This document shows positions 1 to 64,000 of a stretch of DNA of 64,000 bases, one piece after another. The notes beneath the pieces were generated by a model. That model saw only the letters and a list, made by a program, of their open reading frames with translations, made no database searches and had not been told where the DNA came from. The stretch is taken from NCBI GenBank assembly GCA_050011835.1, contig JBEKII010000001.1, positions 22,473-86,472 of the forward strand, given 5' to 3'. This DNA is from Minisyncoccia bacterium. GTDB lineage: Bacteria; Patescibacteriota; Minisyncoccia; Phycocordibacterales; Phycocordibacteraceae. Made by a program: the position numbers and the translations under genes. Within the stretch, counting starts at the first letter, position 1, and each line of letters starts with the position of its first letter.

Positions 1-461
1 TTTTTCAATAATCTTTTAGCACTCTGCAATCTGCTACTCATCATTGAAAGCCATTTGCTATGGCGATAGCTGTCGTTGCTATCAACATAATTGTTGTTAT
101 ACTTCCAATCTTTTGCGCCAGTGTTATAGGGCGGGTCAATATAAATGACATCTATTTTGCCTTCGTGCGTGTAATTCAAAACCGAGAGAGCGTGATAGTT
201 GTCTCCCTCAATAAGTATATTGATTGGCTTTCCCGCGCTGGTTTTAACTTCTTTTGTTTTATCTTCAATAAGAACGGGCAAATTTTCTTTGCACCACCTA
301 ACTACTTTTTCGGGTTCTTTTTCACTATCCCAAACAAGCCCATATTTCTTGCGCTTGCGAAGACGCTTGATTTCTTCAACGAGCTGGTTTTTATCCCAGT
401 CGCTATATTTTTGATTGCCCGTTTGGACGGACGATTGTAATGGTAATGATTTTTCAGACAT
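1..461 (-). CDS. DNA methyltransferase, N-terminal part (N6-adenine/N4-cytosine, Type III Mod-like). The 3' end lies beyond the window's left edge.
   Basis: Manual minus-strand translation from the ATG at 461 gives MSEKSLPLQ...YGLVWDSEKEPE...NILIEGDNYHALSVL...IDVIYIDPPYNTG..HSKWLSMM. This contains the D/NPPY catalytic motif and the canonical N-terminal layout of PF01555-type Mod methylases. The ORF stays open to position 1. Confidence 0.7.
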   Translation of the reverse strand, partial: MSEKSLPLQSSVQTGNQKYSDWDKNQLVEEIKRLRKRKKYGLVWDSEKEPEKVVRWCKENLPVLIEDKTKEVKTSAGKPINILIEGDNYHALSVLNYTHEGKIDVIYIDPPYNTGAKDWKYNNNYVDSNDSYRHSKWLSMMSSRLQSAKRLLK

Positions 462-800
462 AGATGTACGCTATGTCTGGCAGGCACTCTTTTTTGTAAG
501 AAATGCAAAAAGGGGACAGCCAGATGGTACATCCACGTCCTCGTTAGCACAGGGGTTCCGATTAGTGGCACCTGACTGCCCCCTTTTCACCCGCTAATCG
601 GATAAAAATAAGGCGTGTCCTGCACTACCAAGGACTAGCGTGGATGTACAAGAGCTATGGTAGCAGACACTGGCGCGGGTTGGAAATCAGAGATTTTGCC
701 ACACGATTAGAACCAGTGTAAAAAGAGTATTTTTGGGTTGCAAATCGTGTCTTTTTATGGTAAATTATTAGCAACATTATATGACAATTACCCTACAACA

Positions 801-2963
801 ATGGACTTATTTCAGAGTTTTTCATCAAAAGAAAATCTAAAAAAGGCATTTGCATATCTCAAAGACGAGGCAGATGAAAGTTCGTTGTCTTTAGACCCGA
901 TATGGAGACCATCAATAAGTGCCGTGGCACAGCTTGGAGATGAGTTTTTTGAAGCACTCCAAGATTATCTCCGACAGGACAAATATCAGCCCGACAAAGC
1001 TGATTTTGTTTATGCCGATAAAGACAATATGGGAGTTCGTCCAATCTGTGTTTTTTCTGTAGTGGATAGGATAGTTTTTCAGGCACTTTTAAATCCGTGG
1101 ATTTTGGGAAACATAATAGATAAAAAATTATACCGTTCGTGCTTGGGCAATAGAGTGCTTGGAAAGGAGAAATATCTCAAGCCATATAAAAAACAATGGA
1201 TTGAATTTTGCGATAAACAAGTTGAAGCATTTAACAAAAAACTTATCTGGCGTGTTGAATTTGATATACGAACCTATTATGAGGACATCCATATTGATAC
1301 CTTACTTAAAGTTCTTAAAGAGGATTTTCAAATACACGATGAACGGCTACTTACAATACTTAAAAATCAGTTAGAAGCGTGGTCAGAAAAACCTACTGGA
1401 TGCGGTATTCCGCAGGGAGCAAATGCCTCTCACCTTTTAGCTAATGCCTATCTCTATAAACTAGATACTTTTTTTGATGACCTGAAAAGCGGTGGCGACT
1501 TTGAGTATTTTCGCTATGTTGATGACATAGTAGTAATGGCAAAAAGTGCCGATAAAATAAATCATAGTGTTGCAAAAGCAGGTTTGTCTTTTCGGGAATT
1601 CAATTTAACATTCAACGATAAGACAAAAATAGGGAAACTTAAAAACACAAAGAGCATTGAAGAATTGAAGTTTTATAGTCCTTATGGACAACTCAATGAA
1701 ACATCTCAACAAAGAGTAGAAAAAATAAGCAAAAGAATACCAATAATTTTAAGAAAAATCGCTAGAGGAAGCGATGTTAAAAAAACGGATATAAGCGGAC
1801 TTAAATACTATTTAAAAGCTGAAGCTGGTCTTGGTAATTCAGAGGTACTTGATAATTTAATTGCATTAATACCGAAGAAACCATCTTTAATTTTCTTGAT
1901 TTCTCGGTATTTAAGTTTCTATCTTTCTGACATCAACATTGTTTTTAACAAGGCAGACAAAAAACTTATACGCTCAAAATATGAGAAAATTTGGAAAACA
2001 TATAACGGCAATTCGCTTACAGGATGGACTAAATTCTGGCTCTTGAAAGTTCTCTCTACTCCTTCATTTGCGAAAGACCACGAGGGTTTTCAATCAGAAC
2101 TCAATAGAATAATCGCAGACCCCGATACCAATTTTTTAAGACCATTGGCATTTTTTTATAAAGCATATACGCGAGCGCAAATAGACCCCCTTATGCCTTT
2201 AGGTTTTACCTCGGATGATATTAAGAGACACATCAGAAATGCGAAGACGCAAACAGAAAAAGCAATTTATTATTACTTTTCTGTTTACTTAAGCGGCGTT
2301 GAGGAAAATGAAATAATAAAAGAATTAGTTTACGAAGCACTACAATCAAAATCACCAGAAATTCAAACAATGGGATTATTTTTGATTAAAAATCTATACC
2401 ATTTATTTGAACCAACTCCCGCCGTAGTAGATAACAGGGGTGTTGTAACAAAATGGAATGTAAATTCGGAACGAGAAATAACTGGAGAATTGAGTAGGAT
2501 TTATTTCAAGTTCCCACCGCCCGTAAAACCAAAGGCGGAACGAGAAACAGCAACCGAAGACGATTACCTCACTTTTGAGGGCAAAATTGCAAAGGATAAA
2601 TTTGCCTCGTTTATAGGTATGTCAAAACCTCGTAAAGAAGCAAAGTATTCAAAAATTATTGCAAATAAACTCAAATATTATCCAGAAAGTGGAGACACTG
2701 AATATAAAACTGCTGTATGGCAATTCAAGGGCAAAGCCCGCGCATTTTTAACGATACTTCACGGAAATAAGAATATGAATTTTAATATTGAGGATATTAA
2801 AAAGTATTGCAATCCACTTGTTATCATACAAAGACATAAATTTAGAGACGAAAAAGACACAAATGACACCTTACGAGAAATTCGTTTTAGATTAAAAGCG
2901 AGTAAAGGCGAATTATTCCCGATTTTTAAGCAAGAAAGGGGCTGGATATGGCTTGAAAAGTAG
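801..2963 (+). CDS. Reverse transcriptase with a long (~440 aa) alpha-helical C-terminal extension. It resembles Abi/UG-class defense RTs (AbiA/AbiK-like architecture).
   Basis: RT motifs: NLKKAFAYL (motif 0-like), RPICVFSVVDRIVFQALL (motifs 1/2), GIPQGANASHLLANAYL (QGxxxS motif), YFRYVDDIVVMA (YVDD catalytic motif). The track ORF starts at 738; the ATG at 801 fits better behind a TTGCAA-N17-TAAATT promoter (~726-754). An intrinsic terminator follows at 3028-3057. Confidence 0.75.
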   Translation: MDLFQSFSSKENLKKAFAYLKDEADESSLSLDPIWRPSISAVAQLGDEFFEALQDYLRQDKYQPDKADFVYADKDNMGVRPICVFSVVDRIVFQALLNPWILGNIIDKKLYRSCLGNRVLGKEKYLKPYKKQWIEFCDKQVEAFNKKLIWRVEFDIRTYYEDIHIDTLLKVLKEDFQIHDERLLTILKNQLEAWSEKPTGCGIPQGANASHLLANAYLYKLDTFFDDLKSGGDFEYFRYVDDIVVMAKSADKINHSVAKAGLSFREFNLTFNDKTKIGKLKNTKSIEELKFYSPYGQLNETSQQRVEKISKRIPIILRKIARGSDVKKTDISGLKYYLKAEAGLGNSEVLDNLIALIPKKPSLIFLISRYLSFYLSDINIVFNKADKKLIRSKYEKIWKTYNGNSLTGWTKFWLLKVLSTPSFAKDHEGFQSELNRIIADPDTNFLRPLAFFYKAYTRAQIDPLMPLGFTSDDIKRHIRNAKTQTEKAIYYYFSVYLSGVEENEIIKELVYEALQSKSPEIQTMGLFLIKNLYHLFEPTPAVVDNRGVVTKWNVNSEREITGELSRIYFKFPPPVKPKAERETATEDDYLTFEGKIAKDKFASFIGMSKPRKEAKYSKIIANKLKYYPESGDTEYKTAVWQFKGKARAFLTILHGNKNMNFNIEDIKKYCNPLVIIQRHKFRDEKDTNDTLREIRFRLKASKGELFPIFKQERGWIWLEK

Positions 2964-3027
2964 TAAATAAAAAATTCACTTTTCTCACCTGCGTATCCGA
3001 CACAGGGCGGTAAAAGATAAGGTCAAA

Positions 3028-3057
3028 GCAGATTGCGCTTTGGCTTTTTTTGTTTGC
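3028..3057 (+). terminator. Rho-independent terminator after the RT gene
   Basis: Hairpin caaagc-agattgc-gctttg followed by gcttttttt. Confidence 0.5.
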
Positions 3058-3101
3058 CAGAGCCGCAAGGTCGTTTTAACCAATTAACTAACAAAATTAT
3101 A

Positions 3102-3401
3102 ATGACAAGAAAATTACAAAAAAGTAGTCAGCCAGAGGAATACACCTATATCCCTCTGGACGATACAGCGAATTATTTTTACTCGCACGACATTGGATTG
3201 TGCAGTTATTTGTTAGCCAAAAACTTTGAGTTGGTCGGCTTGGATAAAGCAATCAGAAACAAGGTGCTTTTCATTCTGAAAAGAGACGAAGGAATAGAAG
3301 CGGAAGTGAAGAAATACTGGGACTTCAAATCTTCAGTAGATGCTCAAACATACTTCAACCAGATTAAGCGGTGTAAAAACCAAATCTTCAGTTCGCAATA
3401 A
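3102..3401 (+). CDS. Small phage/mobile-element-associated protein (DUF5659-like pattern)
   Basis: YFYSHDIGLCSYLLAKNFELVGLDKAIRNKVLFILKRDEGIEAEVKKYW...QIKRCKNQIF. This matches the pattern [YF]xSxDLxLAsyLxxKGxELVxIxK..KxVFxF typical of small phage proteins. The family assignment is from memory. Confidence 0.4.
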   Translation: MTRKLQKSSQPEEYTYIPLDDTANYFYSHDIGLCSYLLAKNFELVGLDKAIRNKVLFILKRDEGIEAEVKKYWDFKSSVDAQTYFNQIKRCKNQIFSSQ

Positions 3402-3405
3402 ATCT

Positions 3406-3603
3406 ATGTTGTCGGATGAGCAGATAACAAAATATCAGACGCTTCACAAAAACCGCTTCGGCAATGAAATCAGCCGAGAGGAAGCGTATGAAAAAGGCGC
3501 GAAACTCATCCGACTTGTTGAGTTGATTTACAAACCGATGACCGAAAACGAGTACCAAAAATTACAGGAACGCCGCCGAGAAACTGGCGACCTGAAAACC
3601 TAA
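3406..3603 (+). CDS. Hypothetical small protein (66 aa)
   Basis: ORF starting MLSDEQITKYQTLHKNRFGNEISREEAYEKGAKLIRL, packed tightly behind the previous gene. No recognisable domain. Confidence 0.35.
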   Translation: MLSDEQITKYQTLHKNRFGNEISREEAYEKGAKLIRLVELIYKPMTENEYQKLQERRRETGDLKT

Positions 3604-3627
3604 CAAAACCTAACATTACAAAACTAT

Positions 3628-3894
3628 ATGAAATCTCTTGAAAGACGATTTAACAACATAGCCGAGAAAAATCCCAATCGGAGTTCTTATATCTGTTTTG
3701 CCGAAGCTGTGAAAGGGCAAGGTTTTAGCGAGCAAATAATTCACCGATGGTTTAACAAATTAGTTGATAAAGATGATTATGCAAAGAAAGAGAAAAAAGC
3801 AGTTTTGAAGTTTCTCGTTGGTCTTTCAAACCCCGTGAGGACAACAGGAAATGAGAGTAAATCAGCCCCACGAAGCAGACAAAATGCCAAATGA
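3628..3894 (+). CDS. Hypothetical small protein (88 aa)
   Basis: ORF in the same orientation within the element. No recognisable motif. Confidence 0.35.
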   Translation: MKSLERRFNNIAEKNPNRSSYICFAEAVKGQGFSEQIIHRWFNKLVDKDDYAKKEKKAVLKFLVGLSNPVRTTGNESKSAPRSRQNAK

Positions 3895-3948
3895 TACATA
3901 ACAGTCCTATGTAACAAAAATCTATAAAATTAACCAACATTATCCAAT

Positions 3949-6189
3949 ATGGAAACATTACAAACTATTAACATTAAAGAATATCTGACCAGAAAAGGCG
4001 TTACCTTTCGTGAGAGCGGTAAAGAAATCATCACCCAATGTCTCTTTAACGGCTGTGATAAAGACAGCAGGGGCGCGGAAGCCCATCTCTATTTTGACGC
4101 CGAGACGGGGCAATTTGAGTGCAAAAAATGTGGCGAGAAAGGCAATCTCGTAACCCTCGCCAAGCATTTTGGAGATGGCATACAAGAGATTGCCCTTAAC
4201 CCCGTAATACCCACGAGAAATCCACGAAAATCCACGAAATTTGACGCGGGGCTAGTAGAAACCTGCCATCAGGCACTTCCAGCCAATATCCGCCAATATC
4301 TCAACGCTAGAGGCATTACAGACGCTGTTATAGACGCCCACAAGCTCGGCTGGGGCAAGTTCTATGGCAAATGGTGGATTACCATACCAATACAAGATAT
4401 TTATAGGGCTTTTCAGTTTTTCAAGTTGAGGAGAGACCCCAATGCGGGAGATGAAAAAACTACTTATCCCAGAGGCATTGAAGCCCAGATTTACGGCTGG
4501 GAAACCTTAACAAATCTTAACAATTCACTCCTCATCTGCGAGGGCGAGCTGGACAGATTGGCTTTGCTTTCAAAAAACATACCCGCAATTACTTCAACGC
4601 ACGGGGCGATGACATTCAAGCAGGAGTGGTGCGGAAAGGTAGGAAAAGGTAGGAAAATCTATATCTGTTTTGACAATGATGAAGCGGGCAGGAAAGGAGC
4701 AGAGCGGGCGGCAAAAATGTTGGAAAATGTTGGAAATGAGACATACATAATCACGCTACCGCAGGAAGTTGGCGAAGGTGGCGACATAACCGATTACCTC
4801 GTGAAGCTCAACGGCAACCCCGATGACTTGTTTGGTAAATATGCAAAAGAGTATCCAGAAAAAATGGATACCTCGCAATTCCAGCCACTCTCTCCGCAGG
4901 ATTTGATTGAGATACTTGGATTGACGATAAAACAGGACGAGGAGAATAAAATCGCAACCTTCCTATGTGAGCTATCGGCATATACCGAAAACGCACAATT
5001 CAACATCAGCTATAACGCCCCATCATCCACTGGCAAAAGTTACATCCCTTTGGAGATTTCAAATCTATTTCCAAGTGAAGATGTAATGAAACTTGGTAAC
5101 TGCTCTCCCACGGCTTTTTTTCACGAGCAGGGCGAGTACAACAAAGACAAAAACATCATAACCGTAGACCTGTCCAGAAAAATCATTATCTTTTTAGACC
5201 AACCACACACCGCTCTCTTGGAGCGATTGCGGTCATTGTTGTCGCACGATGAAAAAGAAATGCACTCCAAAATTACCGACAAAAATCAGAAGGGCGGAAA
5301 CCGAACTAAAACGGTAATTATAAAAGGTTTCCCCTCGGTAATTTTCTGCACGGCAGGGCTGACGATTAACGAGCAGGAAGCCACCCGATTTTTACTGTTA
5401 AGCCCAGAAGTCAATCGGGAGAAAATCAGGCAAGGGATTTTGGAGAGTATTAAAAAAGAAGCAGACGCCGAGAACTATAGAAGTTGGCTTGATGAGAACC
5501 CAGAGCGAAATCTACTCAAGGAGAGAATACGAGCAATAAAACTAGAGGGCATCCGAGAAATTAAAATTGCGAACCATCAAATAGTCATTGATAAATTCTT
5601 TAGTGAAAACAAAGTACCTAAACCAAGAAATCAGCGAGACATTAAACGCCTTGCCTCGCTCATCAAATCTTTTGCCCTCGTTAATCTCTGGTGGCGAGAG
5701 AAAAGCGGCACAACAATTACCGCCAACGAAGATGATATTGAACAGGCATTTAAGATTTGGAATGCTATCTCTGTAAGCCAAGAACATAACCTGCCGCCCT
5801 ATATCTACAATCTCTACCAAGAAGTCATCTTAACGGCGTGGAATGACAAGAACGACAACAGGAATGAGAGCATTGTAGCGGTAACGGGATTGCTCGGCGT
5901 ATCACGCCAAGAATTGCTCCAGAAGCATTTTGAGGTCTATGGGCGAATGTTGGACACCAACCAGCTACGACAACAAATCCTGCCAATGCTTGAGACGGCG
6001 GGGTTAATTGAGCAGGAGGCAGACCCTAACGATAAACGAAAAATGCTGATTTTCCCTGCCGCACTTCCCACTAAACCTTCTGACCAGAGGAATAGCGAGA
6101 ACGAGGGTGTGGTGAGTATCAGTGAAGAAAACAATAGTGAAATGAGCAGTGGGGTAACTCAAGATTTAGAAAGTTTCCTGACGCCATAA
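3949..6189 (+). CDS. Primase-helicase-type replication initiator: DnaG-like CHC2 zinc finger + TOPRIM primase domain fused to a C-terminal P-loop NTPase (P4 alpha / PICI Pri-Rep-like).
   Basis: Zinc finger CLFNGC...FECKKCGEKG. TOPRIM signatures LLICEGELDRLAL and YICFDNDEAGRKGAERAA. Walker A YNAPSSTGKS. Walker B-like IIIFLDQ. Long helical C-terminus. Confidence 0.7.
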   Translation: METLQTINIKEYLTRKGVTFRESGKEIITQCLFNGCDKDSRGAEAHLYFDAETGQFECKKCGEKGNLVTLAKHFGDGIQEIALNPVIPTRNPRKSTKFDAGLVETCHQALPANIRQYLNARGITDAVIDAHKLGWGKFYGKWWITIPIQDIYRAFQFFKLRRDPNAGDEKTTYPRGIEAQIYGWETLTNLNNSLLICEGELDRLALLSKNIPAITSTHGAMTFKQEWCGKVGKGRKIYICFDNDEAGRKGAERAAKMLENVGNETYIITLPQEVGEGGDITDYLVKLNGNPDDLFGKYAKEYPEKMDTSQFQPLSPQDLIEILGLTIKQDEENKIATFLCELSAYTENAQFNISYNAPSSTGKSYIPLEISNLFPSEDVMKLGNCSPTAFFHEQGEYNKDKNIITVDLSRKIIIFLDQPHTALLERLRSLLSHDEKEMHSKITDKNQKGGNRTKTVIIKGFPSVIFCTAGLTINEQEATRFLLLSPEVNREKIRQGILESIKKEADAENYRSWLDENPERNLLKERIRAIKLEGIREIKIANHQIVIDKFFSENKVPKPRNQRDIKRLASLIKSFALVNLWWREKSGTTITANEDDIEQAFKIWNAISVSQEHNLPPYIYNLYQEVILTAWNDKNDNRNESIVAVTGLLGVSRQELLQKHFEVYGRMLDTNQLRQQILPMLETAGLIEQEADPNDKRKMLIFPAALPTKPSDQRNSENEGVVSISEENNSEMSSGVTQDLESFLTP

Positions 6190-6240
6190 AAAGGGTCATC
6201 GCTAACTGATAAACAGTATAAAAACAGTAATAACAAAACT

Positions 6241-6786
6241 ATGAACGAAATATCAAAAAAACAATTAGAGGCAAATCGTGAGAACGCAAAGCTCGGCGGC
6301 GTAAAGACCGATGAGGGTAAAGCTGTAAGTAAATATAATGCTCTCAAACACGGAATTTTGAGCAAAGAGGTGTTACTTGAAGGAGAGGATGAAAAAACAC
6401 TTATTGAAATCGGGAAAAAACTACGAGCAGAATTAGAGCCGCAAACAGAGCTTGAATTAGTGTTGGTTGATAGGATAACTGCCAATGTTTGGAGATTAAG
6501 ACGGGTAATGCAGATAGAACGAGAAATGATTGAAGATGACCGCAAAGACAGTTTCAGTAAAGGTGGATTGAAGACACTTGGAGAGGCGTTTAGTTATGAC
6601 TCTGCCAATTACGATACTTACAGTAAACTTATTCGTTACGAAGCAAGCATTGAACGCGGTATCTATAAAGCATTGCACGAACTACAACGACTGCAGGCGG
6701 TGAGGAATGGTGAAAATGTGCCAGTGCCAGTAGTTGTAGATATGGATATATCTGGTGAGAAAATAAATGGGTTCGTTTCGCAATAA
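6241..6786 (+). CDS. Hypothetical protein of the mobile element (181 aa)
   Basis: ORF with segment ELELVLVDRITANVWRLRR. Function unknown. Confidence 0.4.
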   Translation: MNEISKKQLEANRENAKLGGVKTDEGKAVSKYNALKHGILSKEVLLEGEDEKTLIEIGKKLRAELEPQTELELVLVDRITANVWRLRRVMQIEREMIEDDRKDSFSKGGLKTLGEAFSYDSANYDTYSKLIRYEASIERGIYKALHELQRLQAVRNGENVPVPVVVDMDISGEKINGFVSQ

Positions 6787-6841
6787 TAACTTGATTAAAC
6801 TGGTTAATCTCAAATAATTTCGGCAATAGAAAAAATAAAAT

Positions 6842-7456
6842 ATGCGCGGCGGATGGAACTCTACAGGTAAAACAGAAGCGGACAGCGTAAAGAAAATATC
6901 TGTACGCTTTCTCAATGAGCGCGGCTTTTTCTCTGGATGGCAATCTGGAACGATGACTTGGACGAGCGGACGGTCGGGAACGAAAAGTAGTGTCAGTATT
7001 GAGGTCTCAACGATGAACGAGGAGAAGTATCTTCGTATCTACTATACGCAAACAAACCGTGATACGGACGAGGAAAAGGACTTTGACTACAAAATCCCTC
7101 TGCTCTCCACTCCGTGTCGCTATGGCGGTAAAAGGTATTGGTTTCAGTGTCCGTGGTACAAAAACGGGCAATACTGCGGACGCAGAGTAGGTACTTTATA
7201 CAAAAATGGCGATTACTTCGCGTGCCGCCACTGCTACAATCTCACCTATGCAAGCCGCAATGCGAGTGCTCGGTACAAAGGGTTCGTAAGCTGTCCAGAC
7301 CTTGATGAACAGGAAGCGAAGGTGAAGCGGATGTATTACGCTGGAAAGCCAACTAGAAAATACCGAAAACTACTGAAAATGGAGAGGCGTTTTGAAATGG
7401 GCGTTATCCGAGCCGCAGGTGGATTAGGCATACTTGGCAAGAAATATGGTGTATAA
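6842..7456 (+). CDS. Hypothetical zinc-ribbon protein (204 aa)
   Basis: Cys cluster CRYGGKRYWFQCPWYKNGQYCGRRVG...FACRHCYNLTY. Function unknown. Confidence 0.4.
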   Translation: MRGGWNSTGKTEADSVKKISVRFLNERGFFSGWQSGTMTWTSGRSGTKSSVSIEVSTMNEEKYLRIYYTQTNRDTDEEKDFDYKIPLLSTPCRYGGKRYWFQCPWYKNGQYCGRRVGTLYKNGDYFACRHCYNLTYASRNASARYKGFVSCPDLDEQEAKVKRMYYAGKPTRKYRKLLKMERRFEMGVIRAAGGLGILGKKYGV

Positions 7457-7612
7457 TGAACTTGTTGAACCGATGAAAGCAAATATGCGCAAGGTATTTT
7501 TATTGCAAAAAGGTAAGATAGTAGCCCGAGAGGGGCGGTCTGCCGCTATCTTGCCAATCCTTGCGATTGCTCGTAGTCGGTTCAACACAGACCGTCCCTT
7601 TCGGGTTTTTGT

Positions 7613-9223
7613 ATGAATAAAGATACCAATAAAATCAAATACTTTATTTACGCCCGAAAGTCATCGGAGAGCGAAGACCGACAGGTGCAATCTATTGATG
7701 ACCAAATAAATCGGCTCAAAAAGTTTGCCAGCGATTTTAATCTGGATATTAAAAAGACCTATACCGAGGCGAAATCGGCAAAGAAACCGAATAATCGCCC
7801 TATTTTTGATGAGATGATGGAGCGGATTGAAAAGGGCGAAGCGGACGGAATTTTATGTTGGCAGATAAATCGTCTCTCCCGTAATCCAATTGATAGCGGC
7901 AAATTAAGTTGGTTCCTGCAACGAGGAATACTTAAATCAATCCAGACCATAGACCGTCAATATCTACCAGAAGACAATGTATTGATTTTCAGTGTTGAAA
8001 GCGGTGTAGCCAATCAATACATTTTGGATTTAAGCAAGAATACCAAACGGGGTATGCTCTCCAAGCTTGAAAAGGGTTGGCAAACGGGAATAGCACCGCT
8101 TGGCTATCTCAACGATAAAGAAAATAAAATTATCATCAATGACCCAGAACGATTTAACCTTATCCGCAAAATGTGGGATTTAATGCTTACAGGCAGTTAC
8201 ACACCACCAAAGATTTTGGATATTGCGAATAAGGAGTGGGGTTTTCGGACAAGGAAGTTTAAACGAATGGGTGGCAATGAATTATCCCGAAGCGGTATCT
8301 ATAAGATTTTTACGAGTTTGTTTTACGCGGGGATAATTGAAAATGCAGGGGTGCAATACGAAGGACAGCACGAAAAAATGATTACGCTTGAAGAATATGA
8401 CCGAGTGCAAATGCTTATTGGCAGAAAAGGTAAACCAAGACCAAAACAACACAAGTTTGCTTTCACTGGGTCTATACGGTGTGGTGTATGTGGCTGTCTT
8501 TATACGGCTGAAACAAAGAAAAGAATACTAAAATCAGGAGAAATACACGAGCATACTTATTATCATTGCACGAGGAAAACAACAAAGATTAAGTGCAATC
8601 AACGGAAAAATATCCCAGAAGGCGATTTGGAAATAGCCATTGAGAAGGAGATAGAAAAATACACCATCCTGCCAGAGTTCTTGCAGTGGGCATTAGAGGG
8701 ATTAAATAAAAAGAACGATACCGAAATTGAGGACAGAACGAAGGTTTACGAAATGCGACACAAAAATTTGGTAGAAACCCAAAAGGAGTTGGATGAGCTT
8801 ACTAAAATGAGATACCGCCAGTTGATTGATGACGAAACCTTTATCAAAGAGAAGAACACGCTCCAGAGCAAAATCACCCAATTCAAAGAAAATCTGCGAG
8901 AAACAGAAACGCGAGCCGAGAAATGGCTTGAACTTACTGAAAAGACATTTGCATTTGCCGCTTATGCACGCAAAGCATTTACTACTGCAAAAGGAAAAGC
9001 AGGGTTAGAACTGAAGAAAGAAATCTTATTAGCACTCGGTAAAACGCCGATAATTAAAGACCAGAAGCTGATTATTGAACCGAATGAGTGGTTTGCAGAG
9101 ATACAAAAAAGCTATCCTGCGTTGGAGAGAGAATACTTAAGGTTAGAACCGAAAAATCCCCTTGTAAATCAAGGAGATTTTCCGATTTCTGACCCTATAT
9201 TCCGAACCGTGCTCCGCGGGTAG
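7613..9223 (+). CDS. Large serine recombinase (integrase) of the element
   Basis: Resolvase-type catalytic N-terminus YFIYARKSSESEDRQVQSIDDQ. Recombinase domain and C-terminal zinc ribbon CGVCGCLYTAE...HCTRK. The last codons overlap the 3' end of tRNA-Asn. Confidence 0.8.
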   Translation: MNKDTNKIKYFIYARKSSESEDRQVQSIDDQINRLKKFASDFNLDIKKTYTEAKSAKKPNNRPIFDEMMERIEKGEADGILCWQINRLSRNPIDSGKLSWFLQRGILKSIQTIDRQYLPEDNVLIFSVESGVANQYILDLSKNTKRGMLSKLEKGWQTGIAPLGYLNDKENKIIINDPERFNLIRKMWDLMLTGSYTPPKILDIANKEWGFRTRKFKRMGGNELSRSGIYKIFTSLFYAGIIENAGVQYEGQHEKMITLEEYDRVQMLIGRKGKPRPKQHKFAFTGSIRCGVCGCLYTAETKKRILKSGEIHEHTYYHCTRKTTKIKCNQRKNIPEGDLEIAIEKEIEKYTILPEFLQWALEGLNKKNDTEIEDRTKVYEMRHKNLVETQKELDELTKMRYRQLIDDETFIKEKNTLQSKITQFKENLRETETRAEKWLELTEKTFAFAAYARKAFTTAKGKAGLELKKEILLALGKTPIIKDQKLIIEPNEWFAEIQKSYPALEREYLRLEPKNPLVNQGDFPISDPIFRTVLRG

Positions 9224-9283
9224 GATTCGAACCTACAACCAACTCCTTAACAGGGAGCTGCTCTACCATTGAGCTACCGCGGA
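9212..9283 (-). tRNA. tRNA-Asn (anticodon GTT)
   Basis: Reverse complement TCCGCGGTAGCTCAATGGTAGAGCAGCTCCCTGTTAAGGAGTTGGTTGTAGGTTCGAATCCTACCCGCGGAG folds as a cloverleaf. Acceptor TCCGCGG/CCGCGGA, anticodon loop CTGTTAA, T-loop TTCGAAT. No encoded CCA. Confidence 0.85.
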
Positions 9284-9356
9284 ATGCATATTCGTTGAAC
9301 GTTTGTATTCTAGCCCAAACATCGCGCGCCGCAAAGCGGCGCGCTATACTATAAAC

Positions 9357-9845
9357 ATGGTTTTAACGCTTACTAGTTCTGCATTTGAAAATAACGGGGT
9401 CATACCCGCGAAATATACGTGCGATGGAAGTCGTGAACTCTCGCCTCCGCTTATGATTAGTGATGCGCCGGAAGGAACAAAATCATTCGTGCTTATCGTG
9501 GATGACCCCGACATCCCAGAAGTGGTAAAAAAATCTCACGGCCTTGAGGCCTTTGACCACTGGGTGCTTTATAATATCCCCGTGCCAGTGGGTGGAGAGG
9601 TGGAAGTTCCAGCGGGCGCTACCCCCGGCTCTACAGGATTAAACAGCGCCGGCGGTATGAAATACATCAGTCCCTGTCCACCGTCGCAATATGAGCCGAA
9701 AGAGCATCGCTATGTTTTTACTTTGTATGCGCTGAATGAAATGCTTCATTTTCCAAATGCACCGACTGCACGACAAGTGCGCGATGCGTTGACGCCGTTT
9801 TTGCTCGCAAAAACAAAACTTATTGGCCGTTATTCCAGACCATGA
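9357..9845 (+). CDS. YbhB/YbcL-family PEBP (Raf-kinase-inhibitor-like) protein
   Basis: LTSSAFENNGVIPAKYTCDG...SPPL...PEGTKSFVLIVDDPDIP...HWVLYNIP is the PEBP signature. The start is taken at the ATG at 9357. Confidence 0.65.
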   Translation: MVLTLTSSAFENNGVIPAKYTCDGSRELSPPLMISDAPEGTKSFVLIVDDPDIPEVVKKSHGLEAFDHWVLYNIPVPVGGEVEVPAGATPGSTGLNSAGGMKYISPCPPSQYEPKEHRYVFTLYALNEMLHFPNAPTARQVRDALTPFLLAKTKLIGRYSRP

Positions 9846-10204
9846 ATATCACCATCAAGGCAACGAAGTATACATTTACGCCCGAAGACGAAGCATTTAT
9901 AGAAAAGAAGCTCGCGGCTCCTCTGCGTCTTCTTGGAGATGCGAGCGACACGGCGTTACTTGAGATAGAAATAGGGAAAGCGCCGCCAGAAGGACGTTCG
10001 GCAGAACCGTACCGCCTTGTTGCGAATCTTATAGTAGGCGGCAAGGTTTTCCACGCTGAAGCGGTGAAGCCGTCGCCCGAGAGCGCTGCGGACAGGGTTC
10101 GTAGCGAGCTTGAGGCGGAGATACGGCGTTCGCGCGGGCGCGCGCGACGGCTCATCAAGCGCGGTGGCGCGACGGTCAAACGAATGCTGCGCTTCGGCCG
10201 TTAA
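9842..10204 (+). CDS. Ribosome hibernation/RaiA-HPF-like protein (tentative)
   Basis: N-terminus MNITIKATKYTFTPEDEAFIEKKL resembles the HPF/YfiA start (MxIxIxGRHxExTxALRxYxEEKL). Overlaps the previous gene by 4 bp. Confidence 0.4.
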   Translation: MNITIKATKYTFTPEDEAFIEKKLAAPLRLLGDASDTALLEIEIGKAPPEGRSAEPYRLVANLIVGGKVFHAEAVKPSPESAADRVRSELEAEIRRSRGRARRLIKRGGATVKRMLRFGR

Positions 10205-10207
10205 AGT

Positions 10208-10283
10208 TCGCCGGCAAACAAAAAAAGAAAACGCTCGGGCCGCTAGGCCAATACTACATACTTTTTCTTGTTTGCCGGCTCTC
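10208..10283. terminator. Long inverted repeat between convergent genes (probable bidirectional terminator)
   Basis: gccggcaaacaa...ttgtttgccggc forms a 12-bp perfect stem. Its loop holds the inner palindrome gggccgctaggcc, and A/T runs flank both sides. Confidence 0.4.
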
Positions 10284-11180
10284 TGTATATATTATTTCGT
10301 GTTTCCCCTCGGGAATAACGCGCTCAATGATGAATTTTTCGTTTTTGAATGAAGCTGCGGTTATTTTAATTCTTTTTCCATTTTCTATAAAATATGTGCC
10401 AATAGTGTCGGCGTACGTGCGATATTTATTCCAATTTTCTTGCGCCGTCGCAGTGAGCGACAAAAGGCCGTCTTCTTTTTTAATTTTGTGCGCATACGAA
10501 ACTTGCGAGGAATCCTGCGCGATTGGTGCGATGTCGCCGCACAGATATGCGGGAAGGGTATCAACGAGCAGTTGTGCGCCTTGAGCAATGAGTCGCGGAC
10601 GCACCTCGCGCGCAGTCTCGTTTGGAGCGATGTCCATTTCTTTTTGCGCAAGAATCGCACCCGCATCAATTTCGTGCACCATCTCCTGGATGGTTACTCC
10701 GGTTGTTGAATCACCCGCGAGAAGCGCGGATTCAAGCGGCGTCGCGCCGCGATACTTGGGCAAGAGCGAATAATGAACATTAATGACGCCTTTAGGGAAA
10801 GCGGCGATAAGTTCGTTGGAAAATATTTTGCCGAATGCGACCACAATTGCGTAATCGCATTTATAGGCGCGAATCGCGGCAATTGTCTCGTCATCAAGAG
10901 TTCTCGGTGTGAGAACAGGCATGTCGTGTTCGAGCGCAAAAGTTTTTGTTTCAGAAGGCGCGAGCGCGAGCCCGCGGCCCTTAGGAGCATCCGGCGAAGT
11001 CACGACGACGGCGGGCGCGAAGCCTCGTTCAATAAGCACTGCAAGCGTGTCGCTCGCCACGGCGGGAGTGCCGAAAAATGCGAAGCGAAGCGAAGTCCCT
11101 TCACTCGCTTTCGAGTGTTGCCGGACGAATTTAAGAAGCGGGATTTTGGTCATGGGTGACGTGAACGAGATGTTCAGCAT
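10254..11180 (-). CDS. fmt: Methionyl-tRNA formyltransferase
   Basis: LRFAFFGTP...VVTSPDAPKGRG...INVHYSLLPKYRGATP. Classic def-fmt pair. The true start may be the internal ATG at 11153. Confidence 0.85.
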   Translation of the reverse strand: MLNISFTSPMTKIPLLKFVRQHSKASEGTSLRFAFFGTPAVASDTLAVLIERGFAPAVVVTSPDAPKGRGLALAPSETKTFALEHDMPVLTPRTLDDETIAAIRAYKCDYAIVVAFGKIFSNELIAAFPKGVINVHYSLLPKYRGATPLESALLAGDSTTGVTIQEMVHEIDAGAILAQKEMDIAPNETAREVRPRLIAQGAQLLVDTLPAYLCGDIAPIAQDSSQVSYAHKIKKEDGLLSLTATAQENWNKYRTYADTIGTYFIENGKRIKITAASFKNEKFIIERVIPEGKHEIIYTESRQTRKSM

Positions 11181-11682
11181 GGTCAGTGAAGAGCGCGCCG
11201 TTCAAGTGGTCAATTTCGTGCTCAAATATCTGAGCCATAAGGCCGCCGCCGCCACGACTAAATCGTGAGCCATCAAGGCGACGGGCGGCGATGGTGACGC
11301 GTTCATGCCGATTCGTTGTGCCATATACATCGCGAATAGAAAGACATCCTTCTTCTCCTTTCGCGCGCTTGCGGGAGGTCTTTATAATTTCAGGATTAAT
11401 ATATATTTCCACTTCAGGTTTAGGTACCGGTTTTGGCTGGAGAACGGTTTTTTCTTTCGCTGGGACGAGAGGAAGCGTGGCGCGGTCTTTCCGTACGATA
11501 AAAAGACGATAAGAAATATCTACTTGCGGCGCGGCGAGCGCGACACCCTCGGGCTTTACATCAAGTGCTTGGGTCATGTCATCAATGAGGCGCGTGAGCC
11601 ACACCGAGCCGAAGAGCTTCTCCGGCACGGGCTTTGCCGCTTCGCGTAATATTGGCGCACCATCTTGCACGATTTCTCTCAT
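11131..11682 (-). CDS. def: Peptide deformylase
   Basis: GVALAAPQV, EGCLS and HEIDHLNG motifs. Start taken at MREIVQDGAPILRE. Confidence 0.85.
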   Translation of the reverse strand: MREIVQDGAPILREAAKPVPEKLFGSVWLTRLIDDMTQALDVKPEGVALAAPQVDISYRLFIVRKDRATLPLVPAKEKTVLQPKPVPKPEVEIYINPEIIKTSRKRAKGEEGCLSIRDVYGTTNRHERVTIAARRLDGSRFSRGGGGLMAQIFEHEIDHLNGALFTDHAEHLVHVTHDQNPAS

Positions 11683-11787
11683 GTTCTCTAATTGTAGCAC
11701 AGTTGCTCGCAGAAAAAAGTTTTTTGAGAGCGTTTCACTTCGCTGCACTTAGCACATAGCACACTCTCAAAAATTTTTCCCGCTCGT

Positions 11788-12081
11788 TTAGCAGGGCGGA
11801 TGCTTTTTCGGGTCAATCTCCCACCAAAATTTTTTACCGAAGTTTTTTGCTTGGCTGCAAATACTCTTGAGATAATAGAGGTCGCGGGTCGGGATGCCTT
11901 CAAGTTCGGCACCGAGACGAGCCATGGAGAGAGGCGCGAGGCCGTCGTGCGCGCGAGAATAATTCAAGTGGCGGAGGAAGAAACGTATCAATTCGCCGCG
12001 CTCGGTTTTGCGCTTTTTCCCTCTCGGCGCTTCGGCTGCCTTTTTCTCAATGTCGGGAAGGATTTCGCGGATGGATTTCAT
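11788..12081 (-). CDS. Hypothetical small protein, translationally coupled to murA
   Basis: Its ATG sits immediately after the murA stop (TAAATG). A hairpin follows downstream (ttttgagag...ctctcaaaa, 11715-11775). Confidence 0.4.
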   Translation of the reverse strand: MKSIREILPDIEKKAAEAPRGKKRKTERGELIRFFLRHLNYSRAHDGLAPLSMARLGAELEGIPTRDLYYLKSICSQAKNFGKKFWWEIDPKKHPPC

Positions 12082-13380
12082 TTAATTCGTATGCGCTTCA
12101 ATGGAAGCTCCGAGATGTTGAAGCCGCACGACAATATCTTCATAACCGCGATTGATGCTGTAGACGTTGCGGAGCGTTGAATGTCCTTTTGCGGCGAGCA
12201 TTCCGACGAGGATGATAGTCGCGGGCCGGAGCGCCGGCGGGCAAATGACCTCGGCCGCTTTAAGTTCCGTCCGTCCCTCAATTGAAATGCGATGAGGATC
12301 ATGAAGAATAGTCACCGCGCCGAGACGGTCGAGCTCGGTGTAGTAAATTGCCCGCTTTTCATATACCCAATCGTGGATAAGCGTCGTACCTTTCGCCTGC
12401 GTGGCAATAACCGCGAAGAAGGGGAGGTTGTCTATGTTCAGTCCGGGATAGGGGCGCGCGTGAATCTTTTCGGGGAAGGCAGTTAGTTCTGATGGTTCAA
12501 GATGAATGTCTTTTAATTTTGTAATCCCATTTTCTGATAATCGGGGCTCTGATAATGTGAATCGTAACCCCATTTTCTCAAGAAGCAGTAACTCGACCTC
12601 AAGAAATTCTATGGGCGCATTCGCGATGGTGATGGCAGAGCCGGTAATGGCCGCCGCTGCGATGAAGAGCATTGCGTCGGTCGGATCCTCCGCGACGCTA
12701 TAAGAAACATCTTGATTGATAGAAGCGACGCCGCGTACCGTAAGCGTTGTTGAGCCGATGCCGTCAATCGAGACTCCAAGCGCCTTCAAGAAGCCGCATA
12801 CTTCCTGCACCTGATAATTTGCCGAGGCATATTTAATGCAAGATGTGCCGGGGATGCCCGCGGCGGCGAGAAGCGCGTTGATGGTCGCCGTATCGCTTGA
12901 TTCGTAGAGAATCACTTCTGCCGGATGAAGCCCCGCATACGCGATGTGATAACTTTCCGAACGTGCCTCTATCGCAACACCGAATTTTTCAAGCGCTAAA
13001 AGATGCGGACGGACAGAGCGCAGTCCAAGCGTGCAGCCACCCGATTGCGGCAGTTCGAATTTTTTGAACCAGTGGAGCAAAGGACCGATAAACATCAATA
13101 TGCTGCGGGTTTTCATCGCCGCACTCTTATCAATTGATTCCAGATTGATTTTTTTCGGCGGGACAATGACGACGTCGTGTCCACGCCACTTAACACTGAC
13201 ACCGATGGAACGCAGTACCTCAATCAAGCGGTTCACCTCCTCAATTTTCGGAACATTTCGGAGGGTCGTTTGACCGTGATTGAGAAGGGAAGCGGCGAAG
13301 AGTGCGACGGCGCCGTTCTTGGAGCGGCTCGTCGTGACGCTCCCCGAAAGTTTCTTTCCTCCTTCAATGGCGAAATTCAT
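12082..13380 (-). CDS. murA: UDP-N-acetylglucosamine 1-carboxyvinyltransferase
   Basis: MNFAIEGGKKLSGSVTTSRSKNGAVALFAASLL... is MurA-like over the full length. Start taken at the third Met. Confidence 0.85.
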   Translation of the reverse strand: MNFAIEGGKKLSGSVTTSRSKNGAVALFAASLLNHGQTTLRNVPKIEEVNRLIEVLRSIGVSVKWRGHDVVIVPPKKINLESIDKSAAMKTRSILMFIGPLLHWFKKFELPQSGGCTLGLRSVRPHLLALEKFGVAIEARSESYHIAYAGLHPAEVILYESSDTATINALLAAAGIPGTSCIKYASANYQVQEVCGFLKALGVSIDGIGSTTLTVRGVASINQDVSYSVAEDPTDAMLFIAAAAITGSAITIANAPIEFLEVELLLLEKMGLRFTLSEPRLSENGITKLKDIHLEPSELTAFPEKIHARPYPGLNIDNLPFFAVIATQAKGTTLIHDWVYEKRAIYYTELDRLGAVTILHDPHRISIEGRTELKAAEVICPPALRPATIILVGMLAAKGHSTLRNVYSINRGYEDIVVRLQHLGASIEAHTN

Positions 13381-13419
13381 TCCTTCTTGCATACGGAGTA
13401 TCGTACCATTACTATACAA

Positions 13420-14448
13420 ATGATGTCTTTCTTTTCTCCCAAGCTCGGCATTGATCTTGGAACAACTAACATTCTCGTTTTTGTGCCCGGCAAGGGCGTT
13501 GTGGTGAACGAACCGTCGGTCGTTGCCGTGGGAAAAGCGCGTGACAACAGGGGCGGTACGACCATCCTCGCCATAGGCGTTGAAGCGAAAAAAATGATTG
13601 GCCGCACTCCCGACGATATCATCGCTTATCGTCCAATGAAGGACGGTGTTATTGCCGATTATCGTGTCACCGAAGCGATGCTCCGTTATTTTATGAAGAA
13701 AGCGCTTGGACGGAATCCATTCAAGCCGACTGTGCTTATTTCCGTGCCCGCGAGTGTTACCTCAACCGAGAAGCGCGCGGTTATTGAAGCGGCGTTGAAA
13801 GCCGGAGCGCGGAACGCCTACGTGGTAAAAGAGCCTATACTCGCCGCCATCGGCGCAGGCATCCCCATTCACGAACCGATGGGACGCATGGTTGCGGATA
13901 TTGGCGGCGGCACGATAGATGTCGCCGTGATATCACTCGGCGGCATCGTCGCGTCAACGAGCGTGAAGTGCGCGGGGGATCGCCTTGACCGTGCGGTCGT
14001 TGACCACATTAAGAAACAACACAATCTCGTGATTGGCGACAAGACGGCGGAGGATTTGAAAATAAAAATCGGGGCGGCAGTACCGATGAATGAAGAACTT
14101 TCAATGCCGGTCAAGGGGCGCGACCTCATGAGCGGCTTGCCACGCACGGTTGATCTTTCCACTAACGATGTAGTGCAGGCGATGGCGCGGGAATTGCGCG
14201 AAATGACGCAAGCGATACGCAAGGTGCTGCAGGACACGCCACCCGAACTTGCCGCCGACATTATTGACAATGGCATTATCCTCACGGGCGGTTCTTCACA
14301 GTTGCGCCAGATGCCCGAGCTCGTCTACCGTCGCACCGGCGTTGCCGCGAAACTCGCGCAGGATCCGTATTTCTGCGTCGTGCGCGGTACCGGCGTCGCG
14401 CTGAAACATCTGGATACTTATCAAAAAAGCATTTTGGCGAAGCAATAA
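13420..14448 (+). CDS. mreB: Rod shape-determining actin homolog MreB (paralog 1)
   Basis: MMSFFSPKLGIDLGTTNILVFV...DIGGGTIDVAVIS...GGSSQLRQ. Divergent from murA. Confidence 0.85.
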   Translation: MMSFFSPKLGIDLGTTNILVFVPGKGVVVNEPSVVAVGKARDNRGGTTILAIGVEAKKMIGRTPDDIIAYRPMKDGVIADYRVTEAMLRYFMKKALGRNPFKPTVLISVPASVTSTEKRAVIEAALKAGARNAYVVKEPILAAIGAGIPIHEPMGRMVADIGGGTIDVAVISLGGIVASTSVKCAGDRLDRAVVDHIKKQHNLVIGDKTAEDLKIKIGAAVPMNEELSMPVKGRDLMSGLPRTVDLSTNDVVQAMARELREMTQAIRKVLQDTPPELAADIIDNGIILTGGSSQLRQMPELVYRRTGVAAKLAQDPYFCVVRGTGVALKHLDTYQKSILAKQ

Positions 14449-14469
14449 TATTGAAATAGAAAAATCGCA

Positions 14470-14510
14470 TGGCGGAGCTATTTCACACCATGCGATTTTT
14501 AAGGTTCAGA
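14470..14510. terminator. Bidirectional intrinsic terminator
   Basis: aatcgcatgg-...-ccatgcgatt hairpin flanked by A and T runs, between convergent genes. Confidence 0.5.
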
Positions 14511-15039
14511 ACTTGCCGCTTGCGCGGCGCATCTGAACTTTTTTTTGAAACCATTTTCTCCCCCCCAATAAATCAATGAGAGGAAAAAGAAAAATAAGGG
14601 TGATATCCGTCAGCACCTCTCGAGGCCGTGGAATACCACCGGTGCAGTGATGTTTCGCCTTAATCCCGTCGCGGCGGCAGATCCACCACACACGGGGATA
14701 ATGCAAAATTGAAGAAATGATAATCAATTCCGCATTCTTCTTTTTTGCATACTCATTTGCCACCTGCAGCTGTTCTATCGTCTCTTGCCCTTTCTTTACC
14801 TCAACAATGTTTTCTTTGTTGATGTTAATTTCAAGAGCCAGACGATAGAACTCCATTTCCGTTTTCTCCCCGTTAGCCTGAAAAGCGCTGACGAGAAGAA
14901 TTGTCGCTGCTGGCCAATCCTTCCGAGATAGAGACTCAGCTTTTACAAGACCAGTGTACCAATCTTGTTTCTCGGTCGGCCCAAACCGCCCCTTAGAAGA
15001 GGGGTTTTTTATGAGTGGAACTATGATTTTCTCTCGCAC
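14506..15039 (-). CDS. YdcF/ElyC (DUF218)-like protein (tentative)
   Basis: ELIIISSILHYPRVWW resembles the DUF218 core. Confidence 0.35.
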   Translation of the reverse strand: MREKIIVPLIKNPSSKGRFGPTEKQDWYTGLVKAESLSRKDWPAATILLVSAFQANGEKTEMEFYRLALEININKENIVEVKKGQETIEQLQVANEYAKKKNAELIIISSILHYPRVWWICRRDGIKAKHHCTGGIPRPREVLTDITLIFLFPLIDLLGGRKWFQKKVQMRRASGKF

Positions 15040-15157
15040 GGTGTACCCCCCTTTTTTCTTTATTTTGATTCCAAAAACTGTCTAAAACTAACGTAGCATA
15101 TAATTTATATATAGTCAAGCTCCGCACGAGTTAAAAAACACAAGCTATAATCAGCAC

Positions 15158-15865
15158 ATGCAGCGCCTCGATACTCGGCATCTACAACATCACGCGTTTG
15201 TTATTGAGGCGGAAGCAGAGGGGGGAATTAAAGTGGCGCAGATGTGGGCAGAGAAAGAATTGGAAATGAAAGCAAAAGGAAATCCCGATATCGTCATATT
15301 GCGTTATGGGCTTTTTTCAGTTGATGACGCACGCCATATCTCAGAGGTTGCTGCGGGAGCGCCTTTCGCAGGCAACTATAAAGTGCTTATCATTGCCGCG
15401 AGCCGCGCGTATCACGAAGCGCAGAACGCACTTCTGAAGCTTTTTGAAGAACCGCCTACCGGAATGTATCTCTTTTTCATATTGCCGAGTTTGGGAGGGC
15501 TTCTCCCGACATTGCGCTCACGCGTTCAGATTCTGAATTATGGATTTACGGAACCTATAATTCCCGAATCGGCCATTGAATTTCTCAAAGCAACAAAAGA
15601 AAAGCGCGGCACGATAATCAAAAGACTCACGAGTGGGAAAGATGAAGAGGAACGGAGAGAACTCCGTGATGAGGCAATCGCGATAGTGAATGGCATTGAG
15701 ACAGCAGTATACGCGAAATTTAAAAAACAGCGTGGCGGCGAACCCGCCGCGCTCCTTTCGGACATTGCGATTCTGCGCAGCTATCTTTATGATCGCAGTG
15801 CGCCTGTGCGCATGATTCTCGAGCATCTTTCTCTGGTGATGCCGAAGAATCTGTCCGTCAACTGA
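15158..15865 (+). CDS. holB: DNA polymerase III delta' subunit-like
   Basis: LLKLFEEPP and LPTLRSR motifs. Short, reduced-genome type. Confidence 0.6.
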   Translation: MQRLDTRHLQHHAFVIEAEAEGGIKVAQMWAEKELEMKAKGNPDIVILRYGLFSVDDARHISEVAAGAPFAGNYKVLIIAASRAYHEAQNALLKLFEEPPTGMYLFFILPSLGGLLPTLRSRVQILNYGFTEPIIPESAIEFLKATKEKRGTIIKRLTSGKDEEERRELRDEAIAIVNGIETAVYAKFKKQRGGEPAALLSDIAILRSYLYDRSAPVRMILEHLSLVMPKNLSVN

Positions 15866-15886
15866 CGGATTTGATATGATGCACGC

Positions 15887-16438
15887 ATGACATACGATTT
15901 TTCAAAATTAAAAGCAAATATCAAAGAGACCGAGGAATGGCTTACACGCGAGCTCTCGGGAATCCGAACCGGTCGTGCGACGCCGACCTTGCTTGATATG
16001 GTAAAGCCCGAAGCATATGGCGTGCGCACGTCTCTTAAAGAACTTGCTTCCGTCTCGGTTGAAGACGCGCGCACTTTGCGCGTCATCCCATGGGACCGGG
16101 AACTCTTGAAAGCAATTGAAAAGGGAATTACCGACGTGGACCTCGGCGTTGGCGTCGCGACCGATGACCAAGGCCTACGTGTCTCCTTTCCAGAATTAAC
16201 CAGCGAACGTCGTCTGCAACTTTCAAAAATCGCGGGCGATAAAACCGAACAGGCGAGAGTAACATTGCGCTCGCATCGCTCTGACGCGCTCAAAGCGCTT
16301 GATGCGACGGAAAAAGAAGGCGGCAGGGGGAAGGACGAAGTAACGCATCTCAAGGTTGAAATTCAAAAGCTTATTGACGCGGGCAATGACGCGCTGGAGA
16401 GGATTCTTGAGCGGAAGGAAGCCGAGATTGCTCAATAA
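15887..16438 (+). CDS. frr: Ribosome recycling factor
   Basis: GIRTGRATPTLLDMVKPEAYGV...FPELTSERRLQL. Confidence 0.85.
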   Translation: MTYDFSKLKANIKETEEWLTRELSGIRTGRATPTLLDMVKPEAYGVRTSLKELASVSVEDARTLRVIPWDRELLKAIEKGITDVDLGVGVATDDQGLRVSFPELTSERRLQLSKIAGDKTEQARVTLRSHRSDALKALDATEKEGGRGKDEVTHLKVEIQKLIDAGNDALERILERKEAEIAQ

Positions 16439-17527
16439 ATGAGTATTTTAATTTTCATCATTGTCATTGTTGCGCTTATCGTCGTGCACGAACTCGGGCA
16501 TTTTGTCGTGGCGAAGCTCTCTGGGATGCGCGTGGATGAATTCGGGCTCGGTTATCCGCCGCGCGCGGCGATTATCGGAAAAGCGGGCGAGACCATCCTT
16601 TCGCTTAATTGGTTGCCTTTCGGTGGTTTTGTAAAAATTTACGGCGAAGACGGTGAAGGGAAAGGTTCGCGGGCATTTTCTATGCGCCCGCGCATTTTTC
16701 AGGCGCTAGTTCTTATCGCTGGCATCGCGATGAACCTTCTCTTTGCATACGTGCTTATCACCGGCGCCTTGATTGCGGGTACGCCACGCGCGCTTTCGCC
16801 GGCGGAACTCGCGACCGCTCGCAATGTAGAACTCGCCGTGGCAAACGTGCTTCCCGGAACACCCGCCGCTCTCGCGGGAATTCTCCCAGGAGATTCAATT
16901 CTTGATGCAAAAGATGCGGAAGGGCAATGGCATTCCGTAGACCCCGCGAGTTTCTCGGCGTTTATCGCCGCGAGTCATGGAGATGCAGTTACCCTTGACG
17001 TTAAGCATAATGGGGAAGAATACATTATTACCACGACGCCCGTTGCGGGCGTCGTGCCTAACGATCCTTCACGCTATGCGCTCGGAATTGAAGTCGCCAC
17101 CATCGGTACTGCGCCGCTCTCCCCTGGCTCTGCGGTTATTGAAGGCGCTTCACTCACATGGGGCTCTCTCGCCATAACTACCGCGGGGCTCTGGCATTTT
17201 TTCTACGATATCTTTGTGTTCCATGCAGATTTTTCGCAGGTCGCGGGACCTGTCGGCATCGTGAGCGTCGTCGGCTCCGAAGCGGCGCAAGGCCTCGGCA
17301 GCTTGCTTTCAATCGTGGCGATTATTTCCATTAATCTCGCGCTCATCAATCTTATTCCCGTTCCTGCGCTTGATGGCGGACGACTTCTCTTTGTCATCAT
17401 TGAAGGTATTATTCGCCGCCCGATAAAACCAAGTGTCGCTCATGCGGTCAACTCCGTCGGCTTCGCGCTCCTCGTCTTCCTTATGGTTGTCGTCACTGCC
17501 CACGACATTTTCAAAATCGTTGGGTAG
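16439..17527 (+). CDS. rseP: RIP zinc metalloprotease (site-2 protease)
   Basis: HELGHF motif, PDZ region, LINLIPVPALDGG. Confidence 0.85.
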   Translation: MSILIFIIVIVALIVVHELGHFVVAKLSGMRVDEFGLGYPPRAAIIGKAGETILSLNWLPFGGFVKIYGEDGEGKGSRAFSMRPRIFQALVLIAGIAMNLLFAYVLITGALIAGTPRALSPAELATARNVELAVANVLPGTPAALAGILPGDSILDAKDAEGQWHSVDPASFSAFIAASHGDAVTLDVKHNGEEYIITTTPVAGVVPNDPSRYALGIEVATIGTAPLSPGSAVIEGASLTWGSLAITTAGLWHFFYDIFVFHADFSQVAGPVGIVSVVGSEAAQGLGSLLSIVAIISINLALINLIPVPALDGGRLLFVIIEGIIRRPIKPSVAHAVNSVGFALLVFLMVVVTAHDIFKIVG

Positions 17528-17584
17528 TTACTAAAATCATCATAAAATAAGTCGTTTATTTATCGTTTCTTGTATAAGTGCTGC

Positions 17585-17612
17585 TTGACAATTAAACAGG
17601 CTTGTGTATACT
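17585..17612 (+). promoter_or_regulatory. Sigma70-type promoter (TTGACA-N16-TATACT)
   Basis: Exact TTGACA at 17585-17590 and TATACT at 17607-17612. A leader hairpin follows (atctgcc-ttt-ggcagat, ~17632-17650), then a strong SD AAGGAGGGAGG. Confidence 0.55.
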
Positions 17613-17731
17613 AGCAATAGGTAGTTCTCTGCAAATCTGCCTTTGGCAGATACATCATGTCGAGCTGTAGACATAAAATTCAGCACTCAACGCAGCGGTA
17701 TCGCAAATGCCAAAGCAAGGAGGGAGGAACT

Positions 17732-18253
17732 ATGGACGAATCAATGAACGAATTACTAACACTCAAGGCCTCGATCGAAGAAGCAAGGAAGGGGCAGTTT
17801 CAAGCGAGAAAGGAATTTGCCGCCAAGCTGGTGAATCTTGGGTATTCTCTCTACAACTTGTACAACTTTCCCCATCCAAGCGAAGAAGGCAAAACTGTCT
17901 ACATCCAGATTCAAAATGGCATGGGTAACCTTGAGAATACTTTTAATGGATATTTCCACGTTGAAGTCCATTGGCCAATCTCATGCGTAGAATACGGATG
18001 CGAAGACCCTGATTGTGACGGCGGGCACGTCGACAGTCGCCCTGCGACCGCAGAAGAAGTAATTGCGGTCCTGAAAGAAGACCTTATGGGGAAGATGGAA
18101 GTGGAGTGGAGGGAAAAAGAACGGTGCGACAGCCTTGCCGCTTCGTTACCAAGCGAGCAAGAGCTGGCAAAAATCCGCCATAAAGTTGAGGACGTGATAA
18201 GGAAGGACAAGGGGAAAATCCTTCCTTTTGCAAAACTACTCAATATTATCTGA
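17732..18253 (+). CDS. Hypothetical Cys-rich protein (173 aa)
   Basis: ORF with SD AAGGAGGGAGG 6 nt upstream. Motif CVEYGCEDPDCDGGH. Its own promoter and terminator. Confidence 0.5.
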   Translation: MDESMNELLTLKASIEEARKGQFQARKEFAAKLVNLGYSLYNLYNFPHPSEEGKTVYIQIQNGMGNLENTFNGYFHVEVHWPISCVEYGCEDPDCDGGHVDSRPATAEEVIAVLKEDLMGKMEVEWREKERCDSLAASLPSEQELAKIRHKVEDVIRKDKGKILPFAKLLNII

Positions 18254-18279
18254 GCAGTCAGCTTCACCGTAAGCAAAGC

Positions 18280-18308
18280 CGCAGGGAGTGAACCTGCGGT
18301 TTTTATTA
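18280..18308 (+). terminator. Rho-independent terminator
   Basis: ccgcagg-gagtgaa-cctgcgg followed by tttttatta. Confidence 0.55.
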
Positions 18309-18379
18309 TATTTACCTAAATGTTACATACAATGTCTTCAAGATTGTTGGATAATCGCTCCGGGCGTATACTATGGCGC

Positions 18380-19624
18380 ATGAGGCAGTCACGGCTTTTT
18401 ACTAAAGTGCGGCGCGAAGCGCCCACGGACGAGGTCGCGAAGAACGCTCAATTGCTCGTGCGTGCTGGCTACATTCATAAAGAAATGGCGGGCGTCTACG
18501 ATTATCTTCCGCTCGGTTTACGCACACTCAATAAAATTATCGGCATCATCCGCGAAGAGATGAATGCGATCGGCGGCGAAGAAGTATTTCTTTCAACGTT
18601 GCAAGAACCTGAATTATGGAAGAAGAGCGGGCGCTGGGACGACAGGGCCGTTGATATGTGGTTCAAAACACATTTGAAAAATGGCGGTGAGCTCGGTCTC
18701 GGCAACACGCACGAAGAGGCGCTCACTGCGCTTATGAAAGAGCACGTCGCCTCATACAAAGATCTACCGCGCTACGTGTATCAATTTCAAAATAAGTTTC
18801 GTAACGAGACGCGTGCGAAGTCCGGTATTATACGAACTCGCGAGTTCATTATGAAAGACCTGTATTCGTTCTCAAAAAACAGTACACAGCATATGGAATT
18901 TTATGAAAAAGCCGCCGCCGCATATGAAAAAATTTTTAAACGTACCGGCATCGGCGGGAAAACGTATCGCACATTCGCTTCAGGTGGCTCATTCAGTAAA
19001 TATTCTCACGAATTTCAAACTATGTGCAATGTCGGCGAAGACATTATTTATGTGGACGAAGAGAAACGCGTTGCGGTTAATAAAGAAATCTATGATGACC
19101 AAGGTGTTTATGCAACTACCGGCATCAACAAGGCGAGGCTTAAAGAAGCTAAGGCCATTGAGGTTGGAAATATTTTCACTCTCGGCACGCGATTTTCTGA
19201 AGCGCTTGGCCTTCTATATAAAGATGCAGAAGGGAAGGCGGTGCCCGTTTTTATGGGTAGTTATGGCATCGGCCCCGCGCGGCTTATGGGTACCATCGTG
19301 GAGCTTATGGCTAATGAAAAAGGTCTCGTCTGGCCAGAATCGGTCGCACCGTTTGCGTTCCACCTTGTCTCTCTGGGAAAGTCCGACGATGAAATTTCAG
19401 GAACCGCCGACAAGCTTTACGATGAATTGACGAAAAAGGGTATTGAAGTTCTTTATGACGACCGCGATATGTCCGCTGGGCAGAAGTTCGTAGAGAGCGA
19501 CCTTATCGGCATTCCGCGCAGAATTATAGTTGGCAGGGATGCCGTTACGACCAATATTTTTGAAGTAGTGAATCGCGCGACTGGAGAAGTCGCGAAAGTG
19601 CCGCGCGCAGAACTCTTTGCGTAG
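18380..19624 (+). CDS. proS: Prolyl-tRNA synthetase (compact form)
   Basis: MRQSRLFTKVRREAPTDEVAKNAQLLVRAGYIHKEMAGVYDYLPLGLRTLNKI plus class II motifs. Confidence 0.8.
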   Translation: MRQSRLFTKVRREAPTDEVAKNAQLLVRAGYIHKEMAGVYDYLPLGLRTLNKIIGIIREEMNAIGGEEVFLSTLQEPELWKKSGRWDDRAVDMWFKTHLKNGGELGLGNTHEEALTALMKEHVASYKDLPRYVYQFQNKFRNETRAKSGIIRTREFIMKDLYSFSKNSTQHMEFYEKAAAAYEKIFKRTGIGGKTYRTFASGGSFSKYSHEFQTMCNVGEDIIYVDEEKRVAVNKEIYDDQGVYATTGINKARLKEAKAIEVGNIFTLGTRFSEALGLLYKDAEGKAVPVFMGSYGIGPARLMGTIVELMANEKGLVWPESVAPFAFHLVSLGKSDDEISGTADKLYDELTKKGIEVLYDDRDMSAGQKFVESDLIGIPRRIIVGRDAVTTNIFEVVNRATGEVAKVPRAELFA

Positions 19625-19627
19625 CGT

Positions 19628-20680
19628 ATGGCAAAATTTTCAAAGAATTTATTTTTTAGCAGCGATATTGCCATTGACCTTGGAACGACAAATACGCTCG
19701 TCTATGTGCGAGGGCGAGGCATTGTTATCAACGAGCCGTCGGTCGTGGCGGTGAACGATAAGACCCATCAAATTGTCGCCGTGGGAAAAGAGGCGAAAAC
19801 GATGCTCGGGAAAACGCCCGCGCATATCCGCGTCGTGCGTCCTTTGTCACACGGCGTTATATCCGACTTTGAGATTACAGAGGAACTTCTTTCCTATCTC
19901 ATCAATAAGGCGCATAACGGCCGCATGCGGTTATTCGGTCCGCGAATCGTGATAGGCGTGCCAACGGGCGTAACTAATGTGCAGAGCCGCGCGGTGCGCG
20001 ACGCGGCGCGCAATGCGGGCACTCGCGAGACAATAATCTTAGAGGAATCGGTCGCTGGTGCTATTGGCGCGAAATTGCCAGTTGCCGAAGCCGTGGGGAC
20101 GATGGTGCTCGATATCGGCGGCGGCACGACCGATATTTCTGTTATCGCGCTCAAGGGTGTCGTCGCTTCTCGGAGTTCGCATGTCGCCGGCGATCGCTTC
20201 AATGAAAATATTATTGACTTTGTGCGAAGCGAATTCAAACTCGGCATCGGCGAGCGTACTGCCGAGGACGTTAAAATTGCGATTGGCGCGGTTATGCCGC
20301 TTTCCGAAACGCTCTCGCGAAGCGTGCGTGGCCGCGATTTCGCGACGGGACTTCCGCGCGAGGTGACGCTCACCGACGCGCACATACGCGAAGCGACCGC
20401 ATCCTCGCTGGACGCGCTTATGGATACGATGAAAGAAGTTATTGAAGCGACGCCGCCCGAACTTCTCTCCGATGTCTTAGAGCGCGGCGTAACGGTCTTC
20501 GGCGGCGGCGCGCTCCTGCGTGGTCTGCCGCAAATACTTGCGAAGATGCTTGGCGTACCGGTTAAGGTCGCACCGGACCCGCTTACGGCGGTTGTGCGCG
20601 GCGCGGGCATTGTGACCGAAGACCCGGCGCCATACGCGGACTTTTTTATCGATGAAGAGGACATTCTTAGTGAAGCGTAA
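19628..20680 (+). CDS. mreB: MreB (paralog 2), first gene of mreBCD-mrdA
   Basis: IAIDLGTTNTLVYV...LDIGGGTTDISVIA...GGGALLRGL. Confidence 0.85.
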   Translation: MAKFSKNLFFSSDIAIDLGTTNTLVYVRGRGIVINEPSVVAVNDKTHQIVAVGKEAKTMLGKTPAHIRVVRPLSHGVISDFEITEELLSYLINKAHNGRMRLFGPRIVIGVPTGVTNVQSRAVRDAARNAGTRETIILEESVAGAIGAKLPVAEAVGTMVLDIGGGTTDISVIALKGVVASRSSHVAGDRFNENIIDFVRSEFKLGIGERTAEDVKIAIGAVMPLSETLSRSVRGRDFATGLPREVTLTDAHIREATASSLDALMDTMKEVIEATPPELLSDVLERGVTVFGGGALLRGLPQILAKMLGVPVKVAPDPLTAVVRGAGIVTEDPAPYADFFIDEEDILSEA

Positions 20681-21482
20681 TGCACTTTTTTCGTCCACGG
20701 GCGTCTCGTGGGGCGCTCTCGCCCTCGCGTGCGCCCTTATCGTGCTCCTGGTGCGGCTTCTCGCACCGAATTTTTTCTGGTATGCCGTTGCACCGGTATT
20801 TAAAAGTGCGAACGCTTTTGCGACAACGGGCCATTCTTTTTTTACCAGTTTTAGTAACGTATCCGTACTCGCCTCAAGGAATGAACAATTGGTAAACGAG
20901 AACGCCGCGCTCGCGAACGAGAATCAAACTCTTTCTCAAAAAGTAGCGGATATTTCAGCGCTCTTTAGTTCTCAATCGACGAAGGGGAACACTCCTTTGG
21001 GAATTCTTGCCGGCGTCGTCGCTCGTCCGCCCGAGAGTCCCTACGACACACTCGTGCTCGCCGCAGGCAAGAACGCAGGGGTTGTGGCTGGCATGGAAGT
21101 GTTCGGGAGCGGCGGCGTTCCTCTTGGCATTGTCTCGTCGGTTCTCGCTGATTTTTCGCGCGCAACGCTTTTTTCGGCGCCGGGTGCGAGCACTGCCGGC
21201 TGGATTGGCACTAACAATATGCCGCTTACCATCTCTGGTGGCGGTGCGGGCGCGATGAATGCTACAGCAGCGCGTTCCGCGAATATTAAAGTTGGCGATA
21301 CCGTATTTGTGCCCGGTCCCGGGATGCTTCCGATAGGTACCGTCACGCGCATTGAAAGCGACCCTTCTTCGCCGTCTGTTACGTTGCGTATTCAGCCCAT
21401 GCTCAACCCATTTTCAATAGCATGGGTTACGGTACGCGATACGGGCTCGGCACTCTTGTTCGCGACCTCCACGTTCCTATGA
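20652..21482 (+). CDS. mreC: Rod shape-determining protein MreC
   Basis: N-terminal TM segment, coiled-coil NEQLVNENAALANENQTL, C-terminal beta domain. Sits after mreB. Confidence 0.65.
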   Translation: MKRTFLVKRNALFSSTGVSWGALALACALIVLLVRLLAPNFFWYAVAPVFKSANAFATTGHSFFTSFSNVSVLASRNEQLVNENAALANENQTLSQKVADISALFSSQSTKGNTPLGILAGVVARPPESPYDTLVLAAGKNAGVVAGMEVFGSGGVPLGIVSSVLADFSRATLFSAPGASTAGWIGTNNMPLTISGGGAGAMNATAARSANIKVGDTVFVPGPGMLPIGTVTRIESDPSSPSVTLRIQPMLNPFSIAWVTVRDTGSALLFATSTFL

Positions 21483-21733
21483 TACGCGGGATACTGACGC
21501 TCTTTGTGTTTATTTCCATCATATTCTTTCCGTGGCCATTTGCCGCCGCGCTCGCGCTCGTTTCTTCACTTTCTATACCGCTTTTGCCCTTAGCCGCCGG
21601 CATATTTATGGATACGCTCTATCACACGCCGCAAGCGAATATGCTGCCGCTCTTCACGCTCTACGGAGCTGTAATAACCAGTATCGCATTCTTCGTGCGC
21701 GGCCGGCTCAAGACGAGTATTATCAAGGAATGA
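21479..21733 (+). CDS. mreD: MreD-like small membrane protein
   Basis: Hydrophobic 84-aa ORF overlapping mreC and mrdA by 4 bp each. Confidence 0.45.
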   Translation: MIRGILTLFVFISIIFFPWPFAAALALVSSLSIPLLPLAAGIFMDTLYHTPQANMLPLFTLYGAVITSIAFFVRGRLKTSIIKE

Positions 21734-23418
21734 AACGACGACGTCAGCGTCAACGAGATTCGGAAATTGCTCCCGATGAGATATTTCTTGACGCGTCAAA
21801 CGTTTCCGATTTTGACCGCGCCCGTCTTGAAGGTCGATTGGAGAAGCCACTTTCGCACAGGATGTTCGTCTCTCTTGCCGGTGCACTCGCCATTCTCCTT
21901 TTCATCCTTATTGTTCGCACGTGGAGTCTTGAAATTACCAACGGCGCTGCTTTCGCTGCCGAAAGCGCACACAATAGTTTGGAAGTTACGACGCTTTTTG
22001 CGCCGCGCGGTGTCATTACCGACCTTCATGGTGTTGTGCTTGCCGATAATGTAGAGAAACCGGATGGAAGTATCGCGCGCAATTACCCGGTACCTTCTCT
22101 TGGTCAGACCATCGGCTACGTTTCTTATCCAAAAAAGGATTCAAACGGAATTTATTACGATACAAACGAAACGGGCGTCGCCGGTCTTGAGGCCGAGTAC
22201 GACTCGCTTCTCGCTGGAAAGAATGGTCAGTTACTCACCGAGACAGACGCGCTCGGCCGTGTCCGCTCGGAAGGAACCATCATTGAACCGGAAGAAGGCA
22301 AAACGTTACAGCTTTCAATTGATGCGAATCTTGAAAGTCTTTTCGCTCGCGCGATAGAGGATACCGCGAACAGCCAGCACTTCATCGCCGGAGCGGGCGT
22401 TATCCTTGATGTGAATACCGGCGCGGTGCGCGCCATCGTCTCCTACCCGAGTTACGACCCGAATGTGATGAGTGACGGTGGTCCGTCAAACGTTATTGCC
22501 GGATACAACGCGAATCCGGGGCATCCATTTCTCGCTCACGCCGTGCAAGGCATGTATGCTCCCGGTTCTATCGTAAAGCCGTTCATCGCTTCCGGAGCAC
22601 TCACGGACGGTCTTATCACGCCGAATACCGTTATTGATGACCCCGGCTTCCTCTCGTTGCCCGACCCCTACCATCCGGGCAAAGAGTTTATCTATAAAGG
22701 TTGGGCGGCGCTCGGTCCGGTAGATGTGAGAAAGGCAATCGCGTGGTCCTCCGATATTTTCTTTTATACGGTCGGCGGCGGTTTTGGAAATCAGAAAGGC
22801 CTCGGCATTGACCGGCTTGATTATTGGTATAAACAATTTGGTCTCGGGAGTCCGACCGGTATTGACCTGCCCGGAGAAACGAATGGAATTATTCCGACCC
22901 CCGCGTGGAAGCAAGCGACTTTCCATGAGCCCTGGTATCTCGGCGATACGTACTTTACCGCGATTGGGCAGTATGCAATGCAGGTGACGCCGATACAGAT
23001 GGCGCGCGCCATTGCTGCAGTGGCAAACGGCGGGCGGCTTTACACGCCGACATTGCTCGCGGAAGCAACGCCCGCGTATACGATGGTACTGGCAGATGCT
23101 TCCGCACTTGAGGTTGTGCGTGAGGGCATGCGCGAAGGCGTGACGAATGCTCTTGCGAACGCGATAAACCTTCCTTATGTCAGTGTCGCGGCGAAGACCG
23201 GTACCGCGCAGACAGGTGCGAACAACCAATATGACAACGCGTGGGTTGAAGGGTTTTTCCCGTATGAACATCCGCAGTATGCTTTTGCGGTCGTACTTGA
23301 ACGTGGTCCGTCGGGCGCGGGTGAACAGGCGGTGAATGTCATGCGCGAACTTTTTGACTCTTTGTATGCCGAAAATTCTCTGTATGTCGGCTTTGCGACC
23401 AGTACCGCGATGCAGTAG
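21730..23418 (+). CDS. mrdA: Penicillin-binding protein 2 (peptidoglycan D,D-transpeptidase)
   Basis: Membrane anchor plus transpeptidase domain (SIVKP SxxK, KTGTA). Sits after mreCD. Confidence 0.8.
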   Translation: MKRRRQRQRDSEIAPDEIFLDASNVSDFDRARLEGRLEKPLSHRMFVSLAGALAILLFILIVRTWSLEITNGAAFAAESAHNSLEVTTLFAPRGVITDLHGVVLADNVEKPDGSIARNYPVPSLGQTIGYVSYPKKDSNGIYYDTNETGVAGLEAEYDSLLAGKNGQLLTETDALGRVRSEGTIIEPEEGKTLQLSIDANLESLFARAIEDTANSQHFIAGAGVILDVNTGAVRAIVSYPSYDPNVMSDGGPSNVIAGYNANPGHPFLAHAVQGMYAPGSIVKPFIASGALTDGLITPNTVIDDPGFLSLPDPYHPGKEFIYKGWAALGPVDVRKAIAWSSDIFFYTVGGGFGNQKGLGIDRLDYWYKQFGLGSPTGIDLPGETNGIIPTPAWKQATFHEPWYLGDTYFTAIGQYAMQVTPIQMARAIAAVANGGRLYTPTLLAEATPAYTMVLADASALEVVREGMREGVTNALANAINLPYVSVAAKTGTAQTGANNQYDNAWVEGFFPYEHPQYAFAVVLERGPSGAGEQAVNVMRELFDSLYAENSLYVGFATSTAMQ

Positions 23419-23460
23419 CTGTTGCACTCTCGCGCTACTCGCGTACAATGCGCACAACCT

Positions 23461-23934
23461 ATGGCTGACCTGCAAGATTCTGTCGTCTCACAAGAGAAAT
23501 TTGATGAGATGATAAAAGAATTGGAATATTTGAAAACAGTGCGGCGCACTGAAATCGCCAAAAATTTGGAGTACGCACGTTCACTCGGCGACCTTTCGGA
23601 GAATGCGGAATATCAAGAGGCACGCGACCTGCAGACCGCGACTGAAGAGCGCATCAAAAAGCTGGAAGATTTGGTGAAGAACACGAAAATTCTCACCGAT
23701 GGAAAAAAGAAAAACGAAGTCAGCTTCGATTCAAAGGTTTCTATTAAAAAAGAGGGAAGTACTGACGTGCACGAGTACACCATTGTTGGCAGCGAGGAGG
23801 CCGATATGCGCGTGAAAAAACTCTCGCACGTTTCTCCGCTCGGCGCCGCACTTATGGGAAAGAAAAAGGGAGACGTTTTTACTTTTGAGACCCCGACGGG
23901 GAAACAGACTTACATAATTGAAAAGGTGGCATAA
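23461..23934 (+). CDS. greA: Transcription elongation factor GreA
   Basis: GDLSENAEYQEARD motif. C-terminal FKBP-like domain. Confidence 0.85.
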   Translation: MADLQDSVVSQEKFDEMIKELEYLKTVRRTEIAKNLEYARSLGDLSENAEYQEARDLQTATEERIKKLEDLVKNTKILTDGKKKNEVSFDSKVSIKKEGSTDVHEYTIVGSEEADMRVKKLSHVSPLGAALMGKKKGDVFTFETPTGKQTYIIEKVA

Positions 23935-23940
23935 AGAAAA

Positions 23941-23977
23941 GGGCGGGAGACTTGGTCTCCCGCCCTTCGCCCTTTTT
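23941..23977. terminator. Bidirectional intrinsic terminator
   Basis: gggcgggagac-ttgg-tctcccgccc then cttttt. Upstream run aaagaaaa. Confidence 0.65.
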
Positions 23978-23982
23978 GTGCA

Positions 23983-24735
23983 TTATGCGCTGATTTTTTT
24001 CGGCATCATTCGTTTGATGACTTGGGCGATGACGAACGATGCGGCCATTGCAACGAGCAGAAAAGCCAAATAATATACAACATCATTCTGTCCGATTGTG
24101 AACGTTCTTGCGCCTTCACCCACAAACCCGCAGGTGAGTCCACCTGCGACGAATCCTGTAAGTCCGCTCGCAAGTCCGCCTGCGAGCAATCCCACGAGCA
24201 TACTTATTAAGCTAGTGCCGATGTTTGATGATTCTGTAAACAACGTGCCTATGAGCATGCTTATGGGTATTGCGGCGTAGAAAACGGAAAGCTTTTTTGC
24301 TCCTGCTCCAGATAGCAAGTTTATGATACTCGTTATTAAGATCAACAAAACCGGCATCCAGAGAAGTAATATGGAGAAGAGATAACTGTCATGAGGCTCG
24401 TTAAATTCTGTGGTCCTGCTTACGAACCATGCGCCATTATGGTACATCACAATCCTATCTACATGCATAATCTTTTCTTTGATCAGGGGAAAGGAAAACG
24501 AGGGAATTTGTTCCACTTTGTCCGTGGTCAACACTTTTTCCTTCTCGCCAGTGAAGAGTTTATATGCCTCATCGGCTGGGATTCCCGGCGGAACGTTGAA
24601 GGCAAGAATCACTTGCGTGATCTCCTTCGCGATGAGCGTTCCGTTTTGAATGATTACCTCGCGTTCGGCGCGAGCTGTGTTGCATACGACGAACACCGCC
24701 CAAATAGTTGCCATGACAAAGAACATTTTTCTCAT
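23983..24735 (-). CDS. Hypothetical secreted/membrane protein (paralog A). Signal peptide, ~110-aa domain, Gly-rich TM helices.
   Basis: MRKMFFVMATIWAVFVVCNTARAEREVI... Promoter TTGACA-N16-TATCAT on the minus strand (24794-24821). SD AAAGGAGG. Confidence 0.6.
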   Translation of the reverse strand: MRKMFFVMATIWAVFVVCNTARAEREVIIQNGTLIAKEITQVILAFNVPPGIPADEAYKLFTGEKEKVLTTDKVEQIPSFSFPLIKEKIMHVDRIVMYHNGAWFVSRTTEFNEPHDSYLFSILLLWMPVLLILITSIINLLSGAGAKKLSVFYAAIPISMLIGTLFTESSNIGTSLISMLVGLLAGGLASGLTGFVAGGLTCGFVGEGARTFTIGQNDVVYYLAFLLVAMAASFVIAQVIKRMMPKKISA

Positions 24736-24852
24736 TTCATTACCTCCTTTTTCGGCTTTTCAGGCCGAAATGAATTTTTATGCGTCTATAAATATGATAA
24801 TCTAAAAAGACATCTTGTCAAGCGTTGGTACGATTGAGAAGATGGCATAAAG

Positions 24853-24884
24853 AAAAAGGCGGGAGATTGCTCCCGCCTTTTTGG
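24853..24884. terminator. Bidirectional intrinsic terminator (copy of the 23941 element)
   Basis: ggcgggagattgctcccgcc then ttttt. Preceded by the same ggcataaagaaaa string. Confidence 0.6.
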
Positions 24885-24896
24885 TCCCGATGTCTA

Positions 24897-25526
24897 TTAT
24901 GACTTGTGGCAATCAGCCATATCAAGTGCCTTTTTCGTTTCCATTACGACATCCACAAGCTGGCCAATGATGAATGACACAGCTACGATCGTGAACAAGA
25001 AGAGAAAGTATTGTAAAACGCTTTTATAATCCTCTCTTACGAATAAGCACGCGAATAAGAGCGCAAAGGGTCCCGCGATCAGGATGTAAGAGAGAGACTT
25101 CATTCTCGTCCTTGCGTGGAATAACGGAACCATAATGCTCACTCCCAGAATCACCAAAATTGGTATCCAGAGAAATAATATAGAAACGCCATAACTGTTG
25201 TGGAATTCGTTGAGCTCCATGGTTTTATCCACAAACCATTTGCCGTTAGGATACGACACGGCTTTGTTCACATAGACAACCTTTACTTTGATCAAAGGAA
25301 AAGAAAATGAATACATCAGTCCCTCTTTTCCCCTGATCGGTATTTCCCTTATTCCCCCGGTAACCAACTTCTTCGCATCTTCGGTCGAGAGCTCCGGAGG
25401 AACGTGCCTCGCGAGAATTTTCACAAGCGTTTTGTCTCCAATGATTGCCTCGTGTTCAGCGCGGACGGTGTCGTACATAACGAGCACCATTACTACGATA
25501 ACCATTGCAAAGAACAATTTTTTCAT
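24897..25526 (-). CDS. Hypothetical secreted/membrane protein (paralog B)
   Basis: MKKLFFAMVIVVMVLVMYDTVRAEHEAI... aligns with paralog A. Minus-strand promoter TTGACA-N17-TATTCT (25564-25592). Confidence 0.6.
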   Translation of the reverse strand: MKKLFFAMVIVVMVLVMYDTVRAEHEAIIGDKTLVKILARHVPPELSTEDAKKLVTGGIREIPIRGKEGLMYSFSFPLIKVKVVYVNKAVSYPNGKWFVDKTMELNEFHNSYGVSILFLWIPILVILGVSIMVPLFHARTRMKSLSYILIAGPFALLFACLFVREDYKSVLQYFLFLFTIVAVSFIIGQLVDVVMETKKALDMADCHKS

Positions 25527-25621
25527 GACCTTCTCCTTTCATTAGGATTTGATTTCTGAAATGAGAATATGTAATTCAATATATTTTGTCAAGCGAAACA
25601 ACGGCGTGATACGATACATTT

Positions 25622-27187
25622 ATGTTGTGGGCCGATAGGATAGCAAGCGAGATACGAGATACGCGTAAACCGCGCGATGGGAAGAAATTTCTCATACGTG
25701 ACGAGAAGACGCTCTCCGGCCGCGTACATGTCGGGAGCATGCGCGGCGTCGCTATTCATGGTCTTATCTCGGAAGTTCTTGCGGAATACGGCATCGCGAA
25801 CGAATTTCGTTTTGAGCTCGGTGACTTTGATCCGTTTGATGCTGTGCCGAGTTATCTTGATTTCGGGAAATATAAGGAACATCTCGGTAAGCCGCTTTAT
25901 ACGGTCCCGAGCCCGGAATCGGGTTTTAAAAATTACGCGGAGTATTTTGGCGATGAATTTGTCGGGGTGCATAAAAAAGCCGGCTTCACGCCAAACTATT
26001 ATCGCGCGACTGAACTTTATCAGTCGGGGAAGATGGACGCATATATTAAAATCGCGCTTGAGCGCGCGAGCGAAGTGCGCCATATTCTGAAAGAGGTTTC
26101 GGGGTCTGAAAAAGATGAAACGTGGCTGCCCATTGCTGTTGTATGCGAGAAATGCGGAAAAATAATGACGACGCGCGCATATGATTTCAATGGCGATACT
26201 GTCGCGTATACGTGTGACCGTTCGCCCGATGAGTGCGTGCCGTGTGGGCACACCGGGCGCGTCGCGCCGTGGAGGGGCGCGGCGAAACTTTTTTGGAAAG
26301 TTGATTGGGCGGCAAAGTGGGCCGTGCAGGGCGTTGATATTGAGGGCGGCGGCAAGGACCACTCAACTAGAGGCGGCTCGCGCGATGTCGCGAATCATAT
26401 CGCGCACCAAATATTCAATTTTGAACCACCCTTTGACATCCCGTATGAATTTTTCCTCGTAGGCGGAAAGAAGATGTCTTCTTCAAAAGGCCGTGGAAGT
26501 TCTGCCAAAGACATTGCCGACCTTTTCCCGCCGCAGATTTTTCGCCTTGCTCTTATCGGGAGGGATATTCGCGAACAGATTGACGTAGACCCTTCAGGCG
26601 AATCGGTGCCGCGCCTTTACGATTGGTATGACGAACTCGCGAAGGGTGTGCGCGAAGGGAAGGCCGATGATTACTCGCGCCTCTATGCGCTCTGCGAGTT
26701 CCCGTCCAAACGCGCAGGGCTCTCCGCGCCGTGGTCTATGCGATTTCGCGAGGTGGCATTTATCGTTCAAATGCCGCATCTCTCGCTCGGCGGAGAAGCA
26801 GTGAGCGCAAGGGGCAGAGAATTAACGGACGATGAGGAACGCACGCTTATTGAGCGCGCGCGATATGCGAAGTTCTGGCTCGCGACATACGCGCCGGAGG
26901 AATTTAAATACGAATTGCAAAAAGAAATGCCGAAGATTGAGCTCTCGCAGACGCAAAAAAAGGCGCTTAAAGCGCTCGCCGATTTTCTTCAAGAGAGTGA
27001 ACGCTCGGGCGAAGAAATTCACGCGCGTCTTCACGAACTTAAAACCGAAATCCCCATATCGCCCCAGGAACTCTTCCAAGCGATTTACCGCATTTTCCTC
27101 AATCGCGATTCGGGCCCGAAGGCAGGATGGTTTCTCGCTGGCCTTCCGCGCGATTTTGTCATCGCGCGCCTTTCTGAATCAGTGTAA
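25622..27187 (+). CDS. lysK: Lysyl-tRNA synthetase, class I
   Basis: HVGSMRG (HIGH-like) and KMSSSKG (class-I LysRS KMSKS variant). Zinc-binding CxxC pairs. Confidence 0.8.
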   Translation: MLWADRIASEIRDTRKPRDGKKFLIRDEKTLSGRVHVGSMRGVAIHGLISEVLAEYGIANEFRFELGDFDPFDAVPSYLDFGKYKEHLGKPLYTVPSPESGFKNYAEYFGDEFVGVHKKAGFTPNYYRATELYQSGKMDAYIKIALERASEVRHILKEVSGSEKDETWLPIAVVCEKCGKIMTTRAYDFNGDTVAYTCDRSPDECVPCGHTGRVAPWRGAAKLFWKVDWAAKWAVQGVDIEGGGKDHSTRGGSRDVANHIAHQIFNFEPPFDIPYEFFLVGGKKMSSSKGRGSSAKDIADLFPPQIFRLALIGRDIREQIDVDPSGESVPRLYDWYDELAKGVREGKADDYSRLYALCEFPSKRAGLSAPWSMRFREVAFIVQMPHLSLGGEAVSARGRELTDDEERTLIERARYAKFWLATYAPEEFKYELQKEMPKIELSQTQKKALKALADFLQESERSGEEIHARLHELKTEIPISPQELFQAIYRIFLNRDSGPKAGWFLAGLPRDFVIARLSESV

Positions 27188-27278
27188 TAATAAAGAACAT
27201 ACCTTATAAAAACAGAAACCGCCCTTCAACGGTTTCCGTTGTGGACGGCGGACAATTTCGGTCGATTCCGATACAGGT

Positions 27279-27539
27279 TTATGGAATCAATTCTCGGAGA
27301 AAAAGAGGGAAGAATCTCTTTTCAATAAAGCGTATCCCCACCATGCAGAAAAGCCCCAAATAACAAATAAGAATCACCATCATAAACCGAACGAATATAT
27401 ACCGAGCTCGATAAAAACCATTCATACCTCTCGTTGTCCGGACGCTTATAAGAATTGCAGCCACTATAAAAATGGCGGCCACTACCCCATGATCAATGCC
27501 AATGATGGCTTGTGAGAGAGAATTTTGCATCACGGTCAC
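27279..27539 (-). CDS. Small membrane protein (hypothetical)
   Basis: Two TM helices. SD AAGGGGG. Confidence 0.4.
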   Translation of the reverse strand: MTVMQNSLSQAIIGIDHGVVAAIFIVAAILISVRTTRGMNGFYRARYIFVRFMMVILICYLGLFCMVGIRFIEKRFFPLFLRELIP

Positions 27540-27686
27540 CCCCTTCTTTTATTTTGATAGAACGTCTGGAACGAGAATGTCAGGCAGCACTGCTTTTGTC
27601 AAGTTATATATAAGGGGAACTATATAAGAAAAGCCGAGGTACACACAAAGTGTAATGCCTCGGCTTCGTAAAGGTCGCGAAACGCA

Positions 27687-28475
27687 CTAAGCTTTCTTCG
27701 CGGCCTTGGTCATCGCATCAAACCTGTTTTTCCAGTCATTGACCGCATGAGCAGCCCGCTTCTGAAGTTGATCAATGTGGGCGAAAATGTTGCGCACCTG
27801 TCGCTCGGTTACGTCATGCTCCTCGTACTTTTCGAGGAGGTTGCGAATGAGCGCACCGTTCTTATGGCTCAATGATGTATGAGTTTTTGTGAGATTCCTC
27901 TGAATCTCAGCAATACCCCCTACCGCCGACTTGCGACGTCCCGACAATTCTTTCTTGAGGCTCTCGTGCTCTACGCCGTGTATCTCGGCGGCTTTAGCAA
28001 CCGTAAGTCCGCCGTCGGTAACTGCTTCCTTGGCACGCAATAACTTCGCCCTTGAGACCTTGGATTGCACTTCATTAATATACCGCCGAGCCATTCCATG
28101 CGGAAGACAAAGCAATTCGCCGATACGTTTCTTCGCTTCACCGCGTTCGAGCAATAACATGATCGTATGCTCGGTATCTTGCTGGGTTGGTGGAAGCGAG
28201 CCGCCGAGATTTGCCTTGAATGCCGCAGCGATCAGTTCCGTCTCGTTGTGAATATCCACAACTTCAGCTTCAATCTCACTGATATTGTTCAGTTCATAGG
28301 CCTCAATCCTGTGCCGACCATCTATTATTTCATACTCGGGAGTGATTTTGATCGGGTCCAGTTTAATGCCATTTAGAATCAATTCGGCGAGAAACAGCGC
28401 GTGGTCTTGGTTCAGTGTCTTACGGACGAACAAGTTCGTTTTCAGATCCTTAATTTTAACCGTGACGATCTTCAT
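27687..28475 (-). CDS. ParB-like nuclease domain protein (ParB/Srx fold + HTH)
   Basis: IIDGRHRIEA (ParB N-terminal domain DGRHR motif). SD AAAGGAG 8 nt upstream. Confidence 0.7.
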   Translation of the reverse strand: MKIVTVKIKDLKTNLFVRKTLNQDHALFLAELILNGIKLDPIKITPEYEIIDGRHRIEAYELNNISEIEAEVVDIHNETELIAAAFKANLGGSLPPTQQDTEHTIMLLLERGEAKKRIGELLCLPHGMARRYINEVQSKVSRAKLLRAKEAVTDGGLTVAKAAEIHGVEHESLKKELSGRRKSAVGGIAEIQRNLTKTHTSLSHKNGALIRNLLEKYEEHDVTERQVRNIFAHIDQLQKRAAHAVNDWKNRFDAMTKAAKKA

Positions 28476-28496
28476 GCTCTTTGCTCCTTTCTGATG

Positions 28497-28751
28497 CTAA
28501 TTAGTGTTGCTGTTTTCAGGCGGTTTTGTAAATCGTGCGTGTTTGGCGCGCCATCCGGCACTTTTCTCCCTCACTTGGGACAACACCACGCGCATTCCAG
28601 GCTCGGGCCAGTCCTCCTCCTGCCAAACTTCAGGGTTCAGCGAGAAAGTGACAGAGCCCATTTCTTGAGAATGTGCGACTGCATAAGGACCATACTTGCC
28701 GTTGTGAATAATTTTTCCAACGACAGCCTGGTATTCCTTGCCTTTTGTCAT
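28497..28751 (-). CDS. Hypothetical small protein (84 aa), translationally coupled
   Basis: SD AAAGGAGAGGG. The ATG at 28751 overlaps the stop of the upstream gene (cTGATGa). Confidence 0.5.
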   Translation of the reverse strand: MTKGKEYQAVVGKIIHNGKYGPYAVAHSQEMGSVTFSLNPEVWQEEDWPEPGMRVVLSQVREKSAGWRAKHARFTKPPENSNTN

Positions 28752-29290
28752 CAGCCCTCTCCTTTCTGGAGAATTTTGTATCCACTCTTTCTTTTTTCCA
28801 GTTCCTCCTTTCTCCTTTTCCACTCGTTCCACATCTTTTGCCCCTTTTCCTCACTTGCGTTCCAATCACCTCGTAGAATTTCGTAAAGTTGCGAGGATGA
28901 AGCGTAACCGAGCAGAATGGTGGCTTGTTCGCCAGAAAGAAGTCCATATCCGACAAGTTCTGCAAAATTTCGCCGGACTTTTGGCATTCTTTCTAGCTCA
29001 ATTATGCGATAGCCGTTCATGTCGAGGAAGCACATCAATTTGATAAGTTCTTCCCCGATAGGGAACATTCCGGTGTTGTGTAGCCAACGAGTTACGGAAT
29101 GAATAGTAACTCCGCAAAAGTCGGCTATGGGTTTTTTGACCTGAGTGGCTCTCCGAGTACCTTTTGGTATACGTGAGTTAAAACTCATGCCAAAATGTTC
29201 GAGACACTCTTCAAAGTGGCCCCGAAATACCTCCTGTTTTTCTTCGTCATTCACAATGAATTCCTCCTTTCTATAATTTGAATTTGTCAA
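28751..29290 (-). CDS. HTH DNA-binding protein (hypothetical regulator)
   Basis: HTH segment IADFCGVTIHSVTRWLHN. The likely real start is the GTG at 29252 behind SD AAAGGAGGAA. The track starts at a TTG at 29290. Confidence 0.5.
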   Translation of the reverse strand: MTNSNYRKEEFIVNDEEKQEVFRGHFEECLEHFGMSFNSRIPKGTRRATQVKKPIADFCGVTIHSVTRWLHNTGMFPIGEELIKLMCFLDMNGYRIIELERMPKVRRNFAELVGYGLLSGEQATILLGYASSSQLYEILRGDWNASEEKGQKMWNEWKRRKEELEKRKSGYKILQKGEG

Positions 29291-29420
29291 AAATCAGTTT
29301 CAACCAAGAAAGCCTCCTCCTTGGTTATTCTTTTCTATCACAAAGAACATTTTGTGTCAATACTACGTACTATCAATTTTTTCTTGATTTTTCGGCATGG
29401 GGATAACCTCACTAGGACGA

Positions 29421-29480
29421 GTGGGGGGAAGTGGAATATAATAACCTGCTAGTGGGAAGAAGTGGAAATGGGAGTGGTGG
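29421..29480 (+). promoter_or_regulatory. Putative MraZ operator: phased GTGG(G) direct repeats
   Basis: GTGG at 29421, 29431, 29452, 29462 and 29474, with ~10-bp phasing, immediately upstream of mraZ. Confidence 0.5.
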
Positions 29481-29511
29481 CCCATTTCTCCCTCTCACCC
29501 GCTTATTTTCC

Positions 29512-29940
29512 ATGTTTATTGGCGAATATTTGCACATCATTGACCCCAAGAATCGTATCTCGCTTCCGGCAAAGTTCCGGAAGGGTCTCGGCCGTGTCGT
29601 CGTTCTGACGCGCGGCCTTGACCATTGCCTCTTCGTCTATCCAAAAAGGACGTGGGAGAAAGAGGCGATTGCGCGAGCGGCGCATGCGAGCGGAACGGCG
29701 GCCGGCCGCGGACTCGCACGCCTGTTTCTCGCCGGGGCGATGGAGGCGGAGGTTGATGCCGCCGGGCGCGCGCTTATACCCGACCATTTGAAGAGTTTTG
29801 CCGGCCTTGGTTCAAAGGTGGTTATTGCCGGTGTCGCAAACCGAATAGAAATTTGGGACGAAGCGGCATGGCAGACGTACACAATTGCGATTGAACGAGA
29901 CGCTGATGCATTTGCCGAGAAACTCGGCAATGTTGATTGA
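29512..29940 (+). CDS. mraZ: Transcriptional regulator MraZ
   Basis: MFIGEYLHIIDPKNRISLPAKFR...VVLTRGLDHCLFVYP. Confidence 0.85.
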   Translation: MFIGEYLHIIDPKNRISLPAKFRKGLGRVVVLTRGLDHCLFVYPKRTWEKEAIARAAHASGTAAGRGLARLFLAGAMEAEVDAAGRALIPDHLKSFAGLGSKVVIAGVANRIEIWDEAAWQTYTIAIERDADAFAEKLGNVD

Positions 29941-29941
29941 T

Positions 29942-30838
29942 ATGGAGATGCGCCACGAGAGCGTCCTCATGAATGAAGTGCTTGAGGCGCTTGATATGCA
30001 TTCGAACGATACTGTTGTTGACGCGACTATCGGCGGGGCAGGGCATTTCGCTGCATTACTTGCCGTCCTTGGCGGCGGCGGCGTTATTATCGGCATTGAT
30101 GCTGATCCCGCGGCGGTAGAACGCGGGCGTGAGGCCTATGCCCGCGACCGTCGGGCCGAGCGCCCGACCGCACATTTGGTGAATGATAATTTTCGCAATC
30201 TCGCGCGCATTCTTAAGCGGTTTAAGATCAGTCGGGTTAATAAAATACTTTTTGACCTTGGGTGGAGTGGATACCAGATCGCCGCGCCGCGCGGATTTTC
30301 TTTTCAGAATGAAGAACCGCTTCTTATGACCTATGGCGAGGAGGGGGAAACGGCGGCCGACATCGTTAATTCTTCTACCGAAAAAGCGCTTGCCTCCCTC
30401 ATCTCTGCTTATGGTGAGGAACGTTTCGCGCGCGGCATCGCGCGCGAAATCGTTAAGGCGCGTTCCAAAGGACGCATCCTCACGACGAGAGCGCTTGTCG
30501 CGGCCGTGTATGAGGGCACGCCGGCGTGGTATCACAAACGGAAAATTCACCCGGCGACAAAAACGTTCCAAGCGCTTCGCATCGCCGTGAATGATGAGCC
30601 TGGCGCGCTTCGTGATGGGCTTGCAGCCGCACTCGATGCTCTCACCCCAAACGGACGTCTTGCAGTTATTTCTTTTCATAGCATTGAAGACCGCGTCGTG
30701 AAGAACATATTGCGTGATGCCGCACGCGCAGGATTAGGAACACTCACGCCGAAGAGGCCGATTGTGGCGACGCGTGCGGAAATCCTCGCAAATCGCCGTG
30801 CGCGAAGCGCGAAGTTGCGCGTTTTTTCCTATGCGTAA
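29942..30838 (+). CDS. rsmH: 16S rRNA m4C1402 methyltransferase
   Basis: VLMNEVLEAL...VDATIGGAGH...AVISFHSIEDRVVK. Confidence 0.85.
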   Translation: MEMRHESVLMNEVLEALDMHSNDTVVDATIGGAGHFAALLAVLGGGGVIIGIDADPAAVERGREAYARDRRAERPTAHLVNDNFRNLARILKRFKISRVNKILFDLGWSGYQIAAPRGFSFQNEEPLLMTYGEEGETAADIVNSSTEKALASLISAYGEERFARGIAREIVKARSKGRILTTRALVAAVYEGTPAWYHKRKIHPATKTFQALRIAVNDEPGALRDGLAAALDALTPNGRLAVISFHSIEDRVVKNILRDAARAGLGTLTPKRPIVATRAEILANRRARSAKLRVFSYA

Positions 30839-31130
30839 TTCTCGCTCCCGTTCTCATCTCCCGTTTTCTTTGACCACGTTTTGTTGTTGTGCCGTTGCGG
30901 TTCTTGCCGTCGCGTATCTCGGTCTCATCGCCATTGTTATGAGCTATGCGGCGCTTACGATTGAATTCTCGCAATCGGTTAAAAATGATGAAGCGGTAGT
31001 CGCGACGCTTGAACAGCAGTATCTCTCCATCGTGTCGCAAATTACCAATACCGATTATGCCGCCGCGGGATACGCGTTGCCTGTCGCGGAGATTTTCGTA
31101 CCGGCAAAGGATGTAACGGCGTTGCGCTAA
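30831..31130 (+). CDS. ftsL: FtsL-like cell division protein
   Basis: Small bitopic protein between rsmH and ftsI. Confidence 0.5.
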   Translation: MRNSRSRSHLPFSLTTFCCCAVAVLAVAYLGLIAIVMSYAALTIEFSQSVKNDEAVVATLEQQYLSIVSQITNTDYAAAGYALPVAEIFVPAKDVTALR

Positions 31131-31135
31131 CAAGT

Positions 31136-32878
31136 ATGCGCGCACAATTTCGCAGCCGCATTCGCCTCGTGCTCGCCTGCATCATCCTCGCCGCGCTGTG
31201 TATTATTATTCGCCTTTATTTCATCCAGATTGTACACGGGCAGGATTATGCGCAAAAGGCCGATCGGCAATTCGCCTCTGGCGAGAGCGACCTTTTTGAC
31301 CGCGGTTCAGTCTATTTTACCCAAAAGGACGGCACGCTTATCTCTGCGGCGACGCTCCAAACCGGTTTTCTGGTGGCGCTGAATCCGCAAACGCTTCAAA
31401 ACCCGGAAGCCGCTTACACAGCGATAAATTCTGTCGCTCCTTCCTCGTTTTCGCTTAGCCACGACGCATTTCTTGCCGCAGCGGCAAAAAAATCGCAAGT
31501 GTATATTGAAGTCGCGCACCATCTCTCTGATTCCGCGGGAACCGCGCTTTCCGCTCTTAACATTCCTGGCGTGCAAGTACTGCGCGAGCGATGGCGTTAT
31601 TATCCGGGCGGAACGCTTGCCGCGCAAACTATCGGTATCGTTTCCTACGGTTTGGGCGATGTGCTCGCGGGCCAGACCGGTCTTGAAGCAACGTACGATA
31701 GCACGCTTTCGCGCTCGGGCGATTCGCTCTACAAAAACTTCTTTGCGGAATTATTTTCTAACATCGGCAATCTGCTTGTTTCTCCGAAGGATGCGCGCGA
31801 AGGCGATATCGTAACGACGATTGAGCCCGAGGTTCAAATGCGGCTTGAGAGCGACATTGCGAAAGTAAATGAAAAGTATTCAAGCCAAGAATCGGGCGGT
31901 ATTATCATGGACCCGGCGACGGGCGCGATTTTTGCCATTGCAAGTTATCCGTCCTATGACGAAAATAATTTACAAAATGTTGACCCGACACTGCTCGGCA
32001 ATCCGCTGGTAGAGCAGGTGCATGAATTTGGCTCCATTATGAAGCCGATTACGATGACTTCGGCGCTTGATGCGGGCATCATCACGCCAGAGACAACATA
32101 TGACGACAAGGGCTGCATCACGGTGGATAAGCAAAACATTTGCAATTGGGATTCAAAGCCGCGGGGCGTTATTCCTATGCAGCAAATCATCATGCAGTCG
32201 CTGAACGTCGGCGCTGCGTGGATCGCCACTCAATTGGGGCAAGAAAAATTTCGTGATTATTTCACTAAAGTCTTCGGACAGAAAACGGGCATTGACTTGC
32301 CAAACGAAACCGGGGCATTGCTGGGGAATCTTTCCGAACCTGAACAGGTCGACTATGATACGGCGGCTTTCGGACAGGGCATTGCTGTTACGCCGATACA
32401 AATGATTCGAGCGCTTGGCGCGGTAGCGAACGGCGGCGTGATGGTAGAGCCGCACCTCGTGAGCGCGATACGCCTTGACTCGGGCATAACGCGCCAGCTT
32501 GATTGGAGCCAGAAAGTCCCGGTCTTTTCTGCGGTTACCGCGCGCGAAACGACCGTGATGATGGACGCGCTTGACGACGGCCCACTTGAAAATGGCCAGG
32601 CGAAAATCCCGACTATGACCGTAGCGGCAAAGACCGGCACTGCACAGCTCACTGATGGACATGGCGGTTATTCTACGACCCATTTTTTCCATTCCTTTGT
32701 CGGCTTCTTCCCCTCGTATAATCCGAGGTTTATTATTCTTCTCTACACGGACGACCCTCAGCATGTTGAGTTTGCGTCAGAGACGCTGGACACCACCTTC
32801 CTTGACCTGGTGCATTTTCTCATTGACTATTATGCCGTGCCGCCTGACCGTGGCTTCGCCACCACGACACCCTCATGA
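31136..32878 (+). CDS. ftsI: Penicillin-binding protein FtsI-like transpeptidase
   Basis: N-terminal TM. SIMKP (SxxK). KTGTAQ. Confidence 0.8.
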   Translation: MRAQFRSRIRLVLACIILAALCIIIRLYFIQIVHGQDYAQKADRQFASGESDLFDRGSVYFTQKDGTLISAATLQTGFLVALNPQTLQNPEAAYTAINSVAPSSFSLSHDAFLAAAAKKSQVYIEVAHHLSDSAGTALSALNIPGVQVLRERWRYYPGGTLAAQTIGIVSYGLGDVLAGQTGLEATYDSTLSRSGDSLYKNFFAELFSNIGNLLVSPKDAREGDIVTTIEPEVQMRLESDIAKVNEKYSSQESGGIIMDPATGAIFAIASYPSYDENNLQNVDPTLLGNPLVEQVHEFGSIMKPITMTSALDAGIITPETTYDDKGCITVDKQNICNWDSKPRGVIPMQQIIMQSLNVGAAWIATQLGQEKFRDYFTKVFGQKTGIDLPNETGALLGNLSEPEQVDYDTAAFGQGIAVTPIQMIRALGAVANGGVMVEPHLVSAIRLDSGITRQLDWSQKVPVFSAVTARETTVMMDALDDGPLENGQAKIPTMTVAAKTGTAQLTDGHGGYSTTHFFHSFVGFFPSYNPRFIILLYTDDPQHVEFASETLDTTFLDLVHFLIDYYAVPPDRGFATTTPS

Positions 32879-34164
32879 AAAAACTCTTTAAATCCATTAT
32901 CGCTTTTAAACTCGGGCTCTGCGCGCGAGCTGTCATACACCGCTATCAACCGCGCATTGTGATGGTGACCGGTTCGGTAGGGAAGACCTCAACAAAAGAT
33001 GCCGTCGCGGCAGTGCTCACCAAACGTTTTTCCGTCCGCAAGAGCGAGAAAAGCTTCAATAGCGAGTTCGGCGTGCCGTTTACAGTTCTGGGCGTAGAAA
33101 ATCCGTGGAATAATTTTTTTGCGTGGTTTTGGGTCGCGAAGAGTACGCTCGCGCTTCTCGTTTTGCCGAATCATTATCCGAATATGCTGGTGCTAGAAAC
33201 AGGAGCGGACCAGCCCGGCGATCTCGCGCGGATATTGCGCATCGCAACGCCGGATATGGTTGTCGTGACACGGTTGCCCGAGATTCCGGTACATGTGGAA
33301 GCCTATCCTTCTCCCGAAGCGGTACGAGAAGAAGAATTTTCTCCTGCCTATGCGCTCCGGGCCGAATCGCCGCTTATCATCCCGTCCGATGATTCGTACG
33401 CGCTTGATAGCGCGATGCGCACGCCGGCGCGCGTCATTTCCTACGGCGCTACGGATGACGCTTCTGTGCGCGTCAGCGATATTAATTTTTATGAAATTGA
33501 AGGAAGGGTTGCTGGTATGCAAGCGCGAGTGAATATGAAAAATGAGCAAGGAGAATTGCTCGTCAAGGGTTCGGTCGGGAAGACCCAACTTCTCCCGGCC
33601 ACGGCCGCGCTCGCCGCCGGGCTCGCCTCTGACATACCGCTTTCCGAAGCGCTTGAAGCACTTAAAGAGTACGAGCCGCCGCCCGGCCGCGGTCGTCTTC
33701 TCGCCGGGAAGAATGGCTCAATTATTATTGATGATTCTTATAATGCGTCTCCCGCGGCGGTTGAAGAATCTCTTGAAACTCTGAAAATATTTCCGTACGC
33801 GAGACGCCGCATTGCAGTCCTTGGCGACATGCTGGAGCTCGGGCGCTATTCGGTATTAGAGCACGAACGCATTGCCGCGCTCGCTGTTGATGCGGCCGAT
33901 GTCGTCGTAGCGGTTGGTATTCGCTCTCGGGTATTTGCCACGGCCGGCAGGGATGCTTCACCGAAACGCGCCGACGTTATGCTATTTGACGATTCCCGCG
34001 CCGCCGCGAGCGCTCTTCCCGCTATCGTCCGTGAAGGCGATGTGATTTTGATAAAGGGCTCTCAATCAATTCGCACCGAGCGAATTGTAGAATCGCTTCT
34101 CGCCAATCCTGTCGATGTCATTCATCTTGTCCGTCAAGAAAAAAGGTGGAAAGAAAAAGCATGA
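32875..34164 (+). CDS. murF: Mur ligase (MurF-like, D-Ala-D-Ala adding enzyme)
   Basis: MVTGSVGKTSTKD P-loop. IIDDSYNASPAAV. Confidence 0.7.
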   Translation: MKKLFKSIIAFKLGLCARAVIHRYQPRIVMVTGSVGKTSTKDAVAAVLTKRFSVRKSEKSFNSEFGVPFTVLGVENPWNNFFAWFWVAKSTLALLVLPNHYPNMLVLETGADQPGDLARILRIATPDMVVVTRLPEIPVHVEAYPSPEAVREEEFSPAYALRAESPLIIPSDDSYALDSAMRTPARVISYGATDDASVRVSDINFYEIEGRVAGMQARVNMKNEQGELLVKGSVGKTQLLPATAALAAGLASDIPLSEALEALKEYEPPPGRGRLLAGKNGSIIIDDSYNASPAAVEESLETLKIFPYARRRIAVLGDMLELGRYSVLEHERIAALAVDAADVVVAVGIRSRVFATAGRDASPKRADVMLFDDSRAAASALPAIVREGDVILIKGSQSIRTERIVESLLANPVDVIHLVRQEKRWKEKA

Positions 34165-34751
34165 AGAATCCTGATGTAGCGCGCACAGCAGCATTTATAC
34201 GTCTTTTACATTCTCTCCAATCGGTAGAACGAGTCGCCGCCATTTCAGATCTTTCCCGTCGAGAAAATGACGTGGAGCATTCTTATTTCCTTGTAATGGT
34301 GTGCTGGTATCTCTGTGACACTTTACAGCTCGATTATTCCAAAGAGAAAGTCTTTCGCTATGCATTGGTGCATGATTTGGTTGAGATATATTCAGGCGAT
34401 ACATTTTTTCTAGATGCTAAGGCACAAGAGACCAAAAAGGAACGAGAAGAAAGTGCTCGTGTCCGTATCGCAAACGAGTTCCCAGAATTTAAGGACTTAC
34501 ACGCGGCCATTAAGGCATATGAACATCGTAACGATCCAGAAGCTGGCTTTGTATACGCCATTGACAAAGTTCTTCCTTTTCTCATTAATTATATGCAAGG
34601 CGGATATATGTGGAAGGAAATGGGTGTTGCGCACGAGGATGATTATGCGAACAAGCGAGAGAAAATTGGTGAACAAAAAGAAGCGCGCGAACTGCTTGAA
34701 CAAATCATCGCTCTTATTGGAGACGATTGGGGGACATATTTTGTAGCGTGA
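34161..34751 (+). CDS. HD-domain hydrolase (YfbR-like 5'-nucleotidase family)
   Basis: HSYFLV...HDLVEIYSGD. Confidence 0.6.
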   Translation: MKNPDVARTAAFIRLLHSLQSVERVAAISDLSRRENDVEHSYFLVMVCWYLCDTLQLDYSKEKVFRYALVHDLVEIYSGDTFFLDAKAQETKKEREESARVRIANEFPEFKDLHAAIKAYEHRNDPEAGFVYAIDKVLPFLINYMQGGYMWKEMGVAHEDDYANKREKIGEQKEARELLEQIIALIGDDWGTYFVA

Positions 34752-34792
34752 GTTTCATAAAACGAAACCCGGGTCGCCTTCGCTTCCCGGGT

Positions 34793-35260
34793 CTAGCTGA
34801 CCTCCACAACTTCTTCGGGGCAGATGAATGCTCTTTGTCCCTCACCATTTTTCCCGTTCGCCCTTCCAAACTTTACTTCAACCGGGACGAACGGCAGAAT
34901 AATTTCTAATACAATACCTCCGGCTTGGACCGAAAATTCCAGTCCAAGCTTTGCAAGATAAGTTTTTAAAATTTTATCTTGCTGAGCGGCGGGTCCCCAC
35001 AAGGGAAATAAAACTCTAACTCGCACATTTCCCCCCGTTATCTCCTCTATAAAAAGAGAGGTGGGAACAAGTTGTCCTTGTGTACGTCCATCTATTGGTG
35101 GCGAGATCAAAACTAGCTCTCGTTCCGCCGCGACGGTGGAAATAAAATCCTTCCAGGTTAATTTCTTCGGAAGGACCCCATCTACTGCTTCAACTATTCG
35201 CTGAAACAGTCGGTCACTCGTCAGGACGAGCGATCGTGTCTTTAACAATATGTTTTTCAT
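34793..35260 (-). CDS. Hypothetical protein (155 aa)
   Basis: SD AAAGGAGGAG before MKNILLK. Confidence 0.45.
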   Translation of the reverse strand: MKNILLKTRSLVLTSDRLFQRIVEAVDGVLPKKLTWKDFISTVAAERELVLISPPIDGRTQGQLVPTSLFIEEITGGNVRVRVLFPLWGPAAQQDKILKTYLAKLGLEFSVQAGGIVLEIILPFVPVEVKFGRANGKNGEGQRAFICPEEVVEVS

Positions 35261-35536
35261 CGCTCCTCCTTTCGTTACGTTTGGTGCATCTCCCGAAAGG
35301 GTTAACCAATTCACTCAATAAGTCAAGCCCTCCTATTAAAATAAAATGTGACCTCACAACCTGGCTTTCAGAACTCGTGCAGTGGCGGGAAGATATAACG
35401 GTTAGTATTCGAGAACTGGAGTCCCTCGCACTAGAAGTATAAAGGGCGTGCCCGGATTTCTCCGTGGGTCTGGATAAAAAACAAAACCCCGCCTATGTAA
35501 GCACGGGGCTTGTCTAGGCAGGGCTGAATGAACCAC

Positions 35537-36046
35537 TTACTCGGGAAGTTTGAATGGTGAGACGATAATCCGTGGCTCCACATAGACGGGCCGGACATCG
35601 GGTCCGTTCGGATCTTTGCACATGACCCATGTACCTTCAGCTGATGCCGGCGAGAAAAGCCCATTCGGATCAGCCTGGGCGATGACCGTTGTGTCGTGGT
35701 AAGTCGAACTATCAATGATAGGTCTTTGCGGATTGGTGAATTGAGTGGCATAGGGAATGCCATATCCAATTGATTGACAGAAGAACACTTTCTTCCCTTG
35801 CATTTCGTTCCACAAATAGGTGTACGTGACCAGGCCGGTTTGATCCCGGAGTTCATAGATGTCCTTCAGGAGCTTCTTCTCCCGAAAGTTTTTGATAGCT
35901 GGCATACCGATTTGCGCCGCACCCTCTTGTAGTATGCGCTCCTGCTGTTGTCGCTGAATCCGGTCGCTTGATGCTTGTTGCTCACAACCAGCAAGCAGAA
36001 ACGCTGTGATGACCAAGATAGCAGCAAAAACGATTCCTTTCTTCAT
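35537..36046 (-). CDS. Lipoprotein (hypothetical)
   Basis: Signal peptide plus lipobox LLAGC. A minus-strand terminator follows at ~35475-35510. Confidence 0.55.
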   Translation of the reverse strand: MKKGIVFAAILVITAFLLAGCEQQASSDRIQRQQQERILQEGAAQIGMPAIKNFREKKLLKDIYELRDQTGLVTYTYLWNEMQGKKVFFCQSIGYGIPYATQFTNPQRPIIDSSTYHDTTVIAQADPNGLFSPASAEGTWVMCKDPNGPDVRPVYVEPRIIVSPFKLPE

Positions 36047-36068
36047 GGTTTTTCTCCTTTCTGTGGAT

Positions 36069-36422
36069 TTATCGCACGTTCATTTGTTCCTGTTTTAGCT
36101 TTGCAACGAAATCCCTCAGATCCATCGGTACGATCGGATCATTCAGATTGTATCCCGACGCGCGATGTAGGATGACGCTTGCGAGTGCGGCTCTTGCCTC
36201 TGGGTCTTTCGTTTTGGCATAGTCGAACTGCATATTCTGCAATTCTTGCACCATGCCCTGATTAAATGACCTCGTCTGCTCGAAGGTCTGACGCCGTACC
36301 TGTTCGTACTTCGGCGCAAAGACCTTGTACATGAAGAAGTCATTACCCTGGAACAGCCATCCAAGCCCCAATACTACAGCTAGGAAGAGAACCACGACAC
36401 CAACGACATGCGATCCTTTCAT
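36069..36422 (-). CDS. Membrane-anchored hypothetical protein
   Basis: N-terminal TM. Forms an operon with the lipoprotein gene. Upstream promoter TTGACA-N17-TACGCT and SD AAAAGGAGG. Confidence 0.5.
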   Translation of the reverse strand: MKGSHVVGVVVLFLAVVLGLGWLFQGNDFFMYKVFAPKYEQVRRQTFEQTRSFNQGMVQELQNMQFDYAKTKDPEARAALASVILHRASGYNLNDPIVPMDLRDFVAKLKQEQMNVR

Positions 36423-36609
36423 TTTGAACCTCCTTTTCAGTATTTACAACACTTTTTAGGGCGTTGCTTTCAAACAACTTCCGAGAAAGAGCGTAGCAGA
36501 TTGCTCTATTTTTGTCAAGTGCCCCCACGATTTTCAAACCCGCCTACGTTCTGAATTATTTGTGGGGTAATTTGGAAAAACGTTGAAAAATAAAGCTAAC
36601 CTACCGAAA

Positions 36610-36681
36610 TGACCCTACAGAGAATCGAACTCTGATTGCCGCCTTGAGAAGGCGATGTCCTAGCCGTTAGACGATAGGGCC
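36610..36681 (-). tRNA. tRNA-Glu (anticodon CTC)
   Basis: Reverse complement GGCCCTATCGTCTAACGGCTAGGACATCGCCTTCTCAAGGCGGCAATCAGAGTTCGATTCTCTGTAGGGTCA. Cloverleaf with T-loop TTCGATT and anticodon loop TTCTCAA. Confidence 0.8.
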
Positions 36682-36778
36682 GTGAATGCTTTATAACAAA
36701 AAAAGAAGAGAAGGGGAAATAAAAAAGTGAAGCGCAGGGGAGCTGTGAGCTGCCCAGCGCATTGCACAAGGAGCAATT

Positions 36779-37057
36779 TTAATAATCTGGAAATTTCTGG
36801 TGGTCTATAGATTCTTTTGACCCAGCTTCGCGTAGTATTTTCGCGACCTTTCTCTTACTGCCGAACATTTGTTTTAGTGAATTTTTTTCAGGTTTTGAGA
36901 CAGGCGGCTTTTCATTATCAGCCATCGCTAGTGCCGGATTTTCTTCAAAGCGCTGACGCTCATGGGCAAGACGCGGGAATTTTTTCTCGGTTCGCTCGAT
37001 GATATTCTGCAGCGTTTCTTCTTTGTTGTTTTCAATGACAACCTTCCTGTTATTCAT
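36779..37057 (-). CDS. Hypothetical small protein
   Basis: Strong SD CAAGGAGGG 7 nt before ATG (MNNRKVV). Confidence 0.4.
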   Translation of the reverse strand: MNNRKVVIENNKEETLQNIIERTEKKFPRLAHERQRFEENPALAMADNEKPPVSKPEKNSLKQMFGSKRKVAKILREAGSKESIDHQKFPDY

Positions 37058-37126
37058 ATCAAAACCCTCCTTGTTGTTCGGCATGACTAAAGTATGTCAA
37101 AAATGAAAACCATTTGTCAATGGCCA

Positions 37127-37585
37127 TTACTGCACGAGAAGGGAATCCACGACCGCCTTCACGTCGCCGCCATCGGCTTTTCCTTTCAATTCTTTCATCA
37201 ACGCGCCGGTAAATTTACCGGCTTCGGCCTTTGATGAGACGCCAAGCTCGGCCATTTTTGCTTTTGCAACAGTCATAATTTCCTCGCGGCTCATCTGGGT
37301 GGGGAGGTACGATTCAATAATAATGAGCTCGGCCTTTTCCGGCTCTGCGAGGTCATTGCGAGAGGCCTTTTCAAATTGTTCAATGGAATCCTTACGTTGA
37401 CTCGCAGCGCGCTTCAAGACAACAAGAGCCTCTTCGTCGGTCAATAATTCGTCGGGCTTACGCCTCTTGGCGACGACTTCGTTGGTCATCGCGGTTACTA
37501 AAGAGCGCAGGGTCCGCAGACGCACCTCATCTCGCGCGCGCAGCGCATCGGGGATAGATTTCTTCAAGGTTTCGTGAATAGTCAT
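37127..37585 (-). CDS. GatB/YqeY domain protein
   Basis: Full-length similarity to the YqeY family (LRSLVTAM...EIMTVAKAKMAELG). Confidence 0.7.
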   Translation of the reverse strand: MTIHETLKKSIPDALRARDEVRLRTLRSLVTAMTNEVVAKRRKPDELLTDEEALVVLKRAASQRKDSIEQFEKASRNDLAEPEKAELIIIESYLPTQMSREEIMTVAKAKMAELGVSSKAEAGKFTGALMKELKGKADGGDVKAVVDSLLVQ

Positions 37586-37608
37586 AGAACAGAGTATACT
37601 ATAAGGAT

Positions 37609-38679
37609 ATGGATATTTTTATTGTTGTTGTTGTCATTCTCGTTTTGCTCGTTGCGCAAGGTTTGAGCTTGTATTTCATACTGCACCGCCGCGAATCGCC
37701 TACCGAGAGCGGCGGCATGGTGCTCTTACAACAACAAATGCAGGAACTCGCGCGCACGCTAGACGCGCGCGTCTCGGAATCGTCGCGCACGATGCAGGAG
37801 AACGCGCATCGCCAATTTTCTGAATCTTCGCGGTTGATTAAAGAGATTACGCAGGAAGTGACGTCGGTAAAAGAGATCGGCCGCCAGACCCAAGGGTTCG
37901 CCGAACAATTGCAAAATCTCCAAGACATTCTGAAAAATCCGAAACAGCGCGGCATCCTCGGTGAGTATTATCTGGAAACCGTTTTGAAGAACGTGCTTCC
38001 GCCCGGCATGTATCAGATGCAGTATCCGTTTAAAAATGGCGAGATCGTGGATGCCGCCGTCTTCGTGGGCGACAAAATCGTTCCGATTGATTCAAAATTT
38101 TCGCTGGAAAATTACAATCGTCTCGTGCACGCGAACGAGGCGGAGAAGCCCGCATTTGAAAAAGCGTTCGTGAATGACCTCAAGATGCGCATCCAAGAAA
38201 CCGCAAAATATATCCGCCCGGAAGAAAACACGATGGACTTCGCGTTTATGTTTATTCCTTCGGAAGGCATTTACTATGACCTCCTGACCAATCAAGTTGG
38301 CGGCGGCCCCTCGACCGGACTCGGGGCAGGCGAGAACGAAAACCTCATTCAAAGAGCGGCAGGGAAGTATAAAGTCATCATTGTTTCGCCGACTTCGTTT
38401 CTTGCCTACCTTCAAACCGTCATGCAAGGGTTGAAGGCGCTTAAGATTGAAGAAAAGGCGGCAGAAATTCAACAGAGAGTAGGGGAGTTGGGGAAGCACA
38501 TCGGCGCGTATGAAGATTTCTATCGGAAACTCGGCGTCTCACTCGGCACAACCGTCAGCCACTACAACAGCGGCTACAAAGAGCTCGGAAAAATTGATAA
38601 AGATGTGTACCGTATCGCCGACTCCAAAATTGGCATCGAGCCCGAACTCCTTGACAAACCGCTGACTACAGAGGAGTAG
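37609..38679 (+). CDS. rmuC: DNA recombination protein RmuC
   Basis: N-terminal TM, coiled coil, GEIVDAAVFVGDKIVPIDSKFSL. Confidence 0.75.
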   Translation: MDIFIVVVVILVLLVAQGLSLYFILHRRESPTESGGMVLLQQQMQELARTLDARVSESSRTMQENAHRQFSESSRLIKEITQEVTSVKEIGRQTQGFAEQLQNLQDILKNPKQRGILGEYYLETVLKNVLPPGMYQMQYPFKNGEIVDAAVFVGDKIVPIDSKFSLENYNRLVHANEAEKPAFEKAFVNDLKMRIQETAKYIRPEENTMDFAFMFIPSEGIYYDLLTNQVGGGPSTGLGAGENENLIQRAAGKYKVIIVSPTSFLAYLQTVMQGLKALKIEEKAAEIQQRVGELGKHIGAYEDFYRKLGVSLGTTVSHYNSGYKELGKIDKDVYRIADSKIGIEPELLDKPLTTEE

Positions 38680-38699
38680 CAAAATTGGCGTTAATGTGC

Positions 38700-38955
38700 T
38701 AGGATGATTTTCGGACTGGATGGTTGAAGAGATTCGGAAGGTTAATCCTTACCAACCCGCGCTGTTCGGACAATAGACAGCATCTTGACAAAAGATTCTC
38801 GGCTAGTTGGGTTAGACATAGGTCTCACGGACATCGCACTGACGGCTATGTCTCGGTCGGATAGTGGAGACACTCTGCCTGTGTTAAGACGATGGAATCC
38901 CCCAATGAATAAGCCCTGTTCAGTACCAGCAAGACCGCGCATTTTTGCGCGGTCT
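38700..38955 (+). ncRNA. Candidate structured small RNA or long 3'-UTR element ending in a strong intrinsic terminator
   Basis: Intergenic, no convincing ORF. Several helices (gacat...atgtc, gtctc...gagac). 11-bp terminator stem caagaccgcgc/gcgcggtcttg plus T-run at 38922-38955. TTGACA at 38785 but only a weak -10. Confidence 0.3.
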
Positions 38956-39035
38956 TGTTTTGTAACAAGGTTGGACATTGTAAATTTCGGAAATGCACTC
39001 ATGTGAGTAGACAATTTATTGCTATATTAAGACGC

Positions 39036-39536
39036 ATGGCGAAGCTATGTGAACAAAAGAAACTTGTAAAAAAGTTAAACAATTTCTACGACCTCACTGG
39101 ATATTCTGACGAAGAAGCCAGACGGTACAGGTTGAGGCACAATGGCGAGGGAGTACCAGAAGGAGACTTCATTGGTTTTCTTGAAATTAACGATTTAAGC
39201 TGGCGAGAGAAAATTAGATATTGGTGGAAGAAAGATAATTTTTCTAAGAAAACTGGCTTTATCTTGGATCGTAGGCAAAAAGTAATTCAGCTTTATGAGC
39301 GGTGTGTAGAATCTGGATTTATCAACCCACCCAAAGGACAAGAAAAGATTATTAGTATAACCAAGAAAGGAGAAGATTTGCTCCATTCGTTAGGTTTTGT
39401 AGAACAAGTTTTAGCAAAATATCCAATTACTTGGGATTTCATAATTAAAGTCGGCATAGGGCTTGCTGGTACTGGTGTAGGCACGTATTTTTTAATCAAA
39501 CTAGGTAATTATATAATTCACTACATTCCTCACTAA
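39036..39536 (+). CDS. Hypothetical C-terminally membrane-anchored protein (AT-rich islet)
   Basis: ORF with ~37% GC against ~52% background. C-terminal TM helix. Confidence 0.45.
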   Translation: MAKLCEQKKLVKKLNNFYDLTGYSDEEARRYRLRHNGEGVPEGDFIGFLEINDLSWREKIRYWWKKDNFSKKTGFILDRRQKVIQLYERCVESGFINPPKGQEKIISITKKGEDLLHSLGFVEQVLAKYPITWDFIIKVGIGLAGTGVGTYFLIKLGNYIIHYIPH

Positions 39537-39553
39537 ATGCTATAATACAATCA

Positions 39554-39856
39554 ATGAAAACATTGCTGGGATTTTTAGTGGTTGCTTTAGTTGCAGTTTC
39601 CATATGGTTCGGTATAGATCATCACAACCTTATCCAAAAACTCTCAAAAGAGACAAATATTACGAGTGGTTTCGTCCCACTGACGCAGGAACAATGGCAA
39701 TCAGAGGTGGATGCTGGTTTCTCCCCACAGCAAATAATCCAGTTCGAAAAGATACGTAAAGCAAAACAACCATGTCCGACAAGTGATCCTGCTGGATTGT
39801 TTACAAACTGTACAGCAACAACAACTGGCAATCCCAATAATCCCTTGGGGATATAA
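39554..39856 (+). CDS. Hypothetical small secreted/membrane protein
   Basis: N-terminal signal/TM. AT-rich. Confidence 0.4.
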   Translation: MKTLLGFLVVALVAVSIWFGIDHHNLIQKLSKETNITSGFVPLTQEQWQSEVDAGFSPQQIIQFEKIRKAKQPCPTSDPAGLFTNCTATTTGNPNNPLGI

Positions 39857-39904
39857 TTAGCAATCACTTGCCTTTTGTAAAGAGAGATGCTAGGTTGAAG
39901 TGGT

Positions 39905-40168
39905 ATGCCTAAAACCAAAGAAAAAGAAGGTCTCGTGGGGAAGGTTACTCACCTCTACCGGAAGATAGATGTGGTTATCGTTAAGCTCTCGGGAAGCGTT
40001 TCCGTCGGCGACACGCTTCATTTCACAGGGAGCGGACACGACTTTGAGGAAAAAATTTCCTCTATACAAATTAATCACAAAGATGTCTCTTCGGCCAAGA
40101 AGGGCGACGAGGTGGGGATGAAAATTTCTGGCCCTGCCCGCGAAGGCGACGAGGTTTACAAAGAATAA
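39905..40168 (+). CDS. Hypothetical beta-barrel protein (EF-Tu domain-2-like pattern)
   Basis: Pattern GKVTHLYRKIDVVIVKLSGSVSVGDTLHF..G..VG. Low-confidence fold guess. Confidence 0.3.
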   Translation: MPKTKEKEGLVGKVTHLYRKIDVVIVKLSGSVSVGDTLHFTGSGHDFEEKISSIQINHKDVSSAKKGDEVGMKISGPAREGDEVYKE

Positions 40169-40212
40169 CCCCGGCTTTCCTTTTTTGAGAAAGCGTGCTA
40201 GACTGGGGAACT

Positions 40213-40530
40213 ATGGAAGTGGCCGTCATCAAGACCGGCGGAAAGCAGTATGTCGTCTCTATAGGCGACATTATTGCAATAGAGAAGCTCCCCGGAGATC
40301 TGAAGAAAGGTGACACGGTTGTCTTTAACGAGGTGCTCCTCGTGGATAACGGTTCGGACACGACCATCGGGGCTCCTCTCATTAAGGGAGCCGAGGTCAA
40401 GGGCACCGTTGTTCTCGCCGGTAAAGCGAAGAAGACTGAAGTGGTGAAGTATAAACCGAAGAGCCGCTATTACAAGCGTCGCGGGCACCGCCAGCCATTG
40501 CTCAAAGTGAAAATTGATTCAATTTCTTAA
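40213..40530 (+). CDS. rplU: 50S ribosomal protein L21
   Basis: MEVAVIKTGGKQYVVSIGD...GHRQPLLKVKI. Confidence 0.85.
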   Translation: MEVAVIKTGGKQYVVSIGDIIAIEKLPGDLKKGDTVVFNEVLLVDNGSDTTIGAPLIKGAEVKGTVVLAGKAKKTEVVKYKPKSRYYKRRGHRQPLLKVKIDSIS

Positions 40531-40542
40531 AACTTTTATAGA

Positions 40543-41796
40543 ATGCAAATAGGTAGATGGAATCACCAGTCCACTGGTAATCGTTCCAGTGGTAATAACT
40601 CTTTTAAAACGCGCTCGTCACGCGGCGGTTTTCATAATCGTGGGCGTGCGCCCGTTCGGCGCGCGGGCTTCGGCTCTTTCGGCACGACGGAATCTGAAAT
40701 TGCGAAATTTAGAAACAAAGCAGTGACCGTAGTAGAGACATCGGTCTTTGTTCCCGAAAACACGTTCGCTGGTTTTGATATCAATGAACATTTAAAAAAG
40801 AACATTATCGCACGTGGCTACGAGACGCTGACGCCGATTCAAGACAAAGCCATCCCGCATATTCTCGCGGGGCAGGATGTTGTCGGCCTCGCCGAGACCG
40901 GAACGGGGAAGACCGCGGCTTTTCTTATTCCGCTTATTGACAAGGTAATAAAACAAAAGAATGAGCGCGTTCTTATCATGGCTCCGACGCGCGAGCTCGC
41001 GGTGCAGATTGAAAAAGAACTCGCCGGTTTCGCGCGTGGAACAGGATTGCGCGGCGTGGTCGCGGTGGGCGGTGCGAATATTGGCCCACAAATTTCCGCA
41101 CTCCGTCACAATCCCGCGTTCGTTATTGGTACGCCCGGGCGGCTGAAGGATTTAATGGAGCGTCATGCGCTCGACCTTTCTGGCTTCGGCACCGTCGTTC
41201 TTGACGAAGCGGACCGCATGCTGGATATGGGATTCATTGACGATATGCGATTCATTCTTGGGAAAATGCGCCGCGAGCGTCACACGCTTTTCTTCTGCGC
41301 GACAATGTCCAAGGATATTGAACGGATTATCGGTGAGTTCCTCTCCAAGCCGGTTATTATTTCGGTGAAAACGCGCGATACCGCTCGCAATATTGAGCAA
41401 GACGTCATCCGCATCCCGCGCGGGAAGGATAAGTTTGATGTGCTGGCTGAACTTCTTAGTGACCGCGAGTTTAGCAAGGTGCTTGTCTTCGGCCGCACGA
41501 AGTATGGCGTTGAACGGCTTGCGAAAGACCTTTCGCGCCGCCATATTTACGCCGAGTCCATTCACGGCAACAAGACCTACAATGCCCGCATACGAGCGCT
41601 GGAGGCCTTCAAAGAGGGGAAAGTAACGGCACTTGTCGCGACCGATGTCGCCGCGCGTGGCTTGGACATCCCCGCCGTCTCGCACGTCATCAACTACGAC
41701 CTCCCGTCAACATACGAGGATTACATCCATCGTGTCGGCCGCACCGGCCGCGCGGATATGAAAGGGAAGGCGCTCACTTTCGTCCAAGGGCGCTAG
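40543..41796 (+). CDS. DEAD-box ATP-dependent RNA helicase
   Basis: AETGTGKT, PTRELA, DEAD (VLDEADRMLDMGF), HRVGRTGRA. Confidence 0.85.
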   Translation: MQIGRWNHQSTGNRSSGNNSFKTRSSRGGFHNRGRAPVRRAGFGSFGTTESEIAKFRNKAVTVVETSVFVPENTFAGFDINEHLKKNIIARGYETLTPIQDKAIPHILAGQDVVGLAETGTGKTAAFLIPLIDKVIKQKNERVLIMAPTRELAVQIEKELAGFARGTGLRGVVAVGGANIGPQISALRHNPAFVIGTPGRLKDLMERHALDLSGFGTVVLDEADRMLDMGFIDDMRFILGKMRRERHTLFFCATMSKDIERIIGEFLSKPVIISVKTRDTARNIEQDVIRIPRGKDKFDVLAELLSDREFSKVLVFGRTKYGVERLAKDLSRRHIYAESIHGNKTYNARIRALEAFKEGKVTALVATDVAARGLDIPAVSHVINYDLPSTYEDYIHRVGRTGRADMKGKALTFVQGR

Positions 41797-42395
41797 GTTT
41801 CTTTACGATTCGTGAGCGCCGCACGGAGGGTTTCGGGGTCGGAGTATTCAAGCTCGCTGCCGGTCGCGAGACCGCGACCGAGCTCTGAAATTTTTAAATG
41901 ATTGCGGTACGGCGCAAGGAGTTCGTGTATGCGGTCGGTTGTGTGTTCGCCCTCGCTCGTCGCCGAGAGCGCGAGCACAATTTCTTTGAGGTCTTGTTTC
42001 AAACGCTTTTCCACTATTTTTGCCAACTCCTTTTCGCGGATGACACCCTTGCCTGAAAGAGTGAGTACACCGCCGAGGACGAAATAACGGCCGTGATACG
42101 TGCCGGCGCGTTCCACCGCGGCGAGGTCCTGGTCTTTTTCAACAAGCATCAATTGCGTGTCGTCACGCGTTTTGTCGGAACAATAATTGCAAAGAGTCAC
42201 GCCGTTGTTATGAAAACGTAAGCACTCCGGGCACTGCCGAACATTTTTACCTAGCGACGCGATAAGTTCGGCGAGTTTTGCGCGTTCGTGGGCGGGAGCG
42301 GCGAGCAGATAATAGACGAAGCGTTTGCCTTGCCGCGGACCGATACCGGGGAAGCGAGAAAGCGCGGCGGCGAGTTCGTCAATGTGGTCATTCAT
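41793..42395 (-). CDS. recR: Recombination protein RecR
   Basis: HhH, C4 zinc finger (CPECLRF...CNYC), Toprim. Confidence 0.85.
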   Translation of the reverse strand: MNDHIDELAAALSRFPGIGPRQGKRFVYYLLAAPAHERAKLAELIASLGKNVRQCPECLRFHNNGVTLCNYCSDKTRDDTQLMLVEKDQDLAAVERAGTYHGRYFVLGGVLTLSGKGVIREKELAKIVEKRLKQDLKEIVLALSATSEGEHTTDRIHELLAPYRNHLKISELGRGLATGSELEYSDPETLRAALTNRKET

Positions 42396-43654
42396 GATTT
42401 ATGTCGCCGCCGCCTCGGCATTTGTGGGATGCCGATGAGTGATGACGGGAAGAGTGTCTTCGGTCGTGCGTACACCACATATATTATTAACGCGATAAAA
42501 ATTGGAAGCGTGCAGGCAGCAATTGCCCATCCCGGGCCGCCTATCGCGAAAAGAGACCCGGCGACGATCGGGCCTATGGCATACCCCAAATCTTCAGAGA
42601 AGGATATGACACCCGCGATGGCGCCGTCGTGCGCGTGTTCCTTGTCAAGTGAGTGGAGCCATGACCAGAGCGATAGCCCCGTCGTTTCGTCGCCGGAGGT
42701 TGCGAGGAATCCAAAGAGAAGGAAAAGAGGACCTATTGTTATTCCAATAAGCATTCCCATAAGCGCAAAAATAAGTAAGCCATAAAATACCAAGAGCCGT
42801 TTGTTTCCGCGGTCAACGATCGTGCCGATGAGAACGCCGAGCAGGACAACCGTCAAATCAAAAATGCCGAGCCCGAGTCCTAACAATTGTTGGTGGGGAT
42901 TGCTCGCGATAACAAGCGGCACAACAAACCAAATCGCGCCATAAAAGATAGAACCGGCCAATGTGTAAGCACAGAGCATACCACTCGCTGGATTGAGTTT
43001 CTTAAGGGTCTTAAATGTTTTAAAGAATGAGATACGGCGAATGTGATAAGGTTCGGCCGGCAAAATATGTTCTCCATGAATGACTGGCTTATCGGGCGGG
43101 CTCGCCCAGAGAACGATAATCGCTAAGAAAAGAAGTGCCAGTAAGATGATTCCCATAATAAAAGGGGCGAAAAGGAGAACGAAAGGGAGTGATATACTCG
43201 CGAGAACAACCCCGATAGAATAAAAAATGTCACGTAGCGCAATGAATCTACCGCTGGTTTCTTTTTGGGCATGAGAGAGCACATACGCATTTACTCCCGG
43301 TGCGAAGAAGAGCCAGCCGATAACGCTCAACGTTATGCTCAAAATATAATTAACGAGTGAAAATTGCGTAAGCAGAAATGCCGCTCCGACAAAAGCGACC
43401 CATCCGACAGCGAGCATCCGTCGTCGACCAAACCGGTCAATGAGATAGCCGGCCGGCATGTCAAGAAACATTTGGAAAAGAGATTCACCGCCGATAAGAA
43501 GGCCGATAATCCATAACGGCAGAAGCCGCGCGCCGAGTGGCGAGAGGAGCGAATAATGGAGCGTCGCCGCGAATTTATAAAATGCAAGGAAGAGCCAAAA
43601 TGCCCAAAATGAACTAAGCAGGGTGGTGGTGACGCGACTCGAGGAAGAGGTCAT
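42392..43654 (-). CDS. MFS transporter
   Basis: 12 predicted TM helices. MFS-like D-R/K-x-G-R-R loop (DRFGRRRM). Confidence 0.65.
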   Translation of the reverse strand: MTSSSSRVTTTLLSSFWAFWLFLAFYKFAATLHYSLLSPLGARLLPLWIIGLLIGGESLFQMFLDMPAGYLIDRFGRRRMLAVGWVAFVGAAFLLTQFSLVNYILSITLSVIGWLFFAPGVNAYVLSHAQKETSGRFIALRDIFYSIGVVLASISLPFVLLFAPFIMGIILLALLFLAIIVLWASPPDKPVIHGEHILPAEPYHIRRISFFKTFKTLKKLNPASGMLCAYTLAGSIFYGAIWFVVPLVIASNPHQQLLGLGLGIFDLTVVLLGVLIGTIVDRGNKRLLVFYGLLIFALMGMLIGITIGPLFLLFGFLATSGDETTGLSLWSWLHSLDKEHAHDGAIAGVISFSEDLGYAIGPIVAGSLFAIGGPGWAIAACTLPIFIALIIYVVYARPKTLFPSSLIGIPQMPRRRRHKS

Positions 43655-45030
43655 AACGGAAATTCTTGCGCGAGTTCGCCATAGCCCGATACGTCTACCG
43701 GCTGGAAGGTGGCGCGCTTCTCGTCAAAATAGAGTTCGGTTTTCCCCGTCGGGCCGTTTCGATGTTTTTCAATGAGAATTTCCGCGATGTTCGGTCTATC
43801 GCTTTCGGGATTGCGCTTGTCCTCGCGATGGATAAACATCACGACATCCGCATCTTGCTCAATGCTTCCAGAATCGCGCAAGTCAGAAAGACGCGGCTTG
43901 CCGCCGCGCTGTTCCACCGCACGAGAAAGTTGCGAGATCGCAATGACCGGCACCTTGAGTTCGCGCGCGAGCGACTTGAGCGAACGAGAAATTTCGGTGA
44001 CTTGTTGGACGAGGGAGTCAGAGGCTCTCGTTGTCGTTGGCGCCATAAGCTGGAGATAGTCCACGATGATAAGCCCGATACCTCGGTCCCTCTTTAATCG
44101 TCTCGCGACCGCGCGCATCGCGAGGATATTGTTGCCCGGCTTGTCGTCAATATAAATAGGAGCTTTTGAGAGCGATTCAAGCGCATCGCGAATGCGATTG
44201 AAATCTTCCGTGTCTTTTATTTGGCCCGTGCGCAGTTTCCATGAATTGACAAAGGATTCTGCGGCGAGCATGCGGTCAATCAGTTGTTCCGAACTCATTT
44301 CAAGCGAGAAAATTCCGACAGGAACATTGTGGCGCAGGGCAGCGTTGCGCGCGATGTCAAGCGCAAGCGAAGTTTTTCCCATGGAAGGGCGCGCGGCAAT
44401 GATGACGAGGTCGGAAGGATGGAATCCCGAGAGAAGATTGTCCAGAGTGGGGAAGCCCGATGGCACGCCGCGGATGCCGCCTTCTTTTTTTGACAGCGCT
44501 TCAATGCGGTCCCACGCCTCGTGGATTTTATCGCCAATGGTGATGAATTTATGCGCGGAAGAAGCATCGCCAATGGCGTAAATGCTTTTTTCGGCTTCAT
44601 CAAGTACTTCCATCGTATCGCGCGCTTCATCATACGCAGATTCGGTAATGCTATAGGCGGCATCAATCAGCGAGCGCATCAAGAATTTGCGCGAGACGAG
44701 TTCGGCATAATGGGAGAAGTTGCCGGGCGCGGGCGCCGAACCGGCAAGTTCAGCGAGATAGCTGCGGCCACCGCCGTGTTCAAGCAACCCCTGATCCTGC
44801 ATCCGTTGCGAAAGGGAGAGAAGGTCTATAGGTTCGCCGCGCTGCGCGAGCTCGCTCATCGCGCCAAATATAATCCGATGTTTTTCTGCGTAAAAAGAAT
44901 TGGCGTTGATGATATCCGAAACATCATAAATGGCATCGGGTTTGAGCAAGAGGGCGCCCAGAAGAGCGCGCTCGGATTCGAGTGATTGCGGCGGGACGCG
45001 GTCGGAAGCCATTACTGTCAATTGTATCAA
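43651..45030 (-). CDS. dnaB: Replicative DNA helicase DnaB
   Basis: N-terminal DnaB domain (ERALLGALLL). Walker A ARPSMGKTS. Walker B GLIIVDYLQLM. Confidence 0.85.
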   Translation of the reverse strand: MIQLTVMASDRVPPQSLESERALLGALLLKPDAIYDVSDIINANSFYAEKHRIIFGAMSELAQRGEPIDLLSLSQRMQDQGLLEHGGGRSYLAELAGSAPAPGNFSHYAELVSRKFLMRSLIDAAYSITESAYDEARDTMEVLDEAEKSIYAIGDASSAHKFITIGDKIHEAWDRIEALSKKEGGIRGVPSGFPTLDNLLSGFHPSDLVIIAARPSMGKTSLALDIARNAALRHNVPVGIFSLEMSSEQLIDRMLAAESFVNSWKLRTGQIKDTEDFNRIRDALESLSKAPIYIDDKPGNNILAMRAVARRLKRDRGIGLIIVDYLQLMAPTTTRASDSLVQQVTEISRSLKSLARELKVPVIAISQLSRAVEQRGGKPRLSDLRDSGSIEQDADVVMFIHREDKRNPESDRPNIAEILIEKHRNGPTGKTELYFDEKRATFQPVDVSGYGELAQEFPL

Positions 45031-46499
45031 AGGACCGTCCGAGTCAATACCGGCCCATCAGACCCGTCATCCACACGATATCCCCTGTGTTCAATGTCGT
45101 TCCGGATACGGTCGGCCTCATTAAAATCTTTGGAGGCGCGCGTCGCTTCCCTGCGAGCGAGCATTTCTTTGATTTCTTTGGGTAATTCCGTTTCTTTTTG
45201 AACATGCGATGCGGGCGGAGTGAGAAGCGAGAGTCCCAGATGCGCATCGGCATCTTTTATAAGGCCGTATTTTTCTTCAGGCGTATAATCTTCGCTCTTA
45301 AGGGAATCCCAAAGGATGCCGAGTGCCTGCGGTGTCGCCAGGTCGTCGCGTACGGTAGCGAGAAAGAGCTCACGCGCTTCCGAAGGCGCGCTTCTCAATC
45401 GTGATTCGCGCGCGACGTCGCGCGAAAGATTCCAGAGTCGTTCAAGGGCGCTTGCCGCGCCCGCGAGTGCATCCCACGAAAAGGAGAGGGGAGTGCGATA
45501 GTACGCTTGAAGGAAAAAATAACGCAGCGAGAGCGGATGAAATCCTTTCTCAACGATGTCGGAGAGATACACGACATTGCCGAGCGACTTTGAGATTTTT
45601 TCTCCTTTCATAGTGAGAAATGAGTTGTGCATCCAGTAGTGAACGAAGGTGCGGCCGCTCGCCGCCTCGGACTGTGCAATCTCGTTGTTGTGATGTATGG
45701 CAATATGTTCTTCGCCACCCGTGTGAATGTCAATTTCCTGACCAAGCAGCGAGCGCGCCATCGCCGAACATTCAATATGCCATCCGGGATTGCCGCGGCC
45801 CCAGGGCGAGTCCCATTGTTGGAGATCGCCCGGCTTCGCGAGACGCCAGAGGACGAAATCAGCGGGATGGCGTTTCCCGAGAATGACTTTAACGCGAGCG
45901 CCTGCTTCCAGCTTCGCGCCAGAGAGCCCGCCGAGCTTCCCATAGCCAGGGAATTTTTGGGTATTGAAATAAAGCCCGTCGGAAAGGCGATAGGCGAATC
46001 CTTTTTCTTCAAGCGTTTTAACGAGCGCGATTTGTTCTTTTATGTATTCAGTCGCACGAGGAAAGAGGATAGCATCGGTATCAATATTAAGTTCCGCCAG
46101 GTCCTCCGTGAAAAATTTTGTATAGCGCGCCGCAATTTCCTTCGGTGTCGTATGTTCGCGTAAAGCGCCCGCCGTCATCTTGTCAACGCCCTCATCGCCA
46201 TCGCCGACCAGATGTCCGACATCCGTGATATTTATCACGCGCCGCACGCGATAATCGGCTCCCTGCAGTATGCGGGCAATCGTGTCGGAAAAAACATACG
46301 CGCGAAGATTGCCGATGTGCGCGCGGTCATATACCGTTGGTCCGCAAGAATAGAAAAGCGCCAGCCCGGGCTTCTGCGGTATGAAAAGTTCTTTTTTGCG
46401 CGAGAGCGTATTTGTGAAAAATATTTGCGGCGAACGACCCCGAAGAGCGTTTGTCCTTTTTCCGCACAAATTTTCCCATAAGCGCGACATCCATCCCAT
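45027..46499 (-). CDS. cysS: Cysteinyl-tRNA synthetase
   Basis: CGPTVYDRAHIGN (HIGH). KISKSLGN (KMSKS). The N-terminal start is uncertain. Confidence 0.85.
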   Translation of the reverse strand: MGWMSRLWENLCGKRTNALRGRSPQIFFTNTLSRKKELFIPQKPGLALFYSCGPTVYDRAHIGNLRAYVFSDTIARILQGADYRVRRVINITDVGHLVGDGDEGVDKMTAGALREHTTPKEIAARYTKFFTEDLAELNIDTDAILFPRATEYIKEQIALVKTLEEKGFAYRLSDGLYFNTQKFPGYGKLGGLSGAKLEAGARVKVILGKRHPADFVLWRLAKPGDLQQWDSPWGRGNPGWHIECSAMARSLLGQEIDIHTGGEEHIAIHHNNEIAQSEAASGRTFVHYWMHNSFLTMKGEKISKSLGNVVYLSDIVEKGFHPLSLRYFFLQAYYRTPLSFSWDALAGAASALERLWNLSRDVARESRLRSAPSEARELFLATVRDDLATPQALGILWDSLKSEDYTPEEKYGLIKDADAHLGLSLLTPPASHVQKETELPKEIKEMLARREATRASKDFNEADRIRNDIEHRGYRVDDGSDGPVLTRTVL

Positions 46500-46502
46500 A
46501 CG

Positions 46503-47312
46503 CTAAAAGAGCCAACGCATGCTAAGAGCGAGCGCAATGAGTTCTACGCTGAAAGTGATGACAGTCAGCATTTTCATAATTTGGTTTTGGCGCACTTCAA
46601 GCAACGCGGCATTGGTCTCGCGCAATTCGGTCGCGACTGCTCGATGCGCTGTCACTAATCGCATGACTTGCGCGCGTTCGGCGAGAATACGTTCGGCACG
46701 TTCGATGAAAGAAGCGTTAAAGAAGTCGCGCTGCGCGAGCGCCTTTAAGAAACGGCTCAACGGTTCTTCCTGATTTGCGAGTGCAGACTCCAGGTGCAGG
46801 AATTCGCGGCTAATATTTGAAATTGAACGTACGGTCGTGCGTTCGTGCCCGTCAAACATATCTCGTTCAATATTTTCAAGACGGCTCGCAATATAATTCG
46901 TGTGGTCGCATACCGAAGCATAGAGATGCGCGAAAATGATTTCCAGCAGGACATCGGTCGTAATGGGCTCGCGTTCGGTGACAAGGTCTCGCGTCTCAAG
47001 GAGTTTTTTCAAACGGTATAAAGAGGCGATTACTTCGTAACGCACTGTTATGATGAAATGTTTGCCAATAATAAAGTCAATTTCCTGATTTCCCGTTTCG
47101 TCATCTTTTTTTATGCTTTGCGCCGGGAAATGAAGCACGAGAAGCGCGCTCGTACCATCTCCCGTGACCAATGGCGTCGGGGTGGGGGAGAGAAGCTCGG
47201 TTTCAATGCGTTCATTGATTGAGAATTCTTGTGCGACGTGGCGTATCTCATCCCCAGTCGGTTGTTCAAGGTCAACCCATACACCGCCGCGATATTCATA
47301 TCGGAATACCAT
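46503..47312 (-). CDS. CorA-like divalent cation transporter, C-terminally short (possible pseudogene)
   Basis: N-terminal CorA-like cytoplasmic domain. Only one C-terminal hydrophobic helix and no GMN motif before the stop at 46503. Confidence 0.4.
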   Translation of the reverse strand: MVFRYEYRGGVWVDLEQPTGDEIRHVAQEFSINERIETELLSPTPTPLVTGDGTSALLVLHFPAQSIKKDDETGNQEIDFIIGKHFIITVRYEVIASLYRLKKLLETRDLVTEREPITTDVLLEIIFAHLYASVCDHTNYIASRLENIERDMFDGHERTTVRSISNISREFLHLESALANQEEPLSRFLKALAQRDFFNASFIERAERILAERAQVMRLVTAHRAVATELRETNAALLEVRQNQIMKMLTVITFSVELIALALSMRWLF

Positions 47313-47367
47313 GATTCTAGAATACCATATGTGCCTTTGCCGCTCCATGTATGCTACACTCCGTAAA

Positions 47368-48621
47368 ATGGATATTTCAGAAAAACGTAATCGCGGGCGG
47401 AGCATCGCGATGCGCGGCGTTTCGTTCGCTCTCGTCGCCGCGCTCGCATTCGGTGCCGGACTTTTTGTGGGCAACAGCGGTTCTACTACGTCGGTCATTT
47501 CGCATATCCCGCTTGTCGGCGACGGTCTTGACGCAACGCCGGACCAGAGTGTTGATTTCACCGATTTTTGGAAGGCATGGAATGCTCTTGAGGCAAATTA
47601 CGTCATCACGCACGCATCCTCAACGCTTCCTTCAACGAAGGACAGGCTTTTTGGCGCGATTTCTGGACTTGCTGCGTCGTATGGCGACCCATATACCGTT
47701 TTCTTTCCTCCCGAAGAAGCGAAACAGTTTTCCGATTCTATTTCAGGAAGCTTCGCGGGTGTCGGCATAGAGCTTGACGTGAAAAACAGCGTACTGACCG
47801 TCATTGCGCCGTTAAAAGGCACACCCGCGGAAACGGCCGGTATTAAAGCAGGTGACCAAATTGTCGCTATTGATGGAAAGTCAACTGACGGTGTTGCGAT
47901 TGATGAGGCGGTGAACGAAATTCGCGGCCCCACTGGTACAACGGTTGACCTTACCATCATTCGCGGCAGCAAAACGCTTGATATAAAAATCGTCCGCGAA
48001 ACGATTCAAGTTCCCGAAACCGACGATGGCCTTGATGCTGCGAGCGGCGTATACCACATCGCGCTTTACGAATTCACCGCGAATTCCGTGAATCTTTTTG
48101 ACCAGGCTTTCGCCCGTTTCAAGGCGTCGGGCTCTAAAAAACTTGTCATTGACTTACGTGGCGACCCGGGCGGCTATCTTGACGCGGCGGTTGATATCGC
48201 AAGCCATTTTATTCCTAAGGGAGCAGTAGTTGTTACCGAGGACTTTGACGGTAAAGCGCCGAGCGAACAGGATACCAGTTTCGGCTATGATGATACGCCG
48301 GCAGGGACAAAAATTGTTGTTCTTATTGATGGCGGTTCCGCGTCGGCTTCCGAAATTCTCGCGGGTGCTCTGCAAGATACTCATGTCGCGACTCTCATCG
48401 GTACAAAATCATTCGGCAAGGGCTCGGTGCAAACGCTTATAAATCTTGATGGCGGGTCGCTTAAGGTTACGGTTGCGCGTTGGATTACACCCGCTGGCCA
48501 TTGGATTATGGGCAACGGCATTACGCCCGACATTATCGTACCCGTTACCGATGCGGATATGGCAGCGAAACAAGACCCGCAAATGGTGCGCGCCATCCAA
48601 TTTTTGACGACGGGCAAATGA
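47368..48621 (+). CDS. ctpA: Carboxyl-terminal processing protease (S41, PDZ)
   Basis: PDZ segment. GGYLDAAVDIAS. VVLIDGGSASASEILAGALQD. Confidence 0.8.
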   Translation: MDISEKRNRGRSIAMRGVSFALVAALAFGAGLFVGNSGSTTSVISHIPLVGDGLDATPDQSVDFTDFWKAWNALEANYVITHASSTLPSTKDRLFGAISGLAASYGDPYTVFFPPEEAKQFSDSISGSFAGVGIELDVKNSVLTVIAPLKGTPAETAGIKAGDQIVAIDGKSTDGVAIDEAVNEIRGPTGTTVDLTIIRGSKTLDIKIVRETIQVPETDDGLDAASGVYHIALYEFTANSVNLFDQAFARFKASGSKKLVIDLRGDPGGYLDAAVDIASHFIPKGAVVVTEDFDGKAPSEQDTSFGYDDTPAGTKIVVLIDGGSASASEILAGALQDTHVATLIGTKSFGKGSVQTLINLDGGSLKVTVARWITPAGHWIMGNGITPDIIVPVTDADMAAKQDPQMVRAIQFLTTGK

Positions 48622-48639
48622 TGAGGTAGGGTAGTGCAT

Positions 48640-49083
48640 ATGAAAATTATTTTGCTTAAAGATATAAAAGGAATCGGGCAAGCGCACGATGCGGTGGAAA
48701 CGAAAGATGGTTATGCACTCAATTATCTTATCCCAAAGAAACTAGCAATTCCCGCGACTCCCGTTGCGCTTCAGGAAGCAGAAATGCGTCGTAAGCAAAT
48801 GAAGGACCGCGCCGTACTTAACGTCGCGCTCGCCGCGCAAAACATAGCTTCTCTCGCCGAAGCGCACATTGTCATTACTGCAAAGGCAAATGAAAAAGGG
48901 CATCTCTATGACGCAGTAGGGGAGCAGGAAATAAAAATGGCGGTGAAAGAACAGGCGCATATTGATCTTCCCGAGAATGCGATAAAAATTGAAAAGCCGC
49001 TCAAAGAACTCGGTACATTTGATATTCCAATCGCTACAGCCGATACGTTCGGGAAATTTTCTATTACAATTGAGGCGGAATAG
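48640..49083 (+). CDS. rplI: 50S ribosomal protein L9
   Basis: MKIILLKDIKGIGQAHDAVETKDGYALNYLIPKKLA. Confidence 0.85.
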   Translation: MKIILLKDIKGIGQAHDAVETKDGYALNYLIPKKLAIPATPVALQEAEMRRKQMKDRAVLNVALAAQNIASLAEAHIVITAKANEKGHLYDAVGEQEIKMAVKEQAHIDLPENAIKIEKPLKELGTFDIPIATADTFGKFSITIEAE

Positions 49084-49107
49084 TTTCTAAACGAAGAGAA
49101 AAGGAAC

Positions 49108-50040
49108 ATGCATAAAATTTATTTTTCAAGCGTTTGGGAAGATTACGCTTCTCTGAAGGAAGCATGTCAGCCTTCAGAAAACGATGTCGTTTTAACCGTC
49201 TCATCATCAGGAGACAATGTTTTTAATTTCCTTGCGGACAAAGTAAAAAAGGTCATTGCAGTTGACATCAATCTCGCTCAATTAAGTCTTGCGAAATTAA
49301 AACTGGAAATAATTCGTAGATATGAACGGGAGAAAGTGTTGGAATTATTCACCGGAATGGGAGACAAGCATAGAAATGGAATGTTGGTAAACGAATTGAT
49401 ATCTTCAGAGAGAGAATTTAAAGAGTATCTCACTAGTTTTAATTTTGATATAGGAATTGAAAATATCGGACAATTTGAGACCAAAGTCATTTCCATCCTA
49501 ACTTTTTTCGTACGAAGTTTTTTTAGACAAGCCGATTTTCAACATAACGAGAATCGAAGAAGAAATCGCGGAATATGCTTGAATATCTTACTAGCTATTT
49601 TTTCATTCAAAAAGATTTATAAATTTTTGATACCGGATTTTCCTTATGAATATATTAATATTGATACGAGAGAAAGTCTGAAAAATTCTCTAGACACTTT
49701 CCTTGCGAATAACGATTTTTCCAATAATTGGTATTTACAAAAAGTATATTACGGACACTATAAATTATCCCCGCCGTTTTTGCGTCCGGATAATTTTGAA
49801 TATATAAAGAAAAATGCAGAGCGTATTCTGTTCGTCAGGATGGATATGTTAGATTACTTGAGAGAATCAGAAGATAATTCTATAGATAAAATAAATTTCT
49901 CAGACATTTTCGACTGGTGTTCCCAAGAAGAATATTCTCGGATACTTCAAGAAAGTTATCGCGTGTTAACCCCCAACGGGCTTATTTTTTATCGGGAGTT
50001 GTTTGTCTCGCGCAAAGTCCCCCCCACATATAAAAAATAA
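49108..50040 (+). CDS. DUF3419/BtaA-like SAM-dependent protein (AT-rich, likely acquired)
   Basis: SSVWEDYASL...LTVSSSGDNVFNFL...VIAVDINLAQL parallels the BtaA/DUF3419 core (VWEDP, SAGCN, AVDLNPAQ). ~34% GC. Confidence 0.5.
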   Translation: MHKIYFSSVWEDYASLKEACQPSENDVVLTVSSSGDNVFNFLADKVKKVIAVDINLAQLSLAKLKLEIIRRYEREKVLELFTGMGDKHRNGMLVNELISSEREFKEYLTSFNFDIGIENIGQFETKVISILTFFVRSFFRQADFQHNENRRRNRGICLNILLAIFSFKKIYKFLIPDFPYEYINIDTRESLKNSLDTFLANNDFSNNWYLQKVYYGHYKLSPPFLRPDNFEYIKKNAERILFVRMDMLDYLRESEDNSIDKINFSDIFDWCSQEEYSRILQESYRVLTPNGLIFYRELFVSRKVPPTYKK

Positions 50041-50147
50041 GTTTCAAAACTTAGAAAACGAAGCACATAAAATATACAAAAGAGATAATGTTCCGTTTTA
50101 TCACAAAATCGTCTTGCTAAGAAAAATTTAGATTTTGAATTGAGATG

Positions 50148-50420
50148 TTAGATGACATCGGCTACTTTTTTTGCGACGATGCTTCCGTCAAATTTTGTTT
50201 TACGACGGGTACGATAGGCGACGGTGCCGGTAGTGAGAGAAAAGAGGGTATGGTCACGACCGACCGCTACGTTTTTACCCGCTTCTATTTTCGTGCCGCG
50301 CTGACGGACAATGACCATACCCGGACGGGCAGCAGCGCCGTCAGCGAGTTTTATTCCGAGATATTTTGGGTTTGAATCACGCAAATTCTTCACTGAACCG
50401 CCGGCTTTGGTATGTGCCAT
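50148..50420 (-). CDS. rpmA: 50S ribosomal protein L27
   Basis: MAHTKAGGSVKNLRDSNPKYLGIK...IVRQRGTKIEAGKNVAVGRDHTLF. Confidence 0.85.
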   Translation of the reverse strand: MAHTKAGGSVKNLRDSNPKYLGIKLADGAAARPGMVIVRQRGTKIEAGKNVAVGRDHTLFSLTTGTVAYRTRRKTKFDGSIVAKKVADVI

Positions 50421-50439
50421 AATGATATAATTTTACCCG

Positions 50440-50742
50440 ATGACTATAGCAAAAACGCGCGAGAAATGCAAAACAGTCATTGTGAGAATACCGCGCGATG
50501 CGCTCGTCATCGCCGTTCCTGTGCTTGCGTCGTTAGCGAGCTTCGGGCTCGGCTACCTTGCGGGATTAGATGTGGGCGTGCCTGCGCAAACAGGGCAGGA
50601 AAGTGAAGTCAAGATTGAGGAATCGTCCGCTATTTCAACAACGACGGCAATAAGACAAGTAGTTGCGTCAAAAAACGGCACGAAATATTATTCGCTTTTG
50701 TGTGCAGGAGCTGTCCGTATTTCAGATACAAATTACAAATAA
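50440..50742 (+). CDS. Hypothetical small membrane protein
   Basis: TM helix. C-terminal SKNGTKYYSLLCAGAVRISDTN. A hairpin follows. Confidence 0.4.
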   Translation: MTIAKTREKCKTVIVRIPRDALVIAVPVLASLASFGLGYLAGLDVGVPAQTGQESEVKIEESSAISTTTAIRQVVASKNGTKYYSLLCAGAVRISDTNYK

Positions 50743-50830
50743 AGTATGGCTCGCCTCTGTATCCGTTGCGGCGGGTTATACGCCGGCCGCAAATTGCAAA
50801 GGCATCTAATTTGTTACAATTCGTGTATAT

Positions 50831-51550
50831 ATGAATGATGATCTTACGGCCGAACGACTTGCGGAAGCGGTACATGAAGGAAGGCGCTCAATGCCTGATG
50901 TCCGCCCTCTTTTAGTTTGCAAACCAAAAAAAATAGAATCCTGGCGTGTGTTTAAGATTATGGCAGAGTTCGTTGAAGGATTTGATGTTATCCGTCGTTA
51001 CAATCTCGCGGTAACTATTTTCGGTAGCGCCCGAGCATCTTTTGAAGACGGTGTCTATAAAAATGCGACGGAGCTCGCGAGCCGTCTCGCGAAGAAGGGT
51101 TTCGCGGTAATCACCGGCGGCTCTTCCGGCGTCATGCGGGCCGCGAACAAAGGCGCGTTTGAAGCGGGAGGCGTTTCAGTCGGGCTCAATATAAATTTAC
51201 CGGACACGCAACCTTATAATCCGTACCTCACTGATAAATTCGGTTTTGACCATTTTTTCGTGCGGAAAGTAATGCTCACCTACGCTTCCGAAGTTTATGT
51301 TTACTTTCCGGGCGGTTTCGGGACTCTCAATGAATTTTTTGAAATCATTGCTCTCGTGCAGACCCAAAAGATTCGCAAGGTCCCTATCGTTCTCTTCGGA
51401 AGGGAATACTGGGAACCGCTCCTTTCTTTTATTGAAAAGACCCTTTATCAGAAACATGCAGCCATTGATGAAAAAGATATGGCGCTCTACACGCTCGTTG
51501 ATTCAGTTGATGAAGCATATAATTACATTGTCGCGAATATCCGTTGTTAG
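50831..51550 (+). CDS. LOG-family protein (TIGR00730 Rossmann-fold nucleotide-binding/lysine-decarboxylase-like)
   Basis: TIFGSARA...AVITGGSSGVMRAANKGA...YFPGGFGTLNEFFE. Confidence 0.75.
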   Translation: MNDDLTAERLAEAVHEGRRSMPDVRPLLVCKPKKIESWRVFKIMAEFVEGFDVIRRYNLAVTIFGSARASFEDGVYKNATELASRLAKKGFAVITGGSSGVMRAANKGAFEAGGVSVGLNINLPDTQPYNPYLTDKFGFDHFFVRKVMLTYASEVYVYFPGGFGTLNEFFEIIALVQTQKIRKVPIVLFGREYWEPLLSFIEKTLYQKHAAIDEKDMALYTLVDSVDEAYNYIVANIRC

Positions 51551-51678
51551 CTAATAAAGTCAAGGTAGGGGGAAGGGCTGGTCTGTCCGAGACCCCTTTA
51601 ATATAAGTGTCGCACAATATATCTTTTGCGCGGGTGCTTTATACGACATACACACGATATATACAAGTAATTACCTCC

Positions 51679-52338
51679 CTATCGTAATCTCTGCGGTTTC
51701 CGATTCGCACAAAATACTTTAAATGATTCCCATTCCATTACCTGTTGGCCTTTCTGGGGTTTTATTTCTTTTTTCCCTACGAGTTCATCTATCATTGATT
51801 GAGATAATTCGGGGTTCATCTGAAGAAAAATAATTGGATATTTTCGCATATGTTTACTCGCATATTTATGAAGTTTGCTGTTCAGACATCCAGCTAGATT
51901 TCTTCGATCGGATGGATAGAACACGTCGATACAAAAGTTTCCGTTGCAGTCGTATACGAAAAAATCCGCCCGAGTTCTCGCGTCATCAGTGAAGAAATAT
52001 TCTCGATGCACTAATTCTCGCCCGAATCGCTTGCAAAGAAATTCATACACCTCACGTTCGATCATATGAGCTCTTTTGCCGATTCTTACTGCGCGTTCAA
52101 TACTATGTGTACCAGTACGATAATCGTTTTGTCCGCCCAGGCCTAATTGCTTGCGGAGCGCAACAAGACCGCCAAAACGTCGTTCTACGGAACGTGCACT
52201 CGGCAAATACTCATACCGATCAACCTCAGGTCCGGTCGGGTAGTGCCCGTTTACTTTGGAAAACTCCTCAAGACCAGTTTTCAATTCTTCAAGTTTCCAC
52301 GGTTTTTGTCCGCCTTTGGATTGAGAACGAAGTGTCAT
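51679..52338 (-). CDS. Hypothetical protein, possibly with a restriction-endonuclease-like fold
   Basis: Segment RADFFVYDCNGNFCIDVF is reminiscent of Vsr/DUF559-type cores. Weak. Confidence 0.3.
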   Translation of the reverse strand: MTLRSQSKGGQKPWKLEELKTGLEEFSKVNGHYPTGPEVDRYEYLPSARSVERRFGGLVALRKQLGLGGQNDYRTGTHSIERAVRIGKRAHMIEREVYEFLCKRFGRELVHREYFFTDDARTRADFFVYDCNGNFCIDVFYPSDRRNLAGCLNSKLHKYASKHMRKYPIIFLQMNPELSQSMIDELVGKKEIKPQKGQQVMEWESFKVFCANRKPQRLR

Positions 52339-52433
52339 TTCCCCACTCTAGCATTAATGTCGTATAAGATAATTATAGTTTTTGCGACATTGCGGATAAC
52401 CGGCATAGCGAACACTTCCCTGCAATTCATTCG

Positions 52434-53789
52434 TTAAAGATACGATAACGGATTCAGATACGCAGTCAATGTCGCGACTGGCATTGTCGCATCGGCACAG
52501 CCAATTGTTGCGCCGCGAAATTGGCGCAAGGTCATTATCTCCGTGCCTTGGGTTGCATAAACGCCAAAATGAAGATGCGGGCCGGTTGCGTAACCGGTCA
52601 TACCCGAAAGGCCAATCAATTGCCCAGTACTTACTACTTGCCCTTTTGCGATATAAATTTCGGAAAGATGCGCATACATCGTGTTAAGACCATTACCGTG
52701 CACGAGCATTACCCATTTGCCGAATGAATAACATTGATTTCCTTTTGAGTCATGCACGAGATCAGTATTACCGGTGGCGAGCACGGTGCCCGAAAGAGCC
52801 GCTTGGACCGGCGAGCCGATAGGCGCAGCGATATCAATACCGTCGTGACCTTGCCCATTATAAATTTGAGGATTTGCCGTTGAGAACGCCGTGTTGCCAA
52901 AATATTGAGTAATGCAAAAAAGGTTTTTGAAGATGTTTTCTCTTTGCGTGCAATTGAACATGAAAGCCGCGCTGAACGGCCACGAGAGAATGCCCGAGCC
53001 AGTCTTCGGTAGAAGGTTTGGATTTACAATGAGATGCAATTGGCTCTGAAGATTGACCAGCTCTTCCTCAAACGATTGTTCCGATGCTTTTTTCTGCGCG
53101 ATAAGTTTCTGATAATTTGATTCTTGGTTTTTGGTTTGCGAAAGCAATTGCTGTTGGGCCATTTTACTGGCGTCAACGGAACGTTTCTGAAGCGTAAGTT
53201 CGTTTTGAAGTGACACGAGCTGCGTCTTCGTTTTCGTCACATCATCACGGTTTGTTGCAAGCTCGTTTCGCGCGGCGCGTAAGTCATCAATATTATTTGA
53301 AAGCGCTCGATTAAATTGCATCGCCTCGTCAGTTATTTGCCAGGCATCGGTAAGTGAATTTGCGGAAATGAGTCCAGTAATGAGCGGCATCTGTTCGCCT
53401 TCGGCAACACTCTGAAGCGCTTTCCCGATTGCATTTTGGTCTGCAGCAATGGATGTTTCCTTATCCCCAATGGAAAGTGTCAGTTGTTGTATTTGCAAAT
53501 TTGCCGACACGATTTTATTTTGAGTTACTTGAATTTGCGTCGCGAGTTGCTTCTGAGAAAGCGTTAGTGAATCAATCGTTGATTGGAGCGTATTCTTCTG
53601 TGCGCCGAGATTATCAAGTTGTTTCTGGTCCGCAGCAATATCCGTTTCGAGCGAATTGATCTGCTGATTGTTTGCATTTATTTTAGATTGTATGTCCGAT
53701 GCCGCATCGGCAAACACGAATCTCGGCACGCCGAGCACCACTCCAGCAATAAAGAGTGTAAGGACAAAAAAGGGCCGAACACGCATCAT
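52434..53789 (-). CDS. M23 family metallopeptidase with N-terminal coiled coil (EnvC-like)
   Basis: Signal peptide, long coiled coil, C-terminal HxxxD...HLHF M23 core (GQGHDGIDIAAP...GPHLHFGVY). Confidence 0.8.
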   Translation of the reverse strand: MMRVRPFFVLTLFIAGVVLGVPRFVFADAASDIQSKINANNQQINSLETDIAADQKQLDNLGAQKNTLQSTIDSLTLSQKQLATQIQVTQNKIVSANLQIQQLTLSIGDKETSIAADQNAIGKALQSVAEGEQMPLITGLISANSLTDAWQITDEAMQFNRALSNNIDDLRAARNELATNRDDVTKTKTQLVSLQNELTLQKRSVDASKMAQQQLLSQTKNQESNYQKLIAQKKASEQSFEEELVNLQSQLHLIVNPNLLPKTGSGILSWPFSAAFMFNCTQRENIFKNLFCITQYFGNTAFSTANPQIYNGQGHDGIDIAAPIGSPVQAALSGTVLATGNTDLVHDSKGNQCYSFGKWVMLVHGNGLNTMYAHLSEIYIAKGQVVSTGQLIGLSGMTGYATGPHLHFGVYATQGTEIMTLRQFRGATIGCADATMPVATLTAYLNPLSYL

Positions 53790-55120
53790 TCTTTGAGTAT
53801 AGCAATAGCTTTCTGAATGCGCGAAATCGTTTCTTCTTTACCGAGAATTGAGATAAGGGTGAAGGGGTCGGGCGAGCGTTCTTGCCCGGAAAGCGCGTAA
53901 CGCAAAGGCCAAAGTACGGCGCCCCGACCGCTCTTCCATTTCTTTTCCTCGGCGTCAGCAAGGGGCATAATGGTTCCTTTAACAGTTTCAGCCGATATTC
54001 TTTCTGGAAGGGCTTTTATGGTCTCAGAAAGACCTTCTAGGGCAATTTTAGTTATATCGGAGTGCCCGCCGCCCGGTTCTTTCGCGCGGAGCTGGTTTCG
54101 CTCAATAGTCGGTTTATTGAATAGAAAAGAAAGTTCACCAGAAAGCATTTCTCGCGCTTCGCTAAAAGTGTGTGCCCGCTCTTTAAGAAGCGGAATGGTT
54201 TTTTGAAGTTTTTCTGGGTCGCTTGTGGAGAAACTCCCTTGTGCGAGAAAGTCATCATCCGAGAGCTTGCGCATCCAGTGTTGATTTACCGAAAAAAGCT
54301 TCGTTTCGTCAAAGGTGGCGCTTCCTTTCTGCACGCGTGAAAGATCGAAAACGTCAATAAGCTCTTCCCGCGAAAGATATTCGCGATCGTCCCCAGGATT
54401 CCAGCCGAGAAATGCAACGTAATTAAGCATTGCCTCGGGCAATACGCCGACATCGCGATAGTCAGTTAACACTTTGGCTCCGGTGCGCTTGGAGAGTTTC
54501 TTATGCATGTTGTCCATAATGAGCGGCAAGTGCGCATATAAAGGTTCGGGGAAACCAAGCGCGCTCCGGATGAGCATTTGGCGCGCGGTGTTTGATATGT
54601 GATCTCCGCCGCGAATAACATGGGTGACCTGTTCATCAGCATCATCTACCACCACCGCGAAATGGAAGACAGGCTCATCAAACGAGCGCGCAATGATGAA
54701 ATCGCCGAGGTCATCCACTTTAGTTGTTATCTCGCCATGAATGACGTCGATAAAAGAAACCGTGCCGCCCGGATTTCTGAATCGGATGACCTCTTCCCTA
54801 TCGCCCGGCTTCTTTGGTATTTCTTTGGAAAGATATGCTGTGTCGTTGGCGATAATTTTTTCCAGAAGTTCGCGGTGCCGAGCACGATGTTCGCTTTGTC
54901 GATAGATATGATCGGCCAAGAGATGAAGCCAAGCGAGCGTGTCAAGAATATTTTCTTCGTATTCTTTTTTAGAACGCGCGGCGTCCGTATCTTCTATACG
55001 CACAATGAATTTGCCATCTTCGTGCTTTGCGAAAAGATAGGCGAAGATGGCAGTACGATAATTGCCGGCGTGTCCGAGACCGGTCGGCGAAGGTGCGAAG
55101 CGAGAGACGACATTACTCAT
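53786..55120 (-). CDS. gltX: Glutamyl-tRNA synthetase
   Basis: FAPSPTGLGHAGNYRTA (HIGH). KLSKR (KMSKS). Confidence 0.85.
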   Translation of the reverse strand: MSNVVSRFAPSPTGLGHAGNYRTAIFAYLFAKHEDGKFIVRIEDTDAARSKKEYEENILDTLAWLHLLADHIYRQSEHRARHRELLEKIIANDTAYLSKEIPKKPGDREEVIRFRNPGGTVSFIDVIHGEITTKVDDLGDFIIARSFDEPVFHFAVVVDDADEQVTHVIRGGDHISNTARQMLIRSALGFPEPLYAHLPLIMDNMHKKLSKRTGAKVLTDYRDVGVLPEAMLNYVAFLGWNPGDDREYLSREELIDVFDLSRVQKGSATFDETKLFSVNQHWMRKLSDDDFLAQGSFSTSDPEKLQKTIPLLKERAHTFSEAREMLSGELSFLFNKPTIERNQLRAKEPGGGHSDITKIALEGLSETIKALPERISAETVKGTIMPLADAEEKKWKSGRGAVLWPLRYALSGQERSPDPFTLISILGKEETISRIQKAIAILKE

Positions 55121-56256
55121 GACTCGTGCGAAAGCGCGATGGCAAGCACTTCACGAGCGAGAACGCGCGCTGCATCCGGGTCGGTGAAGCCGGCAGCTCC
55201 CGCAGCCATGTGCTTCATAAGTTCTGAGTCGTTGATGATACGTTTTATTTCGGAAGCGAGAAGATGTGGCGTGAGATTCTCTTCCTCAATCACAATAGCA
55301 GCTCCGGTTCGAGCATAGGTATATGCATTGGTGCGCTGGTCGTGGCTTATAGATTCGGGAATGGGAATGAGAATGGCCGGTTTCCTCCAGAGTCCAATTT
55401 CAGCGATACTGCCCGCTCCCCCGCGCGAAACGATGACATCCGCGACGCCAACCGCTCGTTGCAATGATACTTCAGAAAAATAATTAATGGGATGATAGCG
55501 ATTTGCGTGCGGGTTATTTGTGAGCACGACATGAGCAACCGCTTCAACATCTTTAAAGTTTGTCTGCCCTGTTTGGTGGATGACATTGGTGAAGGAAACA
55601 AGATTCGGCAAAGACGAAAGTATTGATTCGTTTATTCTCATTGAGCCCTGGGAACCGCCAAGAATGAGAACGGTCGGCACATCTTTTTCAAGACCGAGGT
55701 ACTGCCGTGCTCCTTCCGGTTCAATTCGCGTAAGTGCCTTGCGAATCGGTATGCCGGTGCGTGCAATTTTATTCCTTACTTTTTTGGGAAAATATTCCGC
55801 GGCGCTTTCAAAAGAAATGGCGATTTTCTTCGCGAATTTTGCCGCCATCAAATTCGCACGGCCGGGCTTGGCGTCCGATTCATGAATAATAACGGGAATG
55901 TGCAGAAATCGCGCAGCAAGCACCGTTGGCACGCTACCATAGCCACCCTTGCTCACGACGACATCGGGATACAGGCGAAAAAGCGTGCCAATTGCATGCA
56001 CCGTTCCCGCGAAAGTGGCGAAAGAATCGGTCATATTTTTAAATGAAAAATATCGGCGCATCTTTCCCGCCGGTATGTGTACGTAGATGATGCCATTTTC
56101 AAAGAGCGCTTTTTCGTCATATGGACTCGGCGAGAGATAATAGAGCTTCGGCACAAGAAGATGCTCCTCGCGGACGAGGTCTTGTAACGCTTCGGCAATG
56201 GCGATAATCGGATAAAAGTGTCCGCCTGTTCCGCCTCCGGTAAATGCGATGGTCAT
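55117..56256 (-). CDS. murG: MurG (undecaprenyl-PP-MurNAc-pentapeptide GlcNAc transferase)
   Basis: MTIAFTGGGTGGHFYP. Confidence 0.85.
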   Translation of the reverse strand: MTIAFTGGGTGGHFYPIIAIAEALQDLVREEHLLVPKLYYLSPSPYDEKALFENGIIYVHIPAGKMRRYFSFKNMTDSFATFAGTVHAIGTLFRLYPDVVVSKGGYGSVPTVLAARFLHIPVIIHESDAKPGRANLMAAKFAKKIAISFESAAEYFPKKVRNKIARTGIPIRKALTRIEPEGARQYLGLEKDVPTVLILGGSQGSMRINESILSSLPNLVSFTNVIHQTGQTNFKDVEAVAHVVLTNNPHANRYHPINYFSEVSLQRAVGVADVIVSRGGAGSIAEIGLWRKPAILIPIPESISHDQRTNAYTYARTGAAIVIEEENLTPHLLASEIKRIINDSELMKHMAAGAAGFTDPDAARVLAREVLAIALSHES

Positions 56257-56279
56257 AGGAATAGTATATCGCGTTTTAT

Positions 56280-57377
56280 TTATGTCTTGCGATGCGCGGC
56301 GACGTTGAGGATGCAACCGCACATAAGAAGCGTCGCCAGAAGCGCGGTTCCTCCGTGAGAAATGAAAGGGAGCGGCAAGCCGGTCAATGGAATGATTCCA
56401 AGCATTGAGCAAATATTAATAAATGCCTGCAGAATAATCATAAAAGAGAATCCAAGTGCAATAAGCCCGCTGAAAAGGTCACGCGAATTCCCTGCTATCA
56501 CAATGCCGCGTGCGGAGAGTGCGACAAAAAATGCGAGCAAGATTGCCGCGCCGAGGAACCCGGTCTCTTCCGCAAAAACCGCAAAAACGGAATCGCCATC
56601 TGGCTCCGGCAAGTAATTGAATTTTTCCACGCTTTGACCGAATCCCCTGCCGAGCAAGCCGCCCGAGCCGACAGCGATTAATGATTGTTGGATTTGATAC
56701 CCACTGCTAAGAGAATTTGCCGAAGGATTAAGGAATGTTTCAATCCGTTCAAGCACGTACGGCCGCACGAGAATGAGTGTGCCGAGTGCGAAGATAGTCA
56801 CGAGCGCGAGGATGCCGAAATCGCGCCACGGAGCTCCTGCCGCAAAATACATCACCATGCCGGTCGCGAGGATGAGCAGTGTTGTAGACGTATTCGGTTG
56901 AGCAAGCAGCAATAAAACCGGCGGAATGAGAATAACAATGAAAGGCAGCAATCCTTTTTTCGGATGCGTAAGTTGCCGTGCGCGCGGCGCGAGCCACCAG
57001 GCGAGCGCAAGCACGAAACCGATCTTCAAGAACTCTGCCGGCTGCACAGTCGTGAACCAAAGATTAACCCAGCGAGTCGCGCCGCCCGAATGGAATCCGA
57101 TACCGGGTACAAAAACAAGCGCGGTAAATAAAAGCGTCAGGACATAGACATAGGGCGCAGAACGTTTCATCCATGCGATTGGAATGGCTCGTGCGGCAAT
57201 AAGCGCCAAAAGCCCGAGCCCTAATCCAAGACCTCCTTGAAGTAGAATATCCCGCGAAACCGAGTTGCCTTCGCGAACAAGAAGACCTAAAGCGGCCGAA
57301 GAAAAAATGGCAAGGCCGGCAAGCGCCACGCCGAGTACGAGCAGAAAGAAAATACGGTCGCCGGAAACGAACTTCAT
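56280..57377 (-). CDS. ftsW: SEDS peptidoglycan polymerase FtsW
   Basis: 10-TM SEDS protein between mraY and murG. Confidence 0.8.
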   Translation of the reverse strand: MKFVSGDRIFFLLVLGVALAGLAIFSSAALGLLVREGNSVSRDILLQGGLGLGLGLLALIAARAIPIAWMKRSAPYVYVLTLLFTALVFVPGIGFHSGGATRWVNLWFTTVQPAEFLKIGFVLALAWWLAPRARQLTHPKKGLLPFIVILIPPVLLLLAQPNTSTTLLILATGMVMYFAAGAPWRDFGILALVTIFALGTLILVRPYVLERIETFLNPSANSLSSGYQIQQSLIAVGSGGLLGRGFGQSVEKFNYLPEPDGDSVFAVFAEETGFLGAAILLAFFVALSARGIVIAGNSRDLFSGLIALGFSFMIILQAFINICSMLGIIPLTGLPLPFISHGGTALLATLLMCGCILNVAAHRKT

Positions 57378-58441
57378 GATGTACGAGCGAGGAGTGCGAT
57401 AGCGAGACCGACGACGCCCGCGATGATGGTGATAACCCAATATCGCATAGTAATTTTCGCCGCTGGCCAGCCAATTGCCTCAAAATGATGGTGAACGGGC
57501 GCAACGCGGAATATTTTTTTATGAAAAACTTTTTTCCAAAACACTTGGAGCAGTGTTGTCACAACAGTTGCGGTGAGGGGAAGCGCAACGAGCGGAAGTA
57601 TGAAAACGCCGACTCCGCCCGCAAGAGTGTCGGAAGCGAAAGCGGTCATCGCGAGCGCGAGCGTGAGGGCCATGCTGCCGGTTTCTGACATGTAAAATCG
57701 CGCGGGAGGAATGTTGAACCAGAGGAACGCAAGCGTCGCACTGGCGATAACGGCGGCGCATGCCGCGAGTGATATTTGCCCTTCGCCAAAGGCGATGCCG
57801 GCGTATATCATGAAAATAATTGCGAAAACGCCGCCGGCAAGCCCGTCAAGCCCGTCAATGGTGCCGCCTGCATAAATGGCGAGCGTTACCAGCGCGAAAA
57901 ACGGGATAACGAGCCAACCGAGAAAGAGAGGAGCCGCGAAAGGAATACCGATCGCAGTAACTCCGAGCTTGCTGTAGAACCACCAGCCGCTGATGAGCCC
58001 AATGACGCCGACAATAGAGAGTCGTCGCGAGAGTGAAAGGCCGCCCTTCCCTTTTGTTATTTCAAGAAAGTCGTCAATGAGTCCCGCAATGGCACCCGCC
58101 ACAAGCGCAAAAATCGGTAGCCATGTTTCGCGCCGATTCACAAAATCCAACATCGGCCAAAACGTACCAAGCAAACGCGCAAAAAGCCAGAAAAGAAATG
58201 CAGTTGCAAGTACTGAAGACCAGATGAGAATGCCTCCCATGCGCGGCGTCGAAATTTCGCGTTCTTTATGAAGCTCATCAAAGATTGGCGTGTTGCCGCC
58301 TCCTATACCCGCACCCTTTCCGGCACTTTTTTTCCATGCTTTTGCGCGATACAAAATTCCCGCAAGGAAGGGCGCGAAGACAATACCGAGCGCGAAAGAG
58401 GTCGCCGAAGGAATGAGGACCCGCGCGGCGGTGCTAATCAT
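57374..58441 (-). CDS. mraY: Phospho-N-acetylmuramoyl-pentapeptide transferase
   Basis: MraY family polytopic membrane protein (PTMGG-like, DD..DG motifs). Confidence 0.85.
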   Translation of the reverse strand: MISTAARVLIPSATSFALGIVFAPFLAGILYRAKAWKKSAGKGAGIGGGNTPIFDELHKEREISTPRMGGILIWSSVLATAFLFWLFARLLGTFWPMLDFVNRRETWLPIFALVAGAIAGLIDDFLEITKGKGGLSLSRRLSIVGVIGLISGWWFYSKLGVTAIGIPFAAPLFLGWLVIPFFALVTLAIYAGGTIDGLDGLAGGVFAIIFMIYAGIAFGEGQISLAACAAVIASATLAFLWFNIPPARFYMSETGSMALTLALAMTAFASDTLAGGVGVFILPLVALPLTATVVTTLLQVFWKKVFHKKIFRVAPVHHHFEAIGWPAAKITMRYWVITIIAGVVGLAIALLARTS

Positions 58442-59397
58442 AAGGAAGCGACACCCGCGAAGTGCGCAAGTGTGGCGGCGACGAGAGCAGAACCATCGGT
58501 AAAGCGAGCTTTTTGCGAAGAGCCGAGGACAACGACAGCGATTGGATGTCCCATGCCGCTGTCAAAAACAAATGCGAGATTGCCGCCCGCAAGATCGGTA
58601 TAACCGGTCTTGGAGAGGAGAAGGCGTGGAATAGAGGCAATCATCGGGTCTGTGTTTGTAACGTGGAAGGACGTGCCGCCTTCTGAAACGGCTTGAGCAG
58701 AACTCTTCGTCGTTGCTTCTGCAATAGTCGGCGCTTGCGCAACTAAAGCGCCGGCCAGGACAGCGAGGTCGCGTGCGGAGCCATATCCACCAGAAATCGC
58801 CGCATTCACATCAAGGCCGCTTCCATTGATTGCGTAGGTTTGCGAAAGACCCAGTGCGGCCGCTGCGCCGGCAAGCATATCGCTTTGGGAACGATTCTCG
58901 CGCAGAGCAGTCGCTTCGGCTATCGCAGCAGCGCCATCGTTTAAAGATGCGGTGAGAGTAAGGCGAGCGAGGTCGGCAAGTGTGAATGTTTGTCCTGGAG
59001 AAAAAGCGCGCGGCGCGTCAAGACGAGTGACATCAACGGGAATGGTGATTGGCGTGTTCGGCGAAAGCTCACCAAGCGCCGCGTAGACGGTCAAAAGTTT
59101 CGTGAGCGATGCGAGCGGAAGTTGGGCATCGGCATTTTTTGCATAAAGTGTTTTTCCCATCGCAACGTCATAGACGATCGCCGCTTTCGCTTCAAGCGGG
59201 ATATGCGCGAATGCGTCGGGTACAGTTGATGTTGCAACAGTAATAATCGACGTCATTGACACTTTCTGAAATAGCGGCGGTATAAAGAGGAAGAGCGCAA
59301 GAACACACGACGCGAGGATAAGCGCAATACCGATTTCGCGTTGCGAGCGACTATCACGGGTCAATTTTTGTAGTTCGTCAATATCCATATCACCCAT
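58438..59397 (-). CDS. D-alanyl-D-alanine carboxypeptidase (peptidase S11, PBP5/6-like)
   Basis: ASLTK (SxxK), SLND (SxN), KTGYT (KTG). The track start at 59466 overlaps scpB by 77 nt, so the ATG at 59397 is preferred. Confidence 0.75.
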   Translation of the reverse strand: MGDMDIDELQKLTRDSRSQREIGIALILASCVLALFLFIPPLFQKVSMTSIITVATSTVPDAFAHIPLEAKAAIVYDVAMGKTLYAKNADAQLPLASLTKLLTVYAALGELSPNTPITIPVDVTRLDAPRAFSPGQTFTLADLARLTLTASLNDGAAAIAEATALRENRSQSDMLAGAAAALGLSQTYAINGSGLDVNAAISGGYGSARDLAVLAGALVAQAPTIAEATTKSSAQAVSEGGTSFHVTNTDPMIASIPRLLLSKTGYTDLAGGNLAFVFDSGMGHPIAVVVLGSSQKARFTDGSALVAATLAHFAGVASL

Positions 59398-59980
59398 CTG
59401 CTTCTTCTTTAATAACTGCACGCGTTCCGGCCGCAAGTTCGCTGAAGCGCGGGAGATTTTCAACACGTGCGAGACCTAGGTGCGCGAGCGCCTCGGTTGT
59501 CATAGTATATCGCACTCGTCGTTTATCGCTCTCGTCCGTCTTTCCTTCAATGAGACCTCGTATGAGAAGTGTGCGAAGCGACGTTGAAGAATTAACACCA
59601 CGTACCCAATCTATCTCACCTCGGGTTGCTCCCTGGCCGGGCAGGCCTGTGTGGTATGCAATAACGGCAAGTGTCTCCAAGCTCGCTCTTCCAAGGTCGT
59701 GTGTAAGCTCGCTTTCAAAAAACTTTTTTACGACTGCAGACGCTTCAGGAGCCGTGCGCAATTCTACTTCGGTGGCGGTTTCAATAAGCGCGAGTCCGCT
59801 TTTCTCCAGCGAGTTAGAAAGTGCCCGGAACACTATCTTCAGTTCCGTTTCCTTGATGTTGAGGAATGTCGCGAGCCGTTTCTTTTCAATAGGTTCACCG
59901 GATGCAAAAAGGAGCGCTTCCACGGCCGCAGGAGGAGTGAGCATTCCATCCATCATAACTGCGGTCTCCCTCCTCAGCAA
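59390..59980 (-). CDS. scpB: Segregation and condensation protein B
   Basis: VEALLFASGEP...winged helix x2. Confidence 0.8.
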   Translation of the reverse strand: MLRRETAVMMDGMLTPPAAVEALLFASGEPIEKKRLATFLNIKETELKIVFRALSNSLEKSGLALIETATEVELRTAPEASAVVKKFFESELTHDLGRASLETLAVIAYHTGLPGQGATRGEIDWVRGVNSSTSLRTLLIRGLIEGKTDESDKRRVRYTMTTEALAHLGLARVENLPRFSELAAGTRAVIKEEADG

Positions 59981-59999
59981 TGTTTATGGCTGGGGATGC

Positions 60000-60767
60000 T
60001 TACCCGTACCGCGGGACGGCGGAAGCGGCGGTGTGGCTGATGCGAATATCGCCATACGTGTCATATTGTTCGGCGGCGACAGCGCCTTGTTTCACGAGCT
60101 CAAGAAGCGCGAGAAAAGAGATAATAACTTCCACTTTTTCTTTCGCATTTTTAGAAAAATCATTGAATGAAAGTGTTAACGCACTTTGCACGCGCTTCGC
60201 GAGACGGTCCATCATTTCTTCAATAGTAATAAGCGGTTTTATGTTTGCCGTCGGGAGCTTTTCGATTGTTTCGTGCGCGGTGAGAACTCGCGCGAGCGCT
60301 TCAGCGAGCGCAGGTGCTGAAAGGTCTCGTGAAGGCGCGAATGAAGGTTCCAAAGGGCGCTCTCCTGCCGGTAACATCATTGTCTTTCCGAAAATTCGTG
60401 CGAGTTCGCGCGTCGCTTCACGCACCTTTTCATATGCCGCGAGCCGGAGTTTAAGGTCTTCAACATCCGCGTTTTCTTCTTCCGAGAGCGTGAGGTCTGG
60501 AATGAGGGATTTTGATTTTATGAGAAGCAGTGTCGCGGCGATTTGTATGAAATTCGTGGTTTCTTCAACTGGAAATATTTCTTGTTCTCGCACATGCTGG
60601 ATAAAATCTTCGGTGATAGACGCGAGGGCAAGGTCATTAACAAGAAGCTTTCGCGCCTCTATAAGGTCAAGGACAAGGTCGAATGGCCCTTGGTAGGACT
60701 TTGTCTGAATAATAAAATTAGTTTTCGGAAACGTCGTCTGCATTGATAGAGAGGTGAAGTTCTTCAA
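60000..60767 (-). CDS. scpA: Segregation and condensation protein A
   Basis: GPFDLVLDLI...kleisin family. Confidence 0.8.
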   Translation of the reverse strand: MKNFTSLSMQTTFPKTNFIIQTKSYQGPFDLVLDLIEARKLLVNDLALASITEDFIQHVREQEIFPVEETTNFIQIAATLLLIKSKSLIPDLTLSEEENADVEDLKLRLAAYEKVREATRELARIFGKTMMLPAGERPLEPSFAPSRDLSAPALAEALARVLTAHETIEKLPTANIKPLITIEEMMDRLAKRVQSALTLSFNDFSKNAKEKVEVIISFLALLELVKQGAVAAEQYDTYGDIRISHTAASAVPRYG

Positions 60768-62121
60768 GCTGTTTTTTTGAAAGAGGTTTCGGCGCTTTCA
60801 TCACTGCGGTCTGGCCGCCGCGCGTCATCGGGAATGCCTGTACCTCACGAAGCATGGTCTCGCCGGTAAGATTCATAATGTTGCGCTCGATGCCGAGCGC
60901 GATGCCGCCGTGCGGCGGCGTGCCGAAGCGGAATGCGCGGAGCATATGCCCGACGCGCTCCTCAAGCTCCTCGTTTGAAAATCCCATGATTTTATAGACC
61001 GCTTCAAGAATCTCCGGCTTGTGCGCGCGGATAGAGCCGCCGCCCGACTCGTAACCGTTACAGACAAGGTCGTATTGCGTCGTGAGAATGTCGGAAATAT
61101 GCTCGCCCTTCAAAAGCCAGTCGCTATGTTCCGGAATCGGCATCGAGAACGGATTATGCGTGAAAGTCCAACCACCCTCGTCGGTCTTCTCAAAGAATGG
61201 AAAGTTTATGACCCATGCGTAGGCGAGAATGCCTTTCTCTTTTTCCTCCGGCATACGCATATCAAACTTATCGGCACCATATTTCCCCATCGCATCGGTA
61301 TATGAGATGCGCGGAAACGGTTTTTGCTTGATAGTGTATCCCATCGCCTCCACGACGGTTGTCATCATTTCTTCAATGGCGCCCATCACGTTTTCCCTCG
61401 TGACGAACGACATCTCCACGTCCAATTGCGTATGTTCAAAGCCACGGTCGGCGCGAAGGTCTTCATCGCGTATCGCGCGCGCGATCTGGAAGTAGCGCTC
61501 GAAGCCGGCGGTCATGAGAAGTTGCTTATATTGCTGGGGCGACTGCGGTAGCGCGTAGAATTTCCCGGGATGCAGGCGGGAAGGCACGACGAAATCGCGT
61601 GAGCCCTCGGGAGTTGATTCGGTAAGCAGAGGCGTTTCAATTTCTATAAATTCTTTTGAAAATAAATATTCACGGCATCGGCGGATAAATTCGCTCCGCA
61701 GGTGCATGTTTTTTTGCATCCGTTTGGAGCGCAGGTCGAGGTAGCGATATTCGGCGCGGACGCTTTCATCAATGCCGCTGGTGTCTCCCGATATATCAAA
61801 CGGCATCGCATTTGACGGATTTAGAATTTCAATGGTTTTTATTTCAAGTTCTATGTCACCATTCTGCCGGTCGGCTTGAGCGTTTTTCTCCGGCCGTTTA
61901 TTCACCATGCCCTCAACGCGAACGACGTATTCATTGCGAATGTCCTTCGCAATTTCCATTGCAGGACTCTCCGGAAGAACGACACCTTGAACAAGGCCGG
62001 TACGGTCGCGAAAATCAAAAAAAACCATTTTCCCTTGGTCGCGGCGGACATCCACCCAACCGGAAATAGAAACGATCTCACCGATATGATTTTTTAAGTC
62101 CTCAATAAGCGTTCGTTCCAT
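60718..62121 (-). CDS. aspS: Aspartyl-tRNA synthetase (compact, no GAD insertion)
   Basis: Class II motifs (FRAEDLRADRGFEHTQLD, GGGSIRAH). OB-fold N-terminus. Confidence 0.8.
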   Translation of the reverse strand: MERTLIEDLKNHIGEIVSISGWVDVRRDQGKMVFFDFRDRTGLVQGVVLPESPAMEIAKDIRNEYVVRVEGMVNKRPEKNAQADRQNGDIELEIKTIEILNPSNAMPFDISGDTSGIDESVRAEYRYLDLRSKRMQKNMHLRSEFIRRCREYLFSKEFIEIETPLLTESTPEGSRDFVVPSRLHPGKFYALPQSPQQYKQLLMTAGFERYFQIARAIRDEDLRADRGFEHTQLDVEMSFVTRENVMGAIEEMMTTVVEAMGYTIKQKPFPRISYTDAMGKYGADKFDMRMPEEKEKGILAYAWVINFPFFEKTDEGGWTFTHNPFSMPIPEHSDWLLKGEHISDILTTQYDLVCNGYESGGGSIRAHKPEILEAVYKIMGFSNEELEERVGHMLRAFRFGTPPHGGIALGIERNIMNLTGETMLREVQAFPMTRGGQTAVMKAPKPLSKKQLEELHLSINADDVSEN

Positions 62122-62217
62122 TGATAATACGATAGCATAAAAGCCGCGTATGCGTATATGTCCTATAAAAACAAAGAGCCCGTCGAGCGGGCTCTTCTGC
62201 GCGGGGCGAATTTATTC

Positions 62218-62448
62218 TCACCATGAAAATAATTGGTCAGACCACATCTCCAACGCGAAAATGAACAGGCCAATTTGGAGGAGCATAGTGACAAAAGCAG
62301 TAATGCCTTGCATTTGGTCACTATAGCCAAGCCGCGCAACTACGGCAGCCGCTATTACGAAAAGACAGCAGAAGAGCAAGAGACCGACGATTCCCAGTAT
62401 TACGTACAAAGCTCCACGGAGTGCTTTAGCAATCTTCTTTTTCTTCAT
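62218..62448 (-). CDS. Small membrane protein (2 TM)
   Basis: Hydrophobic ORF followed by a minus-strand terminator (agagcccg-tcga-cgggctct + T-run). Confidence 0.45.
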   Translation of the reverse strand: MKKKKIAKALRGALYVILGIVGLLLFCCLFVIAAAVVARLGYSDQMQGITAFVTMLLQIGLFIFALEMWSDQLFSW

Positions 62449-62548
62449 TGATTTTTCCTTTCTCCCATTTTAGGCATGGATGCCGGCTCAAGGTTCATTT
62501 CTGATGATTAATTTAGCATACAATGGTCGCTTAGGCAACTCCCGTAAT

Positions 62549-63471
62549 GGTTCAATACCTTCGCAACACCCGGGCATTAAAGTTGCGAACATGTATACAC
62601 ACAATCCGAATCTCCCGAAAGTCCGTATGGAAGCGGTGCGACTCGTTAAATATCGCCTGTGGAGTATGCAGAAAGTGGCTCGATACATTGGTGTTGAGCC
62701 GAGTACCGTTTCCCGCTGGTGTCGAAGTCCGTGGGGCACCGGATGGATGCCGATACCGACGAAATCGTCGAGGCCGAGAGTGAGTCCGAAGGCTCTGGCA
62801 ACGGATACTGTTGAAGCCATCATTCGTGAACGCGTCGGCAAACGAAGATGTGCGGAGCATGTGTATCATGCGCTCAAACGAAAAGGAGTTGCCGTTTCGC
62901 TTTCTTCAGTGAAGCGAACGCTTGACCGCTGTCATCTGCGAAAGAAACGGAGTCCCTGGAAGCGGCCGCATGACTATACCGAACGGCCAGAGGCCGCATT
63001 CTGTGGCGCATTGCTTGAATTGGACACCATCCACATCATGGCGCCCGATGGGTCTCGCATTTATGTGTACACCATCATCGATCTTTTCAGCCGATGGGCG
63101 TATGCGGAAGTGGCGAAGAGAATCGGTGCGGCACACTCGTTTTCTTTCATCAAACGTGCGGTGAGGAATTCTTCTTTCCGTTTCTGCATGGTGCAGACAG
63201 ACCACGGTTCTGAATTCCAAAAAATGTTTCGTTTCAGATTGGCGAAAATGAACATTGTGCATCGGTATTGCCGCGTTCGGCAGAAAGACGATCAGGCGCA
63301 TATTGAACGCTTCAACCGGACCATTCAAGAAGAGTGTTTTGACCGTACGGTGCACACCATTGGAGACTTCAAAAGTGCATTAAAAGAATATCTGCCGTGG
63401 TACAACGGCGAGCGCACGCACATCGGTCTTAATTATCAAACGCCGCTCGAAGTGTTGCGAAGGTATTGAAC
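62549..63471 (+). mobile_element. IS481-family insertion sequence with 20-bp perfect terminal inverted repeats
   Basis: IRL GTTCAATACCTTCGCAACAC at 62549-62568. IRR is its reverse complement at 63452-63471. Single transposase ORF inside. Confidence 0.65.
62591..63469 (+). CDS. IS481-family DDE transposase (HTH + rve integrase core)
   Basis: HTH (VEPSTVSRWCRSP). DDE core IIDLFSRW...VQTDHGSEF...NGERTHIGLNYQTP. Confidence 0.7.
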   Translation: MYTHNPNLPKVRMEAVRLVKYRLWSMQKVARYIGVEPSTVSRWCRSPWGTGWMPIPTKSSRPRVSPKALATDTVEAIIRERVGKRRCAEHVYHALKRKGVAVSLSSVKRTLDRCHLRKKRSPWKRPHDYTERPEAAFCGALLELDTIHIMAPDGSRIYVYTIIDLFSRWAYAEVAKRIGAAHSFSFIKRAVRNSSFRFCMVQTDHGSEFQKMFRFRLAKMNIVHRYCRVRQKDDQAHIERFNRTIQEECFDRTVHTIGDFKSALKEYLPWYNGERTHIGLNYQTPLEVLRRY

Positions 63472-64000
63472 TTAATTAGCTCCAATCACTTGGCGCACCC
63501 GCTCCATTTTCGCCTCGCTCACCGCGCGCGCTTCGCGCTTCCCTTTTGTAAGAACTTCGTCCACGATATCAGAATTATTTTTTAACTCTTCATATTTCGC
63601 CCGCAAAGGCGCGAGATAGCGATCGAGATCCTGGATGAGTGTTTCTTTCAGCGCTTTATAGTTGCCCTTGTGCTGATCGTACACTGCAGCGAGTTCCGAT
63701 TCGGCTCGCACGAGCTTATGGATCGCGTATACATTTTCAGGCCGTTCGCCCAATGAATCGGTAACGATGCCCATTACCGCTCTCGCGAGCTCGTCGTGCG
63801 ATGCAAAAAGCGGAATGACATTGTCGTAACTTTTGCTCATTTTCCGGCCATCGGTACCAGGGACAATAGCCACGTTAGGTAAAATATATTGTTCCGGAAG
63901 TTTAAATAAATCTGTTTTAAAAACATAGTTGAATTTCTCGGCCGTATCGCGCGCATATTCAATATGTTGTTTTTGGTCCTGCCCGACCGGCACGATCGCG
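63472..64000 (-). CDS. trpS: Tryptophanyl-tRNA synthetase, 3' part (5' end beyond the window)
   Basis: GRKMSKSYDN (KMSKS) and class-I anticodon-binding C-terminus. The stop abuts IRR of the IS. Confidence 0.8.
   Translation of the reverse strand, partial: AIVPVGQDQKQHIEYARDTAEKFNYVFKTDLFKLPEQYILPNVAIVPGTDGRKMSKSYDNVIPLFASHDELARAVMGIVTDSLGERPENVYAIHKLVRAESELAAVYDQHKGNYKALKETLIQDLDRYLAPLRAKYEELKNNSDIVDEVLTKGKREARAVSEAKMERVRQVIGAN

Follow-up and report, generated by a model that had tools for sequence, protein, structure and literature searches.

The first 9,283 nucleotides of the analysed stretch (64,000 nt from a Minisyncoccia bacterium, hereafter the window) comprise the right two-thirds of a mobile DNA element of about 13.5 kb that was inserted by a large serine recombinase (LSR, a serine integrase) at the 3' end of a tRNA-Asn gene, followed by that gene. 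The element belongs to a widespread family of Patescibacteria (CPR), small-genome bacteria whose mobile elements are hardly described, and our literature search found no paper describing this family. It carries a primase fused to a P-loop ATPase, predicted anti-phage genes and a tRNA gene. The observation in the earlier note, an AT-rich region with a serine recombinase gene ending inside tRNA-Asn, a DnaG-like primase fused to a P-loop NTPase, a defense-type reverse transcriptase (RT) and a Mod-like methyltransferase running off the window, is confirmed, as all of these features are present. Its interpretation is only partly supported: an inserted, site-specific element with its own replication protein and defense cargo, ending at tRNA-Asn and with its left end outside the window, is upheld, whereas its phage-satellite (PICI-like) label and its description of the tRNA overlap as the classic arrangement for tRNA-targeting islands are not.

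Gene content and boundaries of the element

Extension of the contig to the left (extended contig, L001; other L numbers denote related loci or contigs) yielded the whole element of about 13,546 bp, which runs from attL at L001 1716, 4,336 nt left of window position 1, to attR at window 9210–9217. Both sites carry the 8-bp core TGCTCCGC. From left to right, the part outside the window contains the P' arm, a tRNA-Arg(UCU), a 252-nt RNA-like unit, two small ORFs and Res (727 aa), and the complete Mod gene (570 aa) lies at L001 4801–6513. The features within the window are as follows.

1–461 (−): N-terminal 153 codons of the type III restriction-modification (R-M) methyltransferase Mod, running off the window
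462–745 (no strand): GC-rich structured non-coding region between the divergent Mod and RT genes
801–2963 (+): UG19-like (class 1 UG/Abi) RT, 720 aa, a cargo gene in a variable slot
3033–3401 (+): DUF5659 protein, first gene of the conserved backbone
3406–3603 (+): p65, a conserved 65-aa backbone protein
3628–3894 (+): p88, a small, poorly conserved ORF
3949–6189 (+): predicted replication protein, 746 aa, a DnaG/T7-gp4-type primase (zinc-binding domain plus Toprim RNA-polymerase domain) fused to a P-loop/AAA+-like ATPase with a helical C-terminal domain
6092–6157 (+): two copies, 42 nt apart, of a 24-bp family repeat, candidate iterons or regulator sites
6241–6786 (+): p181, a conserved backbone protein
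6842–7456 (+): p204, a four-cysteine zinc-ribbon protein
7613–9223 (+): LSR, 536 aa
9153–9209 (+): P arm of attR, inside the LSR 3' end
9210–9217 (no strand): attR core TGCTCCGC, the 3' end of tRNA-Asn
9211–9283 (−): intact host tRNA-Asn(GTT) with no encoded CCA, the integration target (B' arm)

The tRNA-Asn was called by Aragorn and by Rfam (74.6 bits). The LSR ORF ends 12–13 nt inside its 3' end, and the last four codons and stop are read from the antisense strand of the tRNA. The LSR contains the Pfam Resolvase (positions 2–143 of 145, E = 2.9e-19), Recombinase and Zn_ribbon_recom domains and the motif YARKSSESEDRQ of the resolvase catalytic domain with its serine nucleophile, and it matches a PHROG integrase profile at 7.5e-70. 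By sequence it also matches PDB entries of the TP901-1 integrase (catalytic domain) and the A118 integrase (C-terminal domain, 4kis, residues 210–455). The P arm is a variant unrelated to the family consensus tail and is shared with another element, P0040. The GC content is 40.3% for window 1–9209 and 49.9% for the rest, and the lowest host window of 9.2 kb has 46.2%. The earlier note gave 33–38% against 50–55%; the break is real but is not sharp at every 500-nt step. In addition, AGA accounts for 34% of Arg codons in the element, as compared with 6% in the host.

The primase is supported by Pfam Toprim_2, a PHROGs primase/helicase profile, and sequence matches to DnaG and T7 gp4 in the PDB. 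An AF2 model (pLDDT 72) matches Aquifex primase (3.7e-14), Twinkle and T7 gp4, and MCM/Mg-chelatase ATPases, and the Walker A motif APSSTGKS is invariant in 26 homologues. The 24-bp repeat, ATAGTGA-N8-GTGGGGTAA, lies in the 3' end of the primase gene, and three inverted copies lie at the left end (L001 2242, 2415 and 2601). Two matches were found in the window against 0.17 expected, and five in L001 against 0.05 expected, with the same layout across the family.

Among the small proteins, DUF5659 (Pfam) is found in 20 of the 31 loci compared by tblastn and was also called in L048–L050 and L054. p65 shows 54–91% identity in 22 loci, always between DUF5659 and the primase, whereas p88 matched only L024 and gave no family hits. 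p181 shows 29–71% identity in 9 loci and has no Pfam, PHROGs, PADLOC or PDB hit. p204, always found just upstream of the LSR, has 5,981 representative homologues in which C92, C103, C128 and C131 are invariant; it has no Pfam or PDB match, and a single-sequence AF2 model was unusable (pLDDT 41). It is a candidate accessory or directionality factor by inference only. Recombination directionality factors have no common fold, and none was identified here, p204 and p181 being candidates by position alone.

Mod and Res are adjacent and co-oriented, with Res directly downstream. Mod matches Pfam N6_N4_Mtase and PADLOC MTase_III (4.6e-39), with a readable IDPPY motif, and Res has ResIII/DEAD domains. 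The spacer at 462–745 occupies the slot that holds an HTH_17 gene plus LOOT RNA in most relatives; LOOT sits in this slot in 9 of the 13 relatives' loci scanned with Rfam. The spacer itself gave no Rfam hit even at E ≤ 10, which rules out LOOT. Its fold z-score is −3.6 on the minus strand and −2.5 on the plus strand, and it is partly alignable to the equivalent spacer of L049. It is not an RT-associated template RNA, as RT homologues usually lie 66 nt downstream of an HTH_17 gene without it, and its similarity to the GC-rich unit at the left end of the element is at chance level.

Attachment sites and polymorphism among relatives

All 27 related genome loci are Patescibacteria contigs or bins. 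They share the backbone DUF5659-p65-primase-p181-p204-LSR, allowing for the per-gene counts given above, at Asn, Gln, His or Trp tRNAs, with the LSR always abutting the tRNA 3' end and an LSR identity of 46–88%. In eight relatives, the cores of attL and attR are 6–10 bp and co-vary with the target tRNA: Asn elements use TGGCTCCG, Gln elements GCTGG/GCTGC, and His elements TGGGGT. In the element studied here, attL (L001 1716–1723) and attR share only the 8-bp core. This core alone could occur by chance, and its weight comes from its register with the family-conserved P' arm that follows attL. A search of L001 for a long direct repeat of the tRNA-Asn 3' end, with a 25-nt probe and up to 3 mismatches, found only the tRNA itself.

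The earlier note had held that its reading would fail if no att repeat existed and gene content at this tRNA were the same in all relatives; the repeat exists, and gene content differs between contigs that are 100% identical in the host flank. Contigs L036, L037 and L038 are 100% identical to the window from 9210 (L038 from 9209) rightwards and are unrelated to the left. Three different left contexts diverge exactly at 9209/9210. A search for an empty attB in the same species, by looking up the HPF protein, gave two other occupied or different contexts and no empty site. A metagenome scan with a 24-mer from the left region found only the 252-nt unit in unrelated contexts.

An attP-type junction is seen directly in a relative. 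L046 carries host-attL-element, and its LSR tail runs into the P' arm, whereas the 100% identical element in L045 and L047 runs into the tRNA instead. Of the 120 best LSR clusters, about 13 read into a P' arm and about 100 read into a tRNA. These junctions could also reflect tandem copies, and neither an attP junction nor an empty attB was recovered for this particular element or host. Contigs of the family cluster at 13–14.5 kb, which could reflect assembly breaks at att cores rather than free circles; no circular contig was demonstrated, as L041 has host flanks on both sides and L055 runs into host-like genes. L002 was considered as a clean attP, but its junction, CACGGGCTCC joined to CCCAATAATACTCAC, is not the family P' arm. 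The P' arm shows coding constraint, with 252 synonymous against 295 non-synonymous codon differences, including AGG<->CGA and TTG<->CTA changes.

Both L001 and L019, the latter in a different host and targeting tRNA-His, have a tRNA-Arg(tct) right after the P' arm. The two copies are 84% identical to each other and 74% identical to the L019 host copy; L019 therefore holds duplicate Arg(tct) and Phe genes.

Interpretation and alternative explanations

Our analysis supports with high confidence that window 1–9209 is the right-hand 68% of an integrative, probably self-replicating element. The sequence data directly establish the order of genes, the position of the LSR gene at the right end with its 3' end serving as the P arm, the location at the very 3' end of a tRNA-Asn that stays intact, the 8-bp core shared by attL and attR, and the P' arm after attL. 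They also indicate, on the basis of the attP-type junctions in relatives, that in the free form the LSR ORF continues about 25–30 codons across attP into the P' arm, so that integration replaces a conserved C-terminal tail by a few tRNA-antisense codons. By comparison, the following points are inferences: excision of this copy, deduced from relatives; replication of the excised circle by the primase-ATPase, perhaps from the 24-bp repeats; protection of host and element against phages by the R-M system and the RT; the use of tRNA-Arg(UCU) for the AGA-rich genes of the element; and transfer between cells by something not encoded in the element, in which no transfer mechanism is evident.

A phage satellite of the PICI type, induced and packaged by a helper phage, appears unlikely. 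The size of about 13.5 kb and the order of integrase, primase-replication protein and accessory genes resemble PICIs, element-borne tRNAs are typical of viruses, and several small ORFs without assigned function (p65, p88, p181, p204, sm57 and sm59) could hide interference or packaging genes. However, PHROGs, Pfam and NCBIfam searches found no terminase, capsid, portal, head-size-remodelling or packaging-interference gene among the ORFs, an absence that is not absolute given these small ORFs. Single-protein scans of IMG/VR found no close relative of the LSR or the primase, and an alignment-based scan found only generic phage Toprim domains at ≤40% identity; this argues against packaging in virions only indirectly. 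No helper phage is known. Furthermore, the integrase is a serine recombinase rather than the tyrosine type of PICIs, and a constant backbone with defense cargo fits SCC- or tycheposon-like cargo carriers.

It is equally unlikely that the true left end lies at about L001 2218–2241, which would make tRNA-Arg, the 252-nt unit and the P' arm at L001 1716–1799 host DNA plus a relic attL of an older, decayed element, the locus a tandem accretion, and the present element about 13.0 kb without tRNA cargo. Tandem or accreted arrangements do exist in the family (L022 has a second LSR and two P' arms, and L055 has an LSR followed by a P' arm and then defense genes), the GC content rises to about 50% left of L001 2230, and the 252-nt unit occurs elsewhere with unrelated flanks. 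We had initially placed the left end at this GC break, but rejected this after the block taken for the tail of a second LSR type proved to be the P' arm. No P' arm lies at L001 2218–2241, although every other element has one at its left end, and the core at 1716 is exactly the unusual tRNA-Asn end of this host, without the usual extra G. The same P' arm–tRNA-Arg junction and the duplicated tRNAs in L019, the high GC expected for RNA genes, and the AGA bias that gives the tRNA a role in the element also argue against it. Least likely is a fixed island with an inactive or domesticated recombinase. This copy lacks the HTH_17/LOOT module, has a divergent P arm and LSR tail, and could be impaired, with no attP or attB junction found for it. 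Nevertheless, all backbone ORFs are intact and full length, the LSR is 89% identical to its closest relatives, composition and codon use have not converged on those of the host, the site is polymorphic among contigs with identical flanks, and the variant tail shared with P0040 indicates a lineage rather than decay.

More tentatively, these elements may define a large, undescribed clade of tRNA-3'-end-specific serine integrases that spreads across Patescibacteria classes and in which the integrase gene is split by its own attP. The free form would make an LSR with the conserved tail of about 25–30 aa (LRIVNDVRTIFERQNEYIYIPDL...), and the integrated form a truncated enzyme ending in tRNA-antisense codons, a swap that could act as a built-in switch of recombination direction or of enzyme stability. 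The family (LSR, primase-ATPase, 24-bp repeats and LOOT RNA) would then be a natural integrating and replicating vector system for CPR bacteria.

Comparison with known systems and distribution

The closest analogues are SCCmec and tycheposons. As in SCCmec, insertion involves a large serine recombinase at the extreme 3' end of a conserved housekeeping gene that stays functional, a primase and helicase are encoded (PMC7581432; here, a predicted primase-ATPase), the variable cargo includes R-M systems, and the element has no transfer genes of its own. NCBIfam CcrB, CcrA and CcrC are among the LSR hits, although only at 40–67 bits against cut-offs of 700–900. The element differs from SCCmec in that its target is a tRNA gene rather than rlmH, that it has one LSR rather than a CcrA/CcrB pair, that the LSR ORF spans attP, and that the hosts are Patescibacteria. 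Its DnaG-type primase is fused to the ATPase, while SCCmec reportedly encodes a primase-helicase pair (PMC7581432). Tycheposons of Prochlorococcus (10.1101/2020.12.28.424599) are analogous in architecture: they occur in a streamlined-genome host, integrate site-specifically at tRNA genes, and carry a primase/helicase replication module plus a variable cargo module, and 27 of 937 use a large serine recombinase. Tycheposons mostly use tyrosine recombinases and are flanked by partial tRNA repeats, and the cargo here is defense genes rather than nutrient-uptake genes.

With classical tRNA-targeting islands and prophages (Islander type, PMC4383910), the element shares the tRNA 3' end as target, the adjacent integrase gene, the intact tRNA and the foreign composition. 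Those elements, however, use tyrosine integrases and regenerate the tRNA from a long duplicated fragment, and no Phage_integrase hit was found in any ORF here. Serine integrases at tRNA genes were called unreported in PMC7192596 (14 of 297 cases, flagged as needing proof), and tyrosine integrases were thought to own this niche almost entirely. The present family shows that serine integrases can specialise on tRNA 3' ends and retarget among Asn, Gln, His and Trp. In integration-dependent immunity of mycobacteriophages and lambda sib retroregulation, attP lies inside or next to a regulatory or integrase transcript, and the integrated and free forms therefore make different products; here the integrase coding sequence itself is split by attP, with any functional consequence remaining hypothetical.

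The family is abundant. The 120 best LSR clusters are all 78–89% identical, and more than 4,300 LSR clusters and 2,300 primase clusters reach E ≤ 1e-10. Source names place it in Curtissbacteria, Shapirobacteria, Doudnabacteria, Moranbacteria, Nomurabacteria, Uhrbacteria, Saccharibacteria-labelled bins and Minisyncoccia. It appears to be a main vehicle for R-M systems, RTs and other defense genes in these small genomes, and it links the orphan LOOT RNA to a defined genetic context. Its well-defined attP/attB pairs and compact predicted replication module are useful raw material for genetic tools in organisms that are hard to manipulate.

The RT resembles the UG19 (class 1 UG/Abi) defense-associated RTs (PMC9226505), whose defense activity is itself only a prediction, and lies next to an R-M system on a mobile element. 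Besides Pfam RVT_1, its best PADLOC hit is RT_UG19 (E = 8.9e-51, 171.6 bits), ahead of UG21 at 126 bits, but the match covers only profile positions 3–386 of 562 and is followed by a C-terminal extension of about 300 aa. Only 44 homologues were found, those that carry a name mostly Patescibacteria, and the slot of the RT holds other genes in L002, L044 and L045. The real start of the gene is probably ATG 801 rather than TTG 738; an identical NCBI protein starts at this ATG.

Gene content and extent of the element

The first 9.2 kb of the window has a GC content of 40.3%, as compared with 49.9% for the remaining 54.7 kb, and no host 9.2-kb window falls below 46.2%. The tRNA at the boundary and the genes to its left were assigned as follows.

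9211–9283 (–), tRNA-Asn(gtt)
7613–9223 (+), a 536-aa large serine recombinase (LSR) with Resolvase, Recombinase and Zn_ribbon_recom domains, whose last 12–13 nt lie inside the 3' end of the tRNA
Upstream of the LSR (+), a 204-aa four-cysteine protein (p204) and a 181-aa protein (p181)
Further upstream (+), a 746-aa Toprim protein
Further upstream (+), three small ORFs, one of them DUF5659
Further upstream (+), a reverse transcriptase (RT)
Leftmost, the N-terminus of a type III Mod methyltransferase, which runs leftwards off the window

The observation made in the earlier note is therefore correct, and only its GC figures (roughly 33–38% to the left of the tRNA and 50–55% to the right) were too extreme.

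The primase protein was used to locate a 277-kb contig carrying the same region (JGI 3300037993 Ga0427919_0000068), and NCBI records the identical protein from a Minisyncoccia bacterium. The extended sequence taken from this contig, L001, reaches 6,052 nt further to the left and adds the rest of Mod, Res (727 aa), two small ORFs, a GC-rich non-coding stretch, tRNA-Arg(tct), a 55-aa membrane protein gene and a histidine kinase gene.

Family, att sites and mobility

The LSR has more than 4,300 homologue clusters at E<=1e-10. The best 120 of these are 78–89% identical, and those that carry a name are mostly from Patescibacteria. A scan of species-representative genomes gave 27 loci, some of which come from metagenome bins with unreliable taxonomic labels. 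Comparison of the loci by tblastn and Aragorn reveals a constant backbone, DUF5659-p65-primase-p181-p204-LSR, with variable cargo to its left, including type III or type I restriction-modification (R-M) systems, an RT or other genes, and an HTH_17 gene. In every locus the LSR 3' end abuts the 3' end of an antisense tRNA, which is Asn in 10 loci, Gln in 7, His in 3 and Trp in 1. In four further loci Aragorn calls no tRNA because the gene is interrupted. Group I introns were detected in two of them (L006 11651–11952 and L017 11654–11895), as recently described for Patescibacteria tRNA-Asn (PMC13011429), whereas loci L008 and L022 have the same tRNA-like acceptor and T-arm followed by divergent sequence. 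The conserved LSR tail ...SVRAHW stops exactly at the CCA of the tRNA.

About 13 of the best 120 LSR clusters do not read into a tRNA, but into ...W-LRIVNDVRTIFERQNEYIYIPDL... or a related motif. The same block lies at the left end of integrated elements, directly before the first copy of a 24-bp family repeat, and is therefore the P' arm. In L001 the P' arm lies at 1724–1799 and is preceded by TGCTCCGC (1716–1723), the same 8-mer that forms the tRNA-Asn 3' end at window 9210–9217. In eight relatives the attL and attR cores are 6–10 bp and co-vary with the target: TGGCTCCG for Asn, GCTGG/GCTGC for Gln and TGGGGT for His. Delimited by these cores, rather than by a resolved crossover dinucleotide, the element is thus about 13,546 bp (L001 1716–15261), and the window holds its right 68%. 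An attP-type junction is seen directly for a relative: contig L046 contains host-attL-element, and its LSR tail continues into the P' arm. By comparison, the 100% identical element in contigs L045 and L047 continues into the tRNA, and those two contigs start exactly at the attL core.

At the site itself, contigs from other samples are 100% identical to the window from 9210 (or 9209) rightwards for 1.45–1.65 kb, but carry unrelated DNA to the left. In L036 and L037 (1–472) the same tRNA-Asn end is joined to an HTH_17 (excisionase-like) gene plus a terminator, and in L038 (1–22) to a third sequence, suggesting that the site is a hotspot for several different elements. Another contig, L034, carries the same element as the window, and no empty site was found. 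Tandem accretion or recombination between different elements at one tRNA is also suggested by two related loci. L022 has a second, 37%-identical LSR (894–2590) followed by a P' arm, then a further P' arm (the two arms at 2497–2571 and 3577–3650) and a short type-1 element. In L055 an LSR (203–1870) reads into a P'-type tail and is followed by PD-(D/E)XK, OLD-like Toprim and rve genes. In addition, the LSR tail of the 13.35-kb contig L002 (11570–11813) ends ...VRAHGLPQ* and is followed by neither a tRNA nor the usual P' arm (…GGGCTCC|CCCAATAATACTCACTCC…), an as yet unexplained junction.

The P' arm shows coding constraint, with 252 synonymous against 295 non-synonymous pairwise codon differences, including Arg AGG<->CGA and Leu TTG<->CTA. 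The free-form LSR is therefore about 25–30 aa longer, and integration swaps its C-terminus, which may regulate direction or stability, although this is inference. The LSR of the window has a variant P arm and tail (...LVNQGDFPISDPIFRTVLRG), which is shared with another element, P0040. The variant in the window goes with a tRNA-Asn gene that lacks an encoded CCA.

Predicted replication protein, cargo and candidate RNAs

Sequence and fold searches of the Toprim protein identify a DnaG/T7-gp4-type zinc-binding and RNA-polymerase domain, followed by a P-loop ATPase with an invariant Walker A motif, APSSTGKS. Full-length matches are to Twinkle and T7 gp4, whereas the ATPase matches are to MCM and Mg-chelatase. 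In the related element L049 the same slot holds a Toprim-AAA_25 protein. The 24-bp repeat, ATAGTGA-N8-GTGGGGTAA, is conserved across the family, with two tandem copies in the primase 3' end and 2–3 inverted copies at the 3' ends of the leftmost genes. Five copies were found here in two inverted clusters, against 0.05 expected by chance: two in the primase 3' end (window 6092–6115 and 6134–6157) and three at the left end (L001 2242–2265, 2415–2438 and 2601–2624). The copies sit in different reading frames, so the signal acts at the DNA or RNA level, and they are candidate iterons or regulator sites.

Mod and Res form a type III R-M system. The RT is UG19-like, UG19 being a class 1 UG/Abi group predicted, not shown, to act in defence (PMC9226505), and its clade has only 44 members. 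In a related element, L049, a diversity-generating-retroelement-like pair (a 348-aa RT plus bAvd; 1541–2942) lies to the left of the Res/Mod cargo, whether inside or outside the element. The tRNA-Arg(UCU) gene directly follows the P' arm in both L001 and the related locus L019, and the two copies resemble each other (84%) more than the L019 host copy (74%). Furthermore, AGA makes up 34% of Arg codons in the element against 6% in neighbouring host genes. The excision, replication and transfer of the element, the role of the tail swap and the defence functions of the cargo are all inferred.

The orphan Rfam family LOOT RNA (RF03000) scores 66–97 bits in 9 of the 13 related elements' loci scanned with Rfam (L002 2765–2884, L008 4253–4374, L010 6104–6234, L018 2571–2685, L019 6017–6144, L022 5035–5162, L024 6232–6361, L041 4712–4838 and L044 6168–6287, all on the minus strand relative to the LSR). 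It always lies between an HTH_17 gene and the start of the R-M methyltransferase gene, on the methyltransferase strand. This gives LOOT a defined genetic context, as a leader or sRNA of R-M operons on Patescibacteria LSR elements. By comparison, the element in the window lacks LOOT, and HTH_17 plus LOOT are replaced by a GC-rich spacer between Mod and the RT (window 462–745). This spacer folds unusually stably (z = –3.6 on the minus strand), contains interleaved long-range complementarities (508–526/569–587 and 528–539/641–652), is partly alignable to the equivalent spacer of L049 (9714–10000) and has no Rfam match. A 252-nt GC-rich unit inside the left part of the element (L001 1965–2217, window –4087 to –3835) recurs at 88–94% identity in two unrelated metagenome contigs with unrelated flanks (L039 2060–2309 and L040 608–860). 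It ends in a minus-strand terminator hairpin whose loop varies, and also has no Rfam match. A 1-nt indel argues against coding, and the unit is probably an undescribed small RNA or the end of a mobile module.

Comparison with known elements

The interpretation in the earlier note, an integrative element described both as the classic arrangement for tRNA-targeting islands and as matching phage satellites and PICI-like elements, is only partly supported. No capsid, terminase or packaging gene was found by Pfam, PHROGs and NCBIfam searches, no close relative is present in IMG/VR, and neither a tyrosine integrase nor a long tRNA repeat is present. The PICI/satellite and classic tRNA island labels are therefore not supported.

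Mageeney et al. state that serine integrases were not known to target tRNA genes, and found only 14 of 297 cases, which they flagged as needing proof (PMC7192596). Tycheposons include a 3% minority with LSRs, and SCCmec shares the logic of an LSR plus primase/helicase inserted at the 3' end of a housekeeping gene (PMC7581432). Our literature searches for a description of this CPR family found nothing. We rate the mechanism class as known, and the target class, the split integrase gene, the host range and the family as new. The gene list on record for the JGI contigs has no gene for the LSR ORF (L001 13665–15275, and contigs L033 and L034). We infer that this may be because the ORF overlaps the tRNA, and this integrase family may therefore be under-annotated in IMG-derived data.

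Follow-up and report, generated by a model that had tools for sequence, protein, structure and literature searches.

A UG19-related reverse transcriptase with a predicted winged-helix tail in the exchangeable slot of a mobile element from a Minisyncoccia bacterium

The window, by which we mean the whole 64,000-nucleotide stretch of Minisyncoccia DNA analyzed here, contains a gene at positions 801 to 2963 that, judging from its intact and conserved active site, encodes a real and apparently active reverse transcriptase (RT). Profile comparisons place the protein in a new and separate subgroup of the class 1 UG/Abi polymerases, a kind that serves other bacteria against phages; the subgroup is related to UG19 and occurs almost only in CPR bacteria. 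The gene forms a cassette that occupies a fixed slot within a tRNA-integrating element, with restriction-modification (R-M) cargo on one side and a backbone of genes for a DUF5659 protein, a primase-helicase, and a serine recombinase on the other, and the element can do without it. Among the slot proteins, C-terminal modules such as the predicted winged helix of the window RT are shuffled between RT and non-RT proteins. The features are listed below by their positions in the window.

1..461, minus strand: 5' part of a divergent Mod-like N6-adenine methyltransferase (MTase) gene that runs off the window; DPPY motif (IYIDPPYNTG); R-M cargo beside the slot
738..766, plus strand: candidate promoter TTGCAA-N17-TAAATT with a TG-extended -10, present in the sequence, below the scan threshold
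752..3015, plus strand: exchangeable cassette; homology to the closest RT loci begins at 752-762, and homology to non-RT (TPR) loci resumes at about 3015
774..791, plus strand: conserved leader ACATTATATGACAATTAC, found before slot genes of every kind (RT, TPR, other)
801..2963, plus strand: RT gene of 720 amino acids, stop codon within the coordinates; single-gene cassette, identified by open reading frame, Pfam, PADLOC, and homologs
801..1670, plus strand: fingers/palm (RT) domain, amino acids 1-290, with RT0-like NLxxA, motif A D155, QGANAS (nucleotides 1413-1430), YVDD (nucleotides 1515-1526), and K274
1698..2408, plus strand: alpha-helical repeat domain (alphaRep/HEAT-like), amino acids 300-536, which replaces the thumb
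2409..2666, plus strand: linker, amino acids 537-622, with a small beta-hairpin followed by the conserved GELSRIYFKLP...LTxEGKIAxDxFxxFxG
2667..2960, plus strand: C-terminal OmpR/PhoB/ToxR-type winged-helix domain, amino acids 623-720, a predicted DNA-binding module
3019..3054, plus strand: intrinsic terminator from the terminator scan, hairpin 3019-3047 and T-run, within the conserved backbone flank
3102..3401, plus strand: DUF5659 gene, the first backbone gene, present with or without an RT in the slot
3949..6189, plus strand: backbone gene for a Zn-finger/Toprim primase with a P-loop helicase-like C-terminal half
7613..9223, plus strand: large serine recombinase (Pfam Resolvase, Recombinase, and Zn_ribbon_recom), the integrase of the element
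9211..9283, minus strand: tRNA-Asn(GTT), whose 3' end abuts or overlaps the end of the recombinase gene

The reverse transcriptase and its domains

The RT gene is contained within a longer open reading frame (738..2963, plus strand), in which the ATG at 801 yields the 720-residue product. This start agrees with the N-termini (MDLF...) of all homologs and with the position of the conserved leader just upstream. A previous sequence-only reading had counted 741 residues from the TTG at 738 and described a non-RT extension of about 440 amino acids; the open reading frame and the extension both stand, the latter with about 430 amino acids. The Pfam domain RVT_1 matched amino acids 77-277 (E 4.8e-13), and the motifs QGANAS and YVDD, which that reading had taken to mark an RT core, were located at amino acids 205-210 and 239-242, respectively. 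In 77 full-length relatives, conservation of D155, Y239, D241, D242, and K274 ranged from 90% to 100%, in agreement with the proposed core. The reading frame is intact, and its conservation extends to about 65 clusters at 50% identity, which were found almost exclusively in CPR bacteria and almost all in CPR mobile elements. No exact copy of the protein (P0001) was present in the contig index. A viral origin was considered and dropped, as IMG/VR contained no relative.

An AlphaFold model of the protein (pLDDT 80) showed three modules. A thumb/X domain is absent and an alphaRep is present instead, so that the extension consists of the helical repeats, the linker, and a C-terminal domain of about 100 amino acids. 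It was also noted that the variable C-terminal modules of the family start downstream of the conserved stretch in the linker. In the predicted structure, the C-terminal module begins with a beta-sheet, continues with three helices, and ends in a beta-hairpin wing, and according to this model it is an OmpR/PhoB/ToxR-type winged helix whose sequence family lies outside Pfam. The fold is that of the OmpR, PhoB, ToxR, and CadC winged helices (Pfam Trans_reg_C), the recognition helix and wing of which are paralleled by the pattern ...DTLREIRFRLK...FPIFKQERGWIWLEK in the RT tail. In contrast to OmpR-type proteins, the tail is not joined to a receiver domain, but to the polymerase or, in other proteins, to N-terminal regions without Pfam matches. 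A Pfam search with amino acids 601-720 gave no match at E <= 1, with Trans_reg_C not significant, and in the relative P0032 the Trans_reg_C match reached only E 0.059, with 13.9 bits against a cut-off of 26.2.

The C-terminal domain had been thought to be possibly undescribed, and a structure prediction of the region beyond the RT core had been proposed. The prediction resolved this region into HEAT-like repeats followed by the winged helix, that is, into a known fold rather than an undescribed one, although the sequence family of the tail is not in Pfam. On the basis of the model, the winged helix most likely binds double-stranded DNA.

Relationship to other reverse transcriptases

The best PADLOC matches were all to class 1 UG profiles, namely UG19 (6e-51), UG21, UG23, UG9, UG32 (7e-30), and UG20. 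The first 4 of these were the top matches overall, followed in fifth place by a generic RT model with 106 bits, and retron or DGR models were absent from the 25 PADLOC matches listed. The UG19 profile scored 172 bits, with amino acids 4-399 aligned to positions 3-386 of 562, and its last third was unmatched in the window RT. For comparison, a bona fide UG19 protein (P0043), which is about 25% identical to the window RT, scored 471 bits over positions 2-560 of 562. Because the match covers two-thirds of the profile at 172 bits, as against 471 bits from end to end for a true UG19, we assign the window RT to a UG19-related subgroup rather than to UG19 itself.

The two share a plan of RT and alphaRep with an extra C-terminal domain. 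In UG19 this is an unknown domain with distant similarity to HEPN, either fused or encoded by an adjacent cluster 1465 gene, whereas the window RT carries a winged helix and has no partner gene travelling along. We found no UG19-specific HEPN-like domain at the window RT, fused or adjacent, and the DUF5659 gene downstream is part of the backbone. UG19 was predicted to be defensive from the inspection of its loci (Mestre et al. 2022, PMC9226505). The same study described UG32 as a class 1 RT fused to a helix-turn-helix (HTH) domain, which is likewise a fusion of the DNA-binding type. However, the UG32 profile scored below UG19, UG21, and UG23 on the window RT and covered only the RT and the first repeats (79-377 of 521), and nothing indicates that the HTH of UG32 is an OmpR-type winged helix.

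Matches to the fold of the whole chain were DRT6, AbiA, DRT4, Abi-P2, and AbiK, with 377 to 423 aligned residues and a best query-normalized Foldseek TM-score of 0.45, to DRT6. These characterized class 1 polymerases, of which DRT6 corresponds to UG12 and DRT4 to UG15, are 13% to 15% identical to the window RT, and the position of the priming tyrosine is not conserved even among them. A C-terminal winged helix is absent from all five, AbiA having a HEPN domain, and their hosts are Proteobacteria, Firmicutes, or the phages and plasmids of these, as opposed to the CPR host of the window RT. Two proposals of the sequence-only reading were thereby corroborated: the RT plus alpha-repeat architecture, given the predicted repeats and the whole-chain matches to class 1 UG/Abi polymerases, and the assignment to a stand-alone UG/Abi-type RT, possibly a new variant, given the class 1 profiles and folds and the lack of intron, retron, and DGR features.

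With regard to the latter, it is, as far as sequence analysis goes, extremely unlikely that the gene encodes the RT of a group II intron, a retron, or a DGR, or the decayed remains of such an RT, and the previous claim to this effect was confirmed. The similarity is confined to the generic RT core, and one source labels a homolog as a "retron-type reverse transcriptase." An Rfam scan gave no group II intron, retron, or other family at the gathering score or at E <= 5, RVT_1 was the sole Pfam domain, with no maturase X or endonuclease (HNH) domain in the protein, and no Avd-like neighbor was found among the open reading frames and Pfam matches. The search for TR/VR-like repeats in positions 1-10000 returned only short repeats at the level expected by chance. 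Rfam showed no msr/msd ncRNA beside the gene, the sequence upstream of the gene differs from one close relative to the next, and the protein is, with its repeat domain and 720 amino acids, longer than retron RTs of about 300 to 400 amino acids. The intact reading frame, conserved across the clusters of the family, also argues against a remnant.

Another alternative, which we regard as quite improbable, is that the enzyme is templated and copies a trans-encoded ncRNA, its own mRNA, or phage RNA, as do class 2 DRTs (DRT2, DRT9, DRT10), retrons, or free-standing group II-like RTs. The fingers/palm sequence is nearer to the group II intron RTs, to which the N-terminal 281 amino acids align end to end including the RT0 motif (E 1e-28, amino acids 2-281), than to DRT4/UG15 (E 4e-10, palm only). 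The generic RT model nevertheless scored no higher than 106 bits, as compared with 195 to 300 bits for group II-like RTs in the same scan, and the thumb/X domain is replaced by an alphaRep as in untemplated class 1 enzymes. There is a structured region of 290 nucleotides upstream of the gene (462-751), and the region 462-800 folds better than shuffled sequences (z -2.6 and -3.6). However, 462-751 is unique to the window and missing from every relative, even those that are 76% to 86% identical, and neither this segment nor its extension to 800 had an Rfam match or a counterpart in the 134 fetched loci, for which reason an upstream RNA associated with the RT was rejected. Since the non-coding flanks of the cassette are at most about 50 nucleotides on either side, there is no room for a dedicated ncRNA, and a conserved structured ncRNA like those of the class 2 DRTs was not found in them. 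An ncRNA for the window RT may be embedded in the open reading frame or encoded in trans.

The mobile element and its exchangeable slot

The GC content is 37% to 45% over roughly the first 10 kb and 48% to 55% in most of the remaining window. Together with the serine recombinase gene abutting the tRNA-Asn gene, this confirms the mobile-element setting that had been suggested. The adjoining Mod-like MTase was likewise confirmed, on the minus strand from 461 to 1. The tRNA-Asn gene is likely to be the integration site and the right end of the element, and a tRNA-His gene was found at the equivalent position in locus L001; the left end lies outside the window. Relatives of the MTase score as type III Mod proteins adjoining a Res gene, and R-M systems, of type III or type II, account for several of the upstream neighbors of the RT across loci.

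The gene had been credited with a sigma70-like promoter and an intrinsic terminator of its own. The promoter sequence is present at 738-766, and its TG-extended -10 region TGGTAAATT recurs in loci L125 and L007, but it matches only 8 of the 12 consensus positions and was missed by the promoter scan, which overall reported no more sites than in shuffled sequences. A promoter here is plausible, although by itself the sequence is not above chance. The terminator scan, with 9 sites against 2.6 expected, did find the hairpin and T-run. This terminator belongs to the backbone of the element and not to the RT, because TPR-bearing loci without an RT share homology from about 3015. The leader is almost invariant, and in most loci it is preceded by an operator-like inverted repeat (GCAGAT-N7-9-ATCTGC), which neither the window nor L125 contains; no operator was identified in the window.

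There is only one gene in the cassette, and the upstream regions differ even among the RTs that are 76% to 86% identical. We considered the RT to be a core gene of the element, since all 13 RT-anchored loci had the backbone, and rejected this idea because only 3 of 49 related elements (primase-anchored, with at least 4.5 kb upstream) had an RT in the slot. A plus-strand gene was located at the slot position in nearly every related element, including the minimal elements L129, which has no primase, and L134 of about 4.5 kb. The other occupants were TPR proteins, a PrrC-like ATPase, and unknown proteins or pairs of proteins. Pfam and PADLOC searches of the non-RT winged-helix proteins and most of the slot proteins gave nothing beyond TPR and one AAA_13/PrrC-like protein, a PDC-S06 protein. 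Since the commonest occupants, the TPR proteins and the unknown pairs, had no PADLOC match, the slot is not demonstrably a defense hotspot. The RT is not restricted to the element, as in L132 it lies between trpA and ychF.

At least 4 types of C-terminal modules were common to RT and non-RT slot proteins, with up to 86% identity, and 43 of the best 150 library matches were non-RT proteins ending in the winged-helix module of the window RT. A common origin of the module types received no support for this type, as hhalign detected no similarity between it and the other C-terminal types, and no homology was found between the repeat domain of the RT and the TPR slot proteins. A coupling of the module type to the downstream DUF5659 protein was also rejected, because DUF5659 proteins that are 86% to 96% identical adjoin different module types, with median identities of 48% within and 46% between types.

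In the defense hotspots of P2 prophages and P4-like satellites and in tRNA-integrating cargo elements, accessory genes that are unrelated to one another, RTs and R-M systems among them, are swapped between conserved flanks. The window element resembles these hotspots and the tycheposons in having a conserved backbone (integrase, primase-helicase) with one exchange position. It differs from them in its serine recombinase and its CPR hosts, and the slot proteins are unusual in having interchangeable C-terminal modules and a common leader.

Possible functions

We favor, with moderate confidence, the reading that the window RT is a stand-alone class 1 UG/Abi polymerase of a CPR subgroup nearest to UG19, which as an accessory cassette of the tRNA-integrating element, immediately beside a type III-like R-M module, would protect the host or the element against phages. 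Phage defense by DNA synthesis appears to be its most likely function. Class 1 chemistry is untemplated and protein-primed, with a variable priming tyrosine (PMC12783706). AbiK, Abi-P2, AbiA, DRT4, and DRT6 use a tyrosine of their own as primer for the template-free synthesis of single-stranded DNA, which is toxic or disturbs replication once it has been stabilized by a phage factor. The window RT might provide protection in the same manner. Three tyrosines are conserved specifically in the family, as judged from the 77 relatives, and are candidates for priming: Y129 in a palm insertion, Y295 in the linker between the RT and the alphaRep, and Y336. The winged helix could tether the enzyme to a particular DNA, either its own locus or incoming DNA, or alternatively enable the protein to regulate its own expression. 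We know of no established role for a DNA-binding tail in class 1 RT defense. Untemplated synthesis is extrapolated from the fold and the class, because the fingers/palm sequence is closer to the templated group II intron RTs than to DRT4/UG15; the small flanks of the cassette and the divergent upstream regions would fit such chemistry. The context of the RT is defense-like in that the cassette is optional, has R-M neighbors, and has a PrrC-like protein as an alternative occupant.

The shared modules and leader, and the presence of a slot gene even in minimal elements, fit a regulator of the element equally well. According to this alternative, which we consider unlikely, the slot gene would be a core DNA-binding regulator or sensor upstream of the replication and integration operon, similar to the master repressors of phage-inducible islands or the TPR-HTH quorum regulators of phages and ICEs. 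The N-terminal region of the protein, whether TPR, RT-alphaRep, or something else, would serve as a swappable module for sensing or catalysis. In the RT version, DNA synthesis would be coupled to the control of the element and not to the killing of phages. The near-universal slot gene, the leader preceded in most loci by an inverted repeat, the modules common to RT and non-RT proteins, and a tail with a fold typical of transcription factors are as expected for a regulator. Yet the active site of the RT is strictly conserved, which would not be needed in a mere sensor, the RT also occurs outside the element, and the repeats are not homologous to the TPR proteins. Furthermore, the window lacks the inverted repeat, and there is no correspondence between the module type and the adjacent DUF5659 protein.

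It is also possible, at a low probability, that the slot encodes a combinatorial protein family, in which swappable N-terminal modules (active RT-alphaRep, TPR arrays, and others) are combined through a common linker with swappable nucleic-acid-binding C-terminal modules. The winged helix would then steer the DNA synthesis of the RT, untemplated or templated, to a specific site in incoming phage DNA or in the control region of the element. If so, the RT would serve either as an effector targeted by sequence or as the sensor-regulator of the element, a mode that to our knowledge has been described for no DRT/Abi system.

CPR bacteria (Patescibacteria) have tiny genomes and are thought to depend mostly on restriction-modification. 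The only UG group noted earlier in CPR was UG38, one small group. What is new here is an RT with a predicted DNA-binding tail that forms a swappable cassette in the mobile island of an ultra-small bacterium, and whose winged-helix domain is exchanged with non-RT proteins of the same genomic slot. With a class 1 polymerase fused to an OmpR-type domain, it may be asked whether DNA targeting or autoregulation is part of the mechanism. The slot with its conserved flanks is a place to seek new accessory or defense genes in CPR genomes, and an RT family of about 65 clusters in CPR mobile elements would extend RT-based immunity to a large uncultured branch of the bacteria.

A class 1-type reverse transcriptase with a winged-helix tail

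The open reading frame at positions 738 to 2963 on the plus strand of the window contains an ATG at position 801, which agreed with how all homologues begin (MDLF/MNLF...) and with the conserved leader ahead of it, and yields a reverse transcriptase (RT) of 720 amino acids. An identical protein is annotated in a Minisyncoccia (CPR) MAG. The RT core motifs reported in the sequence-only reading, QGANAS and YVDD, were both confirmed, and Pfam gave an RVT_1 match at aa 77 to 277 (E = 4.8e-13). Across 77 aligned full-length relatives, conservation of Y239, D241, D242, D155, K274 and other motif residues was 90% to 100%, which shows selection on the polymerase site.

Modules and motifs of the RT (module borders from the AlphaFold2 model)
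aa 1-290, RT fingers and palm
aa 205-210, QGANAS motif
aa 239-242, YVDD motif
aa 300-536, stacked helices
aa 623-717, C-terminal domain, beta-beta-beta-alpha-alpha-alpha-beta-beta

The AlphaFold2 model, built from 25 homologues (mean pLDDT 80, pTM 0.73), contained 3 modules, with a poorly ordered linker preceding the C-terminal domain. The RT family profile aligned end to end (aa 2 to 281) with group II intron RT domains (E = 1e-28). The longest structural alignments of the RT and helices together were to class 1 UG/Abi polymerases, and Foldseek agreed, with a top query-normalised TM-score of 0.45 to DRT6. The helices alone matched HEAT/ARM proteins in a fold comparison, in line with the RT plus alpha-repeat architecture claimed previously.

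Structural matches of the RT and helices (score, aligned residues)
DRT6, 17.8, 419
AbiA, 16.0, 423
DRT4, 15.8, 393
Abi-P2, 14.8, 377
AbiK, 14.5, 423

OmpR/PhoB-family DNA-binding domains were the sole structural matches to the C-terminal domain, and accounted for all 50 top Foldseek matches to a separate model of aa 528 to 720. Pfam did not recognise this domain in the window RT, and a relative gave Trans_reg_C only at E = 0.059. Given the OmpR/PhoB-only fold matches and the lack of Pfam recognition, the tail is a known fold, an OmpR/PhoB-type winged helix, in an undescribed sequence family and not a new domain. The suggestion that the domain may be undescribed thus holds for its sequence family and fails for its fold. 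Structure prediction of the C-terminal part, as the sequence-only reading had proposed, gave helical repeats followed by this predicted winged helix, and neither a nuclease nor a HEPN domain, consistent with the motifs found missing before.

The best PADLOC model was RT_UG19 (6e-51, 172 bits, aa 4 to 399 against positions 3 to 386 of 562 in the profile), followed by UG21, UG23, UG9, the generic RT model and UG32. Class 1, which is defined by the alphaRep domain, includes UG9, UG19, UG20, UG21, UG23, and UG32 (Mestre et al., PMC9226505). For calibration, end-to-end scores were 471 bits to UG19 for protein P0043, 404 bits to UG17 for P0044, and 607 to 647 bits to UG23 for 2 Streptomyces/Motilibacter RTs. 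Judged by 172 bits on a partial UG19 profile against 471 bits end to end for P0043, the window RT is related to UG19 but falls outside what the UG19 model covers. The tails also differ: UG19 is fused to, or located next to, an unknown domain that is distantly HEPN-like (Mestre et al., PMC9226505), whereas the window RT has the predicted winged helix instead.

The group II intron, retron, and DGR readings, already dismissed from the sequence, were rejected: there was no Rfam family match (group II intron, retron), Pfam identified neither a maturase nor an HNH domain in the RT, and a search for TR/VR repeats nearby found none. An exhaustive search of 1.84 billion representatives gave 65 clusters at E <= 1e-30, and an indexed search gave 44 proteins, of which nearly all named ones were from Patescibacteria; IMG/VR contained no relative. 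With class 1 UG models ranking first and class 1 folds matching, the proposal of a UG/Abi-type RT, possibly a new variant, was upheld. The RT is a new subgroup or variant of the class 1 UG/Abi RTs, related to UG19 and with an OmpR-type winged-helix tail; it is almost confined to CPR bacteria and is not a new kind of system.

A variable slot in small integrative elements

Features of the element and its surroundings (window positions)
1-461, minus strand, N-terminus of an N6-adenine methyltransferase (MTase), IYIDPPYNTG
738-766, candidate promoter, TTGCAA-N17-TAAATT
774-791, leader, one mismatch to ACATTAAATGACAATTAC
801-2963, plus strand, RT
3019-3047, terminator-like hairpin followed by a T-run
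3949-6189, Toprim primase-helicase
7613-9223, large serine recombinase
9211-9283, opposite strand to the recombinase, tRNA-Asn(GTT)

The GC content was 37% to 45% over approximately the first 10 kb versus 48% to 55% in most of the remaining window, and the recombinase abuts the tRNA-Asn, with the end of its ORF overlapping the tRNA 3' end by 13 nt (9211 to 9223), which bears out the claimed location inside a mobile element. The window does not reach the left end of the element. In comparison locus L001, a tRNA-His is located 40 nt past the recombinase, and in both loci with a visible far end, L001 and the window, the element abuts the 3' end of a tRNA gene, which probably contains the attachment site.

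All 13 RT-anchored CPR loci had the same downstream order of RT, DUF5659, small ORFs, Toprim primase-helicase, 2 conserved small genes, and large serine recombinase, while the upstream side was variable. Since this order was compatible with the RT being a core gene, the primase was used as anchor instead; among 49 metagenomic loci extending 4.5 kb or more upstream of that gene, only 3 contained the RT, and the core-gene reading was rejected. The same slot was otherwise occupied by TPR-repeat proteins (a 19-member cluster; both representatives scanned matched TPR models), pairs of unknown proteins, an AAA_13/PrrC-like PDC-S06 protein, and others. The family (window ~752 to 9283; L001-L013, L045-L134) comprises many small integrative elements in CPR bacteria. 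The slot gene comes first, followed by DUF5659, small ORFs, the Toprim primase-helicase (replaced by an HTH_36 protein or missing in some), proteins of ~180 aa and ~200 aa, the latter Cys-rich, and the large serine recombinase. JGI metagenomes contained at least 399 primase relatives. The searchable literature yielded no description of this family; a study on genomic islands in Patescibacteria reports restriction-modification (R-M) islands but mentions no RT, primase, or recombinase.

The element primase had weak PADLOC matches to RTasDnaG-like (2e-11) and RT_UG29 (3e-8) in the Toprim region only. These reflect shared primase ancestry. Since the RT is absent from most primase-bearing elements, they are not evidence that primase and RT cooperate. 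RTs without the backbone were located between trpA and ychF in L132 and in the decayed locus L131. The L132 protein (P0030, 8001-10640) has 879 amino acids and an extra Cys-rich tail. The element encoding another family member, P0013, seen on 23 contigs, has lost the primase (L129 8001-14860).

The closest RT loci (86% and 78% nucleotide identity) aligned with the window only from 752-762 onward and differed in their upstream genes, with an HTH_3 controller-like ORF in one and a MerR/HTH_17 gene in others, and TPR-gene loci regained homology from ~3015, including the terminator and the next promoter. With these sharp borders, the RT-carrying unit is the ORF plus at most ~50 nt per side, too little to accommodate an ncRNA of the retron or DRT2/9 type. 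The nearly invariant leader ACATTAAATGACAATTAC is found ahead of the ATG whatever the slot gene encodes; ACATTAAATGACAATTAC(CC) ends 10 to 15 nt before it (window, L005, L049, L050, L052, L058, L062, L126-L128). Most of these loci have an inverted repeat, GCAGAT-N7-9-ATCTGC, ahead of the leader, which resembles an operator and is absent from the window and L125.

Of the promoter and terminator ascribed to the RT gene, the promoter sequence is present, with a TG-extended -10 seen again in L125 and L007, but it matched 8 of 12 consensus positions and was not reported by a promoter scan, which gave no overall excess of promoter-like sites. The terminator-like site is also present (9 sites in the scan versus 2.6 expected), but its sequence also occurs in TPR-gene loci without the RT. 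In other loci, a palindromic pair recurs 0 to 130 nt past the RT stop codon (L004, L005, L006, L012, L071, L083, L099): CTGAAAAATCAG makes up the hairpin of the terminator behind the RT gene, and the complementary CTGATTTTTCAGCATA(T/A)AG is located ~60 to 80 nt beyond, ahead of the DUF5659 gene. The pair is not present in the window or L001. Region 462-751, ~290 nt long, separates the RT cassette from the start of the divergent MTase gene. It contains long-range stems, such as GTACATCCACG (~527-537) pairing with CGTGGATGTAC (~640-650), and folds better than shuffles on both strands; the region had no Rfam match and no counterpart in any of the loci compared, and L125 (86% identical) has the HTH_3 controller-like ORF in its place.

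The Mod-like nature of the adjacent MTase was corroborated by its full-length relatives, which scored as type III Mod and adjoined a Res gene. R-M systems were frequent upstream of the RT.

R-M genes upstream of the RT
L002, type III Mod and Res
Window and L001, Mod-like MTase
L004, HpaII
L013, EcoRI methylase and GmrSD/HNH

Protein P0042, annotated as "N-6 DNA methylase, partial" in a Nitrospinota MAG, is 398 aa long, contains RVT_1 and HsdM, and has 71% identity to the initial 20% of the RT. The probable explanation is a chimeric gene call on a short contig, spanning a junction between divergent RT and MTase genes.

C-terminal modules shared by slot proteins

The RT family is conserved to ~aa 610, the last stretch being GELSRIYFKLP...LTxEGKIAxDxFxxFxG, and beyond this splits into several unrelated C-terminal types, which also end non-RT slot proteins with up to 86% identity. 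One type grouped 9 RTs with 11 slot proteins from primase-anchored loci, a second grouped 6 with 6, and the winged-helix type of the window grouped 12 with 3. In the exhaustive search, the match was confined to aa ~610-720 in 43 of the best 150 representatives (41% to 75% identity), always at the C-terminus of otherwise unrelated proteins of 128 to 548 amino acids; Pfam gave no significant domain in the 10 that were scanned. At least 43 non-RT proteins thus end in the module (P0080-P0182; L133 525-1313, L134 2221-3009), which has the pattern KLNFYPExGDAEY...FKGKARAFLT...NKNMNF...DIK..CNP...KDINDTLREIR.RLK...GE.FPIFKQE.GWIWLEK. One non-RT protein seen in context occupied the same slot in a minimal element, beside an EcoRI system. 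Several of the non-RT proteins with the module have a common N-terminal motif (..WWVL..I). Module type was not coupled to the backbone, as DUF5659 proteins 86% to 96% identical were found beside different types.

Proposed function of the reverse transcriptase

The RT gene is real and the sequence-only reading was essentially right. We lean slightly towards defence by DNA synthesis, in analogy with AbiK, Abi-P2, AbiA, DRT4, and DRT6, with the winged helix tethering the enzyme to DNA or autoregulating its gene. The basis is a class 1-type polymerase with an intact active site, in a single-gene cassette that the element can do without, with R-M cargo beside it and a DNA-binding-type tail. The 5 known enzymes are protein-primed and untemplated, with the priming tyrosine at a different place in each, and for DRT4 and DRT6 the trigger is a DNA-binding protein of the phage that shields the product from host exonucleases (PMC12783706). 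Three tyrosines are conserved specifically in this family, and any of them may be the priming residue: Y129, located in a palm insertion of 10 residues that group II RTs lack, Y295, in the linker between RT and repeats, and Y336.

The main rival holds that the element encodes DNA-binding regulators of its own in the slot, each with an exchangeable head that senses or catalyses. It would account for the conserved leader, for the C-terminal modules common to RT and non-RT proteins, and for slot genes being retained in minimal elements; we consider it unlikely, as module type is uncoupled from the backbone, the RT also occurs outside the elements, and catalysis is strictly conserved. A templated mechanism seems less probable still: the fingers and palm are group II-like, but there is no candidate RNA.

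Less anticipated was the genomic arrangement: a family of tRNA-integrating elements of CPR bacteria has a defined cassette slot, the occupants of which exchange C-terminal modules.

Follow-up and report, generated by a model that had tools for sequence, protein, structure and literature searches.

Results

An insertion between lysK and mraZ

What are the four small genes that stand on the minus strand between lysK and mraZ, directly upstream of the promoter of the cell-division (dcw) cluster, in the window (the whole 64-kb stretch of DNA analysed here)? An earlier note, made from the sequence alone, took them for a four-gene operon that interrupts a housekeeping region and may be a small accessory, defence or plasmid-derived module. 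The four open reading frames, called g1 to g4 in the direction of transcription, were confirmed at 27279-29290. Their surroundings were compared with 49 close relatives, which are related metagenomic loci with lysK followed by mraZ and a LysK identity of 67-83%. The gene order lysK-mraZ-rsmH-pbp is kept in these relatives, none of which carries g1, g2 or g3. The gap between lysK and mraZ is 2324 nt in the window as compared with 133-209 nt in 29 of the 49 relatives. Blastn against the relatives' lysK-mraZ spacers showed homology only at 27216-27248 on the left and from about 29383-29398 onward on the right. The block in between has a GC content of 45.7%, as compared with 52.8% for lysK and 56.6% for mraZ. 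The features of the junction are as follows.

27216-27248, no strand assigned: hairpin terminator 3' of lysK, the left edge of the variable site, about 91% shared with loci L065 and L072
27249-29382, no strand assigned: inserted block (g4 plus the g1-g2-g3 cassette) against the relatives' lysK-mraZ backbone, from blastn against their spacers, spacer length and GC
29398-29511, plus strand: mraZ (dcw) promoter region, conserved and left intact on the right side of the insertion, with 75-84% identity to the relatives' spacers

Given its absence from the 49 syntenic relatives and the short spacers in 29 of them, the lower-GC block of about 2.1 kb is therefore, by this comparison, an insertion, accessory and not part of the lineage core. 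The earlier claims of an interrupted housekeeping region and of an accessory module are both borne out, the latter also by the small number of genomes with a match (see below). The same site holds other cargo in other relatives, namely a different small gene in L065 and L072 and a PD-(D/E)XK-like gene in L048. The lysK-mraZ junction is thus a variable site for accessory cargo in the window's lineage. The mraZ promoter region next to it contains GGGGATAAC and repeated GTGGG/GTGGA boxes.

How the block entered was sought in its ends and neighbours. A 12-nt inverted repeat (27554-27565 and 29365-29376) flanks the g1-g2-g3 trio in the window, but across 40 loci the best inverted repeats around the cassette do not exceed shuffled controls in length. 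Only 3-4 of the cassette loci lie beside a tRNA gene, so tRNA-targeted integration was rejected as well, and a recombinase neighbour was seen only at the L003-type locus. The cassette does not bear the hallmarks of a transposon or integrative element (terminal inverted repeats, target duplication, integrase or transposase, tRNA target).

A conserved cassette of three genes

28751-29254, minus strand: g1, a protein with two helix-turn-helix (HTH) domains and a conserved H/C/C/C set (91 homologues, alignments, NCBI call)
28497-28751, minus strand: g2, an 84-residue protein with a predicted OB fold resembling a cold-shock domain (AlphaFold2 and Foldseek)
27687-28475, minus strand: g3, an orphan ParB-like protein (AlphaFold2, Foldseek and PHROG)
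27279-27530, minus strand: g4, an orphan 83-residue open reading frame with two hydrophobic segments (tblastn, clustering and Kyte-Doolittle)

The conserved unit is the g1-g2-g3 trio and not a four-gene operon. About 40 of 45 loci, which come from diverse Parcubacteria, share the order g1-g2-g3, with g2 in the middle. In contrast, tblastn with g4 found no match in the 45 cassette loci or in 79 lysK loci, apart from one identical fragment; g4 forms a one-member cluster and is not called in the NCBI annotation. Kyte-Doolittle windows above 2 cover its residues 8-30 and 44-62. A terminator lies 3' of g3, and a TTGACA box stands between this terminator and g4. g4 is therefore in the inserted block but outside the conserved cassette; what is left of the proposed four-gene operon is the presence of four minus-strand frames. 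Finer points of that proposal held up, as an SD-like purine run lies 4-9 nt before each of the four starts and the g1 stop overlaps the g2 start in TGATG at 28749-28753.

The cassette is patchily distributed. Matches were found in 41 of 185,579 species genomes, a lower bound because the scan relied on conserved peptide patterns. The flanks are housekeeping genes in all inspected loci and differ in every lineage, with no other neighbour common to more than 7 of the roughly 45 cassette loci. Since the position differs in this way, the adjacency to dcw is specific to the window's genome. Across about 45 lineages the trio proteins are 40-70% identical and keep invariant motifs. Excess similarity, as a sign of recent transfer, was not seen in the two loci that share several housekeeping genes with the window, where the identity of the cassette (36-51%) is similar to that of the housekeeping proteins (29-68%).

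Pairs of g1 and g3 without g2 occur in five loci (L013, L036, L039, L127 and L130). One g1-g3 pair is carried by a 107-kb IMG/VR contig that also has phage-like genes, where the g3 homologue has 49% identity; real relatives were found on only 2 of 2.9 million IMG/VR contigs. g1 accompanies g3 in every trio and every pair, including that on the phage-like contig. The INPHARED phage collection gave one weak match, to the N-domain, and tblastn against the 72,556 plasmids of PLSDB gave none. Of the plasmid or phage origin that had been suggested, some link to mobile elements is thus kept, and the plasmid part has no support. For all four proteins PADLOC-DB 2.0 returned 0 families at E<=0.1. No curated family or defence model covers the g1-g2-g3 set.

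g3 resembles ParB-type DNA clamps

The AlphaFold2 model of g3 (pLDDT 90.8) is divided into a ParB/Srx NTP-binding domain (residues 1-90), an HTH domain (98-153), a second small helical module (159-178) and a long helical hairpin, of coiled-coil type (188-261). A Foldseek search of the PDB matched ParB-CTP, Noc, KorB and pNOB8 ParB-N over 180-250 columns with E values of 5e-7 to 1e-5. ParB, Noc, KorB, PadC, sulfiredoxin and serine kinase all reached a probability of 1.00. Srx-only proteins, however, match only the first 80-105 residues of g3, with E values 1000-fold weaker than those of the clamp ParBs. In the BFVD the matches are phage 'ParB/Sulfiredoxin' proteins (best 8.4e-10), and PHROG 3264 matches at 2.4e-6. 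Sequence profiles fall below their cut-offs (Pfam ParB_N 13.4 bits against 26.3; TIGR00180 14.5 against 58.45), and HTH_ParB gave no match to g3. In the predicted structure, g3 has the N-domain, HTH and dimerisation layout of the ParB, Noc and KorB clamps and is closest to CTP-dependent DNA clamps.

The homologues of g3 (n=215, 50-71% identity, about 265 residues) point to a conserved nucleotide site. The DGRHR motif described in the earlier note is found at residues 52-56, where G53, R54 and R56 are invariant in 118 homologues; it contains the P motif GxxR (Box II) as G53-R-H-R56. R18 and N89 are also invariant. N89 would belong to Box III (ENxxR), the box of the Mg/phosphate contact, in which Ala88 (KAN) probably takes the position of the catalytic Glu, by an approximate alignment from a weak hhalign match with a Spo0J sequence. 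With Ala88 in that position, nucleotide hydrolysis and clamp cycling by g3 may differ or be absent. The NTP specificity of the ParB-CTPase fold is not predictable from sequence or AlphaFold3 (PMC12704722).

Is g3 simply the partition protein of its host? No open reading frame of more than 100 residues in the 64 kb has the deviant Walker-A motif of ParA, KGGxGK[ST], in agreement with the earlier statement that the ParB-like protein has no ParA partner, and no ATPase neighbour was found in about 45 cassette loci. The parS palindrome (TGTTNCACGTGAAACA) has 0 matches in the window at <=3 mismatches. In L130 a canonical ParB (PF02195 and PF17762) lies 1.7 kb from the g1-g3 pair. In the AlphaFold2 model g3 begins two residues before the first strand and would therefore have no room for an N-terminal ParA-contact peptide. 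Judged by these features, g3 is not an ordinary partition ParB, and the locus does not have the makeup of a canonical ParABS system.

The partner proteins g1 and g2

The start of g1 is more likely GTG at 29254, giving 167 residues, than TTG at 29290, since the latter falls within a conserved non-coding TTTGACA box. GTG 29254 is also the NCBI call and has GGAGG 8 nt upstream. The 91 homologues of g1 are almost all 235-270 residues long; an exhaustive search returned 252 representatives with full-length matches at E<=1e-30, and at least 250 clusters at 50% identity match at this threshold. The g1 of the window does not have the C-terminal helical domain of the family (about 80 residues). According to the alignments it ends after the KERKEEL helix, while the last codons and the TGATG junction are kept. 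C16 and C46 are invariant, and at least 90% of the homologues keep H12 and C74. A search for a sequence-level family of g1 and g2 in Pfam, PHROGs, NCBIfam, PADLOC and PDB profiles yielded generic HTH matches only, those of Pfam to g1 being weak. The best match of the g1 profile among PDB chain sequences is an Xre-like HTH protein (E=0.034, weak). KorA and TrbA are not among these matches, though the KorB-KorA co-complex 8qa9 is in the PDB.

g2 has no Pfam, PHROG, NCBIfam, PADLOC or PDB sequence match. Its AlphaFold2 model (pLDDT 82) has five strands, and the top Foldseek matches in the PDB are cold-shock proteins, cold-shock domains, IF1 and S1, with E values of 6e-3 to 7e-2 and TM scores of 0.5-0.7.

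Conserved cis elements

29332-29360, minus strand: putative cassette promoter, TTGACA (29355-29360), 17 nt, TG-n-TAGAAA (29332-29340), read from the sequence
29301-29327, minus strand: predicted 5' stem-loop at the start of the cassette mRNA (RNAfold of the leader -14.6 kcal/mol, z = -2.7)
29285-29291, minus strand: YTTGA(A/C)A box, 3' of the leader hairpin and 5' of the SD, conserved in 19 of 39 loci
28546-28563, minus strand: degenerate copy, in g2, of a GC-rich inverted repeat that the family conserves (consensus G CGY GCY GGN TGG CGY GC, over K-R-A-G-W-R-A codons)
27623-27667, minus strand: predicted intrinsic terminator at the end of the cassette (hairpin 27630-27667 followed by a U-run; RNA fold)

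A promoter pattern, TTGAC[AGT]-N16-19-TAnnn[TA], was found upstream of g1 in 28 of 39 non-identical loci, as compared with 3.5% of random 200-nt windows. The leader hairpin recurs at the same place in about 20 of 32 loci; its sequence differs and G-U pairs are frequent. The YTTGA(A/C)A box lies within 75 nt before the g1 start in the 19 loci, against a background of 4.4% (binomial P ~5e-16, for loci that are not independent). The terminator after g3 folds with -25.9 kcal/mol (z = -3.19, equalled in 0 of 200 shuffles) and is followed by UUUUCUU. A simple terminator scan missed it, probably owing to a bulge in the stem.

The GC-rich element within g2 shows a more unusual pattern. Each of 24 loci has a single copy of the exact consensus, which lies within g2 in every case and never in the flanks. 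In the stem, the first Arg codon is CGY in 25 of 29 cases as compared with 36% elsewhere (P=4e-8), the second Arg codon in 27 of 32 (P=3e-8), and the Ala codon is GCY in 29 of 32 (P=2e-5), while the third bases are unconstrained at the loop Gly and the next Ala. This codon usage indicates that synonymous sites in the stem are constrained. No covariation was seen in the hairpin, as its columns are too conserved. Because there is conservation without covariation, an RNA hairpin, a DNA site and a codon-level coincidence are not fully separated. The copy in the window has 2 mismatches from an R-to-S change, and a 5-bp stem remains. Neither the leader nor the g2 element matched an Rfam 15 family at E<=1 (27000-29700). 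Apart from this single repeat in g2, no repeated palindromic operators were found in the cassette, its flanks or the window. The promoter, leader hairpin, YTTGAMA box and g2 repeat, all read from conservation, imply regulated expression. With the C-terminal domain of g1 lost and the g2 element weakened, the window's copy of the cassette appears partly degenerate and is probably impaired.

Discussion

A proposed regulatory module and its alternatives

We tentatively favour a reading in which g1-g2-g3 is a self-contained, horizontally acquired cassette, equipped with a strong promoter, a structured leader and a terminator, that would act as an NTP-gated DNA-binding regulatory module of the orphan-ParB kind, with phage or mobile-element ancestry. 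All nucleotide, DNA and protein contacts of this mechanism are inferred from fold and synteny. g3 would dimerise through its C-terminal hairpin and recognise a specific DNA site through its HTH domain, and nucleotide binding by the N-domain would lead to closing or spreading on DNA, by analogy with ParB, Noc, KorB and BisD. g1 may be a sequence-specific co-regulator with a possible metal or redox site (His and three Cys). It could lock or load the g3 clamp, as KorA and TrbA do for KorB, and it probably autoregulates the cassette via the YTTGAMA box beside the ribosome-binding site. g2 is predicted to bind single-stranded nucleic acid. A candidate target is the GC-rich hairpin that lies within the g2 gene itself, some 70 nt before g3 begins, by which g3 expression would be tuned; alternatively, the inverted repeat may be the site of loading on DNA. 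Overall, the module, which may now stand alone in the chromosomes of candidate-phyla-radiation (CPR) bacteria, would silence or regulate its target DNA. A bolder form, which we consider unlikely, is that the cassette founds an undescribed class of autonomous NTP-gated clamps, combining a ParB-fold clamp, a metal/redox double-HTH protein and an OB-fold protein. Such a class would be specific to CPR/Patescibacteria and phages, carry the GC-rich loading site or RNA switch in g2, and serve minimal genomes as a portable silencing or exclusion device.

Could the trio instead defend its host? Silencing or damaging invading DNA, as anti-phage or anti-mobile-element defence or as superinfection exclusion, would let it spread by protecting the host. 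The patchy distribution noted above (41 species genomes as a lower bound, 0 of 49 close relatives), a variable site with cargo such as the PD-(D/E)XK-like gene, the homologous pair on the phage-like contig and the compact, coupled operon are all in line with this. However, none of the four proteins has a PADLOC model, no recognisable effector (nuclease, NADase, pore or protease) is present, and the inspected flanks are housekeeping genes and not defence islands. We therefore regard a defence role as rather unlikely; it overlaps with the regulatory module, because silencing of foreign DNA by a clamp counts as both.

A decaying phage or mobile-element remnant, made of early regulatory or partition genes and of no present function for the cell, is improbable for the cassette as a family. 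The window itself does look like decay, as its g1 is without the roughly 80 C-terminal residues present in nearly all of 252 or more relatives, its g2 nucleotide element is degraded and its GC is below that of the flanks; the g1-g3 pair on the phage-like contig would fit as well. But about 45 lineages keep three intact frames, the promoter, invariant motifs and constrained synonymous sites, features that neutral remnants would not keep and that therefore count against this reading, and in the two comparable loci cassette divergence tracks that of housekeeping proteins. For the window's own copy it may still hold.

There is a slim chance that the cassette is an addiction or toxin-antitoxin-like system, in which one product is toxic and the others neutralise it and autoregulate. 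The operon is small, coupled and probably autoregulated, its distribution is patchy, and a ParB-fold ATPase toxin, ToxB, exists (bioRxiv 10.64898/2026.05.05.722872). According to that preprint, however, ToxB lacks DNA-binding capability, whereas both an HTH and a dimerisation domain are retained in g3. In addition, g3 stands last and is the largest of the genes, some pairs have no g2, and no known toxin or antitoxin family matches.

That g3 is a stand-alone ParB/Srx-fold nuclease which cuts DNA under repression by g1, as the earlier note had leaned towards, appears still more doubtful. The DGRHR motif and the Pfam and PHROG name 'ParB-like nuclease' suggest it, and some ParB/Srx proteins, such as Osa, have been reported as DNases. 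The nuclease domain, however, is a name and not a result; the fold is ParB/Srx plus HTH with a dimerisation region, and the best structural matches, over 180-250 columns that include the HTH, are the clamp proteins ParB, Noc and KorB. Moreover, in this fold the G-x-x-R motif serves to bind the nucleotide phosphate (PMC12704722).

An ordinary partition or nucleoid-occlusion protein of the lineage, suggested by the ParB- and Noc-like fold and by the neighbouring dcw cluster, is already contradicted and has practically no chance, given the absence from the 49 syntenic relatives, the lack of ParA, parS and an N-terminal ParA peptide, the canonical ParB coexisting in L130 and the different genomic position in every lineage.

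Comparison with known systems

It has recently become clear that CTP switches of the ParB fold are a general principle of regulation outside chromosome segregation as well (KorB, Noc, VirB, BisD, ToxB), and each new ParB partner arrangement has revealed a new way to use the DNA clamp. The regulatory module proposed here joins an orphan ParB to two protein families that Pfam, PHROG and PADLOC do not describe, in CPR hosts whose accessory genes and mobile elements are poorly understood. Being compact (2 kb) and well conserved, it is directly testable: its three proteins are small and soluble, its promoter and leader are defined, and there is a single candidate cis site.

ParB/Spo0J and Noc share with g3 the ParB/Srx N-domain with GxxR, the central HTH and the C-terminal dimerisation region, and 7bnr, 7nfu, 6t1f and 1vz0 are its best PDB matches. 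They differ in that g3 is only 16-21% identical to them, with ParB_N below threshold and HTH_ParB unmatched, and in that g3 has no ParA, parS or ParA-contact peptide, is absent from relatives and coexists with a true ParB. The phage 'ParB/Sulfiredoxin' proteins (250-300 residues; PHROG 3264, 1033 and 12047) are similar to g3 in size and in their N-domain and HTH, and provide its best structural match overall, although the identity to BFVD entries is 11-22% and these proteins are themselves uncharacterised. The archaeal segregation system AspA-ParB-ParA of pNOB8 is also a three-gene module with a small DNA-binding adaptor and a ParB N-domain protein, the latter matching g3 as 5k5d (E 9e-6, 254 columns). 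The cassette, in contrast, has no ParA motor, and its partner proteins are unrelated in fold.

For g2, the likeness is to the cold-shock, S1 and IF1 OB folds, with a five-stranded barrel of the same size and TM scores of 0.55-0.73 to CspA, CspB and CspE. Unlike the cold-shock proteins, g2 has no Pfam CSD match at E<=1 and no recognisable RNP1 or RNP2 motif, reaches Foldseek E values of only 6e-3 or weaker, and bears a conserved basic tail, KKRAGWRAKH.

A closer parallel in organisation is plasmid RK2, where two small HTH proteins, KorA and TrbA, lock the KorB clamp (PMC11790492, PMC13584720). Here too a ParB-fold protein with an HTH is encoded together with a separate HTH protein, in a mobile-element setting and with a predicted regulatory role that does not depend on ParA; the KorB structures 8qa8 and 8qa9 are among the matches of g3 (E 7e-6 to 5e-5). 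However, no similarity to KorA or TrbA could be detected for the g1 family (about 250 residues, two HTH, His/Cys3 and a C-terminal helical domain), and the middle gene encodes the OB-fold g2 and not the ParA homologue IncC. Relative to KorB, no repeated palindromic operators were found, the dimerisation domain of g3 is a helical hairpin, and Box III appears to read KAN and not EN.

The orphan ParBs are common and linked to mobile elements, keep GxxR and often lose Box III (PMC12704722, Kaljevic et al. 2025); the main text of that study makes no mention of Patescibacteria or cold shock. Among them, BisD is a ParB-like CTP clamp that regulates genes on the integrative element ICEclc (PMC12409273). 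Like these proteins and VirB, g3 has a ParB-CTPase fold outside a parAB operon, a link to mobile elements, a probably divergent Box III and a role that is probably regulatory and not in segregation. It differs in that its fold is not fused to a new domain and is instead tied to two conserved, separate partner proteins.

Gene layout and the insertion between lysK and mraZ

The window derives from a metagenome-assembled genome of Minisyncoccia (Parcubacteria, CPR), and its proteins correspond to NCBI entries ABSB00_00290 and ABSB00_00295. Four open reading frames lie between lysK and mraZ.

25622-27187, lysK, left flank of the four-ORF block
27279-27539 (GTG start) or 27279-27530 (ATG start), minus strand, g4, orphan ORF
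27687-28475, minus strand, g3, orphan ParB-like protein
28497-28751, minus strand, g2, 84-aa OB-fold protein
28751-29290 (TTG start) or 28751-29254 (GTG start), minus strand, g1, two-HTH protein
29512-29940, mraZ, right flank of the four-ORF block

A GGAG-type Shine-Dalgarno (SD) sequence can be read ahead of all four starts, the g1 stop overlaps the g2 start in TGATG, and the gap between g2 and g3 is 21 nt. The minus-strand ORFs, SDs and overlap described in the earlier note are thus present in the sequence, but its four-gene operon has to be shortened. Directly 3' of g3 is a terminator, with UUUUCUU trailing a hairpin (-25.9 kcal/mol, z = -3.2); a TTGACA box lies between it and g4, and g4 was found in none of the 45 other loci with g3 relatives. 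It forms a one-member cluster and NCBI makes no call of it.

A metagenome scan with the window LysK as query returned 79 loci, mostly of 67-83% identity. Both the lysK end and mraZ are present in 49 of them, in the order PBP-like gene, lysK, mraZ, rsmH and pbp. The lysK-mraZ spacer is 133-209 nt in 29 of these 49 relatives as compared with 2324 nt in the window, and g1, g2 and g3 are found in none of the 49. Nucleotide comparison with the relatives' spacers limits the left homology to 27216-27248, the lysK terminator, which is common to loci L065 and L072; on the right, homology resumes at about 29383-29398 onward, in the mraZ promoter, where the GTGGG repeats lie. The GC content of the block is 45.7%, as compared with 52.8-56.6% in lysK, mraZ and rsmH. 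The block is an insertion, and the cassette-free, short spacers of relatives together with the lower GC bear out the proposal of an accessory block interrupting a housekeeping region.

Relatives carry other cargo at the same junction. The 5.3-kb cargo of L048 (9563-14860) encodes a 948-aa secreted protein, an ArsR-like HTH protein and a PD-(D/E)XK-like protein. Some other relatives have inserts of 0.45-1.7 kb with smaller unknown ORFs; cargo is also present in L063, L096, L100 and L113, and the spacer is 1022 nt in L050, L053, L054, L055, L058 and L105 and 1719 nt in L073. The lineage thus has a variable site immediately 5' of the dcw promoter.

The left junction that L065 and L072 share with the window is about 91% identical, and by eye a short stretch is also shared at the right junction near a minus-strand TTGACA (window 29350-29382; TGTCAATAC.ACGTAC). 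In both loci, the space between these junctions is taken by one small gene, unlike those of the window and also on the minus strand, which would fit an exchange of cargo between fixed ends. The region upstream of mraZ (window 29398-29511; L051-L126 spacers) has a conserved DnaA-box-like TGTGGATAAC/GGGGATAAC motif, 3' of which GTGGG/GTGGA direct repeats surround a TATAAT-like box. The repeats are presumably operators for MraZ in the dcw promoter region, and both repeats and box are intact despite the insertion.

A second insertion (23419-25621; 2.2 kb, 44.8% GC) lies beside the first, between the PBP-like gene and lysK, where the gap in the compared relatives is roughly 0.5-0.7 kb. It encodes two paralogous membrane/secreted proteins with similar N-termini, neither of which has a tblastn match at any of the 79 related lysK loci.

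23983-24735, minus strand, 250-aa paralogue
24897-25526, minus strand, 209-aa paralogue

Conserved unit and distribution

The order g1-g2-g3 is kept in about 40 of the 45 other loci with g3 relatives. In all-against-all clustering, these three genes are the only shared flanking ORFs, the next commonest neighbour family occurring in 7 loci. Because g1 is directly followed by g3, without g2, in L013, L036, L039, L127 and L130, the obligate core is g1 plus g3, with g2 as the usual third member.

Homologous clusters number 215 for g3 (50-71% identity, all about 265 aa) and 91 for g1 in a word-indexed search. An exhaustive g1 profile search of 1.84 billion representatives gave 1163, 779 and 252 matches at E<=1e-3, 1e-10 and 1e-30, respectively, and the best 150 matches listed are nearly all full-length (240-270 aa). 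A pattern scan of 185,579 genomes, one per species, found 41 loci as a lower bound, spread over Nomura-, Lloyd-, Zambryski-, Vogel-, Uhr-, Magasanik- and Doudnabacteria and one Microgenomates genome. The cassette changes position between lineages, flanked by housekeeping genes (tRNA synthetases, SecA/SecDF, ribosomal proteins, RNase III/SMC, queuosine genes). This distribution points to a sporadic accessory element and not to a core gene. In L028 and L038, which have several housekeeping genes in common with the window, the cassette has diverged about as much as the housekeeping genes, and so very recent transfer between those lineages is not indicated. Several public MAG records with the cassette bear names unfit for a Parcubacteria-type locus (Gammaproteobacteria for L014, L024, L036 and L039, Methylomirabilis for L015, and many Saccharibacteria); automated submission probably gave them placeholder or mis-binned labels.

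Two IMG/VR contigs carry cassette relatives, which gives the module some link to mobile elements. On a 107-kb contig, a full-length g1 is immediately followed by g3 (49% identity), and the neighbours match PHROG major head protein, dNMP kinase, polynucleotide kinase and HD hydrolase; on a 61-kb high-GC contig, a g3-like gene (39%) lies among RecT, helicase and HNH genes. No g2 was found on viral contigs, 72,556 plasmids gave no match to the cassette, and 50,697 phage records gave one weak N-domain match. Searches for terminal inverted repeats above chance, consistent tRNA adjacency or a recombinase belonging to the cassette were negative. The cassette abuts tRNA genes in three lineages (L001 8893-8965, Arg; L015 3250-3402, Pro/Gly; L016 4868-4940, Arg); such abutment is not general and may hint at occasional tRNA-proximal insertion.

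Structure of the cassette proteins

The AlphaFold2 model of g3 (pLDDT 90.8) has four parts.

Residues 1-90, alpha/beta N-domain
Residues 98-153, three-helix HTH
Residues 159-178, second small helical pair
Residues 188-261, long antiparallel helical hairpin

The top Foldseek PDB matches are CTP-/CDP-bound ParB, Noc, Spo0J, KorB and the pNOB8 ParB N-domain (E 5e-7 to 1e-5, 180-250 aligned columns), whereas sulfiredoxin and serine kinase align to the N-domain only, at E 1e-3 or weaker. The earlier reading of a stand-alone ParB/Srx nuclease therefore gives way to a ParB-type protein including the HTH. Among viral models, 250-300-aa phage 'ParB/Sulfiredoxin' proteins match g3 down to 8.4e-10. By sequence g3 is marginal (Pfam ParB_N E=0.08; PHROG 3264 2.4e-6) and PDB sequence matches include no ParB; g3 is a divergent branch. 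A weak profile alignment (P=0.0025) with the Spo0J of B. subtilis places NLFV-R18 against NPYQPR, G53-R-H-R56 against G-E-R-R and A88-N89 against E111-N112. The phosphate-binding GxxR is kept and is invariant among homologues, and by this alignment the Box III glutamate appears not to be kept. In L130, a canonical 312-aa ParB (8326-9264; ParB_N + HTH_ParB), with no ParA called adjacent, lies 1.7 kb from the g1-g3 pair on a 180-kb contig, and g3 is therefore an extra, specialised paralogue-like protein.

AlphaFold2 models g2 (pLDDT 82) as a five-stranded barrel, most similar in structure to cold-shock proteins, CSDs, and IF1 and S1 domains (E from 6e-3; TM to ~0.7), with no family match at the sequence level. 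The divergent locus L131 has a true cold-shock protein gene (2178-2375; PF00313, 65 aa) immediately upstream of g1, besides the OB-fold g2 within its cassette.

g1 has two HTH-like segments, with weak HTH_3, HTH_17, Crp and HTH_23 matches in some members and an Xre-like PDB match (E=0.03). Its N-terminal helix reads FRGHxEEC; C16 and C46 are invariant, and H12 and C74 are conserved in >=90%. The family ends in an amphipathic helical domain (IMEGLLxLLEE ... ILRLSAxLSxLSSRL). The window g1 (28751-29254) is an exception among the relatives seen, having lost this domain by an in-frame internal deletion of ~80 codons that spares the final codons, the g2 SD and the TGATG junction.

Cis elements

A near-consensus sigma-70 promoter (TTGACA-17-TGnTAnnnT) lies 5' of g1 in 28 of 39 non-identical loci. 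Next comes a 5' stem-loop, present in ~20 of 32 loci, whose sequence varies and whose stem often includes G-U pairs. This leader stem-loop (window 29301-29327) is at the extreme 5' end of the cassette mRNA, constant in position; in the window, its SD-like AAGGAGG is paired with CUUUCUUGG. A conserved YTTGA(A/C)A box stands just 5' of the SD in 19 of 39 loci, against a 4.4% background. The g1 start is GTG in 20 of 39 loci, 13 of which have an AUGUGA context (L003, L007, L010, L013, L015, L017, L018, L020, L024, L025, L029, L038 and L040); the window context is CATTGTGAAT at 29251-29260. AUGUGA is a minimal AUG-UGA start-stop overlapping the real g1 start codon and could be a translational throttle.

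Within g2, the codons for K-R-A-G-W-R-A read G CGY GCY GGN TGG CGY GC and form a G/C stem of 7 bp capped by a 4-nt loop. Twenty-four loci have the exact pattern, each a single time and at no other place. Third positions in the stem are strongly biased (both Arg CGY, P about 1e-8 compared with the remainder of the cassette; GCY, P=2e-5), those of the loop glycine and following alanine are free, and the bias holds across genomes of 36 to 59% GC. The C/T opposite G fits RNA pairing; no covariation was found, and a DNA inverted repeat tolerating transitions is the alternative. Rfam has no family match to the cis elements. In the window the g2 element is weakened by an R-to-S change. This erosion and the loss of the g1 C-terminal domain suggest that the window copy may be partly disabled.

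Discussion

The cassette is real, conserved and uncharacterised; its partner proteins belong to two families with no earlier description, and a cis element is embedded in it. The results favour a self-contained module of acquired DNA in which an orphan ParB-type switch is constantly accompanied by an HTH protein. Most likely, g3 would act by NTP-gated DNA binding or sliding, with g1 directing or locking it. The contribution of g2 would be to bind single-stranded nucleic acid, possibly the conserved hairpin of its own mRNA. The main rival reading, defence or exclusion, is compatible with the evidence. A ToxB-like toxin role has a lower probability, since the DNA-binding domain is retained in g3. 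A partition system was rejected, g3 coexisting with a canonical ParB in L130.

Orphan ParBs are common, often tied to mobile elements; they retain GxxR, often lose Box III, and have unpredictable nucleotide specificity (Kaljevic et al. 2025, PMC12704722), a description that g3 fits. To these widespread proteins the cassette adds a compact, testable system in CPR bacteria, and the activity proposed for g3 and g1 finds its analogy in KorB-KorA/TrbA (PMC11790492, PMC13584720), BisD (PMC12409273), Noc and VirB.
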